The notes under the pieces: model-generated
Told to the model about the DNA's origin: nothing
Database searches by the model: none
The model's input: only the letters and a program-made list of their open reading frames with translations
Made by a program: the position numbers and the translations under genes
Source: a virus
Length of the DNA stretch: 64,000 bases
Strand: one strand, 5' to 3'
Virus record (IMG/VR): IMGVR_UViG_3300046499_000680
Span: 1 to 64,000 of that record
Shown: piece after piece, positions 1 to 64,000 of the stretch
How the letters are laid out: every line of letters begins with the position of its first letter
How positions within the stretch are numbered: the first letter of the stretch is position 1

Positions 1-32
1 GGTACGAGGACGACCTGGATGCCGTCTGCCGG

Positions 33-395
33 ATGGGCGAGGTCACCTACGCCGTCCTCGACCAGTACCCGAAACGGGCCGTCGGCCGGATGACCGAGAC
101 CGAGCGCCGGGTCCTGGAGGACGGCGGGACCGAGGCCGTCCAGAAAGGATCGAGCCTCTACGTGCCGGTCAACCCGACCTATGTGGTCAGGGACCCGAAG
201 GCGATTCGGCTGGAGGGCGGCCTGTCGCTCGTCATCGGCCAGCGCGACGGCGACGGCGCGTTCGTCGCCAAGATGGTCTGCTTCCGCGAGACCGAGTTCA
301 CCGCGCTGGAGGCCGAGGAGCTGACGCTGCGCTGGGGCTTCCCGATCAAGCTGCCGGAGGACCCGCCCGCGCTTCCGTCCCCACCGGCCGAGTAG
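33..395 (+). CDS. hypothetical phage protein (may begin upstream of the window)
   Basis: ORF with high-GC3 codon usage, co-oriented with head genes. Confidence 0.6.
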   Translation: MGEVTYAVLDQYPKRAVGRMTETERRVLEDGGTEAVQKGSSLYVPVNPTYVVRDPKAIRLEGGLSLVIGQRDGDGAFVAKMVCFRETEFTALEAEELTLRWGFPIKLPEDPPALPSPPAE

Positions 396-572
396 TCTGC
401 TGCCGCGCCGACGCACCGGCCAGCGGTTGATAGGGAGACCGGGAAGCGTCGCGGGCGCGGCACGATCCTAGTCCGCTGAGTGCCGGAGCCGCTGCCGCCG
501 AGGCAGATGAAAGCGCGGCCACTTCTCCGGGGGGTTGAGGCAGGCCGTGGCCTCGGCGGGAGTGGCGCCCGA

Positions 573-606
573 CCGGCTTATCGTCCAACGCCAGTCGTAG
601 ATTAGG
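573..606 (+). promoter_or_regulatory. putative late promoter (CCGG-N19-CGTAGATTAGG)
   Basis: Variant of the CGTATATTAGG motif at 1178 and 7054; 4 nt upstream of ATG 611. Confidence 0.5.
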
Positions 607-610
607 TCCG

Positions 611-1939
611 ATGGGGAAGAAAATCGAGCCGACCTTCTTCGAGCGCGGGCAGAGCATCTTCCTGGTGGCCCCGGTCACCCCGCTGACCCCCGGCGCCGAG
701 GAGATCGAGCATTTCGCCTTCGCCGACCAGCTCAAAGCGACCGCGCCCAACGAGAACCTGCTGTGGCTGCGCGGCAACTACGTCGAGGCCGACAACCCCA
801 ACGCCAACGGCCACGTCTGGACGGCCGGGGAGCTGGGGATCAAGTCGCTGACCCCGATGTTCATGCCCGTCACGGTGATGCACGATCCCCGCACCGCCGT
901 CGGCCTGATCGCCGACACCGCGCTCAGGGTCCCCGAGAAAGACGACGTTCCACGCTCGCGCATCGAGACCGCGATGGCGCTTTGGCAGCACCGCTTCCCG
1001 GAAGTGTGCGAGGAGGCGATGACCAACTACAAAGCCGGATCGCTCATGCAGTCGATGGAGTGCCGGTCCCCCTGGTACACCTGCGCCGAGTGTGGTGAAA
1101 GTTTCCCGAAGCTCCTAGATGGTGCGGAGCGGAAGAACTGGTGTCAGCACATGCAGGCGTCGGACGGACATGGCGCTCGTATATTAGGAGATGTCACGTT
1201 CACCGGCACCGGACTCATCTTCGGAACGCGGGGGGCGAGAGGGGCTTACGACCAGGCCCACCTGGAGGTTTTCCAGGACGAGGTAGCAGAGTTTCACCAC
1301 AAGGCGCAGCACGACCGGCCAAGGAGAAAGAGGACTTCTACGATGGACCCAATCGAGATCAGTCGCGAGGAGTACGCCGAACTTCAGAAGCGCCCGACTC
1401 CCGAGGAGCTGGCGGCCGAGAAACTGCGCGCCGACAACGCGGAGACCGCCAAGGCCGAGGCCGAGCAGAAGGCCGAGGAGAAAGAGGCGGAGGCCCAGCG
1501 CGAGAAGGACCGCGCGGACGCCGCCGAGGCGAAAGTCACCGCCGCCGAGGAGGACAAGGCGAAGGACGACCTCGCCAAGGAGCGCCTGGGCAAGCTCGGC
1601 CAGGGCTTCCTCGCCAAGGTCGGCGACTTCACCCGCAGCCGGGTCGAGGACCAGGCGCGCACCCTCTCCGAGGAGGACTGGGAGGCTCGCCTGAAGGAAC
1701 TGGAGGAGTCCACGCAGGTCGCCCGCGACGAGGGCGGCCCGGCGGCTCCGGCCGACGAGGGGGCCAGCACGCCCCCGAGCGGTGGCGGCGCCAAACCGGG
1801 GGAGTTCTCCCGCGAGGAGGTCGCCCGCGCCCACGCCGGTAACGGCGGCGGTCCGAGCGGCGAGGAGCCGACCCCGGAGAAGCGCACCAGCGTCATGCGG
1901 GGCCTCATGCCCTCGAAAACCCCGACGGCGGCCGAGTAG
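611..1939 (+). CDS. prohead protease / scaffold fusion
   Basis: N-terminal globular domain (NANGH, SMEC, CxxC), C-terminal E/K/A-rich coiled coil; directly upstream of decoration and capsid genes. Confidence 0.75.
   Translation: MGKKIEPTFFERGQSIFLVAPVTPLTPGAEEIEHFAFADQLKATAPNENLLWLRGNYVEADNPNANGHVWTAGELGIKSLTPMFMPVTVMHDPRTAVGLIADTALRVPEKDDVPRSRIETAMALWQHRFPEVCEEAMTNYKAGSLMQSMECRSPWYTCAECGESFPKLLDGAERKNWCQHMQASDGHGARILGDVTFTGTGLIFGTRGARGAYDQAHLEVFQDEVAEFHHKAQHDRPRRKRTSTMDPIEISREEYAELQKRPTPEELAAEKLRADNAETAKAEAEQKAEEKEAEAQREKDRADAAEAKVTAAEEDKAKDDLAKERLGKLGQGFLAKVGDFTRSRVEDQARTLSEEDWEARLKELEESTQVARDEGGPAAPADEGASTPPSGGGAKPGEFSREEVARAHAGNGGGPSGEEPTPEKRTSVMRGLMPSKTPTAAE
1170..1190 (+). promoter_or_regulatory. 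intragenic 21-nt repeat ATGGCGCTCGTATATTAGGAG, putative late promoter
   Basis: Exact copy at 7046-7066. Confidence 0.6.
1343..1939 (+). CDS. nested in-frame scaffolding protein (internal start)
   Basis: In-frame ATG preceded by AAGGAG/GAGGA SD-like sequence at start of coiled-coil region. Confidence 0.55.
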   Translation: MDPIEISREEYAELQKRPTPEELAAEKLRADNAETAKAEAEQKAEEKEAEAQREKDRADAAEAKVTAAEEDKAKDDLAKERLGKLGQGFLAKVGDFTRSRVEDQARTLSEEDWEARLKELEESTQVARDEGGPAAPADEGASTPPSGGGAKPGEFSREEVARAHAGNGGGPSGEEPTPEKRTSVMRGLMPSKTPTAAE

Positions 1940-1980
1940 TACGGACCACCTGAGAGACCAGGAACAGGAGAAACGAACCA

Positions 1981-2526
1981 ATGACGCCGATCGTTAACCA
2001 GACCGCAGGTCCGTACCCCCTTACCGGCGTCGGCAAACTGCCGAACGTCACCCTCGCTTTCAACGACGGCGACCACTGGTCCAACCGCTTCGCGTCCGGC
2101 AACATCACCCCCGGCGTCGCCGTAGTCCCGGCCGCCAGCGCGGGGAAACTGTTCATGCGGACGGCCAATTCTTCCGACCCGGCCACCCAGCTCGCGATCG
2201 CGCTGCGGACGGTGGACGTGCCCGACCCGAACACCGGGCCGACGGCGCTGGGGCCGAACGAAATCCGCAACCAGGTCATCAAAGACGGGGAATACGTCCA
2301 CGCTTACTACAGGGGCGTGTTCCACCTGACTCTGGTGACCCCGGCGGCCTACAACCCCGGCGACCTGATCGGCTGGGATGCCGACGGTGCCCGGCCGAGC
2401 GGCAAGGAAGGTACGGGGGCCTGGGCGAAAAACTCTGCGGCCGACATCGACTCGATCTTCGAGGTGATGGAGTTCCGCAAAGTGAACGCAGAAAACGAGG
2501 GCATCCTGACCGTGAGGAAGCTCTAG
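1981..2526 (+). CDS. capsid decoration/cement protein
   Basis: 181 aa beta-rich ORF between scaffold and capsid, AGGAG RBS. Confidence 0.6.
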   Translation: MTPIVNQTAGPYPLTGVGKLPNVTLAFNDGDHWSNRFASGNITPGVAVVPAASAGKLFMRTANSSDPATQLAIALRTVDVPDPNTGPTALGPNEIRNQVIKDGEYVHAYYRGVFHLTLVTPAAYNPGDLIGWDADGARPSGKEGTGAWAKNSAADIDSIFEVMEFRKVNAENEGILTVRKL

Positions 2527-2562
2527 TCGGCGGCTGAGGCCGAGAAAAGGACAAGGAGAACG

Positions 2563-3501
2563 ATGGACGCACTGATCTTCGACACGCTCAGCCGCATCAA
2601 CGCCGAGGAGGACACGGCGAAACGGGATGCCATGAAGCGGGAATGCAACGCCGACCTCGGCTCGCACTTCTCGCGCCACCCCTCCGAGCTGGAGGAGCTG
2701 GCCTACGACCTCCTGAACATCGCCTGGAGCGATGCGATGGTCGAGGACATCGTGCCTCAGATCATCGAGGTGAAAACGGTCGGTCTCGGCGAACCGGACT
2801 TCGTGGACGAGGACCTGCGTGGTCTTCGTGCCTACTGGCAGGGCAAAGGCGGCCAGATTCTCAGCGACATCATCCGCTACGAGCGGACCGTGATGCCGCG
2901 CGAGGAGATGGTGACCGCGCTCGACTTCCACCAGGACGAGATCAGCCTGGACTTCTGGGGCACCTTCGACAAGCTCGTCGGCCAGGCCCAGGAAAAGATC
3001 AGGCAGCTCCCGGTCACCCGGCTGATCGAACTGATCCAGGCGTCCATCCAGGGCGGGACCTTCTTCGGCTCCTTCGCCCTCTCCACCCTCACCGCAACGC
3101 AGGTGGACTCGGTGCTGGAGGAAGTTGCCCTCCGCTCCGACGGCGACGTGTCGATCCTCGGCACCCGGACCGCCGTGCGCCACCTCTCGAACATCGGCCT
3201 CACGTTCGGGATCAACGTCGCGGAACGCATCTTCAACACCGGCCAGGTCGGTCAGTACAAGGGCTACCCCGTCGTCCAGGTGGAGAACTTCCAGGACTTC
3301 GCGGGCACCTTCGTCCTGCCGAACAACGAAATCTGGCTCGTCGGCAAACGCGCCGGGCGGCTCACCTACTTCGGCGACACCGCCAAGGTGCAGCAGCTCC
3401 AGAAAGAGTCCTTCTACCGGCGCTGGGAGACCGGCCGCGACGCGGGAATGCTCCTCTACGGGGCGCAGCGCGGGCGCATCGGCCGGATCGTCCTGACCTA
3501 G
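2563..3501 (+). CDS. major capsid protein
   Basis: 312 aa, AAGGAG RBS, synteny, GQYKGYPVV motif typical of HK97-fold capsids. Confidence 0.75.
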   Translation: MDALIFDTLSRINAEEDTAKRDAMKRECNADLGSHFSRHPSELEELAYDLLNIAWSDAMVEDIVPQIIEVKTVGLGEPDFVDEDLRGLRAYWQGKGGQILSDIIRYERTVMPREEMVTALDFHQDEISLDFWGTFDKLVGQAQEKIRQLPVTRLIELIQASIQGGTFFGSFALSTLTATQVDSVLEEVALRSDGDVSILGTRTAVRHLSNIGLTFGINVAERIFNTGQVGQYKGYPVVQVENFQDFAGTFVLPNNEIWLVGKRAGRLTYFGDTAKVQQLQKESFYRRWETGRDAGMLLYGAQRGRIGRIVLT

Positions 3502-3507
3502 GAGACC

Positions 3508-3539
3508 TAGCGCGGCGTCGTCGTCTGGCGGCGCCGCTA
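3508..3539 (+). terminator. hairpin after major capsid gene
   Basis: CGGCGTCGTC-gtct-GGCGGCGCCG stem, no U tract. Confidence 0.4.
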
Positions 3540-3582
3540 CGGTGAGGCGGCAACGGTCCAGACACGCTCAGGAGGAGTACAC

Positions 3583-4098
3583 ATGCCACAGGCCAAGACC
3601 GAGTTCAAGAACGCTTCGCCGGGGATCATCGGGGTCGTCACCCTCGAACCCGGTGGCAAAGAGGTCGCGATCCCCGTCAAACCCGGCGCCAGCGTCTGGC
3701 TCTCGGAGGACGAGCAGATCGCCACCGCCAACGCGCCCCAGCGCGACGAGGACAACCCCTTCATCAACGGCCAGCTCGTCAAGATCACCGACGCCGCCGA
3801 CATCAAAAACCGGCGGCCGATCGGCGACAACGCGGAGTCGCCGGAGGCGGCCGAGCAGAAGCGCGTCGCCGAGGAGAACGCGGCCCGGCTGAAAGCCGAG
3901 AACGAGGAGCAGGCCAAAACGGAGGCCGCCCGCCTGGCAGAGGGCCAGAAACAGGCCGCCGCCGGAGGGAAAGCGCCGCCGCCGCGCCAGGCCCCCGAGG
4001 AGACCGGCGCCGCTCCACAGCCCCAGGGCGCGACGGCCGAGGGCAGCCGCGCAGCGGGCGAGGAGGTCGGCACGCCGGAGGCGGTCGGGAAAGCGTAG
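3583..4098 (+). CDS. hypothetical head-region protein
   Basis: GGAGGAG RBS; low-complexity C-terminus. Confidence 0.7.
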   Translation: MPQAKTEFKNASPGIIGVVTLEPGGKEVAIPVKPGASVWLSEDEQIATANAPQRDEDNPFINGQLVKITDAADIKNRRPIGDNAESPEAAEQKRVAEENAARLKAENEEQAKTEAARLAEGQKQAAAGGKAPPPRQAPEETGAAPQPQGATAEGSRAAGEEVGTPEAVGKA

Positions 4099-4104
4099 GT
4101 CTGA

Positions 4105-4758
4105 ATGGGCATCGCCTGTTTCCTCATCAAGCAGGGGCCGCAGGCGAAGCGCAGCCTTCGACGCTTTCACTTCGCCGAGGAGGGCGAGGAGTTCTGTCCC
4201 GGCACCGAGCGCAGCTACCACACTGCCTCGATCGAGATCGGGACCGTCCCCCTGGTCCTCGCCGAGCATGGCATGATCGCCTCGCTCGATCCCGCCGACT
4301 TCGCCGGGGACGAGCGCTGGCCGGTCACCTGCGAGAAGTGCCCCTACATCTTCACCGCCGAGGACCAGTGGCAGGTCAACCAGGACCCGATCTACCACGC
4401 CGACGACGGCCGCGAGATGACGCTGCGCGAGGCCCCGCCCGGCGCGATCTGGGAGGCGACCTGGATGGGCCGGGAGCATTGGGGCATCAACGGCGGCACC
4501 GGCCCGGCCTACGTCATCAAGCTCCCCAACGGCGCCGACTTCATCCCCGGCTCGGAGGCCAACAACTGCGACCGCAAAGGCGACGACCACGACTGCTGGT
4601 GCGTCCACGGCGAGGCGCCGGGCCTGACGATCGACAAGAACCCTGAGCCGGGCCGCTCGACCTGCTCGGCGGGCGGCGGCTCGATCTGGAGCGGCCAGGG
4701 CGGCGGCCCCGGCAAGGAATGGCATGGCTTCGTCACCGCCGGGGAGCTGGTCGGCTGA
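4105..4758 (+). CDS. Cys/His-rich hypothetical protein (DUF6527-like C-terminus)
   Basis: CEKC, HDCWCVHG and terminal WHGFVTAGEL motif. Confidence 0.55.
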   Translation: MGIACFLIKQGPQAKRSLRRFHFAEEGEEFCPGTERSYHTASIEIGTVPLVLAEHGMIASLDPADFAGDERWPVTCEKCPYIFTAEDQWQVNQDPIYHADDGREMTLREAPPGAIWEATWMGREHWGINGGTGPAYVIKLPNGADFIPGSEANNCDRKGDDHDCWCVHGEAPGLTIDKNPEPGRSTCSAGGGSIWSGQGGGPGKEWHGFVTAGELVG

Positions 4759-5357
4759 TGGGGCCGGTCACCGATCTCAGCGACGTTCGGGTCCTGATCC
4801 CGCGCATGCGCCGCGCGCTCGACGGGCCGGAAGCAACCGGCTCGGCGGCGGTGTCGGCGAAACTCAGCGACGACCAGGTGACGGCCGTGATCGCCGACGC
4901 GATCGCCGACGTGATCTTCTACAGCTCCGGCGCCTTCCCCCACAAGCTCGAAGTGGTCGAACGCGACACCGCCTACATGGCGCCGAGCGCCTGGAAGACC
5001 GACACGCCGATGTCCGAGGACGAGCAGTCCGTCATCGTCGCCCAGGCCGCCCTCAACTACTTCCTGAACAGCCTCTCGAACCTGAAATCCAGCGAGACCC
5101 TGAAAGAGGCCGACCGCGAATGGACCTGGGCCATCTCGGCGTCGGCGCTGGCCGAACGGGTCAAAGAGCTGCGCGCCCAGCGCGACAAAGCGGTCGAACT
5201 GCTCACCGCCCAGAACGTCATCGCCGAGGCGTGGATCAACACCCTCGAAGTGCGCGACCGCTACACCGACATGCTGATCGAGCCGTACCTGTCGAACATG
5301 GGCTTCTCGACCGGGATGGGCGGGAACGAATTCGACCCGCCGCTCGGGGGGCCGTAG
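4758..5357 (+). CDS. putative head-tail connector/adaptor
   Basis: TGATG overlap start; helical; synteny. Confidence 0.55.
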   Translation: MGPVTDLSDVRVLIPRMRRALDGPEATGSAAVSAKLSDDQVTAVIADAIADVIFYSSGAFPHKLEVVERDTAYMAPSAWKTDTPMSEDEQSVIVAQAALNYFLNSLSNLKSSETLKEADREWTWAISASALAERVKELRAQRDKAVELLTAQNVIAEAWINTLEVRDRYTDMLIEPYLSNMGFSTGMGGNEFDPPLGGP

Positions 5358-5819
5358 ATGGAACCGGACCTGGCAGGCTTCCGCGACGCCAGCGTGCGCC
5401 TGCGGGGCGCGATGGGGCGCCCGCTCTGGTACATGACGCCGACGCCGACCACCTGGCCGCCGGGGACGGCGCTGGACCCCCAGAGCGGCCAGCCCTACGA
5501 CCCCACGATCGTGCCGCTGGCCTCCGGCTTCACCTCGGCGTCGGCGCAGACGCTGGTGGTCCTGCCCGGCGCCACCGACCGCGCGGCGAAGGACATCGAA
5601 GCTGCGATCGGCCGGATCGAGGAGGGCGAAGCCGCGCTTGTTATCGGCTCGGATGATTGGCAAAAACTTTCCCTGGAAGATGCAACGGGAGTTGTGATTT
5701 ACGACGACGACTGGGAGCTACGCGACGCGCGCTTCGATTCCGTCGGCGGCGCCGGGGATGCTGATCGGGTGATCGTGCATGCAGTTCAACGTTCACGAAC
5801 TATGAATCAGGGTTCGTAG
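5358..5819 (+). CDS. putative head closure/stopper protein
   Basis: Size, beta-rich, synteny. Confidence 0.5.
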   Translation: MEPDLAGFRDASVRLRGAMGRPLWYMTPTPTTWPPGTALDPQSGQPYDPTIVPLASGFTSASAQTLVVLPGATDRAAKDIEAAIGRIEEGEAALVIGSDDWQKLSLEDATGVVIYDDDWELRDARFDSVGGAGDADRVIVHAVQRSRTMNQGS

Positions 5820-5822
5820 ATC

Positions 5823-6302
5823 GTGATCCAGCGCAGCCAAAAGGTCGAACAGTCGGTCCAGGACTACCTCCGGGGCCTGATCTTCGGCGCCCAGAAATAC
5901 CCCGAAACGCAGGTCGAGCTGCTGGATGCCTGGGACGGGGAAAAGTTCGAGGGGGGCCTGGAGAAGAACTACATCGCGATGGGGTTCAACTTCGATGACG
6001 GTGGCAAAGAGGGCGAGACCGGCTCGAACCTCGTCCGCAAGCTCGTCACGATCGAGTTCTTCGTCGTCGCCAAGAACGCCACCTGGGGCCGCAACCTCTC
6101 GTCTGCGATCACGACGGCGCTGGAGTCCGATCGAGTGGTGCCGCTGAAGGACATCGGTGAACCCGGCGAGCCGGTCTTCGACGCCCTCCCCGTCATCAGC
6201 GTGTCCTCCGAGCATCAGCCCGTGGCCGATCCCAAACCGTGGCAGCGCTTCATCTGGACGGTTCACCTTCGGCTGGAGGATGAATACCTGGTGGTGCTGT
6301 AG
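5823..6302 (+). CDS. putative tail terminator
   Basis: 159 aa, synteny before major tail gene. Confidence 0.5.
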   Translation: MIQRSQKVEQSVQDYLRGLIFGAQKYPETQVELLDAWDGEKFEGGLEKNYIAMGFNFDDGGKEGETGSNLVRKLVTIEFFVVAKNATWGRNLSSAITTALESDRVVPLKDIGEPGEPVFDALPVISVSSEHQPVADPKPWQRFIWTVHLRLEDEYLVVL

Positions 6303-7046
6303 ATGGCCGACCCCTACCAGGGACCTTTCGAGGTCGGGGGCGGCGACGGCAGTGACTATTTCGTCGTGCTGCCACCGGAGCCGCTGCTGATCGACGCTTT
6401 CCTGACTCTGGAGAAGGCCCGCGTCGAGGCGCTGAAGAACCCCGACCGGGTGGAGGGTCGCGCCCAGGCCGCCGCCATCTCCCTCGTCATCGCGCAGGTT
6501 GGCGCCGACGTGGAGGCCGCCGCCATCCTCACCGCCAAAGAGGCCGAGGACATGATCCGGTCCCGCATCCACGCCACGCAGAAGCGTCCTGACCCCCCTG
6601 GTAAGTCTGCGGCCAAACGACTCAAGAGTGCGATCGTGGCACGCGCACTTCCCACGGTACTGCCGGGAGGCGGTGTCGGTGTGGGTGACATCTCGACCCT
6701 GAATGAAGTCGCCGACGCCCAGGGCCGTGCGTACTGGCGGGCGCAGGAGTTCGGTTCCTCGCACCTCGTCGGCCGGACCTTGCCCGGCTTCTTCCAGCCC
6801 GGCAACTCCCCGGCGGGCGCGGCGCCGTCGAGGACCCACCCGATCTTTGAAGTGACCAGCGGGCCGCCGATGACGATCCAGAACCCCATCCCCGAGCGGG
6901 CCTTCCTGCGCGAGGGCGCGGCGCTCGCCGAGGCGTTCCGCCAGCGGACGCTGGGCAGTGCGGTGGTGGGTGGAATCGGCGAGCTGCGCAAAATCGCCGC
7001 CGGAGCCTCTGCGAACCTGCCTGCGTTGCGCCGGATCGTTCGGTGA
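6303..7046 (+). CDS. putative tail completion/neck protein (HK97 gp10-like)
   Basis: YWRAQEFGS and PIPERAFLR motifs. Confidence 0.55.
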   Translation: MADPYQGPFEVGGGDGSDYFVVLPPEPLLIDAFLTLEKARVEALKNPDRVEGRAQAAAISLVIAQVGADVEAAAILTAKEAEDMIRSRIHATQKRPDPPGKSAAKRLKSAIVARALPTVLPGGGVGVGDISTLNEVADAQGRAYWRAQEFGSSHLVGRTLPGFFQPGNSPAGAAPSRTHPIFEVTSGPPMTIQNPIPERAFLREGAALAEAFRQRTLGSAVVGGIGELRKIAAGASANLPALRRIVR

Positions 7047-7066
7047 TGGCGCTCGTATATTAGGAG
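7031..7066 (+). promoter_or_regulatory. putative late promoter (CCGG-N19-CGTATATTAGG)
   Basis: Intergenic copy of the 21-nt repeat upstream of major tail operon. Confidence 0.6.
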
Positions 7067-7090
7067 TGCAAGGCGAAGCAGGTAACAGGC

Positions 7091-7366
7091 ATGGACAGAG
7101 CCGAATACGTTCACAAACGCAAGAACCGATACATGGCTCAGTTCCTCGATTACTTCGAGGAGCATTGTGAGCCAAGGCTTCCGGCCGATGTGTCGGAAAA
7201 AGTCAAGATCGAAGCCCGGCGGAAATTCACTGCACTAGCTACGGACGTTTGTGAGCTGATCGAACTGAAAGACGAGGCGATGAACGGATTTGCGCGTGAC
7301 ATGAGGGACCAGGCCGAGAGGGCCGCCACCGCGCCTGCCGGTAGTCGCGACGAGGCCAGGAGCTAA
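7091..7366 (+). CDS. hypothetical protein
   Basis: 91 aa ORF filling the gap before major tail gene. Confidence 0.6.
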   Translation: MDRAEYVHKRKNRYMAQFLDYFEEHCEPRLPADVSEKVKIEARRKFTALATDVCELIELKDEAMNGFARDMRDQAERAATAPAGSRDEARS

Positions 7367-7369
7367 CTC

Positions 7370-8614
7370 ATGTCGATTCGCGCAGGCAGCATCCTTCATC
7401 TCAGCGGCAACAACGTCATCGACCGCATCCAGCAGGCGGGTCTCGGGAACGTCAATCTCCCGATCGAGACCATCCGCGAGGTCGGCAACCGTCTGGTCGT
7501 GGACAAGATTCCGCAGGAGCCAGACTTCACCTTCTCCATGCAGGACCTCGATGTCTCGACCGACATCATGGCCTGGCTGACCGGCGCAGCGCCCGGCGGC
7601 AGCGGCTCGGCAGCCGCGCCCGGCGCCAGCGACCCGGAAGGCACGCAGTACAACTGGGTCGATTGCATCATGGTGAACATCCCGTCGCCCTGGAAGAAAC
7701 CGGAGAGCGGTTCGGCCGGGGTCATCGAGGCGGGCCACCTGATCCCCGGCTACTACCCCACCAAAGTCTCCTACAACTTCGGCGTCACCGACAACGCCAA
7801 CCAGACCGTCGAACTCTCCGGCGGCAGCTTCTACTACGGGAAAGGCTGCCCCCGCGAGGAGGACTTCGCAGGCAACGGGGCGACCAAAGCCTTCCTGACC
7901 TCCGAGCTGGCGGTCCACACCCGGCGCGGCGGCGCGGAAGGGACGGACTTCCGGTCGGTCTTCGGCGTCATCGTGGACGGCGAACTCCAGACCGAAGGCG
8001 TGGACTACACGGTCACGGGCGGGGCGGAATTCCCCGGCTCGACCGCCACGGTCACCTTCACCACGGCCCCCGAAAACGGCGCCGACATCCGCATCGCCTA
8101 CTTCACCTCGGTGGCCCATTCCTTCCCGCAGTCGGTCCACGCCAGCACGCTGACCAAGCCGGGCGCCGTCCGGGGCCGGAACATCCGGGTCCTGGTGGAC
8201 GGCGTTCGCATCGGCGGCATCCAGACGGCCACCCTCGAAGGGACCGTCGAAGGCGAAGTCGAACGCGAGCTGGGGACGGAAGACATCACCGGCCGCGTCG
8301 TCAACGGGACCGACACGAATGGCACCCTGACCATCCGCTCCAAGAACAAAGCCGCCTTCTTCTCCGTGATGAAAGCGCTCACCGGAGTGGACGGCGAAAA
8401 AGAGGTCTGGGGCTGGTTCAACAACAACACCGTCAAACTCGAAATCCAGATCGAGAACCCGAAGGACCCCAGCAAAATCATCAAGACCCTTCTGGTGGAA
8501 GACGCGAAGTTCCAGCCTCCCGGTACGCCTGCCCAGGTGAACCAGGCCACGGACTTCGCCTTCAACTTCAGCTCGGTGGAGGGCACCTTCGCCGAGGTCA
8601 AGGGCAAACCGTAG
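7370..8614 (+). CDS. major tail (tube) protein with inserted beta/Ig-like domain
   Basis: 414 aa; G-x-G-x-T-x-x-F ... V-x-V-D-G ... DYTV ... VTFTTAP insert; upstream of chaperone and tape measure. Confidence 0.75.
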   Translation: MSIRAGSILHLSGNNVIDRIQQAGLGNVNLPIETIREVGNRLVVDKIPQEPDFTFSMQDLDVSTDIMAWLTGAAPGGSGSAAAPGASDPEGTQYNWVDCIMVNIPSPWKKPESGSAGVIEAGHLIPGYYPTKVSYNFGVTDNANQTVELSGGSFYYGKGCPREEDFAGNGATKAFLTSELAVHTRRGGAEGTDFRSVFGVIVDGELQTEGVDYTVTGGAEFPGSTATVTFTTAPENGADIRIAYFTSVAHSFPQSVHASTLTKPGAVRGRNIRVLVDGVRIGGIQTATLEGTVEGEVERELGTEDITGRVVNGTDTNGTLTIRSKNKAAFFSVMKALTGVDGEKEVWGWFNNNTVKLEIQIENPKDPSKIIKTLLVEDAKFQPPGTPAQVNQATDFAFNFSSVEGTFAEVKGKP

Positions 8615-8723
8615 GGAAGTCAGCGGTGACATAGCGGCCGTGCAGTGAGGCCGCGTACATGGATCAGCGCTCCCCTCGGAGCAACAGGCAAGGCAAAGCG
8701 AAACACACAGGAGGAGGAGTTCC

Positions 8724-9662
8724 ATGTCCGACACCGCAGATACCCAGACCGCAGCACCGATCGCCGAGGCGCCCGCGCCCGGCGATCAGACCGTGCCCGC
8801 CGCCGAGTCCCCCGAGGCCCCGCCGGTACCGGAGCAGACGACCGGCGAAACTCGCAACTCCAGTCAGATGTTCGAGTTCAGCCGCTACGTCCACGTCGGT
8901 CCCGGCGCCGACGAGTGCGAGGACGGAGAGAACGGCCAGTGTCAGAACCCGGTCCACTTCCACGCTTGGATCAGGCTCCCGAACCAGTTCCAGGTGGTCA
9001 GCCTGAAGGAGAAGGCCGACGCCGCCGCCGCCCGCAAGATGCGGGTCCTGCGCGACGAGGAGGCCGACTCGCGCGCGATCCTGGAGGGCGAGCTGGCAGA
9101 GCTGGAGCGCCAGAACGATCACGGCGGCCTGGTCGAACAGGTCATCAACGCCGACTTCCTGAAGGACCACATGGCGGCGATGACCACCGTGCGGACCGAC
9201 GAGGAGCGCGGCTTCACCACGATCGAAGACGACCGCGAGCGGCTGCGTGCCCTCGAACTGATCCCGGCCGAGGACCGGCCCGACGAGGAGTTCGATGAGT
9301 TGCAGAAGCACGTCGGCGCCTACGTCGATGCGGTCAACGCCGAGCGCGAGGAGATTCAGCGCCCGCTGAAGGAGTCGCTGGAGGCGAAGTCGCTGGACGA
9401 ACTGATCGACCTGGTGCGGGAGAACCGCATCCAGGGCATCTCGAAAGAAGCCTCCGAGGAGGCGTACGCGGTGTGGCAGTGGTACATCTGCACCCTCCAG
9501 CCGAAGGACCCGGCAAAACCCGGCTTCCCGCAGGACCGGGTGTACGGCTCGATCGACCACCTGAAGGCCGCCGCGCCCGAGGTCATCCTGGCCTTGCGCG
9601 AAGGCTTCCAGGACATCGAAGCCGCCGCCGGGAGGTCACTTCAAACCGCTGTTAACGGATGA
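8724..9662 (+). CDS. tail assembly chaperone (G-like)
   Basis: GGAGGAG RBS; acidic helical; between major tail and tape measure genes. Confidence 0.7.
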   Translation: MSDTADTQTAAPIAEAPAPGDQTVPAAESPEAPPVPEQTTGETRNSSQMFEFSRYVHVGPGADECEDGENGQCQNPVHFHAWIRLPNQFQVVSLKEKADAAAARKMRVLRDEEADSRAILEGELAELERQNDHGGLVEQVINADFLKDHMAAMTTVRTDEERGFTTIEDDRERLRALELIPAEDRPDEEFDELQKHVGAYVDAVNAEREEIQRPLKESLEAKSLDELIDLVRENRIQGISKEASEEAYAVWQWYICTLQPKDPAKPGFPQDRVYGSIDHLKAAAPEVILALREGFQDIEAAAGRSLQTAVNG

Positions 9663-9981
9663 CTCCTGGATTGACACTGTTCGCCTCGCTCGCGACTTCG
9701 GCACCGTCAAGGAGCTGTACCCGCCGGGGATCACTGACCTGCGGGACATCCCGTCGGTCTGGTTCGACGCGATCCGGCAGGCCCTCACCTTCATCTCCTT
9801 CCAGGAAAACCTGGAGGAGGACGAGATGCCGTCGCGGGCCATCTGGCTCGACGCCGAGAAGCTGGAGCAGCATTTCGCGGCCGTCAAAGTGCGGCGCAAA
9901 GAAAAAGTCAGCGGCTCCAGCAGCGAGATCGAGGACCCAGTGCAGAACCCGGCGGCGAAGGACCTGGTGGTAGGGGGGTAG
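9640..9981 (+). CDS. tail assembly chaperone frameshift extension (T-like), +1 frame; missing from ORF track
   Basis: Frame open 9565-9981 reading ...DSWIDTVRLARDFGTVKELYPPGITDLRDIPSVWFDAIRQAL...DLVVGG*, good codon bias, no early canonical start. Confidence 0.7.
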   Translation, partial: FKPLLTDDSWIDTVRLARDFGTVKELYPPGITDLRDIPSVWFDAIRQALTFISFQENLEEDEMPSRAIWLDAEKLEQHFAAVKVRRKEKVSGSSSEIEDPVQNPAAKDLVVGG

Positions 9982-12900
9982 GTGGCCGAGGTCGATCCCC
10001 GTATTCGCGAGTTCAACCAGGCCGCCCAGCAGGCCCTGGCGGCTGTCCAGCGGGCGAATGTCGAGGCGAAGACCCTCCAGGGTCAAATCGAGGCCGACGC
10101 GGCGGCGGAGCGGCGGCTGCGCACGCAGGTCGAGGGTCGGACGGCCGGGCGCGGCGCCCTGGTCGAGGAGGGCGGCTCCAGGGGCCAGTCGGCGAGCCGT
10201 CAGGTCGTCAGCGGCTCCGAGCAGCGCGCCAAGGCGTTCACCTCCGAGGAGGCGGCCCAGGCCCGCCTGAACGCCTCCAGGGCGCAGGGAGTGTCGTCCC
10301 TGGAGGCTCAGGCCCAGGCGTACCGCAACGCCGCCCGCTACGGCCCCTACGCGGGCGGCCGGAAAACCTTCCAGCAGTTCGGCTACTCGGGCGCCTCCGG
10401 CGGCGGCCCCCCGATCATCCCCCCCGGCGGCAAGCTCCCGCCCCCCGGCGGCTTCCCTGCCCTCCCGGCGCCGTCGAAACCCAGCATCGTCGGCTCCAGC
10501 CTCGACTCCGAGGCGGGGCGCTACCAGGCTGCCCGCTCGGAGGCCGAGAGCTACCGCCTGTCGGTCTCCAAACTCGCGCAGGAGCAGAACGTCGCCTCGG
10601 TGGCGATGCACCGCCACGGCGCCCTGACGACGGAGTTCATCAGCGCCGCCCAGCGCGGCGAGGTCACGGTCCGCGAGCTGGGCTACCAGACGGCCTCGAC
10701 CATCGGCAAGTTCGGCGGCTGGCTCGTCGCCGGGTCGGCCGTCTACGGCGCCTTCGGCGCGCTCCAGGCCCTCGGCAAAGGTGCGCTCGACGCCTACTCC
10801 GGCGTGAACCTCCTGAGCCGCGTCGTCACCGAAGGGATCGACGCCCCCAAGCTGCGCGAAGAATTCTCCGCGCTCGCGGGCGACTTCAACCTGCCGGTCC
10901 AGACCGTCGCCGAAGCGGCCTACCAGATGGGGAAGGTGTTCCACACCCAGAACGCCGCCCTGGAGTCCTCCAAAGCGGTCCTCTACTCGGTCAAGGTCGG
11001 GGAGCTGGACGTGGCCTCGGCGACGCGGTACCTGATCGCGATCGTCAACGGCTTCCACCTCCCGGCCTCGAAAATGGCCGAGGTCTTCGACCAGATCAAC
11101 GCCGCCCAGAACAGGTTCGGCATCAGCATCGCCGACGTGGAGGCCGGGCTGGCGAAGGCGGGCGGCACCTTCCACGCCGCCGGAGGTGACTTCTCTCACC
11201 TGCTGGCGATCATCACCACCGCTCAGAAGGCCACCGGCAACACCGGCCAGACGATCGGTACCGCGATCGCGCGCGCCCCCAACTTCCTCCGCAAAGCCGC
11301 CAACCAGGACGTGCTGCGCCAGTTCGGCATCGAGCCGGGTCAGTCGATCGACAAAGTAATCACCCAGGCGTTCGGCGTCGCCCAGAAACTCAGCGGCGAC
11401 AAACTCCAGGAGCTGGCCGCCGCGATCTTCGGCCCGCAGTACGGCGCCCGGATCGGTACCCCGCTTCTCCAGCAGCAGGCGCTCTACGAAAAAGTCCTCC
11501 GCAAAACCTCACCGAAAGCCGCCAAAGGCAGCGCCGCGCAGGAGCTTAAAACCCAGCTCGCGGGTGTGGATGAACAGATCAGCAAAATCGCCGTCACCCT
11601 CGAACGGGTCGGCGGCGAACTCGCGAACTCCCACGCCTTCGACGCCTTCGGGGGATTGCTCGCACTGCTCAACTCGACCTTGCAACTGGCGTTGCAACTT
11701 ACGCACACGTTCAACGAGCTTCCCGATGGCGTCAAGCAGACCCTCAGCTACGCGCTTCAGCTCGCGATCGTCATGCGGACCCTCCGCCGCTTCGACCTCG
11801 GCGAGAGCATCGCCGGGGGTCCCCAGGGTCAGCCGACGGGCGCGCGCGGCTTCTTCGCTCGGGCCTTTGACTCCGGCCCGATCGGCGACGCGCGGAAGTT
11901 CCGGGGCGGCCTGCTGGAGGAGCAGAAACAGCTTGAGGAGCGCCGGGCCTCGGTCACCACCGGCATCAACCGGGCGGCCGGGGAAAGCGACTCCGCCCGG
12001 CAGGTCTACCTCTCCGAGCTGGACCGCAACCAGACCCTCGCCGTGCAGGCCCAGAGCGGCACTGAGAAATCCGCCCAGGCCCTGGAGCGCTCGAACCTGG
12101 CCCTCGCCAACTACAAAGGCCAGATGGTCGCCAACGCCGAGCTGGTGGACCAGCTCAAAGTGCAGGCGGCCTACGCCGACCAGCGCCTCGGCTCCGTCAA
12201 CGAGTCGCTGGAACGAACCAAAAAGCGGGGCTTCTTCAGCGTCAACGAGACCCTGGCCGAGCGGGAACGGACGAAGGGCGTCCAGTTCTACCCGACGAGC
12301 TACGAGCGGCCCTCCGGCGCCCCGGTCGCCACGGGCGCGGGCATCGGCAACGAGGTCGCCGCCCAGGCCAAAGGCGCCGCCCAGGCCAGCGCGCTGATCG
12401 TCCCGCCCCAGGCCGAGTCCACGATGCGGCAGGCCGAGAGCAGCGTCGCCCGCAACTCGACCCGCGTGGGCGCGCTGAAAACCGGGATCGGGGCCTTCGG
12501 CGGCGCGCTGAACAGCCTGCTGAACCGCATCGGCACGATCTTCTTCGGCTTCTCCATCGCCCTCCTCCTGGAGAGCTTCATGTCGAGCCTGACCGACGAC
12601 ATCGAAAAGCAGCTCGGGGAAGTCGAAGCTGCGGCGCCGTCGGCGGAAGCCTTCAAGAAACTGGCGGAATCCAAACCGGGGAGCCACGGCGGGTTTGCCA
12701 CCGGCATCTCGGATTTCTTCACCGGCTCGGGTGACTTCCACGGCCCCCTGGAGGACCTGTTCGGGTACGGGTCCAGCGAAGGTGTCGGCGAGACCCTGAC
12801 CAAGATCGAAGAAGCGAAAATCACCTCGGCGAAAGACACCCTGAAACTCCAGGCGCTCCAGCGGTCGAAGGGTCTGCCGCAGTCGTTCAAGTACGTGGCA

Positions 12901-14727
12901 GAGCTGCGCAAACGGGTGAAAGAGATCGAAAAATCGGGCGCCTCCCGATCGCAGCAGCTCAAACAGTTGGAAAAGGTCGAAGAAGAAGCTGACCTCTCCA
13001 TCGAAAACACCCCCTGGGGTAAGGGTAGTGCGAAAGAGCGGAAGCAGGCTCTGCACGGACTCCAGCAGAACATCGACATCGCCAGGGCGAGTGTGTCGGA
13101 CATCCACTCCTTCAACGACACCCTCTCCAAACTCGACCCGAAAACGGTCAACTCCTGGATGGAAGATTACTCGTCGCTGATCGAGGGTGTGACGGGGAAC
13201 TTCAACAAAGGTGCGTTCTTGCGCGCGGCGGCGATCTACCGCTTCCAGCTTCAGCAGCTCAGCGGCTCGAAGAACCCCGACGACCTGAAAACCCTGAAGA
13301 AGGATCAGGAAAACTTCTACCAGGCGATCGGCCAGGCGGTGACGGACGAGGTGACCCACGGCCTCGAACTCGCCACGACCCCCCAGCAGCGGCTGAGCGT
13401 CGCCAAACAGGCGTTCGGCCATCTGCGCGCGGCGCTGATCGAGGAGCCGCGCGAAGCGGTCAGGCGCCAGCAGGAATCGGTCAAGAAAGCGCAGGAACGC
13501 CTCGAACAGACCGAAAGCAAGCAGCAGAACCTCGGCGCCGAACTTCACCACCACCCCCGCTCGGAAGGGCCGGGTGCCTACAAAGAACGCCAGGAAGGTG
13601 AGAAAGAGCTTTCCCAGCTCGAAGTCCAGGCCAAATCGCAGGGCGACCATCTCAAATACCTGCGGAAAGACCTCAAGGAACGGCGCGAATACTACGAACA
13701 GATCGAAAAACAGTTGCGCCAGCAGGTGTACGAGGCGATCGCGGCGATCAGGGACGCGAGGTACCAGTACCGCCAGTCCCAGACTGCCGACCCGCTCCGC
13801 CAGGCCGCGATCGAAATCGAACGCATCAACTCCGACCTGCCCGGCGCGATCAAAGCCTACGGCCGCAACTCGGCGCAGGTCTTCTCTCTGCTCCAGCAGC
13901 GTGAACAGGCCATCGCCCAGCAGGTGCAGTCCACCTATTCCCTGCTCCAGGCCCAGGGCGAACTGCGGTCGGCCGGGGTGAACCCGACCAACACCCTGCT
14001 GAAAGACAAGGTGGCCCTGGAAAACCTTCAGCAGCAGCTCGCGTTCGCGGAAAGCCACGCCAGCCGCTTCGATCCCTCCCAGATCATCCAGCTCAAAGCG
14101 CAGGTCCTCCAGGCCCAGGTGCAGCTCGAACAGGACACGATCAAAGAAGCGACCGAACTGGCGAACGCGAAGTTCCAGATCAAAGCGGCGAGGGCGACGG
14201 CGGGCGGTCATCCGGTCCAGGCTGCCCAGGCCGCGATCGAACAGACCCGGTACGACATCGCCCACACGCAGACGCCGCTCGAAAAACTCCAACTGGAGTC
14301 GCAGCTTATTGGTCAGCTCGCAGCCAAGCGCGACGCGGTGGCGCAGCGCCGACTGACCAACATCGAATTCGAGGCCGACATCGGCAAAATCAGCACGCAG
14401 CAGGAGATCGTCGCGCTCGAACAGCTCCTGAAGGACTACAAACTCTCGGCCGACATGCGGCGCCAGGTCAGGGAGCAGATTCACAGCCTCAAAAAAGACA
14501 CCGGGTTCGACCTCGACGTGGGGTCCATCACCCTCCCGACCTTCTATGACATCCGCCGCGCGATCGTCGGCGGCATCGGCAGCAACCCCGGCGTGACGGT
14601 GAACAACTCGCCGCAGATCAACGTCAACAACTACTCGTCCGACCCCAACGTCGTCGGGAAAGCCCTGAACCAAATCCTGGAGGGGCCAACGTCCTCGGCC
14701 CTCCGCTCGGCAGGAGTGAAAGGCTAA
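9982..14727 (+). CDS. tape measure protein
   Basis: 1581 aa, A/Q/L-rich helical, TP901-type core (AAQNRFGISIADV...TIGTAIAR). Confidence 0.9.
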   Translation: MAEVDPRIREFNQAAQQALAAVQRANVEAKTLQGQIEADAAAERRLRTQVEGRTAGRGALVEEGGSRGQSASRQVVSGSEQRAKAFTSEEAAQARLNASRAQGVSSLEAQAQAYRNAARYGPYAGGRKTFQQFGYSGASGGGPPIIPPGGKLPPPGGFPALPAPSKPSIVGSSLDSEAGRYQAARSEAESYRLSVSKLAQEQNVASVAMHRHGALTTEFISAAQRGEVTVRELGYQTASTIGKFGGWLVAGSAVYGAFGALQALGKGALDAYSGVNLLSRVVTEGIDAPKLREEFSALAGDFNLPVQTVAEAAYQMGKVFHTQNAALESSKAVLYSVKVGELDVASATRYLIAIVNGFHLPASKMAEVFDQINAAQNRFGISIADVEAGLAKAGGTFHAAGGDFSHLLAIITTAQKATGNTGQTIGTAIARAPNFLRKAANQDVLRQFGIEPGQSIDKVITQAFGVAQKLSGDKLQELAAAIFGPQYGARIGTPLLQQQALYEKVLRKTSPKAAKGSAAQELKTQLAGVDEQISKIAVTLERVGGELANSHAFDAFGGLLALLNSTLQLALQLTHTFNELPDGVKQTLSYALQLAIVMRTLRRFDLGESIAGGPQGQPTGARGFFARAFDSGPIGDARKFRGGLLEEQKQLEERRASVTTGINRAAGESDSARQVYLSELDRNQTLAVQAQSGTEKSAQALERSNLALANYKGQMVANAELVDQLKVQAAYADQRLGSVNESLERTKKRGFFSVNETLAERERTKGVQFYPTSYERPSGAPVATGAGIGNEVAAQAKGAAQASALIVPPQAESTMRQAESSVARNSTRVGALKTGIGAFGGALNSLLNRIGTIFFGFSIALLLESFMSSLTDDIEKQLGEVEAAAPSAEAFKKLAESKPGSHGGFATGISDFFTGSGDFHGPLEDLFGYGSSEGVGETLTKIEEAKITSAKDTLKLQALQRSKGLPQSFKYVAELRKRVKEIEKSGASRSQQLKQLEKVEEEADLSIENTPWGKGSAKERKQALHGLQQNIDIARASVSDIHSFNDTLSKLDPKTVNSWMEDYSSLIEGVTGNFNKGAFLRAAAIYRFQLQQLSGSKNPDDLKTLKKDQENFYQAIGQAVTDEVTHGLELATTPQQRLSVAKQAFGHLRAALIEEPREAVRRQQESVKKAQERLEQTESKQQNLGAELHHHPRSEGPGAYKERQEGEKELSQLEVQAKSQGDHLKYLRKDLKERREYYEQIEKQLRQQVYEAIAAIRDARYQYRQSQTADPLRQAAIEIERINSDLPGAIKAYGRNSAQVFSLLQQREQAIAQQVQSTYSLLQAQGELRSAGVNPTNTLLKDKVALENLQQQLAFAESHASRFDPSQIIQLKAQVLQAQVQLEQDTIKEATELANAKFQIKAARATAGGHPVQAAQAAIEQTRYDIAHTQTPLEKLQLESQLIGQLAAKRDAVAQRRLTNIEFEADIGKISTQQEIVALEQLLKDYKLSADMRRQVREQIHSLKKDTGFDLDVGSITLPTFYDIRRAIVGGIGSNPGVTVNNSPQINVNNYSSDPNVVGKALNQILEGPTSSALRSAGVKG

Positions 14728-15158
14728 TGGCCCGCAACCGATTCACCAACCCGTCTGACGCCAGCTTCTACGACTGGCAGGTCAACCACACCGACGAGAG
14801 TGCCTTCGGGAAGTCGAGACAGATCACCGAGTCGGCGAACACCGCGAACACCGGGCTGGTGAAGCAGCAGGGTGACGCCCAGCCGCTGCGGATGAAATTC
14901 TCCGGGACGATCTTCCACAAGCACCAGCACGAAGAATTCGTCCGCTGGTGGCAGCTCTGCGAATCGCAGACCATCTTCTTCAAAGACTTCGCCGGGGACG
15001 AATACGAGGTGCTGATCCTCTCCTACAACCCCGTGCGGAAACGGACCATCCGCAACCCGCGCGACTTCGCCAACGCCCCGCTGTGGTACTGGTCCTACGA
15101 AATGGAAATGGAGGTCATCCGCGTGATCTCCGGGACCTGGGCGGGTGTGACTCCGTAG
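14727..15158 (+). CDS. putative distal tail protein
   Basis: Immediately after tape measure, TAATG overlap. Confidence 0.55.
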   Translation: MARNRFTNPSDASFYDWQVNHTDESAFGKSRQITESANTANTGLVKQQGDAQPLRMKFSGTIFHKHQHEEFVRWWQLCESQTIFFKDFAGDEYEVLILSYNPVRKRTIRNPRDFANAPLWYWSYEMEMEVIRVISGTWAGVTP

Positions 15159-17278
15159 TGCCGAGCGAAGCCGTCGAACAGCTCCAGCGTCACAACTGGC
15201 TCGGCATGAAGCATGTCGGCGCCGCGCGTCCGAACGTTCGCGTGTTCGTGCGCAAGGGTCACCTGGAGCGGCACTACAAACCCAAACCCGACAACGAAGT
15301 CTTCTCCTTCATCCCCGGCCTGAAGGGTCCCAACTGGGTTTGGTACGCCCAGTGGGTGCCGGACTCCGAGTACATCGAGGTCCCGAACGTCAAAGAAGCG
15401 AAAGGCGACCAGGACTACAGCCAGAACGGCGTCGAGCAGGTCACCCTGACGATGGACAACATCGGGGTGATCGAGCGCACCGGCAGCCTCAGCGCGCTGT
15501 TCCACGTCCTCGAACGCGGCTACTACTCGCCCTCGCGCGGCTCCCGGCCCGAACAGGGCGGCGAGCGCGCGGGCGAGACCAATTCCTGGTTCGACACCTG
15601 GAAGGACAAGTCCACCCAGATCGCGATCGTGGCCGGGTACGGCGATGCGGTCTTCCCCTTGTTCACCGGCCTGATCGACAACGTGACCCTGACCTCGCGG
15701 CCGGACCAGATCAACGTCACTGCTCGGAACATGGGCCAGTTCCTGACCGACCAGAAATGCTTCGGCGACGCCAAGAACCTCTGGGTCAAAGACCCGATCA
15801 CCTTCTGCGACCGCCAGCACGCCGACAACCTCGAAAACGCCATCGCCGGGGTCGCCGCCAAGAGCGAGGCCCCCGGCCACCCGGCGCGCTTCGCGACCGA
15901 CGAAGACGAAAACACGGCGTGGCTCTCCCAGGGCTACGGCAGTCCCGGCAGCCAGGACTACATCGAGTTCCCGCTGCCGGAAGGCCGCTATGAGGACTTC
16001 GACCTTGGCGCGCTCGCCGGGCAGGAATGCCTGGTCTCGGTCTTCGCCACCAACCCCAGGGACGGCGCCGCGCGCGGAACCGACAACACCAACTACGGCG
16101 CCGGTTGGATCAGCACCGGCCTCGGCCATGTGAGCGGGACCACGATCCCGTACGTGCAGAGGTTCGGGGGGGTGAAGGAGCGGCCGAACCGCTACGGGAT
16201 CAAGGCGGGCGGCGGCGGCTTCATCGTCGGCGACAACTCGAAAGTGCGGCTCTGGTTCACGAACCTCGCTCGGGTCCCCGCCGACAACCCCCACGGCTTC
16301 ACCTACCGGGCCGGGGTGAAAGAAGTCGCGATCTACAACCGCACTCGTCTGGCAGCGGCGAAAACCGAACACTGGATTCTGGTGGACGACGTGTCCGACA
16401 TCGTGAAGACCGTACTCCAGTGGGTCGGGCTGACCGAATGGGAGATCGAGTCGGTGGGGGTGCGGCTGAAGGACAAACTTGTCTTCGACCGACAGACGTT
16501 CCTGGTGGACATCATCAAACGCATCGCCGACCTGACCAGCTACGTCTTCTACGTCAAGGCGCCCGAAAACTTCGACCTGAACGATCTCTCCCCAGGCAAC
16601 GTGACGAACAAGTCGATGGGGATCGCAGTCTTCCGCCAGAACAGCGCGATGAAGCAGCGGCCCCTCGATCGCGTCGAGGCCGTCAAAGACACCAACCTGC
16701 TCACCGCCGTCGAAGCCAAGTTCGACGCGAACGTGCTGGCCCAGTCGATCCGCGTGCGCGGCAAGGCCGTCGGCGCGAAGCAGGCCCAGTCGAACCCAGC
16801 GATCCACCCGCTCGGCGCCGACCCGGCCTTCCGCTACCAGTACAGCTATCGGCCGGTCTGGGCGCGCGGCGATAGCGCCGGGCAGGGCCACCTCCGTCGG
16901 TACGAGCTGCACTACGACCACCTCATCAAATCGGAATACGAATGCAAGGTGGCCTGCCTGTTCATCGCCTTCAGGATGGCCCTCGAATCCGCGAAGGCCG
17001 AGATCGAGCTGCCGCTGTGGCCGCTGATCCAGCTCGACCACCAGGTGCTGATGTTCGACACCGGCACCGGCCTCTCGACGCGGCTCTGGGTGGCGACCCG
17101 ATCCTGGAACTGGAGTTCGGGGGAACAGGGTGAATTCAAGATGAACCTCGGTGGCTCGCTGCTCGACATCAACGACGTGCAGGAAACCCGCCAGGAGCTG
17201 GAGCGTCTGCTGAACGACCACGGCTACATGCCCGCGCCGATCGCGCGTGGCCCCTGGGAAGAAGTGAAAGCGTTCTGA
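15158..17278 (+). CDS. minor tail / baseplate hub protein with discoidin-like insert
   Basis: GTG start overlapping TAG; FTGLIDNV hub-like motif; PARFATDEDENTAW discoidin-like segment. Confidence 0.6.
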   Translation: MPSEAVEQLQRHNWLGMKHVGAARPNVRVFVRKGHLERHYKPKPDNEVFSFIPGLKGPNWVWYAQWVPDSEYIEVPNVKEAKGDQDYSQNGVEQVTLTMDNIGVIERTGSLSALFHVLERGYYSPSRGSRPEQGGERAGETNSWFDTWKDKSTQIAIVAGYGDAVFPLFTGLIDNVTLTSRPDQINVTARNMGQFLTDQKCFGDAKNLWVKDPITFCDRQHADNLENAIAGVAAKSEAPGHPARFATDEDENTAWLSQGYGSPGSQDYIEFPLPEGRYEDFDLGALAGQECLVSVFATNPRDGAARGTDNTNYGAGWISTGLGHVSGTTIPYVQRFGGVKERPNRYGIKAGGGGFIVGDNSKVRLWFTNLARVPADNPHGFTYRAGVKEVAIYNRTRLAAAKTEHWILVDDVSDIVKTVLQWVGLTEWEIESVGVRLKDKLVFDRQTFLVDIIKRIADLTSYVFYVKAPENFDLNDLSPGNVTNKSMGIAVFRQNSAMKQRPLDRVEAVKDTNLLTAVEAKFDANVLAQSIRVRGKAVGAKQAQSNPAIHPLGADPAFRYQYSYRPVWARGDSAGQGHLRRYELHYDHLIKSEYECKVACLFIAFRMALESAKAEIELPLWPLIQLDHQVLMFDTGTGLSTRLWVATRSWNWSSGEQGEFKMNLGGSLLDINDVQETRQELERLLNDHGYMPAPIARGPWEEVKAF

Positions 17279-17751
17279 TGACGGCGATGATGCAGAGGCT
17301 GGAGCGGTCGATGCGGGGGATCACCCTCGGCACGATCACCGACCTGAAGAAAGCCGAAGAACGAGCCGAAGCCGACGGCTTGATCGAGCGCGAGGAGCAG
17401 TACCAGATCGCGATCAGCGGGGTCGCCGAGGAGTTCCTGGACTGGCAGACGGTGGACATCAAATTCGGGACCGTCTTCGTGGACGCCACCGGCCAGCGCG
17501 ACTCCGAACTCACCCAGCCGCATTTCACCTACGGCGCCCAGATCGACTCGGGCACGCCGGTCGGAATCATGGCCTGCGTTCTCGAATGGAAGACGACCGC
17601 CCGAGGTGAAACCATCGGCTGCAAACTTGCGATCGGAGTTGCGGCTTCTGACCGGACGGTGAAGTTCAAGGGCAGCCTCCACGCGACCTTCCAGGGCTAC
17701 GGCCAGCCGCTGAATACCTTCATGGACGAGGACATAGGAACGGGGAGCTGA
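17278..17751 (+). CDS. minor tail protein
   Basis: TGATG coupling, synteny. Confidence 0.55.
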   Translation: MTAMMQRLERSMRGITLGTITDLKKAEERAEADGLIEREEQYQIAISGVAEEFLDWQTVDIKFGTVFVDATGQRDSELTQPHFTYGAQIDSGTPVGIMACVLEWKTTARGETIGCKLAIGVAASDRTVKFKGSLHATFQGYGQPLNTFMDEDIGTGS

Positions 17752-17752
17752 G

Positions 17753-19288
17753 ATGCGCAAGACGACCTTCGCGGGGCTGACCATGCTGGAACCGGGCGAG
17801 GGCCTGGACACCGACAACGGGGCCTTCATCGAACGGGATCGCGAAACGATCGACCACTTCCTCCAGCTCGGGGCCAAACTGCACCGGCACAACGGGAGGG
17901 CCGGGCTGGGCAACCCCCAGCAGGCCGCCAGCGGCTTCGTCATCGCCTCCGGTGGCACGATCGCCTCGAACTTGACGATCTCCCTCGGATACACGCTGGA
18001 AGACGCCAGCGGCGGGGAGACCATGCTGTCGCCGCTGGCGGTGGTCTCGACGGCCTCCCCGATGAACATCCCGACGGCGGCGCCGAGCGCGGCCATCGAC
18101 TACACGGGCGGCTCGCTGCTGGTGGACACCTACTACTACGCGACCACCTGGATCGACGGCGACGGCGGTGAGACCCCCTCGGGTCCGGCGGTCAGCGTCG
18201 AACGGGCGCCGGGCTTCGCCAGCGGCCAGGTAAAACTGAGCAATCTGACCTACGGGATGGTGGCGGCGGGCGCGGTGGGCTGGCGGCTGTTCCGGGCCAA
18301 GGGCGGCGGCACCTACGACCTGCTGACGACCGGCGGCCTCGCCAACGACACCTTCACCGACGACGGGCTGACCGGCGTGGACTGCGACATCCATCCGCCG
18401 ACCGACTCCCAGAACACGACCAACCAGGTCAGCACGCTGGAAGTCAAACTCCCGCCCGCCGACGCCAACATGGCGAAAGCGACGAACATCAACCTCTACG
18501 CGAGCCTGACCGGCGACTTCAGCGAAGGGTCCTCGCTCGGCCAGTACCCGATCGCCAGCGCCGGGAACTCGACCACCTTCGCCGCCCTGAACCTCGCCGA
18601 CGTGACGCCGCCCGACGTGAACCTCTCGATCGGCGGCGCGAGCCTGATCGACCCCGACACCGAACTCCTCGACTGGCACTGGAAGCGTCCGGTCGCGGCC
18701 TCGGGGCTGCTCGGGTCCGGGACGCTCGGCGACGTGAAGCTGGCCGAGAACACCGGCTTCCTCTACGCCGTGTTGCTGCCCTCGGCATCCGCTGCCGTCG
18801 CATCCCAGTGGGTGCGGATCGCGAGCGCGGCTGCGGCCTCGGCGGCGACCTTCAACCTGAAAGCGAGCGGCGGGACCGAAAGCGTGCCCAACGTCGAAGA
18901 ACTGCGGTTCGTCGGTTCGGGCGGGATCACGGCCACCGTCACCAAACCCGCAACGGGAGTTGCGCTTATCACGCTGACCCAGGGCGCTCCAAAGCTCCGC
19001 GTCTTCGCCAGCGGCTCGGCTATCGCTCCGGTCGGCGCCACCGGGATCGAAAACTTTGAACTGTTCGGCTCCGGCGGCATCAACCTCAAAGAGGAAGAAG
19101 TCAGTCCAGGCAAGATCAAGCTCGTCATCGAAGGCCAGCAGGCCACGCTGAAGCAGGAGGGCATGGGCGTCCTGGTCCACGGCTCCAACGCGAGCGCGAC
19201 CCGACCTACCGCCTATCGCCAGTACACCTGGATCGGGAAAGTGAAACCGAACAACCTGGTCGAAAACGACATCTGGATCGAAGCCTAA
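17753..19288 (+). CDS. tail fibre / minor tail protein, ASG/GSG-rich
   Basis: G/A/S/T-rich; TYYYATTW...GET and WRLFR...FTDDG motifs of phage tail beta-domains. Confidence 0.65.
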   Translation: MRKTTFAGLTMLEPGEGLDTDNGAFIERDRETIDHFLQLGAKLHRHNGRAGLGNPQQAASGFVIASGGTIASNLTISLGYTLEDASGGETMLSPLAVVSTASPMNIPTAAPSAAIDYTGGSLLVDTYYYATTWIDGDGGETPSGPAVSVERAPGFASGQVKLSNLTYGMVAAGAVGWRLFRAKGGGTYDLLTTGGLANDTFTDDGLTGVDCDIHPPTDSQNTTNQVSTLEVKLPPADANMAKATNINLYASLTGDFSEGSSLGQYPIASAGNSTTFAALNLADVTPPDVNLSIGGASLIDPDTELLDWHWKRPVAASGLLGSGTLGDVKLAENTGFLYAVLLPSASAAVASQWVRIASAAAASAATFNLKASGGTESVPNVEELRFVGSGGITATVTKPATGVALITLTQGAPKLRVFASGSAIAPVGATGIENFELFGSGGINLKEEEVSPGKIKLVIEGQQATLKQEGMGVLVHGSNASATRPTAYRQYTWIGKVKPNNLVENDIWIEA

Positions 19289-20688
19289 TGGTCCGCAATC
19301 TCAACTGCAAAGGCTTCAGTCAGAACGCGAAACTCATCACCTCGATGGGGGGGATGGACGTGACCGGGGCGTCCTCCCTCGTCTTCCTGATGAAACCGGA
19401 AGAAGAAAGCCGCTTCTACCAGCGGCAGAACGGTGCCAACGGAACGCAGTTCGTAGTCGCAGAAAACGGCGGTGAAGGGAAACCCAGCATCCTTACCGGC
19501 GGTGGCACCGTGTTCTGCCCGACCAAATTGTATAAACGAAAAGAATGGGTGTTGCTGATCGTTCAGTTCCCCGGCGGGGCTGAAGCCAAACCGATCTTCC
19601 GGGCCTACGGCTTCGCCAGCAAAACCTGGACTCACGCCGAAGGTGCGACCAACCTCAAAGCCCCGAAAACGACGGCGGGCGGCGAAGTCATCTTCGGTAC
19701 CAGCAAAGAAGTCGGCGGCAACTTCAAGATCGCGGCCTTCGCCCAGTACGCCATCAGCTTCACCCAGGCCGAAGCCGAAGCCTTCTCCTCGATGGCGACC
19801 ATCGAAGCGATGGGGACGAAAAGCCCCGTCGCCTTCATCGACTTCGGCCAGCGCGAAGTCGCGCAGGGGATCAAGGACTGGTCCGGTAGCGGCGCGGCGC
19901 AGACCTCCCAGGAAAACAGCGAAGTGATCGAAGAAGCGCCGCCGATCTTCTTCTCGCCCAGGATGCAGATCACCTGGCTGATCGTTACCGACAGCCTCAA
20001 ACATGCCGCCCTGGAATCCTTCTTCACCGCGATCCCCTGGAACAACGGGGGCACCGGCACCTGGAGCGCGACCCTGGGCTGGGCGCCAGCCTCCTTCCTG
20101 AACTCGCCGACGATCGCCCAGGACCGGAGCGGCATCTACTTCAACACCACGACCTACACCGGCAGCGCGGCCGGGAATGCGGCGGCGGCCCTCCAGATCA
20201 GCACGAACATCGTGGCCGCAGAACGTACGCTCAACACCTGGATATTCCTCAACGCCAGCAAATCAACTCCGACGGGGTACCAGATCAGCGCGGTAGGTAC
20301 GAACCCGGCCGTCACCAGCACCTACGACATCTACATCAAAGAGTGGAACGAAGGCGTCGAAGTCAAATCGGTGAAAGTCGCCTCGCAGCTCATCGAACCG
20401 ACGGGTGAATTCGCCATCGCTGTTTTCGGCGGCGTCGTCTACGGCTTCATCAGGAAACTCTCCAGCTCTGACTGGGTGCAGGTCGCGGAATTCAGCTCGA
20501 CCACGTTCACTGAAGGCCGAGCTGGGATCGGCGGCAACGGGTCCAACCCGAAGGTCCTGAACTTCCGGGGGGCGAACCTCGACGGTCCCTCCGGTGCCGC
20601 TGGCAAAACGGTCCAGGTCCTGAAGGAAGGCGCCTTGGTCAAAGCCAAACGGTGGGTTCTGCGAAGCGGCGAACTTGTCAACGCCTGA
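19288..20688 (+). CDS. putative receptor-binding tail protein (lectin/LamG-like beta sandwiches)
   Basis: Beta-rich; STTFTEGRAGIG...NF motif; end of tail module. Confidence 0.55.
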   Translation: MVRNLNCKGFSQNAKLITSMGGMDVTGASSLVFLMKPEEESRFYQRQNGANGTQFVVAENGGEGKPSILTGGGTVFCPTKLYKRKEWVLLIVQFPGGAEAKPIFRAYGFASKTWTHAEGATNLKAPKTTAGGEVIFGTSKEVGGNFKIAAFAQYAISFTQAEAEAFSSMATIEAMGTKSPVAFIDFGQREVAQGIKDWSGSGAAQTSQENSEVIEEAPPIFFSPRMQITWLIVTDSLKHAALESFFTAIPWNNGGTGTWSATLGWAPASFLNSPTIAQDRSGIYFNTTTYTGSAAGNAAAALQISTNIVAAERTLNTWIFLNASKSTPTGYQISAVGTNPAVTSTYDIYIKEWNEGVEVKSVKVASQLIEPTGEFAIAVFGGVVYGFIRKLSSSDWVQVAEFSSTTFTEGRAGIGGNGSNPKVLNFRGANLDGPSGAAGKTVQVLKEGALVKAKRWVLRSGELVNA

Positions 20689-22151
20689 TGAAATACAACT
20701 TCACGAATGGCACCGACACGCAGAAAGAACAGTGGCGCCAGGCGGCCCACCGTTTGCTGCACCTGCCGTTCGATGAACTGCCTCTCAGCATCGAAGTCAC
20801 GTTTGTCCCGTCGAGCAGCCTGAACAAACAGACCACGCTGGCGGAGACCAACTGGTCCTACGGGTCCAGCTTCTCGACCACCGAAGTGCGCAACGACGCG
20901 CCCACCTTCGGCTCCCTTGCCAGCCTGAAGGCCGAGGCGGCGGCCCTGGGTCTCACCTGGTCAACGGAGAAGTTCTACGCCGAGACCTCCGTGCATGAGC
21001 TTGGGCACGCCGCATATGCAGCGCTGCCGGAAGACGCGCGGATCGCGATCGCCAAAATGTTCGGAGCCAAATCGGACGACATCGAAGAACTGTCGGCGCC
21101 GAGCAAATGGCAGAACCGGATCATCGAGGGTATCGCGGAGACCTTCAAGGAGGCGTTCCTGCCTGCTCGCCACCGTGTGTTTCCAAACCGTACGAATAAG
21201 AAGATCGCCTACAGCCGCTTCCCCGAATTCAGGAAACTGTTCCGCTCCTACGAAACGATGGACGGTGGCGAAGGCGGCGAAGGCGGCGGTGGGTGGAAAC
21301 CGCTGCCGAAAGCTGACACCGCGCGCATCGGCGACGACCTCCACAATGACCCCCTCGGCTTCGCCACCCCACGGGTCGGACTCTATGACCGCTATGAATG
21401 GGAAGGCAGCCCGATCGGCGGAGTACCGACCGAGCCGGTTCACTACATCTGGGGGTCACGGGCAAGCTCGAACTGGATGGGGCACGCCAACGAAAAACTC
21501 GAAGTGCGGCAGCCGATCGTGCCTCCCAACATGGCGTTCTTCGCCCCGACCGCTGAGTGGGCAGGAGGCTTCACCGAGGGGGAACCACCTGCATTCGGCT
21601 GGGTCAGTTGGAACGCTTGGCAGATGTCGGCCTTCATCGTGATCCGGGATGCCGCTGGCAAAGACTGGAGCATGGAAGTGTCACTCCAGATCATCCCCGA
21701 GGTCGAACAGAAACTCTTTGAATTCCAAACCGAACTGAAATGGTGGCTGGTTGGGCTGCGGAAGCTCCCGTTCCAGGAAACCCCCGAAACGTTGTACGGC
21801 TCCAGTGTCCTCTCGATCATCCTGGACGGTTGGGGGGTCAGCGGCGAGGAAATCTTCCAGGCATGGGAAGCCAAAGGGCAGACCATCACCCGCAACGAAG
21901 ACGGCAGCGACGTGTACTTCATGCGGGCTGGCGCGTTCTGCGCTTGCGGCAACGCAAACCTGCTGGCGCAGGTGCCGCCGCGCCGGACGATCGAAGCCGA
22001 GCCGCTGGAAGAAAACATGCTCGAACTCTGGGCGCGGCCCCTCGAAGCGACTGAAGAAGAAGGCACGAAAGTCAGCATGACCGCGCCCGGCGGATCGCTC
22101 GAACCGACCGGCTCCAAGAGCGGGCGCCACCTGCACCCAGTCGCCTCCTGA
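20688..22151 (+). CDS. zincin-like metallopeptidase domain protein
   Basis: HELGH (HExxH) with downstream EGIAETF third-ligand motif. Confidence 0.6.
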   Translation: MKYNFTNGTDTQKEQWRQAAHRLLHLPFDELPLSIEVTFVPSSSLNKQTTLAETNWSYGSSFSTTEVRNDAPTFGSLASLKAEAAALGLTWSTEKFYAETSVHELGHAAYAALPEDARIAIAKMFGAKSDDIEELSAPSKWQNRIIEGIAETFKEAFLPARHRVFPNRTNKKIAYSRFPEFRKLFRSYETMDGGEGGEGGGGWKPLPKADTARIGDDLHNDPLGFATPRVGLYDRYEWEGSPIGGVPTEPVHYIWGSRASSNWMGHANEKLEVRQPIVPPNMAFFAPTAEWAGGFTEGEPPAFGWVSWNAWQMSAFIVIRDAAGKDWSMEVSLQIIPEVEQKLFEFQTELKWWLVGLRKLPFQETPETLYGSSVLSIILDGWGVSGEEIFQAWEAKGQTITRNEDGSDVYFMRAGAFCACGNANLLAQVPPRRTIEAEPLEENMLELWARPLEATEEEGTKVSMTAPGGSLEPTGSKSGRHLHPVAS

Positions 22152-22155
22152 ACGA

Positions 22156-22183
22156 CGAAGGGCCGCCTCTCGGCGGCCCTTCG
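22156..22183. terminator. hairpin between convergent genes
   Basis: 12-bp perfect stem CGAAGGGCCGCC-tctc-GGCGGCCCTTCG. Confidence 0.7.
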
Positions 22184-22204
22184 ATGCGGCGGGAGAGCGA
22201 GGGG

Positions 22205-22684
22205 CTACGCCGGGGGCGCGCCCTCCGGCGGGGTCTCGCCCTCGGGCGGGGTGCCCTCGGCGGGCGGGGTCTCCCCGGCGGGCGGCTCGCCACCTTCGGC
22301 GGGCGGGACCTCGCCGCCGCCCTCGGGCGGAGCGGGCGGCGCGGCGGCGGTCGCCAGCGCGGTCGCCACGTCGGTCACCTTGCTGGTGATACCGTCGATC
22401 TGCTCCTGCGTGATCTCTCCGGCGGTGAGCTGCGCTACCTCGTCCTTCAGGGCGGTCAGCTCGGCCACGGCCGCGCCCTCCGCCGCCGCGAGGGCGTCCA
22501 CCGCCGCTTCGAGTCCTTCGACGTTTGCCATCAGTCGGTTCACCTTTCTGTGCAGGGCGCCGAGGGACAGCAGGATCAGACGGACCTCGGGGCCAAGGTT
22601 GATCTCGATGTCGATCTCGATCTCCTCCAGCTCCTCCGACCGGCAACCCAACTGCTCCAGGATGCGCCTCTCGTTGTCGTTCAT
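22205..22684 (-). CDS. coiled-coil protein with PPAEG/PPEG repeat tail
   Basis: Good codon bias on minus strand; TATGGT 7 nt upstream of ATG (leaderless-like). Confidence 0.55.
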   Translation of the reverse strand: MNDNERRILEQLGCRSEELEEIEIDIEINLGPEVRLILLSLGALHRKVNRLMANVEGLEAAVDALAAAEGAAVAELTALKDEVAQLTAGEITQEQIDGITSKVTDVATALATAAAPPAPPEGGGEVPPAEGGEPPAGETPPAEGTPPEGETPPEGAPPA

Positions 22685-22816
22685 CCGGGGCACCATACCC
22701 CCTCGCAGCGACGACGCGGTGAACAGCTTGTCGCGATTTGCGGGATCGAGCCTGGTGGCGTCGTGGGCGCCCGCTACTGTCGTCGGCCCAGACAGGCCCA
22801 GCGAAGGAGACAGGCG

Positions 22817-23881
22817 ATGGCAGATGCGGTGGATGCGACCCTTGAGCGGCGGATAGGCCAGGAGGGCAGCCGCTGGTACAACGCTCCTCCGACCGGCGCC
22901 GAACTCGCCAAGTGGTTCGAGGAGAACGTCCCGCTGCACGACGGTCTGGTGCCGAAACCTTACGTCCCCGGCGTGACGATGATCCCGGCGACGGAGAAAG
23001 CCAAGACCGTCACCGGCTGGCAGGGCAACACCCCGATCATCCAGCAGATCGAGAACCTGGTTTTCGTCCCGTACGCGAAGGTCGAGACCAGGGTGAAGTA
23101 TTTCCACGACCTCATGGCGAAGCACGACGACTGGCTGGGTGTGATCGAGCCGGTCGCCACCGAGAAACAGGTCGCCACCCTCCCGAAAGGCTTCTTCCGC
23201 TTCCAGGTGCAGACCGACAAGGGGGTCGTGAACTACGTCTGCTGCACCATGAAGGTCACCGTCTTCGACCGCGAGAGCGTAACCGTCAAGGAGAGGTTGA
23301 ACCCCAAGACCGGCGAGCTGGAACGTTGGCGCGACGGAAAGACGATCATCGACTCCGCCCCCGCCACCAAGATGATCGCCACCCTCGATCGCTGGGGCGC
23401 CGATGACTACTCGCTGATGAAGGCCGAGACCGGCGCCGTCGGCCGCGCGCTCGGAATGGCTGGGATGCTCGTCATCCCCGGCACCGGGATCGCGACCGCC
23501 GAGGACATGCAGGAGGCCAGCGCGGCGGAGGGCCGCTCGACCCCGGCGCTCCCGGAGGAGACCGGCGAGGCGGCCCAGGCGCCACCCGTCACCACCCAGG
23601 AGGCGGCCGACCGCGAGGCCCTGACCGACGCCCGCCAGGAAGCCGTGCTGCTCCTCAACACGATCAAAGAGGAGTTCCCGCCGCTGTTCGAGGGCTTCCT
23701 GGAGTGGGCGAAAGAGCGGAAAATCGGCGAGGTCGGCAAACTCGATGACCTGCGCATCCTGCGCGGCATCGTCACCAAAGCCGAGCGCGAGCTGGCGGAG
23801 GCTCGGGAGAAACGGGCCGCCGACGCCAAGGCCGAGGCGCCCACCGTGGAAACTCCGGCCGCCGACGCCGACCAGGGCTGA
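22817..23881 (+). CDS. putative ssDNA-annealing recombinase (Sak/Rad52-like)
   Basis: AGGAG RBS; YAKVETRV and KAETGAVGRALG motifs; near exonuclease. Confidence 0.55.
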   Translation: MADAVDATLERRIGQEGSRWYNAPPTGAELAKWFEENVPLHDGLVPKPYVPGVTMIPATEKAKTVTGWQGNTPIIQQIENLVFVPYAKVETRVKYFHDLMAKHDDWLGVIEPVATEKQVATLPKGFFRFQVQTDKGVVNYVCCTMKVTVFDRESVTVKERLNPKTGELERWRDGKTIIDSAPATKMIATLDRWGADDYSLMKAETGAVGRALGMAGMLVIPGTGIATAEDMQEASAAEGRSTPALPEETGEAAQAPPVTTQEAADREALTDARQEAVLLLNTIKEEFPPLFEGFLEWAKERKIGEVGKLDDLRILRGIVTKAERELAEAREKRAADAKAEAPTVETPAADADQG

Positions 23882-23982
23882 AACGGGAGAGGCCCGATGA
23901 CGAATGAAACGCCACCGGGCCTCTTGCAGAGCGCAGCCCGCGAAAGCTGCTGGTCGGATCGGAAAGCTATAGGTGCGTTCGG

Positions 23983-24477
23983 ATGAACTTTCGACTGGAG
24001 TTGGCCGAAACGCCGCCGAGCCTCAACCGCTTCGGCTCCGTCGGCGGCGGGACCTACTACCTCTACACCCGGCTGAAGAAGGAATGGCAGCAGACGCTCG
24101 GGGTCGCTCTGATGGCGGCCGGGGTGCCGCGCGGGATGGGGAAGGTCACGGCGACGGCGACGATGCGCTTCAGCACCCGCCGCAAGCGCGACGAGGGCAA
24201 CTTCCGCTTCATGCTGGAGAAGGTCCTGGGCGACACGCTGGTGAACGGCGGCTGGCTGGAGGACGACACCGAGGGCGCCTTCACGTTCGGCGCCGTCACC
24301 TTCGATCCCGAGGTGGGCGATCCGCTGACCATCATCGACCTGGTGGTCGAGTCGCCAGACGAGGCTCGGCAAGCAGCGGCTGCCGTATCACCAAACGCGC
24401 AACGGGAGTCGGGCGAAAAGCTATCGGCCCCATCAGCTTCGCCGGGCCGCCGCTGGCGCCGGAGGGTCAAGGGGTGA
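23983..24477 (+). CDS. RusA-like Holliday junction resolvase
   Basis: PPSLN, RKRDEGNF, GDTLV...LEDD motifs. Confidence 0.65.
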   Translation: MNFRLELAETPPSLNRFGSVGGGTYYLYTRLKKEWQQTLGVALMAAGVPRGMGKVTATATMRFSTRRKRDEGNFRFMLEKVLGDTLVNGGWLEDDTEGAFTFGAVTFDPEVGDPLTIIDLVVESPDEARQAAAAVSPNAQRESGEKLSAPSASPGRRWRRRVKG

Positions 24478-24686
24478 GCAGCTTGTTCCGCATCCCGGAG
24501 TTCGAGCCGCCGCCCGGCGAGCCGAGCTGGGCCGTGATCGGCGGCCTGGTCGCGGCGGCCGTCATCTGCGCGATCGTGATCCTGGTGGTCAGCGGCTGCG
24601 GCAGCCAGGACCCCTGCAAGGAACTGGTCGGCGTCATCAAGGGCATCCCGATCTTCCGCGACAAGCCCGGCTGCGTGGCGCCGTGA
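24474..24686 (+). CDS. small membrane protein / lipoprotein
   Basis: GTGA overlap; hydrophobic helix followed by VSGC lipobox-like sequence. Confidence 0.5.
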   Translation: MSSLFRIPEFEPPPGEPSWAVIGGLVAAAVICAIVILVVSGCGSQDPCKELVGVIKGIPIFRDKPGCVAP

Positions 24687-25840
24687 AGATTCCGAGCAAC
24701 CAGGTCGGGATTTCCGACATCAACACCTACCGCGACTGCCCGGTCCGCTTCGAGTATGCGATCCGGCGCTGGACGGAGGGGTCCGAGCCGCCGGAGCGAA
24801 AGCACCCCGACATCATGTACGGCTCGGCGATCCACCACGCGATCCACCTCATGGAGGCCGAGGTCCTGCCGATGGAGGAGGCGGTGCAGCGGGCCTTTGA
24901 CGAGTTCGCGGGCTACCTCGATCCCGAAGACATGCGGCGGCTGGAGGACGACCTGGCGACCTACGTGCGCCGCGACTACAAAGGCGTCCGCACCATCGCC
25001 AACGAGACCGAAGTGCGGGTCCCGCTGTTCGTCGTCGGCGGCGAGACCATCCACTTCCGGGCGAAGCTCGATCGCGTCTACGAGCGCATCGCCCAGCCCG
25101 GCTCGTTCGTCCACATCGACTACAAGTCGTCCAAGTGGCGGAAGACGGAGCAGGAGGTCCACGAAGACATCCAGATGTGGGCCTACAACATGGCGATCTT
25201 CGAGTGGTGGCCGGAGTGTGATCGGTTGACGCAGGTGTACGACCAGCTCATGTACGGCGCCGTGCCGACGCGGAAGTCGGCGGCGCAGCGAGCGCAGATG
25301 AAAACCTGGCTGAAGCGTCAGGTTCGGGCGATCCTGAACAACACCAACCCCGAGCCGAAGTTCAACCAGTGGTGCCCTTACTGCGCGCTCCTCCCTGACT
25401 GCCCCGAGCCGAAGCGTACGGCGGAGTTTGCGGCAGCGCGGATCGCGGGCCTTGCACCGCCCGACCCGGAGAGCGGTAAGCTCGTCCTCGACCCCGACCT
25501 GATGGACGTATATGTATCCGAGCTTCCCGAACTCAAAACCGCAAAGAAAGCGATCGAGGAGTTCGAGAAGGCGGTCACCAAAGCCCTCCAGGACATGCCC
25601 GAGGCGGTCCGGGCCTACCACGGCTACCGGCTCAAAGGCGGCCGGAAAATGGACGCCTGGACTCCCGAGGCGATGCGGATTGCGCACGAAGCCCTCGGCG
25701 ATGATTTCTACGCCCTCGTCAAGATGACTAAGACGCGCGCGAAAGAGTACCTGGGGGGGGACAAGGAAAAGCTGGAGCAGTTGCTGAACCTCGCCGAAAA
25801 AGAGGCGGGTAAGCCCTCCCTGGAGAAGCTAGGTGAGTAG
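24683..25840 (+). CDS. Cas4/RecB-like PD-(D/E)XK exonuclease
   Basis: YRDCP, KLDRV, IDYKS, QMWAY, CPYC-x4-C. Confidence 0.85.
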   Translation: MKIPSNQVGISDINTYRDCPVRFEYAIRRWTEGSEPPERKHPDIMYGSAIHHAIHLMEAEVLPMEEAVQRAFDEFAGYLDPEDMRRLEDDLATYVRRDYKGVRTIANETEVRVPLFVVGGETIHFRAKLDRVYERIAQPGSFVHIDYKSSKWRKTEQEVHEDIQMWAYNMAIFEWWPECDRLTQVYDQLMYGAVPTRKSAAQRAQMKTWLKRQVRAILNNTNPEPKFNQWCPYCALLPDCPEPKRTAEFAAARIAGLAPPDPESGKLVLDPDLMDVYVSELPELKTAKKAIEEFEKAVTKALQDMPEAVRAYHGYRLKGGRKMDAWTPEAMRIAHEALGDDFYALVKMTKTRAKEYLGGDKEKLEQLLNLAEKEAGKPSLEKLGE

Positions 25841-26102
25841 GGCCTGGGACATCTGCTGGGGCGGCTGGAGTAAACGGCCATCGCATCCGAGAGGGGCGCG
25901 ATGACGAGCTAAAACGCAACGAGCCTCCCCGGTCTACTGGCTGGTAGCTGTGGGGAGGCCCGCGCATTGCACCGATCCGGTCGTTCCTTCGCCCTCCCAC
26001 ATAGCAGGGTTGAAGCCCCGGCCTTTTCGGTGCCTGAAGGCTATCAGCACGGGTGCAGAAAAGCAGCAAAACGCGAAGAAAACTGGTCAACGGAGGTGCG
26101 GT

Positions 26103-27026
26103 ATGAGCGCAGAGGCAACGTCCTGGGCCTGGAGCCACGGACACACGGTCGAAGGCTCAGGGCAGCTATTGGTGCTGCTGGCCCTGGCAGAGCATGCAAC
26201 CCCCGACGGAGAGTCTTTCCCCAACCGGCGCACGATCGCGCGGATGTGCGGGTTCTCTCCGAAACCGAGCGGGCAGGGCAACGTCACGAAGCACATGAAC
26301 GCCCTCGAAGCCCTCGGCCTGATCGCGAAAGCGCCGCGATTTGAAGCCGAAAAAGCTGGTCGGCAGACCTCGAACATCTACCAACTCCAGTTGCAGCAAT
26401 CGGGATCGACCCCCAGTGGCGCAGTAGCTACCCCCCCCGTATCTCCTGGGCCACCCCCCCCCGGTGCCCCCAGTAAACCCCTGGAACCCACTGCTTCTAA
26501 CCAAACAACGAACCAACAGACTGTGGGCGAGGATGTGAAAGAGGTGTACGGCCACTTCCTCACGATCTTCAAGCCGGACACGGCTCCAAAGCTCGGCCCT
26601 TCACTGATCCGTCAGATCGAAAAGGGCCTGAAGGAGTACGACGCCACCGCTCTCTGCCGCGCCGTCGAGGGACTGCGCGAGTGGCGGAAGCAGAAGCCGG
26701 GGAAGGAAACCCTGGGGGCCATCTTCGATACCTACCCCGGCGGCAAGCCTCTCACCGAGCAGATCGCGTTCTTCATCTCCCGGGCGAAAGGTTCAACCGG
26801 AGTCGGGCGAAGTTTTCCGTCCGCCGATCGTGCCATCGTCGCGGAGAAGCAGAGGCTGGTGCAGCGAGGCCACCGACTCCAGCAGAACGAGGAAGCGGTG
26901 AAACAGGCGAAGGAAGCAGAGGCATGGCTACGCGAACACGGGATCGGAACGACGCTCAAACCAGACGGCCACCCCGTGTTCGCCCCACTCGCAGCTCCCG
27001 ACGCCGACGCGGGGAGTGCCAGTTGA
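26103..27026 (+). CDS. replication initiator with N-terminal HTH
   Basis: GGAGG RBS; LLVLLALAEHA...SFPNRRTIARMCG...QTSNIYQL; upstream of dnaB. Confidence 0.75.
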   Translation: MSAEATSWAWSHGHTVEGSGQLLVLLALAEHATPDGESFPNRRTIARMCGFSPKPSGQGNVTKHMNALEALGLIAKAPRFEAEKAGRQTSNIYQLQLQQSGSTPSGAVATPPVSPGPPPPGAPSKPLEPTASNQTTNQQTVGEDVKEVYGHFLTIFKPDTAPKLGPSLIRQIEKGLKEYDATALCRAVEGLREWRKQKPGKETLGAIFDTYPGGKPLTEQIAFFISRAKGSTGVGRSFPSADRAIVAEKQRLVQRGHRLQQNEEAVKQAKEAEAWLREHGIGTTLKPDGHPVFAPLAAPDADAGSAS

Positions 27027-28396
27027 CGCAGGTGAAACCTCCCCACTCCCTGGAGGCGGAGCGCGCCGTCCTCGGCAGGATTCTCGCCTACGGGGTGAAG
27101 GTTGCTGGCGAGGTCATCGAGACCAAGCTGGAGCCTCGACACTTCTACGTGCCCGCCCACCAGGTTCTCTACGAGGCCGTCTACGACGCCTACTACTCCG
27201 ACTCGCCCATCGAGCCGCTGGCGATCGGCGACTCGACCTCGAAGCGGCTGGCGAAGGTGTGGTCGTGCGACGAGCAGGATGCGCAGGTCCGGGTCCGGGA
27301 GCTGGCGACGGGCCAGACCTTCACCGGCTCGATCATCGACCACGCGAAAGTCGTCAAGCGGAAGTGGGACCTGCGGCAAATCCTGGAGGTCGCCGCGACG
27401 ATGCAGCACCAGGTCGCCGAGGAGCAGAAATCGCCCGAGGAAATCGCGGGCATCGCCTCCCAGGAATCCATGAAGATCGCGACCTCGACCCTCCTGACCC
27501 ATGAGCTGATCCAGTTCGGCGAGCTGGGCCGCCGGTTCGTCAAACGCGCCCGGCTGCTCCGCAAGGCCCGCGAAAGCGGCCTGGAGCTGGGCGCCTACAC
27601 GGGCCTCGACTTCATCGACAAGTACACGCGCGGCATCCAGCCCGGCGAGCTGGTCATCGGCGGCGGCGAGCCGGGAGTCGGCAAGTCGGCGATCTGGTGG
27701 AAGGCCGGGATGGGCTTCGCCGAACGCCAGATGGCGAAGCCGGAGGAGGACCGGATCGGCACGTTCATCCTCTCACTGGAGATGTCGGAGCCGCCGTCGA
27801 GCGACCGCATCGCCTCCTCCGTCGCGTCGATCGACGGCGGGCGCATCCGCGAAGGCGACGTGGACGAAAACATGATGCGGACGATCATCTACGAGTGGGG
27901 GCGCAGGAAAGACATCCCCCTGATCTTCAACTTCACCTCGATGCTCAGGGCTTCGCAGCTCCGCGCGCTTGTTGTCGAGGCCATCCGCAAGTACAACGTC
28001 GGTCTGGTCGTCATCGACCACTTCCGCTACTTCGACATGGACAAGCGGCACCCGAACCAGGTGCAGGAGGACGAGGAAAAGGCCCGCTTCCTGAAGGAGG
28101 CGATCGCGAAGGAGCTGAACGTCGCCGTCGTCTGCCTCGCCCACACCACCAAGGGGATCGAGAACCAGCCGGACCGGCGGCCGACCCTCTCGCATCTTCG
28201 CGGCTCCGGCCAGGTCGCCGCGCACGCCGACTTCGTGAACTTCATGTACCGGCCTTACGCCTACGCCACCGACGAGCAGAAAGCACTGGGCGAAATCCGC
28301 GAAACCGACGCGGAGCTGATCTGGAAAAAGAACCGCCACGGCCTCGACGGGATCGCACCGTTCCACTTCGAGCCGTCAATCATGCACATCAAATAG
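27023..28396 (+). CDS. dnaB: replicative DnaB-like helicase
   Basis: PPHSLEAERAVLG, GEPGVGKS, LSLEMS, VVIDH, LRGSG, KNRHG. Confidence 0.92.
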   Translation: MTQVKPPHSLEAERAVLGRILAYGVKVAGEVIETKLEPRHFYVPAHQVLYEAVYDAYYSDSPIEPLAIGDSTSKRLAKVWSCDEQDAQVRVRELATGQTFTGSIIDHAKVVKRKWDLRQILEVAATMQHQVAEEQKSPEEIAGIASQESMKIATSTLLTHELIQFGELGRRFVKRARLLRKARESGLELGAYTGLDFIDKYTRGIQPGELVIGGGEPGVGKSAIWWKAGMGFAERQMAKPEEDRIGTFILSLEMSEPPSSDRIASSVASIDGGRIREGDVDENMMRTIIYEWGRRKDIPLIFNFTSMLRASQLRALVVEAIRKYNVGLVVIDHFRYFDMDKRHPNQVQEDEEKARFLKEAIAKELNVAVVCLAHTTKGIENQPDRRPTLSHLRGSGQVAAHADFVNFMYRPYAYATDEQKALGEIRETDAELIWKKNRHGLDGIAPFHFEPSIMHIK

Positions 28397-28411
28397 AGAG
28401 GAAACGACCTG

Positions 28412-29395
28412 ATGGACGACACCGCAACCCACGTCGAGCCGACCCCCCCGGCCGAGGACGCTGCTCCCCCGGCCGAGCCGACCGGCGCCGAACCAGACCC
28501 CTTCGCCGAGATTCCCTCGGACCCGCTCGGCGAGGGCGGCGAGGAGCTGCCGCCCGGCGTCCAGCCCGGCAGTCTCGGGGGCGACAACCCCAGTGCCGAG
28601 GAGGCGGAGCGGGCCGCCCAGGCGGAGGCCGACGCCGCCGCCGAGGCCGAGGCCGACGCGGCGGCGGAGGAGCCGTTGGCCGAGGAGCCGATGGGCGGGG
28701 AGTTCCTGGAGGAACCGCCCGAGCCGGACGACCTCGCCGCCGACCCGCCGCCGGAGCCGGAGGCCGCGCCGCCGGTCGAGGAGCCGACCCCCGAGCCGGA
28801 CCCGCTGGCGGCCACCGACGACACGCCTCCAGCAGAAGCTGCAACTCCCGTTGAGGGTTCAGGGGGTTCCCCCCTTGGGGGGGACCCCCTGGGTTCCGAC
28901 GGAGCGGACGTTTCGCCCCCGGCCGCCGAGCCGGACGCGGAGCCGGAGCCGCCCGCCGCGCCGCCCGCTGAGGACCCGCCGCTCCCGGCCAACCCGCCAG
29001 GGGATGGCGGCGAGACCCCGGCGGCGGCTGAGCCGGAGCCGGAGCCGAAACCGGCCAAACGGAAACGGAAACCGCGCAAAAAGAAGGCCGAGAAAGGCCG
29101 CCGGGGCTACGTGGTCCTGCGGCTCTCGGAGCGGACCGAGGCCGTGGTCGATGGGACCTTCTACCCGATCTGGGTCGAGGCGTTCGAGCGGGAGATTCCG
29201 ATCGGCGACGACGGCAGCGAGCCGGTCACGATCGACACGCGGTCGGGCGAAATGGCGCTCCGCAACGCCTACCGCAAACTCACCGAGAACGGTGAGGCCA
29301 CGATGGAGCTGGTCGCGATCCCGGCCAAGCTGTTCAACCCGAAGAAGGTGGAGGGCAAGGTCCCGGACAACGCCCTCACGATCAAAGTCCAGTAG
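28412..29395 (+). CDS. acidic Pro/Glu/Ala-rich protein with basic patch and globular C-terminus
   Basis: RBS GAGAGG; composition. Confidence 0.7.
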   Translation: MDDTATHVEPTPPAEDAAPPAEPTGAEPDPFAEIPSDPLGEGGEELPPGVQPGSLGGDNPSAEEAERAAQAEADAAAEAEADAAAEEPLAEEPMGGEFLEEPPEPDDLAADPPPEPEAAPPVEEPTPEPDPLAATDDTPPAEAATPVEGSGGSPLGGDPLGSDGADVSPPAAEPDAEPEPPAAPPAEDPPLPANPPGDGGETPAAAEPEPEPKPAKRKRKPRKKKAEKGRRGYVVLRLSERTEAVVDGTFYPIWVEAFEREIPIGDDGSEPVTIDTRSGEMALRNAYRKLTENGEATMELVAIPAKLFNPKKVEGKVPDNALTIKVQ

Positions 29396-29399
29396 TCGA

Positions 29400-29561
29400 A
29401 TGGGCGCCCGGAAGAAGCGACACACGCGGAAGAAGCGCCGCCAGGGCAACGCGGCGCTGAAGTTCGGCCCCGAGGCCAAGCCGCGTCACCAGCTTCTTTC
29501 CGGGCGCACCGGCAAGGCCCACTCGAAGAAGCTCCAGAGCAGACGACCGAGGAAGCAGTAG
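29400..29561 (+). CDS. small very basic protein
   Basis: MGARKKRHTRKKRRQG..., fills intergenic gap. Confidence 0.45.
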   Translation: MGARKKRHTRKKRRQGNAALKFGPEAKPRHQLLSGRTGKAHSKKLQSRRPRKQ

Positions 29562-29930
29562 ATGGAACGGAAACCCTTCAAAAAGAAGATGTGCGTGACC
29601 CACCAGAAGGTTATCGCTACGTGGCCCAACACTAAGGGTACGAGTGAGACCAATCTGTATGAGATCACGGCGGTTGACGAGCATGGGCAGCCGATCACGG
29701 AGAAGCTGCGTTCGTTCGCTGAAGTGGAGCTAAACATCCTGATCGAGTACGACCTGGAGCCTTACTCGCATCCGCAGCATGGTGAGTCGTGGACGGTGAA
29801 AAAGCCACGCTCGAACACCACCCAGCGAGTCGGCCACCTGGAGAAGCAGGTCGAGGACCTGGGCGACCGGCTGTCGGCGGTCGAAGCCCAGCTCGCCAAG
29901 GTTGCCCCCACCCAAGAGAGGAGCTTTTGA
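29562..29930 (+). CDS. hypothetical protein (beta-rich N-term, coiled-coil C-term)
   Basis: ORF with RBS. Confidence 0.6.
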   Translation: MERKPFKKKMCVTHQKVIATWPNTKGTSETNLYEITAVDEHGQPITEKLRSFAEVELNILIEYDLEPYSHPQHGESWTVKKPRSNTTQRVGHLEKQVEDLGDRLSAVEAQLAKVAPTQERSF

Positions 29931-30346
29931 TGGAGATCAAATGCAGGCCGATCTCGACCTTCCCCGAGGAGTTCAAGGCGGGGCGCATGGCGAGCAGCCC
30001 GTTTCGCAGCGGCTGGACGGCGACGATGGAATTGCTCGAACGGGAGTTGGACAAGCTCGGCGCGCGCGGCGCGGTCATCGAGCTGGCCCTGACCGAGCGG
30101 GAGATCAGGTTGGACGGCTGGCCGCGCGCCGAAGCCCGGCCGAGTCACCCCGGCGTCGTCATCAGCTTCGACTCCCGCCACGGGCCGCTCCGCTACGGCA
30201 CCGACGCCTTCCCCTACTGGCAGGACAACGTGCGCGCCATCGCGCTCGGCCTGGAGGCCCTGCGCAAGGTCGATCGCTACGGGATCGGCAAGCGCGGCGA
30301 GCAGTACCAGGGCTGGCGCCAGCTCGGCGGGCCGCCCTGGAGCTGA
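29930..30346 (+). CDS. conserved phage protein (N-terminal domain of phage DnaJ-like proteins, no J domain)
   Basis: HPGVVISF...WQDNVRAIALGLEALRKVDRYG...EQYQGW. Confidence 0.6.
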   Translation: MEIKCRPISTFPEEFKAGRMASSPFRSGWTATMELLERELDKLGARGAVIELALTEREIRLDGWPRAEARPSHPGVVISFDSRHGPLRYGTDAFPYWQDNVRAIALGLEALRKVDRYGIGKRGEQYQGWRQLGGPPWS

Positions 30347-30350
30347 TCTG

Positions 30351-31607
30351 ATGTCGGCCGAGCCTGCGGCACTGAAGGAGGGCGGCGGTCAGGGGATCAA
30401 CCCCTCACACCTCGCCATCCTGGAGCGCTACGGCGGCAAGCGCGGTGCCCAGGCCCTCGCGCTGGTCAGCGCCGGGCAGCTCCTGTGGCCGATCGCGAAG
30501 AAGCTGCGCGAGCGGCTGAACGCCAAAGAGGACTACTCGATCACCGTCCCCGGCGTCGATCCGCTCTACCCCGACCTCCACGACTGGGTGCTGGAGCGCA
30601 TCCCCGCCGAGGAGCGGAAAGCGATGATCGCCTCCACCGAGACCGAGGGTAACTACGGCCCGGAGGGTGTGACCGAGAAACAGGAACTCCGGTTGCGATA
30701 TGACGGCACGCGCAAACAGGTCGTACGGCTCGACGCTCACCGGATCACCGTCGAAGTGCAGCGGGAGGAGGTGCCGGAACGGGTCAACCTGACCGACAAC
30801 TGGCGCCGGTTCACCGAGAAGATCGTCTTCGTCGCCAGCTCGATCCAGGGCCGCGAAGCCATCGTGCAGATGATCGACGGGCTGCTCGCCGCCCGCAAAG
30901 GCGAGCCGGAGCCGCCCGCCCTCTACATGCCCGCGAGCTGGGGACCGGAATGGCGGCGCCGGGGCGACCTGCCGCCGCGCACGCTCGACAGCACGATCTT
31001 GAAGGAGGGCCAGCTAGAGCGGCTGGTAGAGGACCTGGGCGACTTCCTCGCCCGCGAGGAGGAATACGCCCGCTTCTCGCAGCCGTGGCACCGGGGCTAT
31101 CTGTTCCACGGGGCGCCGGGCACCGGGAAGACGACGCTCGCGCGGGCGCTCGCCAACCACTTCGACATCCCGACCTATTACCTGCCGCTCGGCGACATCG
31201 ACAAGGACGCCGACCTGACCCAGTACGTCGCCGCGATCGCGCCCCGGTCGATCCTCCTGCTGGAGGACATCGACAACTTTCACTCGGCGACCGAGCGCAG
31301 CGATGACAAGGGCAAGGCATCCCTCGCCGCGCTGCTGAACGCGACCGATGGAGTGTGGACGCCGCATGGGCTGATAACCGTGATGACGACCAATCACCGC
31401 GAAGTGCTGGACGAGGCGCTGGTCCGGCCCGGCCGCATCGACGTGGAGGAGGAATTCACCGTCCTCGACTGGTACCAGGCCACCGGCATCGCTGACTTCT
31501 ATTGCAGCCTGGAGGGCTTCCAACCGCAGGAGTGGGAGGAGCAGCCGCCCGCCAAATTGATCGAGACCCTGATGCGAGAGAGAGGTAAGAAATGCGTGGC
31601 ATCCTGA
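30351..31607 (+). CDS. BCS1-like AAA+ ATPase
   Basis: PWHRGYLFHGAPGTGKT, ILLLEDID, LLNATDG, MTTNH, ALVRPGRID. Confidence 0.85.
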   Translation: MSAEPAALKEGGGQGINPSHLAILERYGGKRGAQALALVSAGQLLWPIAKKLRERLNAKEDYSITVPGVDPLYPDLHDWVLERIPAEERKAMIASTETEGNYGPEGVTEKQELRLRYDGTRKQVVRLDAHRITVEVQREEVPERVNLTDNWRRFTEKIVFVASSIQGREAIVQMIDGLLAARKGEPEPPALYMPASWGPEWRRRGDLPPRTLDSTILKEGQLERLVEDLGDFLAREEEYARFSQPWHRGYLFHGAPGTGKTTLARALANHFDIPTYYLPLGDIDKDADLTQYVAAIAPRSILLLEDIDNFHSATERSDDKGKASLAALLNATDGVWTPHGLITVMTTNHREVLDEALVRPGRIDVEEEFTVLDWYQATGIADFYCSLEGFQPQEWEEQPPAKLIETLMRERGKKCVAS

Positions 31608-31709
31608 AACTCGTTGTCCGCGTCGCCGTTGACGCGATGATCCTGGACCTCTACCACTCCTTCGAGCGCGCGGTCCTCCGGCGCCTGAAGCACCGACAGG
31701 AGGAGTGGG

Positions 31710-32681
31710 GTGGCTGAGACCTCGATCGAGTGGGCCACGGAGGTCTGGAACCCGTTCACCGGGTGCGATCGGGTCTCCCCCGGCTGCGCTCACTGCTACG
31801 CGGCCACCTCCGCCGCCCGCATCCAGAAACAGGAGCGCGGCCGGGTCAAGAAAGCTCGCGCTGAAGGCAAGCCCGACCCGAAGACGCGCTACCAGAACGA
31901 CGGGGACCCGCTGTCGAGCGGCCCCGGCTTCGGCTTCACCGTCCACTGGGACAAGCTGGAGGAACCGCCCCGGTTCAAACCCGGCGCCCGCGTCTTCGTC
32001 AACTCGATGTCGGACGTGTTCCATGAGGAGGCGCCGGTCGAGGCCATCGCGAAGATGTGGCAGGTCTTCGCCGACCGCCCCGACGTGCAGTTCCTGGTCC
32101 TCACCAAGCGGGCGGAGCGGATGCAGTTCGTCCTCAGCGCCTGGGACGAGATCGACAAGGTGGAGAACCTGCCGCCGATCGGCCCGCTCCCGAACGTCTG
32201 GCTCGGCGTCACGATCGAGAACCGGAAGTTCGTCCACCGCGCTGACCTCCTTCGCGCCACCCCCGCCGCCGTCCGCTTCATCTCGGCGGAGCCGCTGCTG
32301 GGGCCGGTCCTCGACCACCATGAGCATGAGTGGGGGCTGATCTCCGAGGAGGACCCAGACGAAACGGAGCTGTGCGGGAGGTGCGGGCGCCAGCGCGATC
32401 GGGGCGGCATCCTCCGGGAACGCGCCTTCATCACCGGAGGCTGGCCGAACCCCGAACTCAACCTGGAGGGGATCGACTGGGTGATCGTCGGCGGCGAGTC
32501 GGGGCCTGACCACCGGCCGTTCGATGTGGAGTGGGCGCGGGCCATCTACAAGGACTCGCGCTCGACCGGGACGGCGTTCTTCTTCAAGCAGCTCGGCGGG
32601 TCGCATCCGGGCAACGAACTGAGCGAGCTTCCGGCTGGACTTCAGGTCCGCGAGTTCCCGCAACGGGAGTTGGTCGGATGA
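31710..32681 (+). CDS. DUF5131 / phage Gp37Gp68 family protein
   Basis: TSIEWAT..WNPFTGCDRVSPGCAHCYA, FVNSMSDVFH, LTKR, ISAEPLLG, WVIVGGESG, FFKQLG. Confidence 0.9.
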   Translation: MAETSIEWATEVWNPFTGCDRVSPGCAHCYAATSAARIQKQERGRVKKARAEGKPDPKTRYQNDGDPLSSGPGFGFTVHWDKLEEPPRFKPGARVFVNSMSDVFHEEAPVEAIAKMWQVFADRPDVQFLVLTKRAERMQFVLSAWDEIDKVENLPPIGPLPNVWLGVTIENRKFVHRADLLRATPAAVRFISAEPLLGPVLDHHEHEWGLISEEDPDETELCGRCGRQRDRGGILRERAFITGGWPNPELNLEGIDWVIVGGESGPDHRPFDVEWARAIYKDSRSTGTAFFFKQLGGSHPGNELSELPAGLQVREFPQRELVG

Positions 32682-33151
32682 TCTTCCAGGCCGATCTGGC
32701 TCGCTCGATCATCCGGGGCGACAAGCGCGCGACCCGGCGCCGCAAGGTCCCCGGCAAGCCGCGCTCGCCCTGGTACAGCCACCGCTGCTCCTACTCGGTC
32801 GGCCAGGTGTTCACCGTCAACCCCGGCCGTGGCATCGCCCGCGTCGCCGAGGCGAAGATCACCGCCGTCTACTCCCAGCAGCTCGGGCAGATGACGGAGA
32901 AAGACGCGAAGCTGGAGGGCTGCAAAAACCTGAAGCACTTCCGCGAAACGTGGAAGGCGATCAACAAGGTCTGGAATCCCGCCGAGGAGGTCTGGGTCAT
33001 CGAGTTCGAGCTGGACGGCTCGACCTGCATGGGCTGCGACGGCTGCGGCTGGTGCGAGGGGTCGCCCGCGTTCCTCTGTGACGACTGCTACTCGACCGGC
33101 ATCGAGGTGACGGCGGCTGGTCGCGCGCTGATGGAGGCCGATGAATCTTGA
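32678..33151 (+). CDS. ASCH domain protein with C-terminal Zn finger
   Basis: GDKRATRR (GxKxxTxR), DAKLEG, VWVIEF, CxxCxGCG. Confidence 0.75.
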   Translation: MIFQADLARSIIRGDKRATRRRKVPGKPRSPWYSHRCSYSVGQVFTVNPGRGIARVAEAKITAVYSQQLGQMTEKDAKLEGCKNLKHFRETWKAINKVWNPAEEVWVIEFELDGSTCMGCDGCGWCEGSPAFLCDDCYSTGIEVTAAGRALMEADES

Positions 33152-33395
33152 AGTCGTCAAACGCCAGTATCCCTGCCGCTGGTTCGCATCCGACCCGAAG
33201 TCAACGAAGTGTCGGTCGTGCCAGCTCCTTCACCACGTCCGGCCCGACGGCACCGACACGACCTACTGCGGGCACCTCTGCCTGGAGGAGAACGGCTGGT
33301 ACGTCCTCGCCGACACGCACCCCGAGGACATCGACCAGCTCCAGCGCTGCACGGTCTGTTACTCGCGGCTCCCAGAGCAGGAGACCATCCTGTGA
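33141..33395 (+). CDS. small Cys-rich Zn-finger protein
   Basis: CRSC, CGHLC, CTVC. Confidence 0.55.
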   Translation: MNLEVVKRQYPCRWFASDPKSTKCRSCQLLHHVRPDGTDTTYCGHLCLEENGWYVLADTHPEDIDQLQRCTVCYSRLPEQETIL

Positions 33396-34189
33396 GTAAG
33401 CGACCGAAGCCGCTGGTGGTCATCCCGACCTACCTGACCAACGAGGAGGGCCGTCAGGCCACGGAAGACGCGATCACGTCGGTGCGGAAAACCGCTGGCG
33501 ATGGGGTCGGCATCCTGCTCGTTGACGACGGTTCGCCCGAGCCGGACCTGATGACCGAAATCGAAAACATGCAACTGGAGTTCGAGGTACACAGGAAGTC
33601 CAAAAACTCTGGATTCAGCAAAACCGTCAACGTCGGATTGAGGCGCGCGTTGCAGGAAGGTCGCGACGCGGTGCTGATGAACGCCGACGTGGAGATCATC
33701 ACGCCGGGCTGGGTCCGGCAGTTCCGCTCGACCCAGGACCAAAGCTCCCAACCGGCGGCCGTCGTCGGTGCGCTCCTGCTCTACCCGAGCGGCTTGATCC
33801 AGCACGGCGGCGTCTACTTCTCCCTGCTCACCCGCACCTTCGACCACCTCTACAAGTACGGGCCGATGAACCTGCCGGAGGCGCTGAAGAAAAGCATCTG
33901 CCCGGTCACCGGGGCGCTCCAGTACATCCGCCACCGGACCCTGGAGACCATCGGCCTCTACGACGAGAGCTTCTACATGGGGTGGGAGGACGTTGACTAC
34001 TGCCTTCGCGTCTTCGCGCACGGCGAGCAGTGCGTCTACAACCCCAACGTCCGCGCTTACCACTTCGAGTACATGTTCCGGGGCAAGCCTTCGCCGAAAA
34101 TTGCGGACTGGCAGGCGAAATCCTGGATGTACCTGTGCGAGAAGTGGAAGGATCAGAGCTTCAGCGACCTCGTTCCGACGATCTGGTGA
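33392..34189 (+). CDS. glycosyltransferase family 2
   Basis: VVIPTY, LVDDGS, NSGFSKTVNVG, MNADV, YDESF..GWEDVDYC. Confidence 0.9.
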   Translation: MSKRPKPLVVIPTYLTNEEGRQATEDAITSVRKTAGDGVGILLVDDGSPEPDLMTEIENMQLEFEVHRKSKNSGFSKTVNVGLRRALQEGRDAVLMNADVEIITPGWVRQFRSTQDQSSQPAAVVGALLLYPSGLIQHGGVYFSLLTRTFDHLYKYGPMNLPEALKKSICPVTGALQYIRHRTLETIGLYDESFYMGWEDVDYCLRVFAHGEQCVYNPNVRAYHFEYMFRGKPSPKIADWQAKSWMYLCEKWKDQSFSDLVPTIW

Positions 34190-34200
34190 AAGGACAAGCG

Positions 34201-34920
34201 ATGCCGACCAACAAGAACTGGTGGGAATACGACGAGCTGCCCTCGGGGGAGCCGTACGACTGGGTAGGTCAGTCACACGGGGACTCCGCCGCCGCGCGCG
34301 GTGACTCGCCCTACGACAACCTCGACTTCCACCTCGACCTCGGCTGCGGCACCCTGCCCAAGGCCCGGCTGGGGATCGACCGCTTCCCCGGCAACGGGGT
34401 CGGGATGCTGCTGGACCTCGACGCGATGATCCCGGCGTCCTTCGGGACGCTGGACAGCGACGGCGAGAAGGTCCTTCAGCGCACGCTGGAAATGTTCAAC
34501 CAGATGGCGCTCGGCGGCGAGCGGTTCACCACCGGCCTGCCGTTCCCGACCGGCTCGATCGAGTCGATCATCAGCCACCACATGATGGAGCATCTGAGCA
34601 GCCGGGGATTCATCGCCCTGATTGACGAGTGCCACCGCGTGCTGAAACCCGGCGGCATCCTGCGCGCGATCACGCCGCTGTTCCCGTCGCGGTCGGCGGT
34701 CGAGGACCCCGATCACAAGCTCTGGATCATGGAGGGGACGTTCGAGACCTTCTGCGGCGCCCCCGACGGCTCGCACTGGCACGAATCGTTCTCGCGGCCC
34801 TACACCGAGAGCCGCTTCGAGATGGTGGACAAGGACTTCACCGCGCCCGTGTCGCCGGAGGAAGCCTGGGGCGACAACGACGTGCGGGAGATTCGCGTCG
34901 CGCTAAGGAAATACGAGTAG
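34201..34920 (+). CDS. class I SAM methyltransferase
   Basis: LDLGCG, SHHMMEHL, ECHRVLKPGG. Confidence 0.85.
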   Translation: MPTNKNWWEYDELPSGEPYDWVGQSHGDSAAARGDSPYDNLDFHLDLGCGTLPKARLGIDRFPGNGVGMLLDLDAMIPASFGTLDSDGEKVLQRTLEMFNQMALGGERFTTGLPFPTGSIESIISHHMMEHLSSRGFIALIDECHRVLKPGGILRAITPLFPSRSAVEDPDHKLWIMEGTFETFCGAPDGSHWHESFSRPYTESRFEMVDKDFTAPVSPEEAWGDNDVREIRVALRKYE

Positions 34921-35661
34921 ATGGACATATCCCTCCTGATAACGACGCACCAGCGCGCCCACCTGCTCGAACAGAGCCTGGACCGCCTGCTGGGGCTGAC
35001 GTTGCCCGCCGAGCTGATCGTCGTGGACGACGGCGGCGACGACGCGACGCCGGAGATCGTCGCCGAGTTCGGCACCCGATCGGGAGTGGAGACCACCTAC
35101 ATCTACACGCACAACCCCGGCGCCCAGCTCTGCTCGCACGCCCGCAACGTCGGGATCAAACGGGCGAAGTACGACTGGATCGTGACCTCGGAGCCGGAGC
35201 TGTGTTTTCGCACCGACGCGCTGGCGCAGTTCCCGGAACTCCAGTCGCGACATCCGAAGATGGTCATCTCGACCGGCCGAGTCTTCTTCGCCCCGGACGG
35301 CGCGGCGCCGGTCTTCGAGGGCGAGCCGGGCTGGGAGGTGGCCCACGTCTGGACCGCGCCGCACGCCGCGCTCTGGAAGCGGGAGTGGCTGCTGGCGGTC
35401 GGGGGCTGGGACGAGGGCTTCCCCGGCGCCTGGGGCTGGGATGACACCGACCTGCTGACCCGGCTCCGGCTCAGCGGCCACGGCCAGTACATCGCCCCGG
35501 AGATCGAGGCGGTCCACCTTTGGCATCCGCTCGGCGGCGACACCGACTCCCAGAACGAAGAATATTTCCGGGCAAGGTCGTTCATCGTTGACGAGTCAGA
35601 CCTGACCGATCTGGTCGCGAATAAGGAGGGGGAATGGGGAATCGCAAAACCCCGGCCGTAG
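34921..35661 (+). CDS. glycosyltransferase family 2 (GT7C-like C-terminus)
   Basis: IVVDDG, ARNVG, VGGWDEGF..WGWDDTDL, HLWH. Confidence 0.88.
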   Translation: MDISLLITTHQRAHLLEQSLDRLLGLTLPAELIVVDDGGDDATPEIVAEFGTRSGVETTYIYTHNPGAQLCSHARNVGIKRAKYDWIVTSEPELCFRTDALAQFPELQSRHPKMVISTGRVFFAPDGAAPVFEGEPGWEVAHVWTAPHAALWKREWLLAVGGWDEGFPGAWGWDDTDLLTRLRLSGHGQYIAPEIEAVHLWHPLGGDTDSQNEEYFRARSFIVDESDLTDLVANKEGEWGIAKPRP

Positions 35662-36329
35662 ACCCGGCCGAGAAGTTCTACGCCGACCAGCTTCAGGCGG
35701 AGGTCGATACCTGGTGCATCGAGGACGAGGACCGGCGCCATGAGAAGTTGCAGCGCGAGCGCATCCGGCATCCGAAACTGATCCGGGACCTCAAACTCGA
35801 CCAGCTCGACACCCACCTGATGGACGTGCTGGAGATCGGCGGCGGCCCCTGCCCGGTCACCGACCTGCTGGAGTTCGACACGCGGATGGTGGTCGATCCC
35901 AACACCGACGACTATGCCCGCTACTTCCCCCTCAGCGAAACCGAACACTTCACGATGCGCGTGGAAGAAATGGGCGACGACTTCGAGGAGCGCTTCGACC
36001 TGATCGTCTGCACCAACGCGCTCGACCACGTTCAGATTCCGGTGGCGGCCGTGGACCGCATCCGCAAGATGGTGAGGCCCGGCGGCTACGTGGCGATCAT
36101 GTGCGCCGAGAACAACGCACTCACCAACCCCCACCCCTGCCACACTCACAACCTGACGGCGAAGCAACTGCATCGCTGGTTGGACCCTGAGTTCGAGACC
36201 TGCTGGGAGTTGAACTTCGCCGAGCATGGTTACCGCTACGGGTGGGTGGAATACCAGGGCAAACGCGGCCAGCCAGCCTTCGCCTTGCTGATGCGCAACT
36301 GTGCTGGATACCCCGAGAGGAGACCCTGA
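35634..36329 (+). CDS. class I SAM methyltransferase
   Basis: VLEIGGGP, VDP, FDLIVCTNALDH, VRPGG. Confidence 0.85.
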   Translation: MGNRKTPAVDPAEKFYADQLQAEVDTWCIEDEDRRHEKLQRERIRHPKLIRDLKLDQLDTHLMDVLEIGGGPCPVTDLLEFDTRMVVDPNTDDYARYFPLSETEHFTMRVEEMGDDFEERFDLIVCTNALDHVQIPVAAVDRIRKMVRPGGYVAIMCAENNALTNPHPCHTHNLTAKQLHRWLDPEFETCWELNFAEHGYRYGWVEYQGKRGQPAFALLMRNCAGYPERRP

Positions 36330-37069
36330 TGTTTGCCACCGCCTGCGTCCTGAGCTACGAACGGCCCGACTTCCTCAAACAGTCGATCGAGACCATGATC
36401 GCGAACGCCGACTGGCCGCTGGAGATCATCGTCCACGACGACGGCTCCCGCGACCCTCGCGTCAACGCCCTGCTCCAAGCCCTCCTCGCTGAAGGGAAAG
36501 TCTCGACGGTGATGCTCAACGCCCCCGGCCACAACGAGGGCCAGGGCATCGCGCTCAACCGGATGTTCAACGCCGCGCAGGGCGACCCGATCATCAAGCT
36601 GGACCAGGACCTGGTTTACCAGCCGGGCTGGCTGCGCGAGTCGGTCCACGTCCTCGAAGCCAACCGGGCGCGGATGCAGGACCCGAACAACCCGCTGGAG
36701 GGCGAGCCTGCGATCGGCGCGCTCGGCCTGTTCCGGTACCCGGCCGAGCCGGTGCGCTACGAGGACATGTTCATCCAGCACTGGGGCGGCGAGTGGGAGG
36801 AGTGCAAGGATTTCGTCGGCTCGGCGATGGTCATCCCCCGCGATGCCTGGGAGGCATTCGGCCCCTTCGACCACCACTCCGACGCCTTCGCCGAGGACCG
36901 CGAATTCAAGATGAAACTGCGGACTGAAGGGCTGGCGCTGGCGCTCCCGAGCGGCGGCGATCTGGTCGTCAACGTCGGCTTCGGCGTCGGTCCGTCAACC
37001 GTCGTCGTGGACCACGGCACCGTCGCCGGAATCCACCACGGACCACACATCATCGGAGGAGGAGCATGA
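36329..37069 (+). CDS. glycosyltransferase family 2
   Basis: SYERP, IVHDDGS, KLDQD, AEDREF. Confidence 0.85.
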   Translation: MFATACVLSYERPDFLKQSIETMIANADWPLEIIVHDDGSRDPRVNALLQALLAEGKVSTVMLNAPGHNEGQGIALNRMFNAAQGDPIIKLDQDLVYQPGWLRESVHVLEANRARMQDPNNPLEGEPAIGALGLFRYPAEPVRYEDMFIQHWGGEWEECKDFVGSAMVIPRDAWEAFGPFDHHSDAFAEDREFKMKLRTEGLALALPSGGDLVVNVGFGVGPSTVVVDHGTVAGIHHGPHIIGGGA

Positions 37070-38001
37070 ACACTGCCGTCGTCATCCCGGTGGGGCCGGG
37101 CCGCCTGGAGAACCTGGTGCAGGTCCTTCGCTGCCTCTCCCAGCAGACCGTCAAACCCGATCTCGTCGCCGTCATCTGCGACGGCCCCGAGGCCGCCTTC
37201 GAGGTCGATGGCGCCTATGACATCCCGCTCGCGGTCCTCCAGTCGAGCAAGCATGAGCCGGGCGAGGAGCAGCCACGCAACATCGGCGTCCGGCTCGTCC
37301 GCGATCTGGAAGGCCAGGGCAACCAGACCTTCAGCCACGTCTGGTTCCTCGACAGCGACGTGATCGTGGGGCCTGACTGCCTGGAGATGTACGAGGCGGC
37401 GATGCAGGCCGAGCCGATCGACCGAGTGATGGTCGGCCCCTACGACTGGATGCCGCCCGGCGTCCGCGAGCCGATGCCCGACCTGAAGAATGACCCGCGC
37501 TGGGTCAGCTTCGACACGCAGGAGCCGTGGGAGATGCTGCGCAACGATCTGTCTGCGGGGCTGGCCTGCTTCTCCGGCAACCTGATCTGGCCGATCGCGG
37601 AGTTCGAGCGGGTCGGCGGCTTCTGGAACGACCTGCACCACGGCCGCTGCGAGGACGGCGAGCTGGGCCTGCGCGCGGTCTCGATGCAGGTCCCGATCAG
37701 CTACGTCAAAGCCGCGCGGGGCTGGCACCTCTACCACGACTTCGACCCGGAGGTGGTAAAGGCTCGCAACGCCCGCGACGTGCCGATGCTCAACGAACGC
37801 CATCCGTGGGTCGAGGGCGCCGGGCTGTTCGTGGAGGACGCCGACGGCAAACGGTTCTCGGTCAGATGTCCCAACTGCCGTTGCGAGTTCCCGTCGTCGC
37901 AAATCTGGGCGCACAAGGCCGACTGCATCACGCCCGGCGAAGACGAGCCGATCCCGGATGACGCACCTCGCGATTGGGGCGAGGGCGAGGGTCCGAAGTG
38001 A
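37066..38001 (+). CDS. glycosyltransferase family 2 with C-terminal C2HC Zn finger
   Basis: VVIP, ICDG, FLDSD, VGGF, EDGELGLR, HLYH; CPNC..H..C. Confidence 0.85.
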   Translation: MNTAVVIPVGPGRLENLVQVLRCLSQQTVKPDLVAVICDGPEAAFEVDGAYDIPLAVLQSSKHEPGEEQPRNIGVRLVRDLEGQGNQTFSHVWFLDSDVIVGPDCLEMYEAAMQAEPIDRVMVGPYDWMPPGVREPMPDLKNDPRWVSFDTQEPWEMLRNDLSAGLACFSGNLIWPIAEFERVGGFWNDLHHGRCEDGELGLRAVSMQVPISYVKAARGWHLYHDFDPEVVKARNARDVPMLNERHPWVEGAGLFVEDADGKRFSVRCPNCRCEFPSSQIWAHKADCITPGEDEPIPDDAPRDWGEGEGPK

Positions 38002-39065
38002 ACGAGGAGCTGGACATCTCGCGCGACGTGCTATTCGTCGGCCTCGGGGCCTCGCCGGTCTGTTACTACCGGGCGATGCTCCCGGCGATGGCCCTCGGCG
38101 CCGACTGGATCGGGCTGAACGGCGAGCCGCCGAAACTGGGCTGGGCGACCGGCCTGGCGAAGGACGAGAACGGCGTGCCGCAGTCGGCGATGCCGGACCT
38201 GTTCCGCTACAAGATCGTCGTCCTCCAGCAGCCGCAGGGACCGAACTGGGTGAAGCTGATCCGTGGCCTGCGCGAGGCTGGGGTGAAAGTGATCTTCGAG
38301 ATTGACGACTACCTCCACGGGATCAAGCACCTGGAGGATCACGACTGGTCGGACAAGTTCGACAACGAGGTGCTGAATCGCTACGAGGAAGCGATGAAAG
38401 CGTGCGACGCGCTGATCGCCTCGACGGAGTGGATCAGGGGCAACTACTCCCACTTCAACAAGCACGCCTTCCTCTGCCAGAACGGCATCGACCTGGGCCG
38501 CTACAAACTCACTCGCCCCAAACGCGACACGGTGAACGTCGGGTGGGCGGGGGCGACCGGGCACCTGAAAGCCATCACCCCCTGGCTCCAGCAGCTCGCC
38601 AACGTGATGCAGGCCAACCCCAACGTCAACTTTGTCAGCATCGGGCAGACCTTCGCCGACGGCTTCAAACCCCACTTTGGCGAGGAGCGGTCGGTGGCGG
38701 TGCCGTGGGCCGCGATCGAGCAGTACCCCAGCGCGATGACCATGTTCGACATCGCGCTGGCGCCGGGCGGCTCCGGCGGCTGGTGGCGCGGCAAGTCCGA
38801 CCTGCGCTGGCTGGAGGCGGGCGCCCTCGGCATCCCCATCATCGCCAACCCGGAGGTCTACCCCGAAATCGAGGACGGCGTGACCGGCATGTTGGCGCGC
38901 AACCCCGAAGACGTGGCGGAAAAGCTGTTCGGCCTGATCGGCGACAAGAGGCTGCGAGAGAAGGTCGGCGAGCAGGCCCGCGAGTTCATCACCGAGAACC
39001 GGAGCATGAAACAGGTCCGGGAGCAGTGGGTGCAGGCGTTTATGGCCGTCGTCAGCGCTGAGTAA
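37998..39065 (+). CDS. GT-B glycosyltransferase (GT4-like)
   Basis: YYRA..P, EIDD, NGID, VGWAG, DIALAP, KSDLRWLEAGALGIPIIA, DGVTG. Confidence 0.88.
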   Translation: MNEELDISRDVLFVGLGASPVCYYRAMLPAMALGADWIGLNGEPPKLGWATGLAKDENGVPQSAMPDLFRYKIVVLQQPQGPNWVKLIRGLREAGVKVIFEIDDYLHGIKHLEDHDWSDKFDNEVLNRYEEAMKACDALIASTEWIRGNYSHFNKHAFLCQNGIDLGRYKLTRPKRDTVNVGWAGATGHLKAITPWLQQLANVMQANPNVNFVSIGQTFADGFKPHFGEERSVAVPWAAIEQYPSAMTMFDIALAPGGSGGWWRGKSDLRWLEAGALGIPIIANPEVYPEIEDGVTGMLARNPEDVAEKLFGLIGDKRLREKVGEQAREFITENRSMKQVREQWVQAFMAVVSAE

Positions 39066-39076
39066 GGTCCAGGGCC

Positions 39077-39244
39077 ATGCCAGTTCCGATCCTCGACCCC
39101 GGCGCCGACCCGCAGGAGAAGAAGCGGCTGGAGATGCTGCGTGGCCTCGCCTCCCAGAGCAAGGACGAGCAGAAGAAGAAGCGCCCGCCGCCTCCGCCGC
39201 GCAAGAAGAAGAAGCTGATCCTCCCCGGCGGCGGCGGGTACTAG
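39077..39244 (+). CDS. small basic protein
   Basis: 55 aa MPVPILDPG...KKKKLILPGGGGY, good codon bias. Confidence 0.5.
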   Translation: MPVPILDPGADPQEKKRLEMLRGLASQSKDEQKKKRPPPPPRKKKKLILPGGGGY

Positions 39245-39245
39245 C

Positions 39246-39259
39246 CGAACATACGTTCT
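39246..39259. promoter_or_regulatory. LexA (Cheo/SOS) box-like site CGAACATACGTTCT
   Basis: Matches GAAC-N4-GTTC; intergenic upstream of sigma gene. Confidence 0.55.
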
Positions 39260-39395
39260 GGGGATTTTTGTCCAGCGCCTGGGCAGAAATCGCGATCGTC
39301 CGACCGGAGTTGCTACCTTTCCCATGCTGCGAAACGGGCTGTGGCCTCGTCCCTCCGAAGGTGGGGGGCATCCGAGGCTGACGGCCCCTTTTTTT

Positions 39396-40016
39396 ATGCA
39401 CGCTCAGACCGCATCAGACCCGAAGCTAATCCGCCGCTATGAAGGTGTGGTGCGAACGACCGCCTCGATGACTGTGGAACGGTGCGAGGAAGAATTCGAG
39501 GACATCTGCCAGCTCTTTCGGATCAAGGTGTGGATGGCCTTACTGAGCTATGACCCTGCGAAGCTGACCAACGAAAAACCTGACGCCAAGGGTCGTACTC
39601 CTCTGGACAGGTACGTCTTCGCCTGCATCAAAAATCAGCAGAAGGACCTCGAAAAGAAAGTGAAGCACGCCCACCGAGTGACCTATATCGAGGGTCTGGA
39701 CAAGGGGCACGGTGAGCGGTTCGAGGCAGAGTTCCTGGCGGTCTCCGACGAAACGATGTTCATCGCCGCCGAAGACATCGCCCCGCTGATCCCCTCGACG
39801 CTGGACGAGCGCGAGCGCCGGATCGTCACCCTGCTCTACATGGACTTCGACAACGGTGAGATCGGCGACCGGCTCGGCATCAAACGGAAGCAGGTCGCGA
39901 CGATCATCCGGGGCATCCGGGAGAAGCTGGCCGACTGGGCGCCCACGGGCTGGCGGTCGGCGACGGAGCCGCCCCCGCTGGCCCCCGCGTCCGAGCCGAT
40001 GCCGATCGCCGCCTAG
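39396..40016 (+). CDS. phage RNA polymerase sigma-70 family factor
   Basis: EDICQ..RIKVWMALLSYDP..YVFACIKN region 2; LDERERRIVTLLYMDFDNGEIGDRLGI region 4. Confidence 0.75.
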   Translation: MHAQTASDPKLIRRYEGVVRTTASMTVERCEEEFEDICQLFRIKVWMALLSYDPAKLTNEKPDAKGRTPLDRYVFACIKNQQKDLEKKVKHAHRVTYIEGLDKGHGERFEAEFLAVSDETMFIAAEDIAPLIPSTLDERERRIVTLLYMDFDNGEIGDRLGIKRKQVATIIRGIREKLADWAPTGWRSATEPPPLAPASEPMPIAA

Positions 40017-40858
40017 GGCTTCCCGAGCTGCGCGATCCGGTCGTGAACGTCGTGGCCCCGCCGCCGCGCCAGCTCCGCCTTCCGGCGCCGCACGCGGTCC
40101 TTCTCGGCGGCCTTGCGGCCCACCAGGTCCCCGACGCTGTACCCCAGCTCTTTCATCGACTTCAGGGTGTCGGCCATCGCCTCGTCGGTCATCGGGTCGC
40201 GTGCCGAGCGCGCCGGAGGTAGGTCCGGCAGGTCGGGCAGCTCCTCCACGTCCTCGTAGATGCCGATCAGGCCGTGCGTCTTCGCCATCACCGAGTCGTA
40301 GAGGCCGTCGCCGGGGTGAGAGTCTTCCCAGTCGGAGCAGGTTCGGTAGGTCACCACGTCTGGGTGCGCTTCGTAGGTGAGCATCCCGCCCTCCGGGAGC
40401 AGGAAGCCCTGGCGCACGCCGTCGTAGAGCCACGTTTCGAGCTGGTCGTCGTCCTCGAACTCAATCATCGTGGGCCTGACGTGGTAGTCGTAGTCGGCCC
40501 GCGCGAACTGGTCGGCGCTGGGGTCGAGCATGAACCGCCCGCCCGCGATCAGCACAAGGTGGCCCGGCCAGTTCGTGCCTTCTGGGTCTTCGCTGTCGGG
40601 GTCAACCTTGCAGCGCGCGCCGAACGCCCGCTCGTCTGGGTCGGTGGCATCGAATTCTTCGCCCTTCTGTTCCTTCTCCAGCGCGACCTGGTTCAAGCCG
40701 ATGACATCGACGGCGACCGGCATCGCCTTGACCCCGAGCTGGTTCATCAGGTCGCACAGAAGTTTGGTGCTGAGGATGCACGACTCCCGCGTCGAATGGC
40801 GAAGAATCTCACACCTCGCATGCCACATCGCGAAGTACATCAGCGTCGGTTCGTCCAT
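40013..40858 (-). CDS. transglutaminase/papain-like (Cys-His-Asp) protein
   Basis: SCILST, WPGHLVL, FMLDPSADQF. Confidence 0.5.
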   Translation of the reverse strand: MDEPTLMYFAMWHARCEILRHSTRESCILSTKLLCDLMNQLGVKAMPVAVDVIGLNQVALEKEQKGEEFDATDPDERAFGARCKVDPDSEDPEGTNWPGHLVLIAGGRFMLDPSADQFARADYDYHVRPTMIEFEDDDQLETWLYDGVRQGFLLPEGGMLTYEAHPDVVTYRTCSDWEDSHPGDGLYDSVMAKTHGLIGIYEDVEELPDLPDLPPARSARDPMTDEAMADTLKSMKELGYSVGDLVGRKAAEKDRVRRRKAELARRRGHDVHDRIAQLGKP

Positions 40859-41391
40859 CAGGGTGAAGCCTTCCGGTCGGAATGGATACGTTCGATCAGC
40901 GCGTGGCCGTGGCGCTTGAACAACACGCTGTACGTCCCGGTTTCTTCCAGGACTTCGTTCAGACCCTCGAAGTCAGCGACCCGAACGCCGAAATAGGTAA
41001 CGGTCTCCTCGGTCGTGCGATCCTGGAGGGTGGGATCGACCAGGGTGCCGTCGTCGGTCACGCACCAGGCATGGTGGATGGGGATTGGGAGACCCGAGGA
41101 CAAGACGTAGCCCTCGCAGTAAGTCAGGTCGGGCACGTCCTCACCGAGCAGGCCGCCGACCTGTTCATCGACAAGGATGAAGGCGTTCATAAAGCACATC
41201 TTTGGCGTCATCTGCTCAACCCACTCCGGGCGGGCATTGGCCGTGAACTCCTCGCCGTACTCCAGAAGGAACGCCTCGACGCTGACGGTATTTCCTCCGT
41301 GCGAGCTGTGGAAGTACGCCATCATTTCGCAGTTCCCTTTGGCGGTGGCGGGGAAGCTCGGGCCGTCGGCTACTTCGATCTTGTCGCTCAT
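40858..41391 (-). CDS. transglutaminase-like phage protein
   Basis: CFMNA, YCEGY, IHHAWC, LVDPT, YFGV. Confidence 0.55.
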   Translation of the reverse strand: MSDKIEVADGPSFPATAKGNCEMMAYFHSSHGGNTVSVEAFLLEYGEEFTANARPEWVEQMTPKMCFMNAFILVDEQVGGLLGEDVPDLTYCEGYVLSSGLPIPIHHAWCVTDDGTLVDPTLQDRTTEETVTYFGVRVADFEGLNEVLEETGTYSVLFKRHGHALIERIHSDRKASP

Positions 41392-41666
41392 AGTGGGATC
41401 AGGAGGAAGCGTTTGGTGTGGTTCAGCTCGATCCCCGGCGCGCACTGGCCGCAGAAGATCACCAGCTTGCCGCTCTCCAGGTCGCGGAACATGAACGCGC
41501 CTGCCGTCTTCTCCTCGTCCAGCTCCTGCTGGCAGGTGGAGTTGGCGCAGAGCTTGATCCCGCCGTAGGGCGGCAGCAGCTTCCCGAGCTGGGACCCCGG
41601 CTCGGCGTCGTAATCCTCGGGGACGTGAATCTGGAAGCCGTCGGCGAATCCGTCGTCGGGGGTCAT
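41388..41666 (-). CDS. small Zn-ribbon protein
   Basis: CANSTC ... CGQC. Confidence 0.55.
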   Translation of the reverse strand: MTPDDGFADGFQIHVPEDYDAEPGSQLGKLLPPYGGIKLCANSTCQQELDEEKTAGAFMFRDLESGKLVIFCGQCAPGIELNHTKRFLLIPL

Positions 41667-42670
41667 CGCGCACCTACCGCTTCTTCAAACTCCCGTTCGG
41701 ACTTCGCGATCGCCTCGTGCAGGTCGTCGCGGACCAGCTTGGTGTAGGCGAGGGTCTGCTGGAGGTTCGAGTGCCCGAGCAGTTTCTGCACGATCTCCAG
41801 CCGCCGCGTCGTCCGCAGCCACTCGGTCCCGGCGGTGTGCCGGAAGCGGTGGAGCTGCCACTGGCTGGGCTGGTGCGGGATCGGGTGGCCGATCGTCCGC
41901 ATGAGACCTTTGAATCGGGTGTAGCGCATCGGTTTCAGCGCGTGGACCTTGTTCGCCAGCGACAGCCAAGGGGTGTCGTGGGTCGGCCCGAGCTGGGTGC
42001 GCAGCTCGATCCAAGCTCGGACGGCGGCGCGGCTCGTCGCGGTGTGCGGCACCTCCCGTTGCTTGTCGCCGTCGTTGTCACCCTTGGCGTGCTTCACCAC
42101 GATGTAGGCGTTGTCGTAGTGGATGTCATCGAGGCTGGCCCGGAAAATCTCCTGGCGCCGGAGACCACAGTGCAGGGCGAGGGCGATGATCGCCTCCATC
42201 TGCACCCGCATCGCGTGGGTCCTGATCCGGCGGAACGGCGAGGTCCCCCGGCCGAATCGCGCCCAGAATTTCTCGTCCACCTTCGGCCACGCTTCATCGA
42301 ACTCCTTCCAGAACTGGGCGAGTTCTTTCTTCGAGTACGGGCGCGGCTTCGACTTGCCGGTGGACTGCCGGGGGGCGCCGATCTGCTGCACCGCGACCAG
42401 CCGCTCGGCGTCGATCACTTTGGCGCCCCATCCCCAGGAGAACCACGGCCGGAGCATGTTCAGCTCCTTGCGGATCGTGTTGACGTGGCAGCCTTCGTCG
42501 GCGCGGTGGGCGAGGAAAGCGCGCACGTCCTGGTCGTCGCAATCCTCCGGTGCTTTGCCCGCGAGGTCGCCCATGCCGGTGATCGCCCGAATCTGTTCCT
42601 GGCGACGGCCGGGGCTGATCCCTTCGTACTGCTGATAGTCGCGCTCGAAGCGTTCGATCGTGGTGGTCAT
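41663..42670 (-). CDS. tyrosine recombinase (integrase/Xer-like)
   Basis: GLRRQE, K, HRFRHT, LLGHS, TLAY catalytic set intact. Confidence 0.92.
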   Translation of the reverse strand: MTTTIERFERDYQQYEGISPGRRQEQIRAITGMGDLAGKAPEDCDDQDVRAFLAHRADEGCHVNTIRKELNMLRPWFSWGWGAKVIDAERLVAVQQIGAPRQSTGKSKPRPYSKKELAQFWKEFDEAWPKVDEKFWARFGRGTSPFRRIRTHAMRVQMEAIIALALHCGLRRQEIFRASLDDIHYDNAYIVVKHAKGDNDGDKQREVPHTATSRAAVRAWIELRTQLGPTHDTPWLSLANKVHALKPMRYTRFKGLMRTIGHPIPHQPSQWQLHRFRHTAGTEWLRTTRRLEIVQKLLGHSNLQQTLAYTKLVRDDLHEAIAKSEREFEEAVGAR

Positions 42671-42759
42671 GGTCTTCTCCAAGTGTCGGGTCATCCTACA
42701 CATAGGGCCGCCGAGCAATGACGCCCGACGGCCCTGGAACTGCGGTATTTGCGCCCGGC

Positions 42760-43128
42760 CTATTTGGCGGGCGGCGAGTAGTTCCGGCCGTTCTTATCGA
42801 CGCGGCCTTCCTTCTCCAGGTCGCCGAGGACCCGGTAGAGGTAGTTCGGCTTGATCTTCATCGCCTTCGCGATGTCCGAGGCCGAGATGCCCGGCTTCTT
42901 CTCAATCAGCGCGACGGCCTGGTCGGCACGCTTGCCTCCCCGGCGTTTGCGGCGGGCTTTTTTCGGCCCCGCCGGGAGGGCCTTCGGCTTCGGCCTCCGC
43001 GACTTCGGCGCCTTGCCGTTGAAGATCGCGATCGAGTCGGTGACCTTCTCGCGTTCCTCGTCCAACGTGGCGAGGCGCCGTTCGAGGAACGCCAGCGGCG
43101 ACTCCTCGACCTGCGGTTCTGCGTTCAT
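42760..43128 (-). CDS. coiled-coil + basic linker + winged-HTH DNA-binding protein
   Basis: PGISASDIAKAMKIKPNYLYRVLGDLEKEGRV. Confidence 0.75.
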   Translation of the reverse strand: MNAEPQVEESPLAFLERRLATLDEEREKVTDSIAIFNGKAPKSRRPKPKALPAGPKKARRKRRGGKRADQAVALIEKKPGISASDIAKAMKIKPNYLYRVLGDLEKEGRVDKNGRNYSPPAK

Positions 43129-43355
43129 CCTGATCCTTTCTTTGACCTGGTGCGTTTCTTACGCCAGTGGTCAACGATCTGTTGGGGGGTGACACTATAG
43201 GTAGAAACGTGACTACCTGGAAGTGGTTGGATGGAGAGGACCCGCCGCTTGGTCATCGAGTCGATGTGTGACTCCTCCGTGACCAGCGCGTAGAAGGTTT
43301 GACCGCGAACGTCGCACTTCACGATGTCGCCCTCACGAATCCCCGTGGTCTGCAT
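43125..43355 (-). CDS. small SH3-like hypothetical protein
   Basis: IREGDIV; coupled to neighbours. Confidence 0.55.
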   Translation of the reverse strand: MQTTGIREGDIVKCDVRGQTFYALVTEESHIDSMTKRRVLSIQPLPGSHVSTYSVTPQQIVDHWRKKRTRSKKGSG

Positions 43356-43760
43356 CTACTCGCCCCCTCCCGCCAGCGTCGTGTGCATCTGGTCCAGCGC
43401 TTCGCACAGGACCACGGCGCCCGTGTTCGGGCCATCGGCGCAGGAGAACAGAGCGTCCCCCGTGATGATGATGAACCCGAGGTGGGTGTCGGTCGGGAAG
43501 TTGTCGAGGAAGGGCCGAACGTCGGCGGTGACCAGCCGCGCGCCCTGATCCCCGGACTCCAGTTGCGGGTACTGTGCCTGCGCTCGCACGCCAAGCGCGC
43601 GGGTCGCGGACTTCAGGTCCTCGACGGCCGAGTGGTCGAACATCAGCATCGTCGTCACCAGGTCCACCCAGTTGCGGACCTTCTCGGTGTCGGCGCGCGA
43701 GTAGAGGCCGCCATCGACTTCGACCAGCTCACCAACGGGGTCGGTTGACACGGTGTTCAC
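43356..43760 (-). CDS. hypothetical protein
   Basis: GTG start with GAAGGGAG RBS. Confidence 0.55.
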   Translation of the reverse strand: MNTVSTDPVGELVEVDGGLYSRADTEKVRNWVDLVTTMLMFDHSAVEDLKSATRALGVRAQAQYPQLESGDQGARLVTADVRPFLDNFPTDTHLGFIIITGDALFSCADGPNTGAVVLCEALDQMHTTLAGGGE

Positions 43761-43868
43761 GCTCCCTTCTGCGGACTTCGAGGTTGATGTCGTGCGACGA
43801 TCGCCGCCGACCCGGCTCTGCTGGCGAGAACGCGCGGCCAACCGCCGCGAGCGCCCGCCGTACCCGGC

Positions 43869-44120
43869 TCATTTCGATTTCCTCCGATCGTTCGGGTCTT
43901 CCGTCATCGCCTCGCCCACCATGTCGGCGACGAACTTCGCGTCCGTGGTGCCAAGGTGCGGCTCCAGCACCTCGAAGACCTGTTTGGCGTCGTCCATGCC
44001 CTCCTCGGCGTAGATCGCGAACGCCTCGACCAGGGCCTCGTACTCGGAGAACTGGACGAACGTTCCGGTCTCATGCTCGGCAAGCGGCGAGGGCGACGTG
44101 AACCGTTTCGGCCCGGTCAT
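43869..44120 (-). CDS. hypothetical protein
   Basis: ATGA overlap; codon bias. Confidence 0.55.
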   Translation of the reverse strand: MTGPKRFTSPSPLAEHETGTFVQFSEYEALVEAFAIYAEEGMDDAKQVFEVLEPHLGTTDAKFVADMVGEAMTEDPNDRRKSK

Positions 44121-44572
44121 GGCTGCACCTTGGCGACTACCGGCTCGGCAATCGCCGCGCAGGCATCTTCGATCGTCTGCGAACGGCTCAGCAGGTCGGC
44201 GCCGCTCATGCCCGTGGCCTTGTCCTCGGCGCGGTCGCGGAGCAGCTTGGCCTTGTTCTCCAGGTAGGTCAGGGCCTGCTGTTCGAGGACCTGCTGGTAG
44301 GCGATCGTCAGGCCGTAGACCAGCATCCCCATCGCTTTGCCGGTCTGCAAGATGCCATCGGCGACCAGCTCGTCCAGCACCGTCGAGTGCCGGTCGTACC
44401 ACTCCTGGGGCGGCAGTTCGTCGTCGTCGGGCGTCGCGTGGTCGGGACCAAAGACGACCTCCTCGGTCACGGCGGGCGCGTTCAGGATGCGAGCGGTGTG
44501 GGGCATCTCGCGGGTGAACACCGCCAGCACCACTTCGCGGTCGTTCTGGCGTAGCTTCGGTGCGTCGGTCAT
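44117..44572 (-). CDS. hypothetical protein
   Basis: ATGA overlap; codon bias. Confidence 0.55.
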   Translation of the reverse strand: MTDAPKLRQNDREVVLAVFTREMPHTARILNAPAVTEEVVFGPDHATPDDDELPPQEWYDRHSTVLDELVADGILQTGKAMGMLVYGLTIAYQQVLEQQALTYLENKAKLLRDRAEDKATGMSGADLLSRSQTIEDACAAIAEPVVAKVQP

Positions 44573-44898
44573 CGGATCGACTCCGGGAAGCGCGCGGCCT
44601 CGTTGGGCGCGAAGGTCTCGACCCAGGCTTTCAGGACCTCGCTGCCGCGCAGGACCGCTCGGCGGCTGTCGTCGCCTTCGCCCCACTCCAGCTCGATGAA
44701 GTCCGTGCCGAGACCGGCGCCGACCGACACGCTGCCCATGCCGTCGCCGATCTCCAGCATGTTCTGGCGGAAGCCGAGGACGATCGACTGGCTGACGCTG
44801 ATCGGCTCCCGGATCGGGACCAGCAGCTTCGCTGGCTCCAGTGCGATCACGTCGGCCGTGCTGATGCCGCCCTTCTCGTCTTTGGTCGTGGCTCTCAT
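44569..44898 (-). CDS. hypothetical protein
   Basis: ATGA overlap; codon bias. Confidence 0.55.
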   Translation of the reverse strand: MRATTKDEKGGISTADVIALEPAKLLVPIREPISVSQSIVLGFRQNMLEIGDGMGSVSVGAGLGTDFIELEWGEGDDSRRAVLRGSEVLKAWVETFAPNEAARFPESIR

Positions 44899-45581
44899 AG
44901 GAAGTCCTGCCAGGGCCGAACGCGAACCCGCCCGGCCGCGATGCCGTGTTTGCGCAGCACTTTCCGAGCGGCGGCGACGAAGCTCTTGGCCTCGTCTTTG
45001 GTCTGGCCGTTGAACAGGTCCGACCCCTTGCGGCTCACGGTGATCTCGTTCTCGCCATCGAGGGGCGGCAAGCCGCGCAGTCCGTCGTCGTCCCACCCTG
45101 CCTTCCGCAGGTCCTCGCGCAGGCTCTCGTACTCCTTGCCTTCGCCGTCGGGCCAGTACAGCACCAGCCATACCGACACACGGTTTTCTTTACGTTGGAA
45201 CTCGGCTCTCACTTTTTCGCCTCTCGGTAGTAGTTGCTTAAGGTGCCCGACCTCGCCCCGAACTTCGGCTACCTCATCCCGGAACTGTTCGAGGGCGAGG
45301 TTGGCGACCTCCTGGCGAATGTCATCGGGATCGAACCCCACCCCGGTCACGTACGTCTGGATGCACTGACCGCAGAAGGTGGCGTCCTCGGGGGCCTAGC
45401 CGGTGGTGTCTACGAAGATGCCCGCCTGCCCGGTGAACCCGCCGCACCGTTCGCAGGGTTTGAGCGGGTCGGGGATCGGGTGCCATCCCAGCGCCCAAGA
45501 CTCCGGGCTGCCGATCAGCTCGGCGCAGAGCAGGCGAGCCTCCCCGTGAAGCTGCTGGGGGGTCAGGGTGGTCGCTCTCAC
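44895..45581 (-). pseudogene. Zn-ribbon protein interrupted by in-frame TAG at 45396-45398 (nonsense or readthrough)
   Basis: ORFs 45396-45581 and 44895-45350 are in frame; CERC...*APEDATFCGQC spans the stop. Confidence 0.55.
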
Positions 45582-45784
45582 TTCCGCCCCTTCGGGTAGG
45601 TGTGGAGCCTGTCAGTCGGTATGTCGGCGGCGTAGGCGGCTCTCCGGTTGTCGAGGTAGGTGATCCTCGCCCGGCGGTAGCGGGACTCTCCGTAGCCGAA
45701 GCTGTAGACGTAATCGACCCGCGCTGAGCGACCGTCGTGCCTGACCTTCCTGCCCTTCCGAATTCGCGATTCCTTGGTCGTCAC
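45578..45784 (-). CDS. small basic hypothetical protein
   Basis: GTGA overlaps both sides, AGGAG RBS. Confidence 0.5.
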   Translation of the reverse strand: MTTKESRIRKGRKVRHDGRSARVDYVYSFGYGESRYRRARITYLDNRRAAYAADIPTDRLHTYPKGRK

Positions 45785-46923
45785 GGTCGTTCTCCTAGTA
45801 GCTCGCGGGCGCGCTCGACGCCCTGGTCGGTGAGGGTGCGACCGCCGTGGCCCACCTGCACGAAGCCACGCTCGATCAGGTACGGCTCCACGCGCAGCGC
45901 GATCGCCTTGCTGTCTCGGCTCTTGCCGATCGCGGTGGCGATGGTGCCGACGCTGGCCTGGTAGCGAATCTCGTCCTTCACTTTGCGACCGGCGCGGGTG
46001 TAGAGGAAGGTCAGCATCCCCTGCATGTCGGCGGTCAGGCCGTCGGCGGTGACGCCGCTCACGTCCAGCACCTCGTCGGCGACGGCCACGCTGATCGTGT
46101 TGTCGGGGCCGACCAGGGATTCGCCGTTCAGGATGAAGTTATTCACCTCGCGCGGCACGCCACGGGAGGCGTTGGCGAGCCTCACCGCCGCCGAGACCGT
46201 GATCTGCACACCCAGCCGTTCAGCGTTCCAGACCGCCATAACGGCGATGTCGTCGGCGCTGTAGCGCTCCAGCCGAGGCCGGATCGGGAAGCGGTTGATG
46301 AAGGCGTCCGGCAGCATGCCCTCGTCGGTGGTGGTGCCGACGATCGTGATCGACGGGTAGGGCAGCACGCCGGTCCCGGTGGTGATCGTTCGATCCTCCA
46401 TCACCTCGTACAGGACCTCCGGCGTCATCGCCGAGCTGCGCCCGCGCCGGTCGCCCGCACCCTGCTGGTGAATCTCCTCGATCCGCAGCAGGTCGCCGTC
46501 CTTCATGGTCTCGCGCAGGAGGAGCAGCGTTTCATGGGAAACGGGGGCCTCGACGGCGAACACATCCACGTCGAGTTCGTTGGCGATGACGTGCGAGAAG
46601 GTGGACTTGCCGGTGCCGCTCGGCCCGATCAGGAGGATGTGGTCGAGCGGACGGTCCCGGTTCGCGGCGGCGGCGACGAACCGCTGCATCGTCCTCACCG
46701 CCCGTTCCTGCCCGACGATCTCAGCGAACGTGGCGGGCCGCAGGGGGTTGGAGGTCCGTTCGGCGGCCGTGACGGGCGACGGGGCCGCTGAGGGCGCCTG
46801 GTGGCCTCCCAGCGGTGCTACACCGTACGCCGTAGCACCTGGCGCGAAGTCAGCACGGCGAGCCGCGAGTGCGGCGCCGTCAGCAAGTGCAGAAGTGACC
46901 GTGCGGTGGGGCAAAGTTCTCAC
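45781..46923 (-). CDS. ruvB: RuvB-like Holliday junction branch-migration ATPase
   Basis: LRPATFAEIVGQ, LDHILLIGPSGTGKST, IEEIH, LYEVMED, RGVPR, VEPYLIERG..GRTLT. Confidence 0.85.
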   Translation of the reverse strand: MRTLPHRTVTSALADGAALAARRADFAPGATAYGVAPLGGHQAPSAAPSPVTAAERTSNPLRPATFAEIVGQERAVRTMQRFVAAAANRDRPLDHILLIGPSGTGKSTFSHVIANELDVDVFAVEAPVSHETLLLLRETMKDGDLLRIEEIHQQGAGDRRGRSSAMTPEVLYEVMEDRTITTGTGVLPYPSITIVGTTTDEGMLPDAFINRFPIRPRLERYSADDIAVMAVWNAERLGVQITVSAAVRLANASRGVPREVNNFILNGESLVGPDNTISVAVADEVLDVSGVTADGLTADMQGMLTFLYTRAGRKVKDEIRYQASVGTIATAIGKSRDSKAIALRVEPYLIERGFVQVGHGGRTLTDQGVERARELLGERP

Positions 46924-46968
46924 CTCCTACGGAAGTTTACGCAGGTTCCAAGGAAACATGCGTTAGAT

Positions 46969-47092
46969 GGGCGAAAGGATGTAGGCTCGAACAGCGCCGA
47001 GCCGGTTAGGAACAGCGAGCAGCCGGGGTTCGACTCCCCGGTGGGGCGGTGGGCTACCGTTGCCAGCTCGACCAGTACGGTCGGCTCGGCGT
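46969..47092 (+). ncRNA. candidate tRNA-like structured RNA (permuted; Y RNA/YrlA-like?)
   Basis: T-arm CCGGGG-TTCGACT-CCCCGG inside closing stem 46994-47005/47081-47092; G-U pairs favour + strand. Confidence 0.45.
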
Positions 47093-47096
47093 CCAG

Positions 47097-48071
47097 CTAG
47101 TCGTTGGTCCGCAGCACCAGGGCCTCTAGCTGCTGATCGAGCAGGCCCAGCTTGATCTCCATCTCCTCCAGCGAGGTGCCGAGGAGGCCGACGTAGCGTT
47201 CACGATGCTCGCCGAGGAATTTGCGCTGGGCGAGGATGTTGCCGACGCGATCCTTGCGCATTTTCCGTTCGTCGTTCTTCAGCGCCTCGGTCACGTCGGC
47301 CATCAGCTCGTCTATCTCCGAGCTGACGTTGGCGTTGAAGTGGCGTTCGATCAGTTCGCGCTGGCCCTCCGCCGACACCGTGGGGATCAGGTGCAGCTCG
47401 GCCCTGTCGATGCCGTACAGCTCGGTGATGACGGTTTCGAGGGAGTCGAGGTCGTCCTTGCCCGCCTTCGGCACGAAGTAGACGCCGCTGCCGCCGCTCC
47501 GCTTGCGGATGTTGACGGCGCCGATCTCTTTCAGCAGCTTGCGGATGCCGGAGCGGACCCGCGAGCCGGGCACCTTTTTCGCGTTGCGATCGAAGTGGTT
47601 CTGGATCAGGTCGAACAGGCCGGAGAGGTCCGAGGCATCCATGTCGGTCAGCCTGTCGATCGGCTCCCAGGACATCAGTTCGGTGTTCTTGTCGAAGGTC
47701 AGCTTCATCGCCTTCGGGTGGTCGATCAGCTCGTTGCGCGCGTCACGGGCGAGCTTGGTCACCTGGTAGACGACGCGATCTTTGTCCTCGACCACGGGGT
47801 CCACCTCGATCTCGATGCGCCGACTCTGCGCGTCGGTTCGACGGCTTCGGCTCTCGATCGACCGCGCCGCGACCTGGAATGCGTTCTTCGCGGAACGGGA
47901 GTTGGGGATTATGTCGTGCGGCAGTCCCTCCGAAATCCACAGCCGGTTGAGCTTGCTGGCGGACACGGGTTCGTCGGGCACGGTGAACAGGGCGTAGAAG
48001 CCCATGATGTGATCCAGGGTGATCTCGCCGCCGGGGGTGACAGCGACCACACCTTTCGGTACGCGAGCCAC
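47097..48071 (-). CDS. DUF6744-like conserved protein
   Basis: MGFYALFTV N-terminus, IRKRSGGSGVYFVP motif, C-terminal coiled coil; near AAA/VWA genes. Confidence 0.55.
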   Translation of the reverse strand: MARVPKGVVAVTPGGEITLDHIMGFYALFTVPDEPVSASKLNRLWISEGLPHDIIPNSRSAKNAFQVAARSIESRSRRTDAQSRRIEIEVDPVVEDKDRVVYQVTKLARDARNELIDHPKAMKLTFDKNTELMSWEPIDRLTDMDASDLSGLFDLIQNHFDRNAKKVPGSRVRSGIRKLLKEIGAVNIRKRSGGSGVYFVPKAGKDDLDSLETVITELYGIDRAELHLIPTVSAEGQRELIERHFNANVSSEIDELMADVTEALKNDERKMRKDRVGNILAQRKFLGEHRERYVGLLGTSLEEMEIKLGLLDQQLEALVLRTND

Positions 48072-48520
48072 TATGGGCCTCCTTCGGTTGATGGTTCGGG
48101 GACGATTTCCTTACCGCATTCGGGGCAGTTGTCCGATTCGCGGTTGACGATGGACTCCACCGTCGTCATAAAGCCGTGGTTGCAGTGCGGGCACGAACAC
48201 CAGACCAGTGCGATGCCGCCTTCGGGCGGCTGCTGGCCTGGTTTGAGGCTGCCGGATGCAAGCGACCGCACCGTGCTGGCAGAGGCGAGGATCGGCCGTG
48301 ACGCCTGTTCGGCGCCGGGCTGGGGCAGGGTCACGTTGCCGAGACCGATGCGTTCCATCACCTTGTCGATCATCGGGCCGACGGCGAGTTCGTAAAGCGC
48401 CTCGGGTCCCACGGTGAGCATCAAGTCCTCGATGACCTCGCGATCCCAGTCGTCCGCGCGGTCGGCGATGACCGCTGCGATCTCGTCGTAGATCGTCCAG
48501 CCGTCGCCGAACCGGCCCAT
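48071..48520 (-). CDS. Zn-ribbon hypothetical protein
   Basis: CPHC ... CPEC. Confidence 0.55.
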   Translation of the reverse strand: MGRFGDGWTIYDEIAAVIADRADDWDREVIEDLMLTVGPEALYELAVGPMIDKVMERIGLGNVTLPQPGAEQASRPILASASTVRSLASGSLKPGQQPPEGGIALVWCSCPHCNHGFMTTVESIVNRESDNCPECGKEIVPEPSTEGGP

Positions 48521-48521
48521 G

Positions 48522-49019
48522 TCAGGCGCCCTCGACCTGCGTGAAGCGCACCCACGGCGAGTTCGATGCGCCGGGCGCAATTTTGAAGTCGGTCTCGGGG
48601 TCGGCGATGCACTGCGCGGCGACGTGCATGATCTGTTCCTTACGTTCGGCGGAGACTCGCTCGCCTTCCGCAAACATGCCGTGGATCAGCGCATCCAAGT
48701 TGGCGTACGCGGTGATCTTCCGACTGGGGCGGATGACCATGAAGATGTACTCGGGTGACAGTGGGCTGATCGGGAACTTCGCCCGCAGGTCGCGGCCTAT
48801 GTCGGAGTCGGACATGTCGGTCGATCCGACAAGTTTCACCCACTCCGTATCCCAGGCGTCACCCTCGGGGTTGTTCTCCGTATCCGTCTTCGGGGACATG
48901 ACCAGGATCGTGCTGTCCTCGTCGTCGCCGGTCAGCACGACGCCCATCACCTTGCCGCTGCCATCCCACTTCGGGCCTTCGAGAACGTCGCCCGGTGCCA
49001 GCTCGTCGCGCCAGCTCAT
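48522..49019 (-). CDS. hypothetical protein
   Basis: TGATG coupling to VWA gene. Confidence 0.6.
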   Translation of the reverse strand: MSWRDELAPGDVLEGPKWDGSGKVMGVVLTGDDEDSTILVMSPKTDTENNPEGDAWDTEWVKLVGSTDMSDSDIGRDLRAKFPISPLSPEYIFMVIRPSRKITAYANLDALIHGMFAEGERVSAERKEQIMHVAAQCIADPETDFKIAPGASNSPWVRFTQVEGA

Positions 49020-50650
49020 CAGGTAATCGCCTCAGCGAGGTGCTGGGTTGCGTCATTCGTTCCGGCCAGGTCCCAAGCCGCAACCGTGTCGTCGCACATC
49101 TGCTCCAGGTAGGCGTTGGATTTCATGCCGATGGCGACACCGTGCAGCCGCACGCCGCGTTCCCGCAGCTCGTCGCGCAGGGCTACGTCGTCCTCCTGGA
49201 AGTAGTCCATGCCGTCCGTCATCAGTACGATGTCGGCGGTCTTGAACTCGGGCACCATGTCGATCAGCTCTTTTGCTTTCTCGACGCCGCCGGTCACATC
49301 GGTGCCGCCGTGGAACATGTGCGATGCGAAGTCCACGATGCGCAGCGGGTTGATCGGCTCTTTTGCCATGAAGTCCCACCGCTTGGTCTGGCCGTACGAG
49401 CTGAACTCGACGGCGGCGGCGTCACGTTTCTCCCGCTTGGCGATCGCGATGAAGCTGATTGCCAGCGAGCGCGCCCAGACGTTGGGCATGCCGTTCATCG
49501 ACCCTGAGCCGTCCAGGCAGACGATGATCGGCCCGCGCCCGGCCTCGGCGTAGCCACGGGTCTCATACTGGACCAGCGACCGTTCGTAGAAGCGCCGGAT
49601 GAAGTCGCGGCGAAGTACCGGATGGCGCAGCTTCACCTTCTCGCTCGGGAGCAAGAGCGGCAGGTCGTCGCCGAGCTTCACGTCGATGATCTCCTCGCGA
49701 CCACCAACAACACGGTTCGTTCGCCGGTAGCGGATGTCACGTTGCATCCGGCCGATCATTTTCGCCATGTCAAACAGCTCGGGATTTTCCTTCCACTTCT
49801 GCGCCAGTTCGATCATTTCGTCGGGCGACAGCTTCTGCCCGCTGCCCGGCTCGGTGCCGGGCAGGCTGCCGATGGCGTCAGTGGCTTCCTGCGCGCCTTC
49901 GAGTGCCTGGTCGATCGCTTCGATGGCACCGACGCCGATGCCTTTCTGCTGCTGTTCGGCCTGTTCTTCGGCGAGGCCCTGGCGCGCTTGCGTCTTCTGC
50001 TGCGCCTGTTCCTTGATCGCCTGCTTAAGTTCGGGGTTGACTTCGCCGCTTTCCTGGTGTTCCTGCGCGGCCTGCTGGCGCATCTGTTCGAGGGCTTCCT
50101 GCGCCCCCGTGATCTGCTGCTCCTGGTCGGACATCCTCTTGGCGCCGACCACCATCTCTTTCATCTGCTCCTGAAGCGACTCGCGCAGACCCTCAGACAT
50201 GTTGATCGTGGCGAACGCGGCCGAGATTTCGTCGTGGCGCGTGTCGGGCCGCATCGCCTGGAATTTCTCGCTGGCGATGATCTGCTGAAGGATGCGCCGG
50301 TTCAGGTCGCGCGAGGGCTTGAACTCGCCCTGGTTCTTCAGCTCCGGCTCCTGAAGCGTGTGCAATGCGCGGAAGGTGTCGCCGAACAGGTTCTGCCAAG
50401 CGACGTACTCCAGAACCTTCTCGCGTTCCTCGTCGCTCAGTTCGATGGCTTTGCCCTCGTCGTCCGTGAGGTTGTCAAGGTCCACCTCGGGCACATCGAA
50501 CATGGCGCCGCGAAAGTGTGACGCGCGTTCGGTCATGTCTTCCAGCACCCCGTCATCAAGGCGGTCGTGCCGGACTACGCTGTCGCTCAGCGCGGGAAGG
50601 TTCTTGGTGCGCTTGAACAGGTCATACACACGCTGCGACATGTCCGTCAT
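49019..50650 (-). CDS. VWA-domain protein (ViaA-like)
   Basis: LGDDLPLLLPSE, RGPIIVCLDGSGSM (MIDAS), GGTD, DIVLMTDG. Confidence 0.88.
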   Translation of the reverse strand: MTDMSQRVYDLFKRTKNLPALSDSVVRHDRLDDGVLEDMTERASHFRGAMFDVPEVDLDNLTDDEGKAIELSDEEREKVLEYVAWQNLFGDTFRALHTLQEPELKNQGEFKPSRDLNRRILQQIIASEKFQAMRPDTRHDEISAAFATINMSEGLRESLQEQMKEMVVGAKRMSDQEQQITGAQEALEQMRQQAAQEHQESGEVNPELKQAIKEQAQQKTQARQGLAEEQAEQQQKGIGVGAIEAIDQALEGAQEATDAIGSLPGTEPGSGQKLSPDEMIELAQKWKENPELFDMAKMIGRMQRDIRYRRTNRVVGGREEIIDVKLGDDLPLLLPSEKVKLRHPVLRRDFIRRFYERSLVQYETRGYAEAGRGPIIVCLDGSGSMNGMPNVWARSLAISFIAIAKREKRDAAAVEFSSYGQTKRWDFMAKEPINPLRIVDFASHMFHGGTDVTGGVEKAKELIDMVPEFKTADIVLMTDGMDYFQEDDVALRDELRERGVRLHGVAIGMKSNAYLEQMCDDTVAAWDLAGTNDATQHLAEAIT

Positions 50651-51242
50651 CCGGCGCTCCTTTGTAGTTCGATTTGTGCGGGTCGAAGCCCGGCAGGATC
50701 AGCTCGTAAGCGTCCTCGTCGGGCATCGTGAAGCTGAAGTCGATGACGATGGGGATGCCCGTTCGCTCGGCACCAACAGCGTCGGTCAGGTACTCACGGT
50801 ACAGTTCCGCCGCGCGCCAACGCGGCAGGGGCAGGAAGTACGTTGCGCGATCGGCCCAGAGCTTCGAGAACTCGGGGATCGCCTCGCCGAAAATCTTCTC
50901 GACATCGAACGGCTGGTCGCACGTTCGGCGCAGGACCACGATGCGATCGGGATCGGCGCCCGCGTCCTCGGGGTCCGGCTCCACGCAGTCGTCACAGTCG
51001 CAGTCTTCGGTGGTGCAATCCTCGTCTAGCGACGATCCGCTCCAGCCGCACGCCTGGCACTCGTAGCCGTCGTCCGTGACATCGACGTTGCCCTGGTAAT
51101 CGGGTTCGGCGTTGCGGTCAACCTCGCCGTCGTCATCAAGCGTGTAGCGGATCAACTCCGTCGCCAGCTCGCGCTGGACCAGCGAGCCGCTGTCTGCTGG
51201 CTCCGAGCAGTGCGGGCAGCCGACAAAGGCGCGTTCGCACAT
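50622..51242 (-). CDS. acidic Cys-rich hypothetical protein
   Basis: CPHC, CQAC, CxxxDCDCDDC. Confidence 0.6.
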   Translation of the reverse strand: MCERAFVGCPHCSEPADSGSLVQRELATELIRYTLDDDGEVDRNAEPDYQGNVDVTDDGYECQACGWSGSSLDEDCTTEDCDCDDCVEPDPEDAGADPDRIVVLRRTCDQPFDVEKIFGEAIPEFSKLWADRATYFLPLPRWRAAELYREYLTDAVGAERTGIPIVIDFSFTMPDEDAYELILPGFDPHKSNYKGAPDDGHVAACV

Positions 51243-51246
51243 CGGA

Positions 51247-52458
51247 TCAGCTCCCGATGCCGAGCAGCTTCTTGACGCTCTCGCGCGAGCCGGTGATGTC
51301 CTGGGCGAGCTGGTCGAGTTCGGCGGTCTCATGTCCTTCCTCTTTGCCGTTGTCGATCGCATCGCCGACGCGCTGGCTCAGCTTCTTGAGCATGTTCGAC
51401 ACCACGCCGATGTTGCCCATCAGTTCGCTGTCGGGCACGCTGCCGTCGGCGGGCATTTTCTGCTGCAAGTCGCTCAGCGCGGCCTGCTGCTCGTCAAACT
51501 CGCCGCGCAGTTTGGCCGCCTTCTTGGCGACGGCGCCTGCGTAGTCCAGCGTCAGCTCGTACGCAGTGCTGTGATCTTCGGGGTCGCTCCAAAGCACATG
51601 CTCGAAGACCTTCATGTCCTCGACCGACACCTCAGTGCGGCCGGTCAGCGCCGCCGCCGCGAGCATCAGCTTGACACCCTCGAACAGGCGCCTGGCGCTG
51701 ATCGTCAGGTTCTCCGACTCAGCGCGGGAGCGCAGTTCGACCAGCGCCTTTTTCACGTTCGGCGGGACTTCGACCTCCGTGGCCGTCGCCTGTATGGCCG
51801 CGATCTCCTCGGAGGTGACCAGCGTGGGCTTGGCGACGATCGGCTCGCCGCGTCCACGGGCGAGCTGGCCGTCGAGTACCTGCGTCAGTCCTTCGCTGGT
51901 GCGGACATGCTCGACCATCTTGGTGATGCCGAAGCGGTCGCGGAAGGCCCGCAGGTCGTCGCGGTCGGTGCCGGGCAGCTCGTTCGATGCACCCACGCAG
52001 GTCCACAGCGGGACGGTCATCGAGTGCCCGTTGTTGTGGAAGATGCGCTCGTTGATGATCGACAGAAGCGCGTTCAGCACGGTGCTGTTCGCCTTGAAAA
52101 TCTCGTCCAGGAAGGCGACGTTCGCCTCCGGGAGCTTGTCGCGCGTGATCCGCCGGAATTCGTCGTTCTCCAGCGCCGCGAGCGAGACCGGGCCGAGGAC
52201 CTGATCGCTCGGGGTGTCCTTCGCCAGCAGCACCTCGAAAAGCGAGGCGTCGGCGATGTGCGACATGAATTCGCGGATCAGGAGGGACTTCGCCACCCCT
52301 GGTTCGCCGATGAACAGCGGGTGCGAGCGGGCGATGATCGAACGGACCAGCAGGTCGATCTCGACTTCGCGCTCGGGCAGCCCAGCTTTCAGCTCGGCGA
52401 TGACGTTCTGGAGTTTGTCGGCGGGCGTCACCTTCGTCTTCGTCGCGGTCGCGGCCAT
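51247..52458 (-). CDS. MoxR/RavA-like AAA+ ATPase
   Basis: GEPGVAKS, FLDEIFKANSTVLNALLSIINERIFHN, GASNELP, AFRDRF, ISARR. Confidence 0.9.
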   Translation of the reverse strand: MAATATKTKVTPADKLQNVIAELKAGLPEREVEIDLLVRSIIARSHPLFIGEPGVAKSLLIREFMSHIADASLFEVLLAKDTPSDQVLGPVSLAALENDEFRRITRDKLPEANVAFLDEIFKANSTVLNALLSIINERIFHNNGHSMTVPLWTCVGASNELPGTDRDDLRAFRDRFGITKMVEHVRTSEGLTQVLDGQLARGRGEPIVAKPTLVTSEEIAAIQATATEVEVPPNVKKALVELRSRAESENLTISARRLFEGVKLMLAAAALTGRTEVSVEDMKVFEHVLWSDPEDHSTAYELTLDYAGAVAKKAAKLRGEFDEQQAALSDLQQKMPADGSVPDSELMGNIGVVSNMLKKLSQRVGDAIDNGKEEGHETAELDQLAQDITGSRESVKKLLGIGS

Positions 52459-52464
52459 AGTGTG

Positions 52465-53214
52465 TTAATTCCTTCCGTTCGTTCGGGTCAACTGCGGATA
52501 AGGGAAGTCGGGTACCAAGCGCTTGACCGCGAGCTGCGTCAGCTCTTTCAGGTCGGTGCGCAGTTCTTCGCGGCCCTGCTCAATCAGCTTGTCACCATAG
52601 GCGCCGCCGTTCGAGGTCGGGCTACGCATGAAGGTCCCAAAGACCGGCGGAATCACGACCTCGCCGCGCTCGAAGTGATCGAGCTGGTGCGGCCAGTGTT
52701 CCTGCTCGGCATTGGCTTTCGAGCAGCACTCGCGCGGCTGCTCCCAGTTCTGCCATGCGGTGATGATCTTGTCCGCGTGGCGTCGAAGTTTCGCCGGATA
52801 GGTGGCGACGACTCGGGCGACGGCCGCGAGGAGCGCGGGGTCGATAGGCATCTCGCAACTCCCGTTGGGATTTACGTGCGCGCCGTGTGCGTACGGCACC
52901 AACCCGTTCGCGGGATCGACCAACCAGGTCAATCCGCCCGCGCGCTCGATGCGCGCCGGAGTGAAGGTCGCTATTCGATCCAGGGTCACGTTCGTGAACC
53001 AGCCCTGATCGTTCGGCGAGCCTGGCCCGCGAAGGTCGATGGTCACGCCGTCGGGCCGGTACATGGCGATGATCGTGTCGTGCAGCTTCAGCCCGACCAG
53101 CTCGTCGGCGTAGTAGACCAGGCGCGTGTTCCGCGCGATCTTCTTGGTCGCCAACACCTCGCCGGACCGTTTGTGCTTCAGGGTCTCGACGGCATCGTTC
53201 GCAGTGGCAATCAT
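52465..53214 (-). CDS. conserved phage hypothetical protein
   Basis: KIARNTRL...LKLHDTII...GWFTNVTLDRI motif. Confidence 0.65.
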   Translation of the reverse strand: MIATANDAVETLKHKRSGEVLATKKIARNTRLVYYADELVGLKLHDTIIAMYRPDGVTIDLRGPGSPNDQGWFTNVTLDRIATFTPARIERAGGLTWLVDPANGLVPYAHGAHVNPNGSCEMPIDPALLAAVARVVATYPAKLRRHADKIITAWQNWEQPRECCSKANAEQEHWPHQLDHFERGEVVIPPVFGTFMRSPTSNGGAYGDKLIEQGREELRTDLKELTQLAVKRLVPDFPYPQLTRTNGRN

Positions 53215-53390
53215 GCGCCACCGCTCACGTCTTCAAAGGTCGGTTCGCTGTCTTCGATCGAGAGCTGCACGTCCTCGGGGCCGTCCGTCAGCCCGCTGGC
53301 GATTTCCTCGGCGCGTTCGCGGGCCTGCTTCTCAGAGTCAGCGCCGACGCGAAGCCAGCACTTGAACTCGTAGACGCCTGCGCCGGTCAT
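53211..53390 (-). CDS. small hypothetical protein (not in ORF track)
   Basis: MTGAGVYEFKCWLRVGADSEKQARERAEEI..., ATGA overlaps both sides. Confidence 0.5.
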   Translation of the reverse strand: MTGAGVYEFKCWLRVGADSEKQARERAEEIASGLTDGPEDVQLSIEDSEPTFEDVSGGA

Positions 53391-53722
53391 CGTTCGGCCG
53401 CCTCTCGCAGCTCGCGCTCGGTCAGTTCGATGTCATCGGCCGGACGGGCGCGAAGCTGGTTGCACAGCTCGGCGAAGGCTCGGAAATACTCGGGGTTCCC
53501 ATCCAGCTCGCCCGGCTCCAGCAGCGAGCCTGCCACCTCGATCACGTCGCTCGCGCTCAGCACGCGCTCAGACTCGAAGTCGTCCTCTCTAAGCCCGTCT
53601 TCGATGGCGTCGGTGTCGCTGACGATCGCCTCGGGCACATAGCGCACCGTGCAGCCTTCGCTGCCCGTGAAGGTCTCGCCGTCGTTCAGCACGACGATCT
53701 CCGAATGGTCGGGGTGGTGCAT
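53387..53722 (-). CDS. acidic hypothetical protein
   Basis: GGAGG RBS; IVVLNDGETF. Confidence 0.6.
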   Translation of the reverse strand: MHHPDHSEIVVLNDGETFTGSEGCTVRYVPEAIVSDTDAIEDGLREDDFESERVLSASDVIEVAGSLLEPGELDGNPEYFRAFAELCNQLRARPADDIELTERELREAAER

Positions 53723-54120
53723 CAGCGGAACCTCCGTTCGAGGTAGTGAGGATGGTTGAGCAGGAAAAGGTCGTGCATGAGGCACGTTCGCGGGAGGCGG
53801 GTGGAAGGTTCGCGCCCGTCGAAGATGCGCAGCAGGTCGGTGAAGACTTTGCACGACTTTGCAAAGTGGCCGCCGTCGGCGAGTTCGCGGCTCAGCCCGA
53901 TCGAGCAGGTCGCCAAATCGTATTCGGCGACGATCGACGGCGAGGCGAAGGCCGGGACGATCTGAGCTTCGACAGCACAGGCCGGGGGCGTTGCGTTCGC
54001 TGCCACGTTGTAGGCGAACTGAGCCGACGGCGACAGCGGCGCGGCGCGGGCCGTCGTCGCCAGCAGCAAGAGCATGAAGGCGCAGGCGCCTAGCGCGAAG
54101 AATCGCTTGGCGGGCAGCAT
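53722..54120 (-). CDS. secreted hypothetical protein
   Basis: Basic-hydrophobic-ARA signal peptide; paired Cys. Confidence 0.55.
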   Translation of the reverse strand: MLPAKRFFALGACAFMLLLLATTARAAPLSPSAQFAYNVAANATPPACAVEAQIVPAFASPSIVAEYDLATCSIGLSRELADGGHFAKSCKVFTDLLRIFDGREPSTRLPRTCLMHDLFLLNHPHYLERRFR

Positions 54121-54332
54121 CAGCGCGTCACCTGCTCGCGCGGCTCGCGGCGGCCGGAGATCGTCACAGATCGGCCGAAAACGCAGAAGCTGAGGTTCGC
54201 CGACAAGTGCGTCGGCGGCGCGAATTCGCCGTCGTCCAGATACCGGCAGATGACGAGGTGCGGACGCTGAAACCAGACACGCCGAATCCGCCCCTGACGC
54301 TGCCGTTCGAGCGTCCCGATGTTGACGGCCAT
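54120..54332 (-). CDS. small hypothetical protein
   Basis: TGATG coupling both sides. Confidence 0.45.
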   Translation of the reverse strand: MAVNIGTLERQRQGRIRRVWFQRPHLVICRYLDDGEFAPPTHLSANLSFCVFGRSVTISGRREPREQVTR

Positions 54333-54625
54333 CAGTTGAACACCGCCCGGCCGAGCCGATTCAGGTGCTGGCCGAGCCGTTCGTGGAAGACCTCGACCTC
54401 TGGGTCGTCGTCCGCCAGGGCGGCCGTGACGGACCTGGGAATCTCGAAGACCCTGGAGGTGCCGTTCGCCGTGTCGTGGGCGCAGACGATGGCTGAGCCG
54501 TCGCCGTCGGCAGCGAGCGCGTGATGCTCGGTGAAGTCGGGCAGCTCGGCGACCATCCCGAGGGCGTCCATGCCAGCCATCGCGGCGAAAGCCTCGTCGG
54601 TGTCGATGATCGGGAACGTCTGCAC
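54332..54625 (-). CDS. hypothetical protein
   Basis: GGAGGT RBS. Confidence 0.6.
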   Translation of the reverse strand: MQTFPIIDTDEAFAAMAGMDALGMVAELPDFTEHHALAADGDGSAIVCAHDTANGTSRVFEIPRSVTAALADDDPEVEVFHERLGQHLNRLGRAVFN

Positions 54626-54697
54626 GGCTCACCTCCATTCGTTCGTAGGATCGGGCAACTCTAACCCTGTTCGTAGAAGACTTGCGACCAGGGGGTC

Positions 54698-54802
54698 AAA
54701 AGATCGTTCGATGCGCCGCCGCGTCGCGTTTTAACCCTGCGCTAGCACGGGCGTCCCCGCTGATGAACAGGACTGGCCGACTCGACGGCGCATCCAACGA
54801 TC
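54698..54802 (-). terminator. long hairpin (25-bp arms, 51-nt insert) with U4 tail
   Basis: 54702-54726 vs 54778-54802, 22/25 WC plus one G-U on minus strand, followed by TTTT. Confidence 0.5.
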
Positions 54803-54809
54803 CGACCTT

Positions 54810-55004
54810 TCAGGGTCGCTTGTCGGCGAGCTGGTCGAACCCGTAGCCTCCAACGGTGGTCCCGTTTTCGTCCCGGATGCGACCGCTTTGCTCGCCCATC
54901 ACCTCTAGTTCGTGCGCAGCTCGGCGAAGGGCATCCGCCACATGCTGAGCCGTTGACATGAGTTCGTTGCCCATGTCGATGTCGAGGCTGAAGTTCTCGG
55001 GCAT
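54810..55004 (-). CDS. small hypothetical protein
   Basis: GAAAGGAA RBS; FSLDIDMGN...IRDENGTTVG. Confidence 0.6.
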   Translation of the reverse strand: MPENFSLDIDMGNELMSTAQHVADALRRAAHELEVMGEQSGRIRDENGTTVGGYGFDQLADKRP

Positions 55005-55020
55005 CGGGGATTCCTTTCCG

Positions 55021-55540
55021 CGTTGTAGAGCCATGTTCGTCACCACGCGCAAACACGTAATGAGGGAGGCTCGGATTAAGGTCTTCCGCACGGCTTACGT
55101 CCCGTTCGCCATCGCGATCGTGGACTGCATGCGGGAAGGTCTTCCCCGAGGCCAGATCGGCGCGTTCGCAGGGAGCAACAGAGCTTTGCTACTGGCGACG
55201 TACATCCTGGCGCTGCGGGGAGAATCGGCGCGCTACTCGGCTCGCTCGCAAGCGGCCGATCGCACGCGCCTAAAGTCTGAACTGGAGTTGCAAGTTCGTA
55301 ACGCCCGCCTGTTCGCTCTCGGGCCGCAGCGGGCTTCGTGCCATCCAAGCACGGCCCCAGTGACGTACTTACCCTTGGTCCAGGCTTTGCACGTCCGTTC
55401 GTAGACTTACACGCAACGAGTGATTCTGTTCGTTGCGAAGCGCAAACTTACGCTCCCGGAGGATGTGTGGGTCTGTGCTGAACGCTTGCTTTCGCGCCCG
55501 GCCGCTCGCTGTTCGCTACAGGCGGGGCGGATGGCACGAA
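55021..55540 (-). ncRNA. candidate large structured ncRNA / leader
   Basis: ~520 nt without credible ORF; several long-range complementarities and local hairpins; G-U pairs favour minus strand. Confidence 0.5.
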
Positions 55541-55583
55541 AACAAGCGGCGGCGCGGGCACCCTTGCGGGCACCCGCGCCGCG
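55537..55583 (-). terminator. GCAA-tetraloop hairpin followed by TTGTTTT
   Basis: GCGGCGCGGGTGCCC-GCAA-GGGTGCCCGCGCCGC just after stop of 55587-55862. Confidence 0.6.
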
Positions 55584-55586
55584 CGC

Positions 55587-55862
55587 CTACTCTTTCGGCG
55601 GGGTGAGCAGATGCGGGAACAGCGCGGTCACAGCGGTGAGCTGGACGCGCTTCATGCGACCGCCGCCGCGCGGCCTGTACTCGACGTACTCGACGCCCGA
55701 GGGCGACTGCACGATGTAGGCGTCCCCGTGTCCGCCCGCGACCTCGCAAGGCCCGAACAGCTCTTTGTACTGCGGGGACGCTTTGGCGGGCTGCGCCTGC
55801 GTGGCCGCGCGCTCCTGCGCGGCCTGGGCGATGTCCAAAGCGCTCTTGACGCTTGAAGCCAT
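55587..55862 (-). CDS. first gene of leftward early arm, hypothetical
   Basis: GGAGGT RBS. Confidence 0.6.
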   Translation of the reverse strand: MASSVKSALDIAQAAQERAATQAQPAKASPQYKELFGPCEVAGGHGDAYIVQSPSGVEYVEYRPRGGGRMKRVQLTAVTALFPHLLTPPKE

Positions 55863-55893
55863 GTTGCGATACCTCCATGTCGGGTTTCACGGG

Positions 55894-56174
55894 GTCAACC
55901 GCGAGTGTTCACCCCCACCCGTTAGCCCATGTCGGGCAACGGGCAAGGTTCTACCGTCGGGGATACAACCGCCAGCATTCACCCCCCGCCGTGGCCGCCG
56001 TGCCTAGCCCACGCCTAGGGGTGAACACTGCCGGTTATCCCACTGAGGCCGGTACAGCACCACCGGCCCACCGGGATCACCCCCCGCCGTGACCAACCGG
56101 CGGCGGCCAACCCTTCCTAGAGAATCGACCCGATCCAGCCTGAGAACGGCGGGGGGTGAACACTCCCGGTTGAC
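55894..56174. repeat. cluster of five TCACCCC-core repeats in divergent intergenic region
   Basis: Copies at 55905(+), 55978(+), 56018(-), 56077(+), 56146(-); outer pair forms 21/22 inverted repeat. Confidence 0.7.
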
Positions 56175-56206
56175 GTAGTGACCCTAGAACATCCGTCTAC
56201 GCGCAC

Positions 56207-56234
56207 TTGCGCGCGGGGGGAGTAGGTTTAACAT
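56207..56234 (+). promoter_or_regulatory. possible sigma-A type promoter TTGCGC-N16-TAACAT
   Basis: Upstream of 56268 ORF. Confidence 0.35.
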
Positions 56235-56267
56235 GGGGTCATGGTCACTTCTACGAAAGGTGCTGAC

Positions 56268-56474
56268 ATGGTTTCCAAGAGGCAGCTACTCCAAGAGCTT
56301 CAGCGGCGGATTGACGCCGCCCGCGATGCCGCCGACTGGCGCATGGCCGAGCTTTACACCTGCACCGCGCTGAGGATTCAGCGCGCGCCGAACCTTGCGG
56401 TAGCGGGCCAGACGGCCCGCGAAGTCGCCGCCACCGATGCCCGAATCAGCCTCACGGATCGGATCGGCCGATGA
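56268..56474 (+). CDS. small hypothetical protein
   Basis: GAAAGG RBS; ATGA overlap with next gene. Confidence 0.5.
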   Translation: MVSKRQLLQELQRRIDAARDAADWRMAELYTCTALRIQRAPNLAVAGQTAREVAATDARISLTDRIGR

Positions 56475-57547
56475 TCTCCGCAAGCAAAGCTGAGGCCCAA
56501 GCGGCCAAGGATGGCGCCAAGGCTGGCGCCCAGCAGCGGGACCGGGAACTAGACGAGGCCGCCGCCCAGCATGAGGCGGTACGGCTCGCCGAAGTCTCCG
56601 GGCACGCCGCTACGTGGACCCGCTCCTACAGGGCGGGCACCACTGAGGATGGCAAATCTGACCGGCGCACCGTCACTATGCGGGAGACCGCAAGGCGGGA
56701 AGCCGACGCCGCCACCCTGCTAGCCCTCACGGGCGAAGCGGTCCGCCTAGCAGCGGGTCGCCTACGGGGTAGGCACGGCATACCTGAGCTATCGGGTGAC
56801 GAGCGCGCGGACCTGCGGTCCGCCCTAGTCACCAAGCTGCTCAGTGAGTGCGAGCCGGGCAAGTTGCCCGACCGCAACAAGCTGACCCGCGCCTACCTGG
56901 TGAAGCGCGCTGAGGGTCTGGTCCTCAACGACCCCGACCGCAAGCGCGCCGATGCCAGTGACGACGGCATGTCCCCCGAAGACATCGCCGCCGCCGCTGA
57001 GAGCAAGGCCCGCGATCGGCACGACCGCCACGATCCGATGCTGAACCGTGGCGTTGACGGCACCTGGCCCGAAGTAGAGGCCGGCTGTGCCGCCCTCGCC
57101 GACGCGGGCGAAGCGATCAGCCAGAAGGCAGCCCGGACGGCCGCCTACCTGGTCGCGGGCGGGTCGGTCAGGAACGACTGGTCCGACGCATGGGGGACCA
57201 GCGAGGGCTACGCCGCTACGCGGCTAGTGCCAGAGGGCGCGGCCCAACTGCGCGACGCACTGAGCGCGCTAACCGATTCCCCTCTCTACCTAGCCATAGA
57301 AGCAGCCCGCCTCCAGGACACGGACACGCTGGATCACCTGGAGGCTGCTCGCCGATGGCTCGCAGCGGGACTGAGCGAGTCGCCGGACCGAGCGCGCGCC
57401 CTGGTCGAACGCAGATGGCGGACCGAGCTTCCGCCCGACGAGCATGCGCCAGTGCAAAGCCGGACCGACAAACGGATCATCGTCACCTCGGATCGGTCGC
57501 GCGCTGTCGCCGCCGAGCGAGGCGGTTGGACCAGCCGTCCCAGCTAG
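56471..57547 (+). CDS. divergent ECF sigma-like protein
   Basis: ADLRSALVTKLL..RAYLVKRAEGLVLND (region 2-like); ISQKAART..WGTSEGYAATRL..GAAQLRDAL (region 4-like). Confidence 0.4.
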   Translation: MISASKAEAQAAKDGAKAGAQQRDRELDEAAAQHEAVRLAEVSGHAATWTRSYRAGTTEDGKSDRRTVTMRETARREADAATLLALTGEAVRLAAGRLRGRHGIPELSGDERADLRSALVTKLLSECEPGKLPDRNKLTRAYLVKRAEGLVLNDPDRKRADASDDGMSPEDIAAAAESKARDRHDRHDPMLNRGVDGTWPEVEAGCAALADAGEAISQKAARTAAYLVAGGSVRNDWSDAWGTSEGYAATRLVPEGAAQLRDALSALTDSPLYLAIEAARLQDTDTLDHLEAARRWLAAGLSESPDRARALVERRWRTELPPDEHAPVQSRTDKRIIVTSDRSRAVAAERGGWTSRPS

Positions 57548-57950
57548 TAGGTGGCAAGCGGGATCGTCCAAGATCGGACGGTCCCGGCCACCCCCCCCTT
57601 TCTCACGCCTGGCCGCCCGGCGCTCGAAACGAGTACAACAGACACCCACGCTCAGTACCCCCAAAAAATTCGGCTCTGGAAGTGGGATTGCGGGGAATCC
57701 CCGGAAATCGACCCTCCACCTCCCCAGCCTGACCCCCTCCAGACCCCCTGGTAACCCTCCGATATGCCCCGGAAAGGGTCCCATCCCGAGGGGGAGAGGG
57801 CCTAGACCCCCCTGGAACCCCTCAGAAGGGACGAGAAGACGGCTACGCCGGAAGTAGCGAGCAATTTCCGACGAAAATGTCGCCGTAAGCGTCGCAAGGT
57901 CTGGTAGGGTCCCGCCTCGGCCCAGATCAGCGACGACCAGGAGGCTCCAG

Positions 57951-58289
57951 ATGGCGAAAGCAGGACCAGCCCGCGCAGCGGGCAGACTCGCTCCCCCGGC
58001 GACCGGCCGGGTGGTCCCGAGGCAGCGGACGGTCAGGATCGAGACCAGGAGCGGCACCGTCCGCACCAAGAAGGGCGCCGACACGCCGTCGGTCGAGCTG
58101 GAGCTGGGCGGGAGCGAGCGGCTGCTGGACTTCGTGATCGGCGCCGAGGGCGGGCCGGGGCTGCTGGCCTCGATCGAGGCGCGGGTCGCGTTCGAGAAGC
58201 GGAAGACGATCGACTGGAGCTGGGAGGCGACGGTCGAGGTCGAACTGCCGGGCCTGAAACCCGCCCGCCGCCGCAAGGCGGCCTCCTGA
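57951..58289 (+). CDS. hypothetical protein
   Basis: AGGAGG RBS. Confidence 0.6.
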   Translation: MAKAGPARAAGRLAPPATGRVVPRQRTVRIETRSGTVRTKKGADTPSVELELGGSERLLDFVIGAEGGPGLLASIEARVAFEKRKTIDWSWEATVEVELPGLKPARRRKAAS

Positions 58290-58762
58290 TGCCGGAGGCG
58301 CGCTCGATCCTGTTCATCCCCGACGCCGACACTGACGACGCCGCCAGCATCGAGCTAGCCAAGGTGGACATCGCGGTCGCCGGGAATCGCGGCGTCATCA
58401 AGGACCGCCACGGCGACGCCGACCAGGTGCTGCTGGCGCTGCGGGCCGGGCTGGCGGCCCGCGACCTCTCCTCGGAGCCGGAGGCGCCGACCCTGCTCGG
58501 CGTCCCCCTGACCGAGATCGCGGCGCTGACGATCGACGGCGCCCACTGGTTCGAGGTCTTCGGCCCGACCCTCCAGCTCTCGGCCCCCTCCGGCGGCCCG
58601 GTGCTGCGGTTCCGCATCGCCCAGACGCCCGGCGGGAAGAAGGGCAGGTTCGGGGTCTCCCAGGGCGACACGATCGCGGTGCGCGAGATCGCCGTTCGCG
58701 GCGTCCAGCGCAAAGGCGGCGAGCCGCTGACGCCCGATCCTCGCGATCCGGGGCAGCGCTGA
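58289..58762 (+). CDS. hypothetical protein
   Basis: TGATG coupling. Confidence 0.6.
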   Translation: MPEARSILFIPDADTDDAASIELAKVDIAVAGNRGVIKDRHGDADQVLLALRAGLAARDLSSEPEAPTLLGVPLTEIAALTIDGAHWFEVFGPTLQLSAPSGGPVLRFRIAQTPGGKKGRFGVSQGDTIAVREIAVRGVQRKGGEPLTPDPRDPGQR

Positions 58763-59142
58763 TGGCGACCACCTGGGATCAGCTCCTGGGCGAGTCGGCG
58801 CTGCTGGTCCGACTGGGCCAGCTCGTCTTCATCTGGTCGAAGGACACCTCGATCGTCAAGGTGGTCCGCGCCGCGCCCAGCGAGGGCGAGGCCGAGCTGT
58901 CGGAGGCGATCGCCACCCTCGACGTGGCCCTGGAAGTCGAGGTCCCGCCGGGCCTCGTCTATGACGGCGACCCGTTCGCCGCCTTCTGCCGGAAGTTCGT
59001 CGGCGCCGAGGGCGGCTCGATCACCGCCGAGGAGGCGGTCAACCTGTTCGCCTGCTTCTCCGGCGGCCAGGTGGACGGCGACCTGCTGAACTCGGTCACG
59101 CCGAAGCTCGAAGCCATCGCCGAGCGGGAACTGGTGGCCTGA
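58762..59142 (+). CDS. hypothetical protein
   Basis: TGATG coupling. Confidence 0.6.
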   Translation: MATTWDQLLGESALLVRLGQLVFIWSKDTSIVKVVRAAPSEGEAELSEAIATLDVALEVEVPPGLVYDGDPFAAFCRKFVGAEGGSITAEEAVNLFACFSGGQVDGDLLNSVTPKLEAIAERELVA

Positions 59143-59621
59143 TGTCGATGATCCGCAGGATCAACCTGCTCGACGGGCCAGAGGGACTGGAGCTGCACAA
59201 ACACGACAACGGGATCATCGTCTACGGGTCCCGGCACGCCAAAGAGCCGGTGCGGGTCGGCATCTTCTCGGCGACCGACGAGCAGTGGGACGGCCTGGTC
59301 GATCACTTCGTCCACGGCGAGCGGCCGATCCCCCAGCAGCCCCCGGCGCCGGTCACCGAGACCTGGCTGGAGCTGCTGGCGCCGGTCGCGGAGATCGCGA
59401 TGTACCAGGCCGCCACCTGGTGGGGCATCCGCCGCGCCGTTCGCAAGGCGGGCGGGCCGCCGTGGGCCGTCAAGCTCGCGGGTCGCCTCGGCCTGCTGAT
59501 CGCGTCCCCGCAGAGCTTCAAGGCCGCCGAGGTCGAGCCGAAGGAGCTGGGCGCCAAGATCGGCCAGAAGCTCACCGACTCGATCATCAGCGACGACGGC
59601 GAGTTCGAGGTGCCGCGATGA
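59142..59621 (+). CDS. hypothetical protein
   Basis: TGATG coupling. Confidence 0.6.
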   Translation: MSMIRRINLLDGPEGLELHKHDNGIIVYGSRHAKEPVRVGIFSATDEQWDGLVDHFVHGERPIPQQPPAPVTETWLELLAPVAEIAMYQAATWWGIRRAVRKAGGPPWAVKLAGRLGLLIASPQSFKAAEVEPKELGAKIGQKLTDSIISDDGEFEVPR

Positions 59622-60145
59622 TCGAGGCCCCGACCCCCAACGAAACCGTCCTGGTCGGCGAGGCCGACGGCCACACCCTGCCGCCTGTCCTCGAAGGCCG
59701 GGAGCTGCCGATCACGGCCACCGTCGTCGGCCCGGCCGGTTCCGGCGACGAGCTGTTCGTCGTCACCCTCGCCGAGAAGCACCAGCAGCGCATCCAGGTC
59801 CACCGCGCCCAGCTCTACCCGCCGACGATGAAGTTTCGGTCGGGCAAAATCAGCCTGGAACTGGTCAAGCAGGCGGCCGTGGTCATCCTCGAACACGACG
59901 GCTCGAACGGCAACGGCCTGGCGATCGACGTGCCGCTCGGCTGGATGCCCGACCTGGAGCAGTTCACCCTCTGGTGCTGCCGCTTCCTGGGGATGGTGAT
60001 GGAGGACAAGCCGGTCTTCACCGTCGTCAGTGACCCGACGGCGCGCGGCGACGAGGAGGACTCGTTCTCGGTCGCGCTGACGGGTCCCATCGGCGACATC
60101 GAGCGCGGCACCGTGCTGGCGGCGGTCCCGGAGGCGTCCCCCTGA
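59618..60145 (+). CDS. hypothetical protein
   Basis: ATGA overlap, GAGGT RBS. Confidence 0.6.
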   Translation: MIEAPTPNETVLVGEADGHTLPPVLEGRELPITATVVGPAGSGDELFVVTLAEKHQQRIQVHRAQLYPPTMKFRSGKISLELVKQAAVVILEHDGSNGNGLAIDVPLGWMPDLEQFTLWCCRFLGMVMEDKPVFTVVSDPTARGDEEDSFSVALTGPIGDIERGTVLAAVPEASP

Positions 60146-60552
60146 TGGCCGACGACCGGAAGGTGGCCGGGTTCTGCCCGGCGTGCGGCCACGGGACCCT
60201 GTTCCTCGCCGAGGAGGGCCACGTCACCTGTTCGTTCGCCGACTGCCTGAATCCGACCGGAGCAGACGAGCTTCTGGAGGGGGGCGACAAGTTTCACGCG
60301 GCCCTGAAACAGATCAACGTCATCCGCAACAGCATCATCGGGCGGCAGACGATGAACATGTCCCTCCACGTCTACCCGCTGGTGCAGGCCCTGGGCGAGG
60401 CCGGGTTCGACGGCATGGACTACGACGATGCCAGGGAGAAGTTCGGCGTGAAGAAGGGGTCGAACAGCGGCTACGAGGCCGAGCGGGTCGCGCTGGAGGC
60501 CGAGGGCCTGTTCTGCGGCTCGCTCGGCAGCAAACCGAGGGAGGGAAGCTGA
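60145..60552 (+). CDS. Zn-finger hypothetical protein
   Basis: CPACG..LFL..GHVTCS..DC. Confidence 0.6.
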   Translation: MADDRKVAGFCPACGHGTLFLAEEGHVTCSFADCLNPTGADELLEGGDKFHAALKQINVIRNSIIGRQTMNMSLHVYPLVQALGEAGFDGMDYDDAREKFGVKKGSNSGYEAERVALEAEGLFCGSLGSKPREGS

Positions 60553-60884
60553 TGGCCGACTCGATCAACCTGGTCGGCCGCCGGATGTGCGAGGAGTGCG
60601 ACGCCTTCCTCGGCCACGCCCACAAGGACACCTGCTCGAAACGGGGGAGGGTGGTAGAGAACGCCGACGCCACCGAAAAGTTCACCTCCATCGAGCATGC
60701 CGAACGCGAGGAGCCGCTGATCGGCATCGACCGCCAGGGCGCCGAGCTGCTGGTGAAGTGGCTGGGCGAACTCGACCTGGACGACCCGGCGGAGGTCGAG
60801 AAGGTCCAGGCGATGATCGACGGCCTGACCACCTTCATCGCCGCCGCTCGCGAAGTCGAAGACGCGCCGGAGGACCCGAGCTGA
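60552..60884 (+). CDS. hypothetical protein (CxxC..H..C)
   Basis: TGATG coupling. Confidence 0.6.
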   Translation: MADSINLVGRRMCEECDAFLGHAHKDTCSKRGRVVENADATEKFTSIEHAEREEPLIGIDRQGAELLVKWLGELDLDDPAEVEKVQAMIDGLTTFIAAAREVEDAPEDPS

Positions 60885-61582
60885 TGGCCGAGCGCGAGCG
60901 GCACTTCATCATCAGCGAGGCCGACCTGCGGGAGTTCGCCAGCCAGGGCAGCGCCGCGACGATGACCACGCTGGTCACCCTGTACGGGTTCAGCGTCGAT
61001 TCCGAGGGCGCCGAGGCGATCGGCCAGGGCCAGGGTGACTTTTTCCAGCAGATGGCGGGCTGGATGAACGACCGGGAGATCGGCAAGGGGGTCGAGCTTC
61101 TTCCCGACGCCGACGCACTTCTCCCACCCGCCCTGAGAAAGGTCGCAGTGGACTCTCTATACGCGGCCCGCGAAGACAACAAGGTCATGGACCAGGCCGC
61201 GATCATCGTCGCCATCAACGTGCTGCGCGGCGCCGATCTCGCCGAGGTCATCCGAGAGGTGGCGATCCCCAGCCTGCGGTACTGCGAGGAGAAGTACGGC
61301 CATGACGACCAGGCCCGGCTCAACCTCGAAGCGGCGATCGGCGAACGGGACGGCGAAGTCGCCCTGCCCGGCCCCGAGGAGTCGATCCGCAACCAGATCA
61401 TCGGCTACCTCCGTGGCCGCGCCGCCGCCGACCAGGCCGAGGCGCTGGAGGTCGAGAACGGCAACGACGCCAACCGCCTGCTCGCCAACGTCGCGATCTT
61501 CGAGTCGGCCGCCGATGCGTTGGCCGCGACGGAAAAGCCTAACCCTGATCCGGCAACTGGAGTAGGAGGAACTGACGCATGA
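60884..61582 (+). CDS. hypothetical protein
   Basis: TGATG coupling. Confidence 0.6.
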   Translation: MAERERHFIISEADLREFASQGSAATMTTLVTLYGFSVDSEGAEAIGQGQGDFFQQMAGWMNDREIGKGVELLPDADALLPPALRKVAVDSLYAAREDNKVMDQAAIIVAINVLRGADLAEVIREVAIPSLRYCEEKYGHDDQARLNLEAAIGERDGEVALPGPEESIRNQIIGYLRGRAAADQAEALEVENGNDANRLLANVAIFESAADALAATEKPNPDPATGVGGTDA

Positions 61583-62073
61583 CCCGACGCGAAGCTCTTG
61601 ATCTGATCGCCGACCAGGCGGCTGCCCGCTACGACTCGGTGGACTGGGCCGTCGCCGTCGCCACCGCGATCGACGGAACCGACCAGGACGCCGCCACCCG
61701 CGAGAAGGTGGTCGAGGCCGTCGGCGTGCTGCTCTCGATGCCCGTGGGTGAGCGCCGCTCGATCGGCGACGCCGTGCTGGCGCCCGCGACCGCCGGGGTC
61801 CCCGCCGACACCGGCTCGCTGGTGCTGCTGACGACCGGCCACAGCAAAGTCATCAACCTGGCGCCGGAGGAGTTGGCCGAGAAGATTCAGGACAAGATCG
61901 AGGAGGGCGGGATGCTGCGGATCGCGAGCAGCGAAGACAACACCTGGATCGGCTTCATCAACCCGCTGGAGGTGTCGGGCATCCTCCCCCACCGTGTCAC
62001 GCGGCTTGGGGGCGATTCCGCCGGGGAGCCGATCGTCGTCGCCGACGAGGCCGATGCCGGAGGTGCGTCCTGA
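61579..62073 (+). CDS. hypothetical protein
   Basis: AGGAGG RBS. Confidence 0.6.
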   Translation: MTRREALDLIADQAAARYDSVDWAVAVATAIDGTDQDAATREKVVEAVGVLLSMPVGERRSIGDAVLAPATAGVPADTGSLVLLTTGHSKVINLAPEELAEKIQDKIEEGGMLRIASSEDNTWIGFINPLEVSGILPHRVTRLGGDSAGEPIVVADEADAGGAS

Positions 62074-62429
62074 TGGACCCACAGTCGAAGATGCTGGCGG
62101 CCCTCAACCGCCTGACCAAATGGAGGACGGTCTTCACCGGCTGGCAGCTCGGCTCCCGTGCAAAGGGCGACCCCGAGGGCGATGCCGTTCGTGACCACCG
62201 CGAGGTGACGATGATCGTCCGCGCCGAGGTGACTGCACTCGTCGGTCTGCTGGTCGAGAAAGGTGTCATCACTATCGAGGAGTTCCAGGAGGCGGTCGCG
62301 AAAGAGGCCGACCTGCTCAGCGAGGACTTCGCCCGGCGGTTTCCCGGCATCAAGGCCACCGACGAGGGAATCGAAATGAACGCCGCCGAGCTGGCCCGCC
62401 ACGGCACGATGGAGGGGTGGAAGCCGTAA
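62073..62429 (+). CDS. conserved phage hypothetical protein
   Basis: GGAGGT RBS; LNRLTKWRTVFTGWQLG. Confidence 0.65.
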   Translation: MDPQSKMLAALNRLTKWRTVFTGWQLGSRAKGDPEGDAVRDHREVTMIVRAEVTALVGLLVEKGVITIEEFQEAVAKEADLLSEDFARRFPGIKATDEGIEMNAAELARHGTMEGWKP

Positions 62430-62758
62430 TGCTCGGCAGGACCGTCAGCGGGCCTTACTACGACCTGCGGATCGCGCTGCCCGACACCCTCGCGCGGCTC
62501 GACAACGTGGAGGGCCTGATCTCGATCAACATGGAACCGCCCGCGTCGGGGCCGGAGATCGAGCTGACGATCGGCACGATTGATGGCGTCGAACGCACCG
62601 AGGAGTACGTGCGTCGTCAGGTCGAGATCGTCACCAAGTCCTCGATCCTCGCCTCCCGCCGCCGCGACAGTGACCCCGCCGACGGCTTCGAGCTGGAGGA
62701 CCCAGGCTGGTTCTCTCGCACCAAACTCGGCCGCGCGCTCGGGCTGGGTGAGAATTGA
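62429..62758 (+). CDS. hypothetical protein
   Basis: TAATG coupling. Confidence 0.55.
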   Translation: MLGRTVSGPYYDLRIALPDTLARLDNVEGLISINMEPPASGPEIELTIGTIDGVERTEEYVRRQVEIVTKSSILASRRRDSDPADGFELEDPGWFSRTKLGRALGLGEN

Positions 62759-62982
62759 TGGGCGACCTCCTCAAATACCTCGATCGCATCCCGGACGGCT
62801 ACCGGATCGAGGAGACCGACGAACGGGTGCAGTCGCTGGGCACTCGTTACCTGCGCTCGCGCGCGGAGGCATGGGCGCGGCGCTATGCACCGGAGACCCC
62901 CAGCTATCACCTCCGTGTCGAGAAGGTCGGCTTTCTGCTCTACGAGATCGTCGTCTACCAGAACAAGCTGGTGAAAATCTGA
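62755..62982 (+). CDS. hypothetical protein
   Basis: Coupled ORF. Confidence 0.55.
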   Translation: MMGDLLKYLDRIPDGYRIEETDERVQSLGTRYLRSRAEAWARRYAPETPSYHLRVEKVGFLLYEIVVYQNKLVKI

Positions 62983-63485
62983 TGGCGATCACCCACGGCC
63001 GACACACCCTTGTCCCCGAGGACGTGAGCTGCCACATCGACCTGGTGTTCGGTCACTTCTGTTCGATCGCGTCGGGCCTGACCGTCGTTTCCGGCCAGCA
63101 CCCCGGCGTCGATTACCGGGCGGCGGTCTCGAACTTCCCCTTCGCCGAGCATGAATGGGGCGAGTACCCGCCGAGCCGGATGGAGGGCCGCGTCGAGGTG
63201 TGTAATGACGTGTGGATCGGGCAGAACGTGACCATCCTCGACGGCCTGACCATCCAGAGCGGCGCGGTGATCGGCGCGGGCGCCGTGGTCACCCGGAGCG
63301 TGCGCCCCTACGCCACGGTCGTCGGCAACCCCGCGCGCGAGACCGGCCGCCGCCGCTTCCAGGACCACCAGGTCCAGCAGCTCCTCCAGGTTGGCTGGTG
63401 GGACTGGACCGACGACGAGATCAAGGCGGCGCTACCGTTGATGGCGCACGTCGGCAACTTCCTGATGAAGCACGGAGCGCGCTGA
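62982..63485 (+). CDS. CatB/Vat-related hexapeptide-repeat O-acetyltransferase
   Basis: FGHFCSIA, VSNFPF, NDVWIG..VTILDG..GAVIGAGAVVTRSV.PYATVVGNPA, WWDW. Confidence 0.88.
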   Translation: MAITHGRHTLVPEDVSCHIDLVFGHFCSIASGLTVVSGQHPGVDYRAAVSNFPFAEHEWGEYPPSRMEGRVEVCNDVWIGQNVTILDGLTIQSGAVIGAGAVVTRSVRPYATVVGNPARETGRRRFQDHQVQQLLQVGWWDWTDDEIKAALPLMAHVGNFLMKHGAR

Positions 63486-64000
63486 TGGCCGTTCCCCAGC
63501 CAGGCATCTGCACCCGCTGCAAACACCCCCAGGCTCTGCACCCGGCCGACCGGAGCCGCCGCTGTATTTCGCCGCTGTGCGAGTGCGAGGGGTTCGAGGG
63601 CGAGGAAATCAAGTCCACCCTCGATATGCAGGTCGGCGGCCACGCGCCCCTGGAGACCGACGACCCGCTCGTCGTCCTCGTCTACGTGCTGCTGCGCGAC
63701 CACATCCAGGCCGGGGTGTTCGAGCGGCTAGTCGCCGAAATGGTCGCGGCGCCGGTCGCCCTCACCAACGCCTTCCTCGGCGGCTATGCGATCAACATCG
63801 CCGAGCGGATGCGGCTGCTGAACCCACCCGCCGCCGCCTTCGTGCTGACGACGACCGAGCGGGAGGCGATCGAGGACTGCATATCGGTCGCGGGCCGGAT
63901 GGCGAGCAGCTACGAGTGCTACGGCGGCGTCGAGCTGCCCGGCGCGATCCAGGGCGCCCAGGATGCGCTGACCCGGATGGACCAGGAGCTGCCGCTGCCC
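63485..64000 (+). CDS. hypothetical protein with N-terminal Zn finger (runs off window)
   Basis: TGATG start; CTRCKH..H..C..CEC; no stop before window end. Confidence 0.55.
   Translation, partial: MAVPQPGICTRCKHPQALHPADRSRRCISPLCECEGFEGEEIKSTLDMQVGGHAPLETDDPLVVLVYVLLRDHIQAGVFERLVAEMVAAPVALTNAFLGGYAINIAERMRLLNPPAAAFVLTTTEREAIEDCISVAGRMASSYECYGGVELPGAIQGAQDALTRMDQELPLP

Follow-up and report, generated by a model that had tools for sequence, protein, structure and literature searches.

The phage genome examined here is an IMG/VR record of 83,201 bp that has direct terminal repeats, is rated complete and has a G+C content of about 65%. The window, i.e., the whole stretch of DNA that was analysed, comprises bases 1 to 64,000 of this record. 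Transcription diverges at about 55.9-56.2 kb, where a set of 28-bp repeats is located. Gene 1, which opens the leftward arm (55587-55862, minus strand), encodes a 91-residue protein of unknown function, with 18 metagenome protein homologs of 60-99% identity, and is followed directly at its 3' end by an intrinsic terminator (T1). The second gene of this arm (gene 2; 54810-55020, minus strand) encodes 64 residues and most likely starts at ATG 55004, since its PHROG matches begin only at residue 33 of the longest form and a ribosome-binding site, GGAAAGGA (55012-55019), is located 7 nt upstream of this codon. With this start, the gene-free stretch between the two genes spans 55005-55586 (582 nt). 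A second terminator-like long hairpin (T2; 54702-54802, minus strand) lies directly 3' of gene 2; its 25-nt arms are 88% complementary, enclose a loop of 51 nt and are followed by CTTTTG. Two CTACGAAC words are located between this hairpin and the ribosome-binding site of gene 3.

Searches of the neighbouring genes against Pfam, PHROGs and NCBIfam returned just weak PHROGs of unknown function, for gene 2. A structure model of the gene 1 product (pLDDT 69.6) had no Foldseek match at E ≤0.001 and no usable match in the ESM Atlas. When the same model was compared by VIA-align, the top match (Z 5.3) was within noise and no RNA-binding fold was found, the single-strand binders of PUR-alpha and PC4-like type appearing at Z 4.2-4.5 with an rmsd of about 5. 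The divergence point (55896-56172) was found to carry five copies of a repeat of about 27 bp in mixed orientation, each with TGTTCACC or its complement, an octamer that the alpha primase-helicase of phage P4 binds as its iteron. As a lead only, these repeats may mark an origin as well as operators. Elsewhere in the window, a second long gap in the crude gene map (50651-51246, minus strand) proved to be a real gene for an acidic, Cys-rich protein, with start MCERAFVGCPHC, that GC3-based filters had missed.

The sequence-only reading had described the gap downstream of gene 1 as having no credible ORF. A gene caller did place one there, a 123-residue ORF on the plus strand (55033-55404), which we judge to be spurious. 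Besides the call itself, the G+C content by codon position (0.63, 0.52 and 0.74) is weakly coding-like and would suit a real orphan protein transcribed against the early operon. The third-position value is, however, below the 0.82-0.90 of real genes, and the third codon positions of the ORF coincide with those of the frame of gene 2. No relative was found among 5.8 billion clusters, and an exhaustive search of 1.8 billion representatives returned no true relative; the ORF's other match was to a 2085-residue FG-GAP repeat protein, a chance match in which the repeats of the target inflate the score. Similarly, nothing matched when the ORF was compared by tblastn to five related loci. In soil contigs of at least 80% likeness, the frame is shifted by 1-nt insertions at 55374 and, in contigs from three runs, at 55077. 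The G+C-rich homologous gaps have open stretches of 100-146 codons in most frames, and no antisense ORF was common to these gaps. The ORF also overlaps non-coding blocks that are kept by relatives without such an ORF. Thus, neither homologs, nor a maintained frame, nor a coding pattern of substitution were detected, and a plus-strand protein is highly improbable. With its one called ORF lacking relatives and broken by single-nucleotide indels, the gap (55005-55586) is non-coding; the earlier statement stood after these comparisons.

Relatives of the locus were collected by a metagenome scan with an alignment of gene 1 (A1), which yielded five loci (L003 to L007) and, with the window, a set of six sequences. 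In all six, gene 1 and its terminator are followed by 210-640 nt without a credible ORF. Since this gene-free gap recurs in every locus, the untranslated spacer is a conserved feature of the phage group. The genes 3' of the spacer vary between loci, and in L004 an ORF of 54 codons is inserted within the spacer, with the remaining blocks after it. Nucleotide similarity to L003 and L004 extends through the terminator to 55483. No match was found by blastn in a phage GenBank collection, no prophage relative was found in genome contigs, and no true relatives were found among viral contigs searched with gene 1, gene 2, the gene 1 alignment and two DNA patterns. Four further candidates (L001 and L008 to L010) were discarded as chance matches, including L009, an AT-rich phage matched within coding sequence. 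Short soil contigs from four metagenome runs share about 93-95% identity with the window over 55012-55130 and then diverge at 55026 or 55012, and one of them has 327 unrelated letters in place of gene 2. These breaks mark a recombination boundary just 3' of a conserved sequence block (block 4, below).

T1 (55539-55582, minus strand) has the make-up of an intrinsic (Rho-independent) terminator, with a 15-bp G+C stem, a GCAA loop and the tail CGCTTGTTTT. It is located directly 3' of the stop codon of gene 1 and is kept in the six sequences, across which its helix shows G-U pairs and compensatory changes. This supports the earlier placement of the gap, which opens the leftward early operon immediately downstream of such a terminator. 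A second hairpin, HP1 (55484-55547, minus strand), follows and reuses the U-tract of T1, in that GCUUGUUUUCG pairs with CGAAAGCAAGC to form its basal stem. The apical loop of HP1 presents CGAACAG (55509-55515), which is invariant in six of six sequences. An alignment of the six sequences was folded by RNAalifold, and in the resulting model, scored on the same alignments that had yielded it, T1 and HP1 together had 91% of cells paired compared to 80.5% in shuffles, with eight compensatory pairs, a result that 0 of 500 shuffles reached. Within HP1 (helices 2 to 4), about 90% of cells were paired and five pairs were changed on both sides. The G-U pairs of T1 and HP1 are many and pair only when read on the leftward strand. 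Elsewhere in the leftward arm, an intergenic block at 46985-47045 (plus strand) forms a hairpin on the opposite strand with CGAACAG at the edge of its loop; it includes an 18-mer that has 17 identities to the region of the HP1 loop at 55497-55514 (blast E of 0.15) and runs into a T-arm-like CCGGGGTTCGACTCCCCGG. No tRNA was detected in the window by ARAGORN.

Further downstream, HP2 (55227-55270, minus strand) consists of an outer stem of 6-7 bp, an internal loop, an inner stem of 4-5 bp and a loop of 13-15 nt. This two-stem architecture was found in five sequences with 100% of cells paired, and 5 of its 11 pairs showed compensatory change when scored, as for HP1, on the alignment that gave the structure; again, 0 of 500 shuffles reached this result. 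These conserved hairpins, with their G-U pairs and compensatory changes, bear out the RNA-type character that had been proposed for the gap. A local hairpin noticed earlier at 55412-55437 (minus strand) is also real, its 8-bp stem (CGCAACGA/UCGUUGCG) presenting CGAACAGAAU, a loop word that occurs as well in the HP2 of relatives. Likewise, the duplication of AAGGTCTTCC could be verified. A small hairpin, AGCAA/UUGCU, followed by CGAAC (55164-55195, minus strand) has 91% identity over 33 nt to L005. Two blocks are conserved in addition to the hairpins, and for neither was an RNA fold supported by covariation. Block 3 (55280-55298, minus strand), ACGAAC followed by the near-palindrome CAACTCCAGTT, is kept in L003, L004 and L005; it precedes HP2 in the window and follows HP2 in these three loci. 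Block 4 (55027-55065, minus strand; CCTCA..CGT.TT.GCGC..TGGCTCT) has 23 specified positions that are invariant in the five of five sequences having the block; it occurs as a single copy in the genome and is conserved in sequence and not in structure.

The minimum free energy of the gap gave folding z-scores of -3.27 for the minus strand and -1.64 for the plus strand, and the homologous gaps ranged from -1.8 to -5.7 on both strands. Such scores point to extra local hairpins and not to one large fold; as they are negative on both strands, thermodynamics does not pick the strand. The sequence-only reading had gone further and proposed an RNA of about 520 nt with four mutually crossing long-range helices, i.e., a multi-pseudoknot or oligomerising RNA. 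The four pairings do exist on the minus strand, namely a (55529-55540) with a' (55335-55346) at 12 of 12 positions, b (55518-55526) with b' (55304-55312) at 9 of 9, c (55499-55509) with c' (55248-55258) over 11 bp including one G-U, and d (55460-55466) with d' (55202-55208) at 7 of 7, and the partners a' to d' follow in the same succession as segments a to d, as claimed. When the 525 nt were compared to 1000 dinucleotide-preserving shuffles, however, the number of perfect stems of at least 7 bp (10) was close to the shuffled mean (10.1), and chains of at least four mutually crossing helices arose in 31% of the shuffles. A crossing chain totalling at least 36 bp was reached by 5%, and a perfect 12-bp stem by 1.4%, such that the crossing pattern is at chance level and a-a' alone is somewhat unusual. 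This pair is also present in the centroid fold. Exact 12- to 13-mers in common with the gap are frequent genome-wide.

Conservation of the crossing helices was likewise not observed. Segments a, b and c all lie within the conserved local hairpin HP1, c' covers the inner stem and loop of the conserved HP2, and the minimum-energy fold places segments a to c in local hairpins. In homologs, the best downstream partners of the segments equivalent to a, b and c were of 5-8 bp at scattered distances, which is the level expected by chance. The region that holds a' and b' (55300-55480, minus strand) is missing from L003 and L004, and L005 to L007 align to it only in patches. A single contig, from run X5, has a variant within a' (55339 T>C), the sole one seen; it converts A-U to G-U, which keeps the pairing and is uninformative. 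With no homolog having matching long-range partners, the multi-pseudoknot reading is not supported, and as a model of the gap it is close to refuted. The appealing idea that the gap encodes a giant phage RNA of a new, pseudoknotted kind does not hold.

Comparison with known large RNAs gave a similar result. The region 52000-58000 was searched on both strands against Rfam by cmscan at E up to 10, and a limit of E 1 was applied to the five related loci; neither GOLLD (RF01998) nor ROOL (RF03087) was detected in either search, and no family approached its gathering score, whether in this region or in the relatives. A GOLLD- or ROOL-like identity, raised earlier by analogy, is therefore unsupported. 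The gap resembles these RNAs in being several hundred nucleotides of phage-borne non-coding sequence, but it is without conserved long-range architecture, and its relatives have just small hairpin modules in variable order. Local hairpins alone covary; long-range pairs with covariation, as would mark a large ornate RNA, were not found.

The strongest signal of the gap turned out to be a short word that had been mentioned only in passing. Eight CGAAC words are present on the minus strand of 55035-55515 (first bases 55515, 55432, 55401, 55315, 55298, 55168, 55108 and 55039) and none on the other strand. By an unbiased k-mer scan of the six gaps against dinucleotide shuffles, CGAAC was observed 48 times compared to 7.2 expected (z 16), far ahead of all other pentamers and in six of six spacers, with 48 copies in the sense and 3 in the antisense orientation. 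The flanks are weakly specified, (A/C)(A/G)CGAAC(A/G)G, and the spacing is irregular. The word itself is strict, as none of its 15 single-mismatch neighbours was enriched (ratios of 0-1.6). Recognition by G-U-tolerant base pairing is unlikely, given that the wobble neighbours of CGAAC are among those not enriched. CGAAC positions were moderately more unpaired than average (0.52 vs 0.35), and several copies are shown in the loops of conserved hairpins, including the first, which is located in the HP1 loop 72 nt past the stop codon of gene 1.

Two kinds of known DNA site with similar words were considered and rejected. LexA operators of the alphaproteobacterial type are direct repeats of GAAC-N7-GAAC. 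The operator of the Gram-positive type is the palindrome CGAAC-N4-GTTCG (PMC8270828). Within the six gaps, no CGAAC-N4-GTTCG and one GAAC-N7-GAAC were found, and the irregular spacings together with the lack of palindromes or direct repeats do not fit an array of LexA (SOS) operators. An array of promoters for ECF sigma factors, with a -35 element of GGAAC type, would be expected to have a -10 element that is conserved and follows the AAC word at a distance of 16-18 nt. When 47 sites were aligned, information content was at most 0.15 bit everywhere from +10 to +44; thus, a -10-like partner is lacking.

The array is sharply bounded at its upstream end. Gene 1 of all six sequences (1686 nt) has no CGAAC, and the right arm adjoining gene 1 in relatives (1.2-1.9 kb each) has 0-1 copies per strand. 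Upstream of gene 1, the relatives have in total 6 copies, both strands counted, in 7 kb, whereas the genome as a whole has about 2.3 per kb per strand. Both CGAAC and its complement are thus nearly missing upstream of gene 1 in L003 to L007, as they are from 56000-58000 of the window. At its other end, the array extends across the early-left genes, with roughly one copy every 100 nt. In the early-left coding sequence, 49 sense copies were found compared to 25.0 ± 4.1 in synonymous-codon shuffles (z 5.8), and in the downstream genes of relatives 39 compared to 20.2 (z 6.0); the antisense counts in both gene sets were at expectation. Density is higher at 49-56 kb (7.0 per kb) than at 40-49 kb (3.7 per kb), i.e., strongest near the promoter.

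The main rival to a signal in the transcript is a polar signal at the level of DNA, in which CGAAC would be a Chi-like word, a primase- or helicase-loading word or the mark of another strand-reading enzyme, and the gap itself would be ordinary intergenic DNA with terminators and RNA-stability hairpins. Chi, which is read by RecBCD or AddAB, and KOPS are polar DNA words, and Chi is over-represented across the host genome and species-specific. Similarly to these, CGAAC is short, strict and orientation-dependent, with a one-strand excess that passes through coding and non-coding DNA alike. Iteron-like repeats are located 300-600 bp from the gap. In addition, the minus-strand word is raised in the plus-strand genes at 56-62 kb, where 12 copies were found compared to 6.7 in synonymous shuffles (z 3.9); ten GTTCG, the complement of CGAAC, lie within 58190-59755. 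This excess at 58-60 kb agrees more readily with a signal on the DNA strand than with one on the transcript, but it rests on 12 sites. The late plus-strand genes have a mild plus-strand excess (z 3.3), such that the two arms carry CGAAC in opposite orientation. By contrast to Chi, CGAAC is confined to one phage operon; its array opens at a terminator and is densest in an untranslated leader, where the word is exposed in hairpin loops. The abrupt start at the transcription terminator and the absence from gene 1 and about 2 kb beyond argue that the boundary is set by transcription and not by replication or DNA ends. On this evidence, we consider a DNA-level signal unlikely.

A second alternative takes the gap to be a mosaic junction of ordinary parts, namely a terminator, mRNA-stabilising hairpins and block 4 as a promoter or operator for variable cargo genes, with the CGAAC excess a by-product, e.g., of a recombination preference or mutation bias, that has no reader of its own. 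Much of the variation among relatives is consistent with such a junction: the order and number of blocks differ, a small ORF has entered the gap of L004, and the soil-run contigs break at positions just past block 4, the block that is maintained in sequence and not in structure. Block 4 may indeed act as a promoter or operator, and expression of the downstream genes would then not have to rely on transcripts that pass T1. A search of the gap revealed no sigma-70-like promoter, however, and on inspection the spacing of block 4 fitted neither a sigma-70 nor a sigma-54 promoter. A by-product would also not explain why one exact pentamer is in about sevenfold excess when its 15 neighbours are not raised, or why its counts in two independent sets of genes are twice those expected from synonymous codons. 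A junction of ordinary parts is thus possible, but doubtful as a full account of the locus.

The reading that we prefer is that 55005-55586 is the untranslated spacer of the leftward early operon, probably transcribed leftward, and is built as a string of small local hairpin modules and blocks, partly common to relatives and varying in order, instead of one large pseudoknotted fold. The descriptive side of this account is well supported and covers the non-coding status and conservation of the gap, its covarying hairpins, and the enrichment, strictness and limits of CGAAC. Judged from sequence comparison, it would act as a cis-acting early leader RNA with CGAAC words that are read by a putative factor, and we give this tentative reading a probability of roughly 0.4. 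A reader at the level of the transcript is favoured since the array begins at the terminator, is densest in untranslated RNA and appears in the loops of conserved hairpins. Transcripts that pass T1 would carry many CGAAC sites, and a sequence-specific factor would read these sites on the RNA. Candidate readers are the product of gene 1, an immediate-early gene that is itself free of sites, and a host RNA-binding protein; as no convincing fold match was obtained for the gene 1 model, the former is a proposal only. The outcome may be to set the read-through of the terminators that follow or to influence the stability or translation of delayed-early messages. Several observations count against a leader RNA of this kind, namely the negative folding z-scores on both strands, the just moderately unpaired state of CGAAC, the minus-strand excess at 58-60 kb, the lack of an RNA-binding fold match for the gene 1 product and the conservation of block 4 in sequence.

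Among known systems, the stretch would appear to work most like the multi-site protein-binding RNAs and, by its position, like the control regions of lambdoid early operons. CsrB and RsmZ have many GGA words in hairpin loops, and the trp leader has 11 GAG/UAG triplets for TRAP. Like these RNAs, the gap repeats a single short word many times at irregular distances, on one strand, in what is predicted to be an untranslated RNA, with several copies in hairpin loops. Enrichment of a short word on the transcribed strand and its exposure in loops, two properties expected of RNAs of the CsrB kind, were both found. Unlike in CsrB, RsmZ or the TRAP leader, the word is CGAAC, the reader is putative and the array continues for kilobases into coding sequence. 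The early transcripts of lambda (N/nut) and HK022 (put) carry cis-acting RNA hairpins, and lambdoid early operons resemble this one in having a small first gene, a terminator, RNA hairpins and further terminators (here T2, after gene 2). In the nut and put systems, however, one or two defined hairpins lie upstream of the terminators that are overridden, whereas the elements described here follow T1. The put element is a pair of neighbouring stem-loops that comes soon after the early promoter and precedes the terminators that it suppresses; HP1 and HP2 both come after T1, are 200-250 nt apart and could only act on T2 and beyond. The repeated unit of the gap is, moreover, a word of 5 nt with neither a boxA nor a boxB-type stem, and gene 1 has no similarity to lambda N.

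A broader generalisation, which we regard as a long shot, is that CGAAC serves as an 'address' word on the delayed-early transcripts (or on a DNA strand) of unrelated phages and so separates immediate-early from delayed-early expression; its reader would be either a host component that is widely conserved or small proteins of the early phage genes, the gene 1 product among them. The cultured Parabacteroides phage PDS1 (MN929097; PMC10773633) has no such array, with 69 CGAAC, 61 GTTCG and no cluster. In the phages examined here, an uncultured family from soil with genomes of 80 kb, a long untranslated leader is maintained after the first early gene, and one exact pentamer occupies one strand of the entire operon downstream, in excess of what codon use predicts. 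Such a strict and sharply delimited signal, which persists although genes are exchanged, implies a reader that has not yet been named. Should this reader be a host factor or an early protein that binds RNA, phages would have a novel means of marking and controlling their delayed-early messages.
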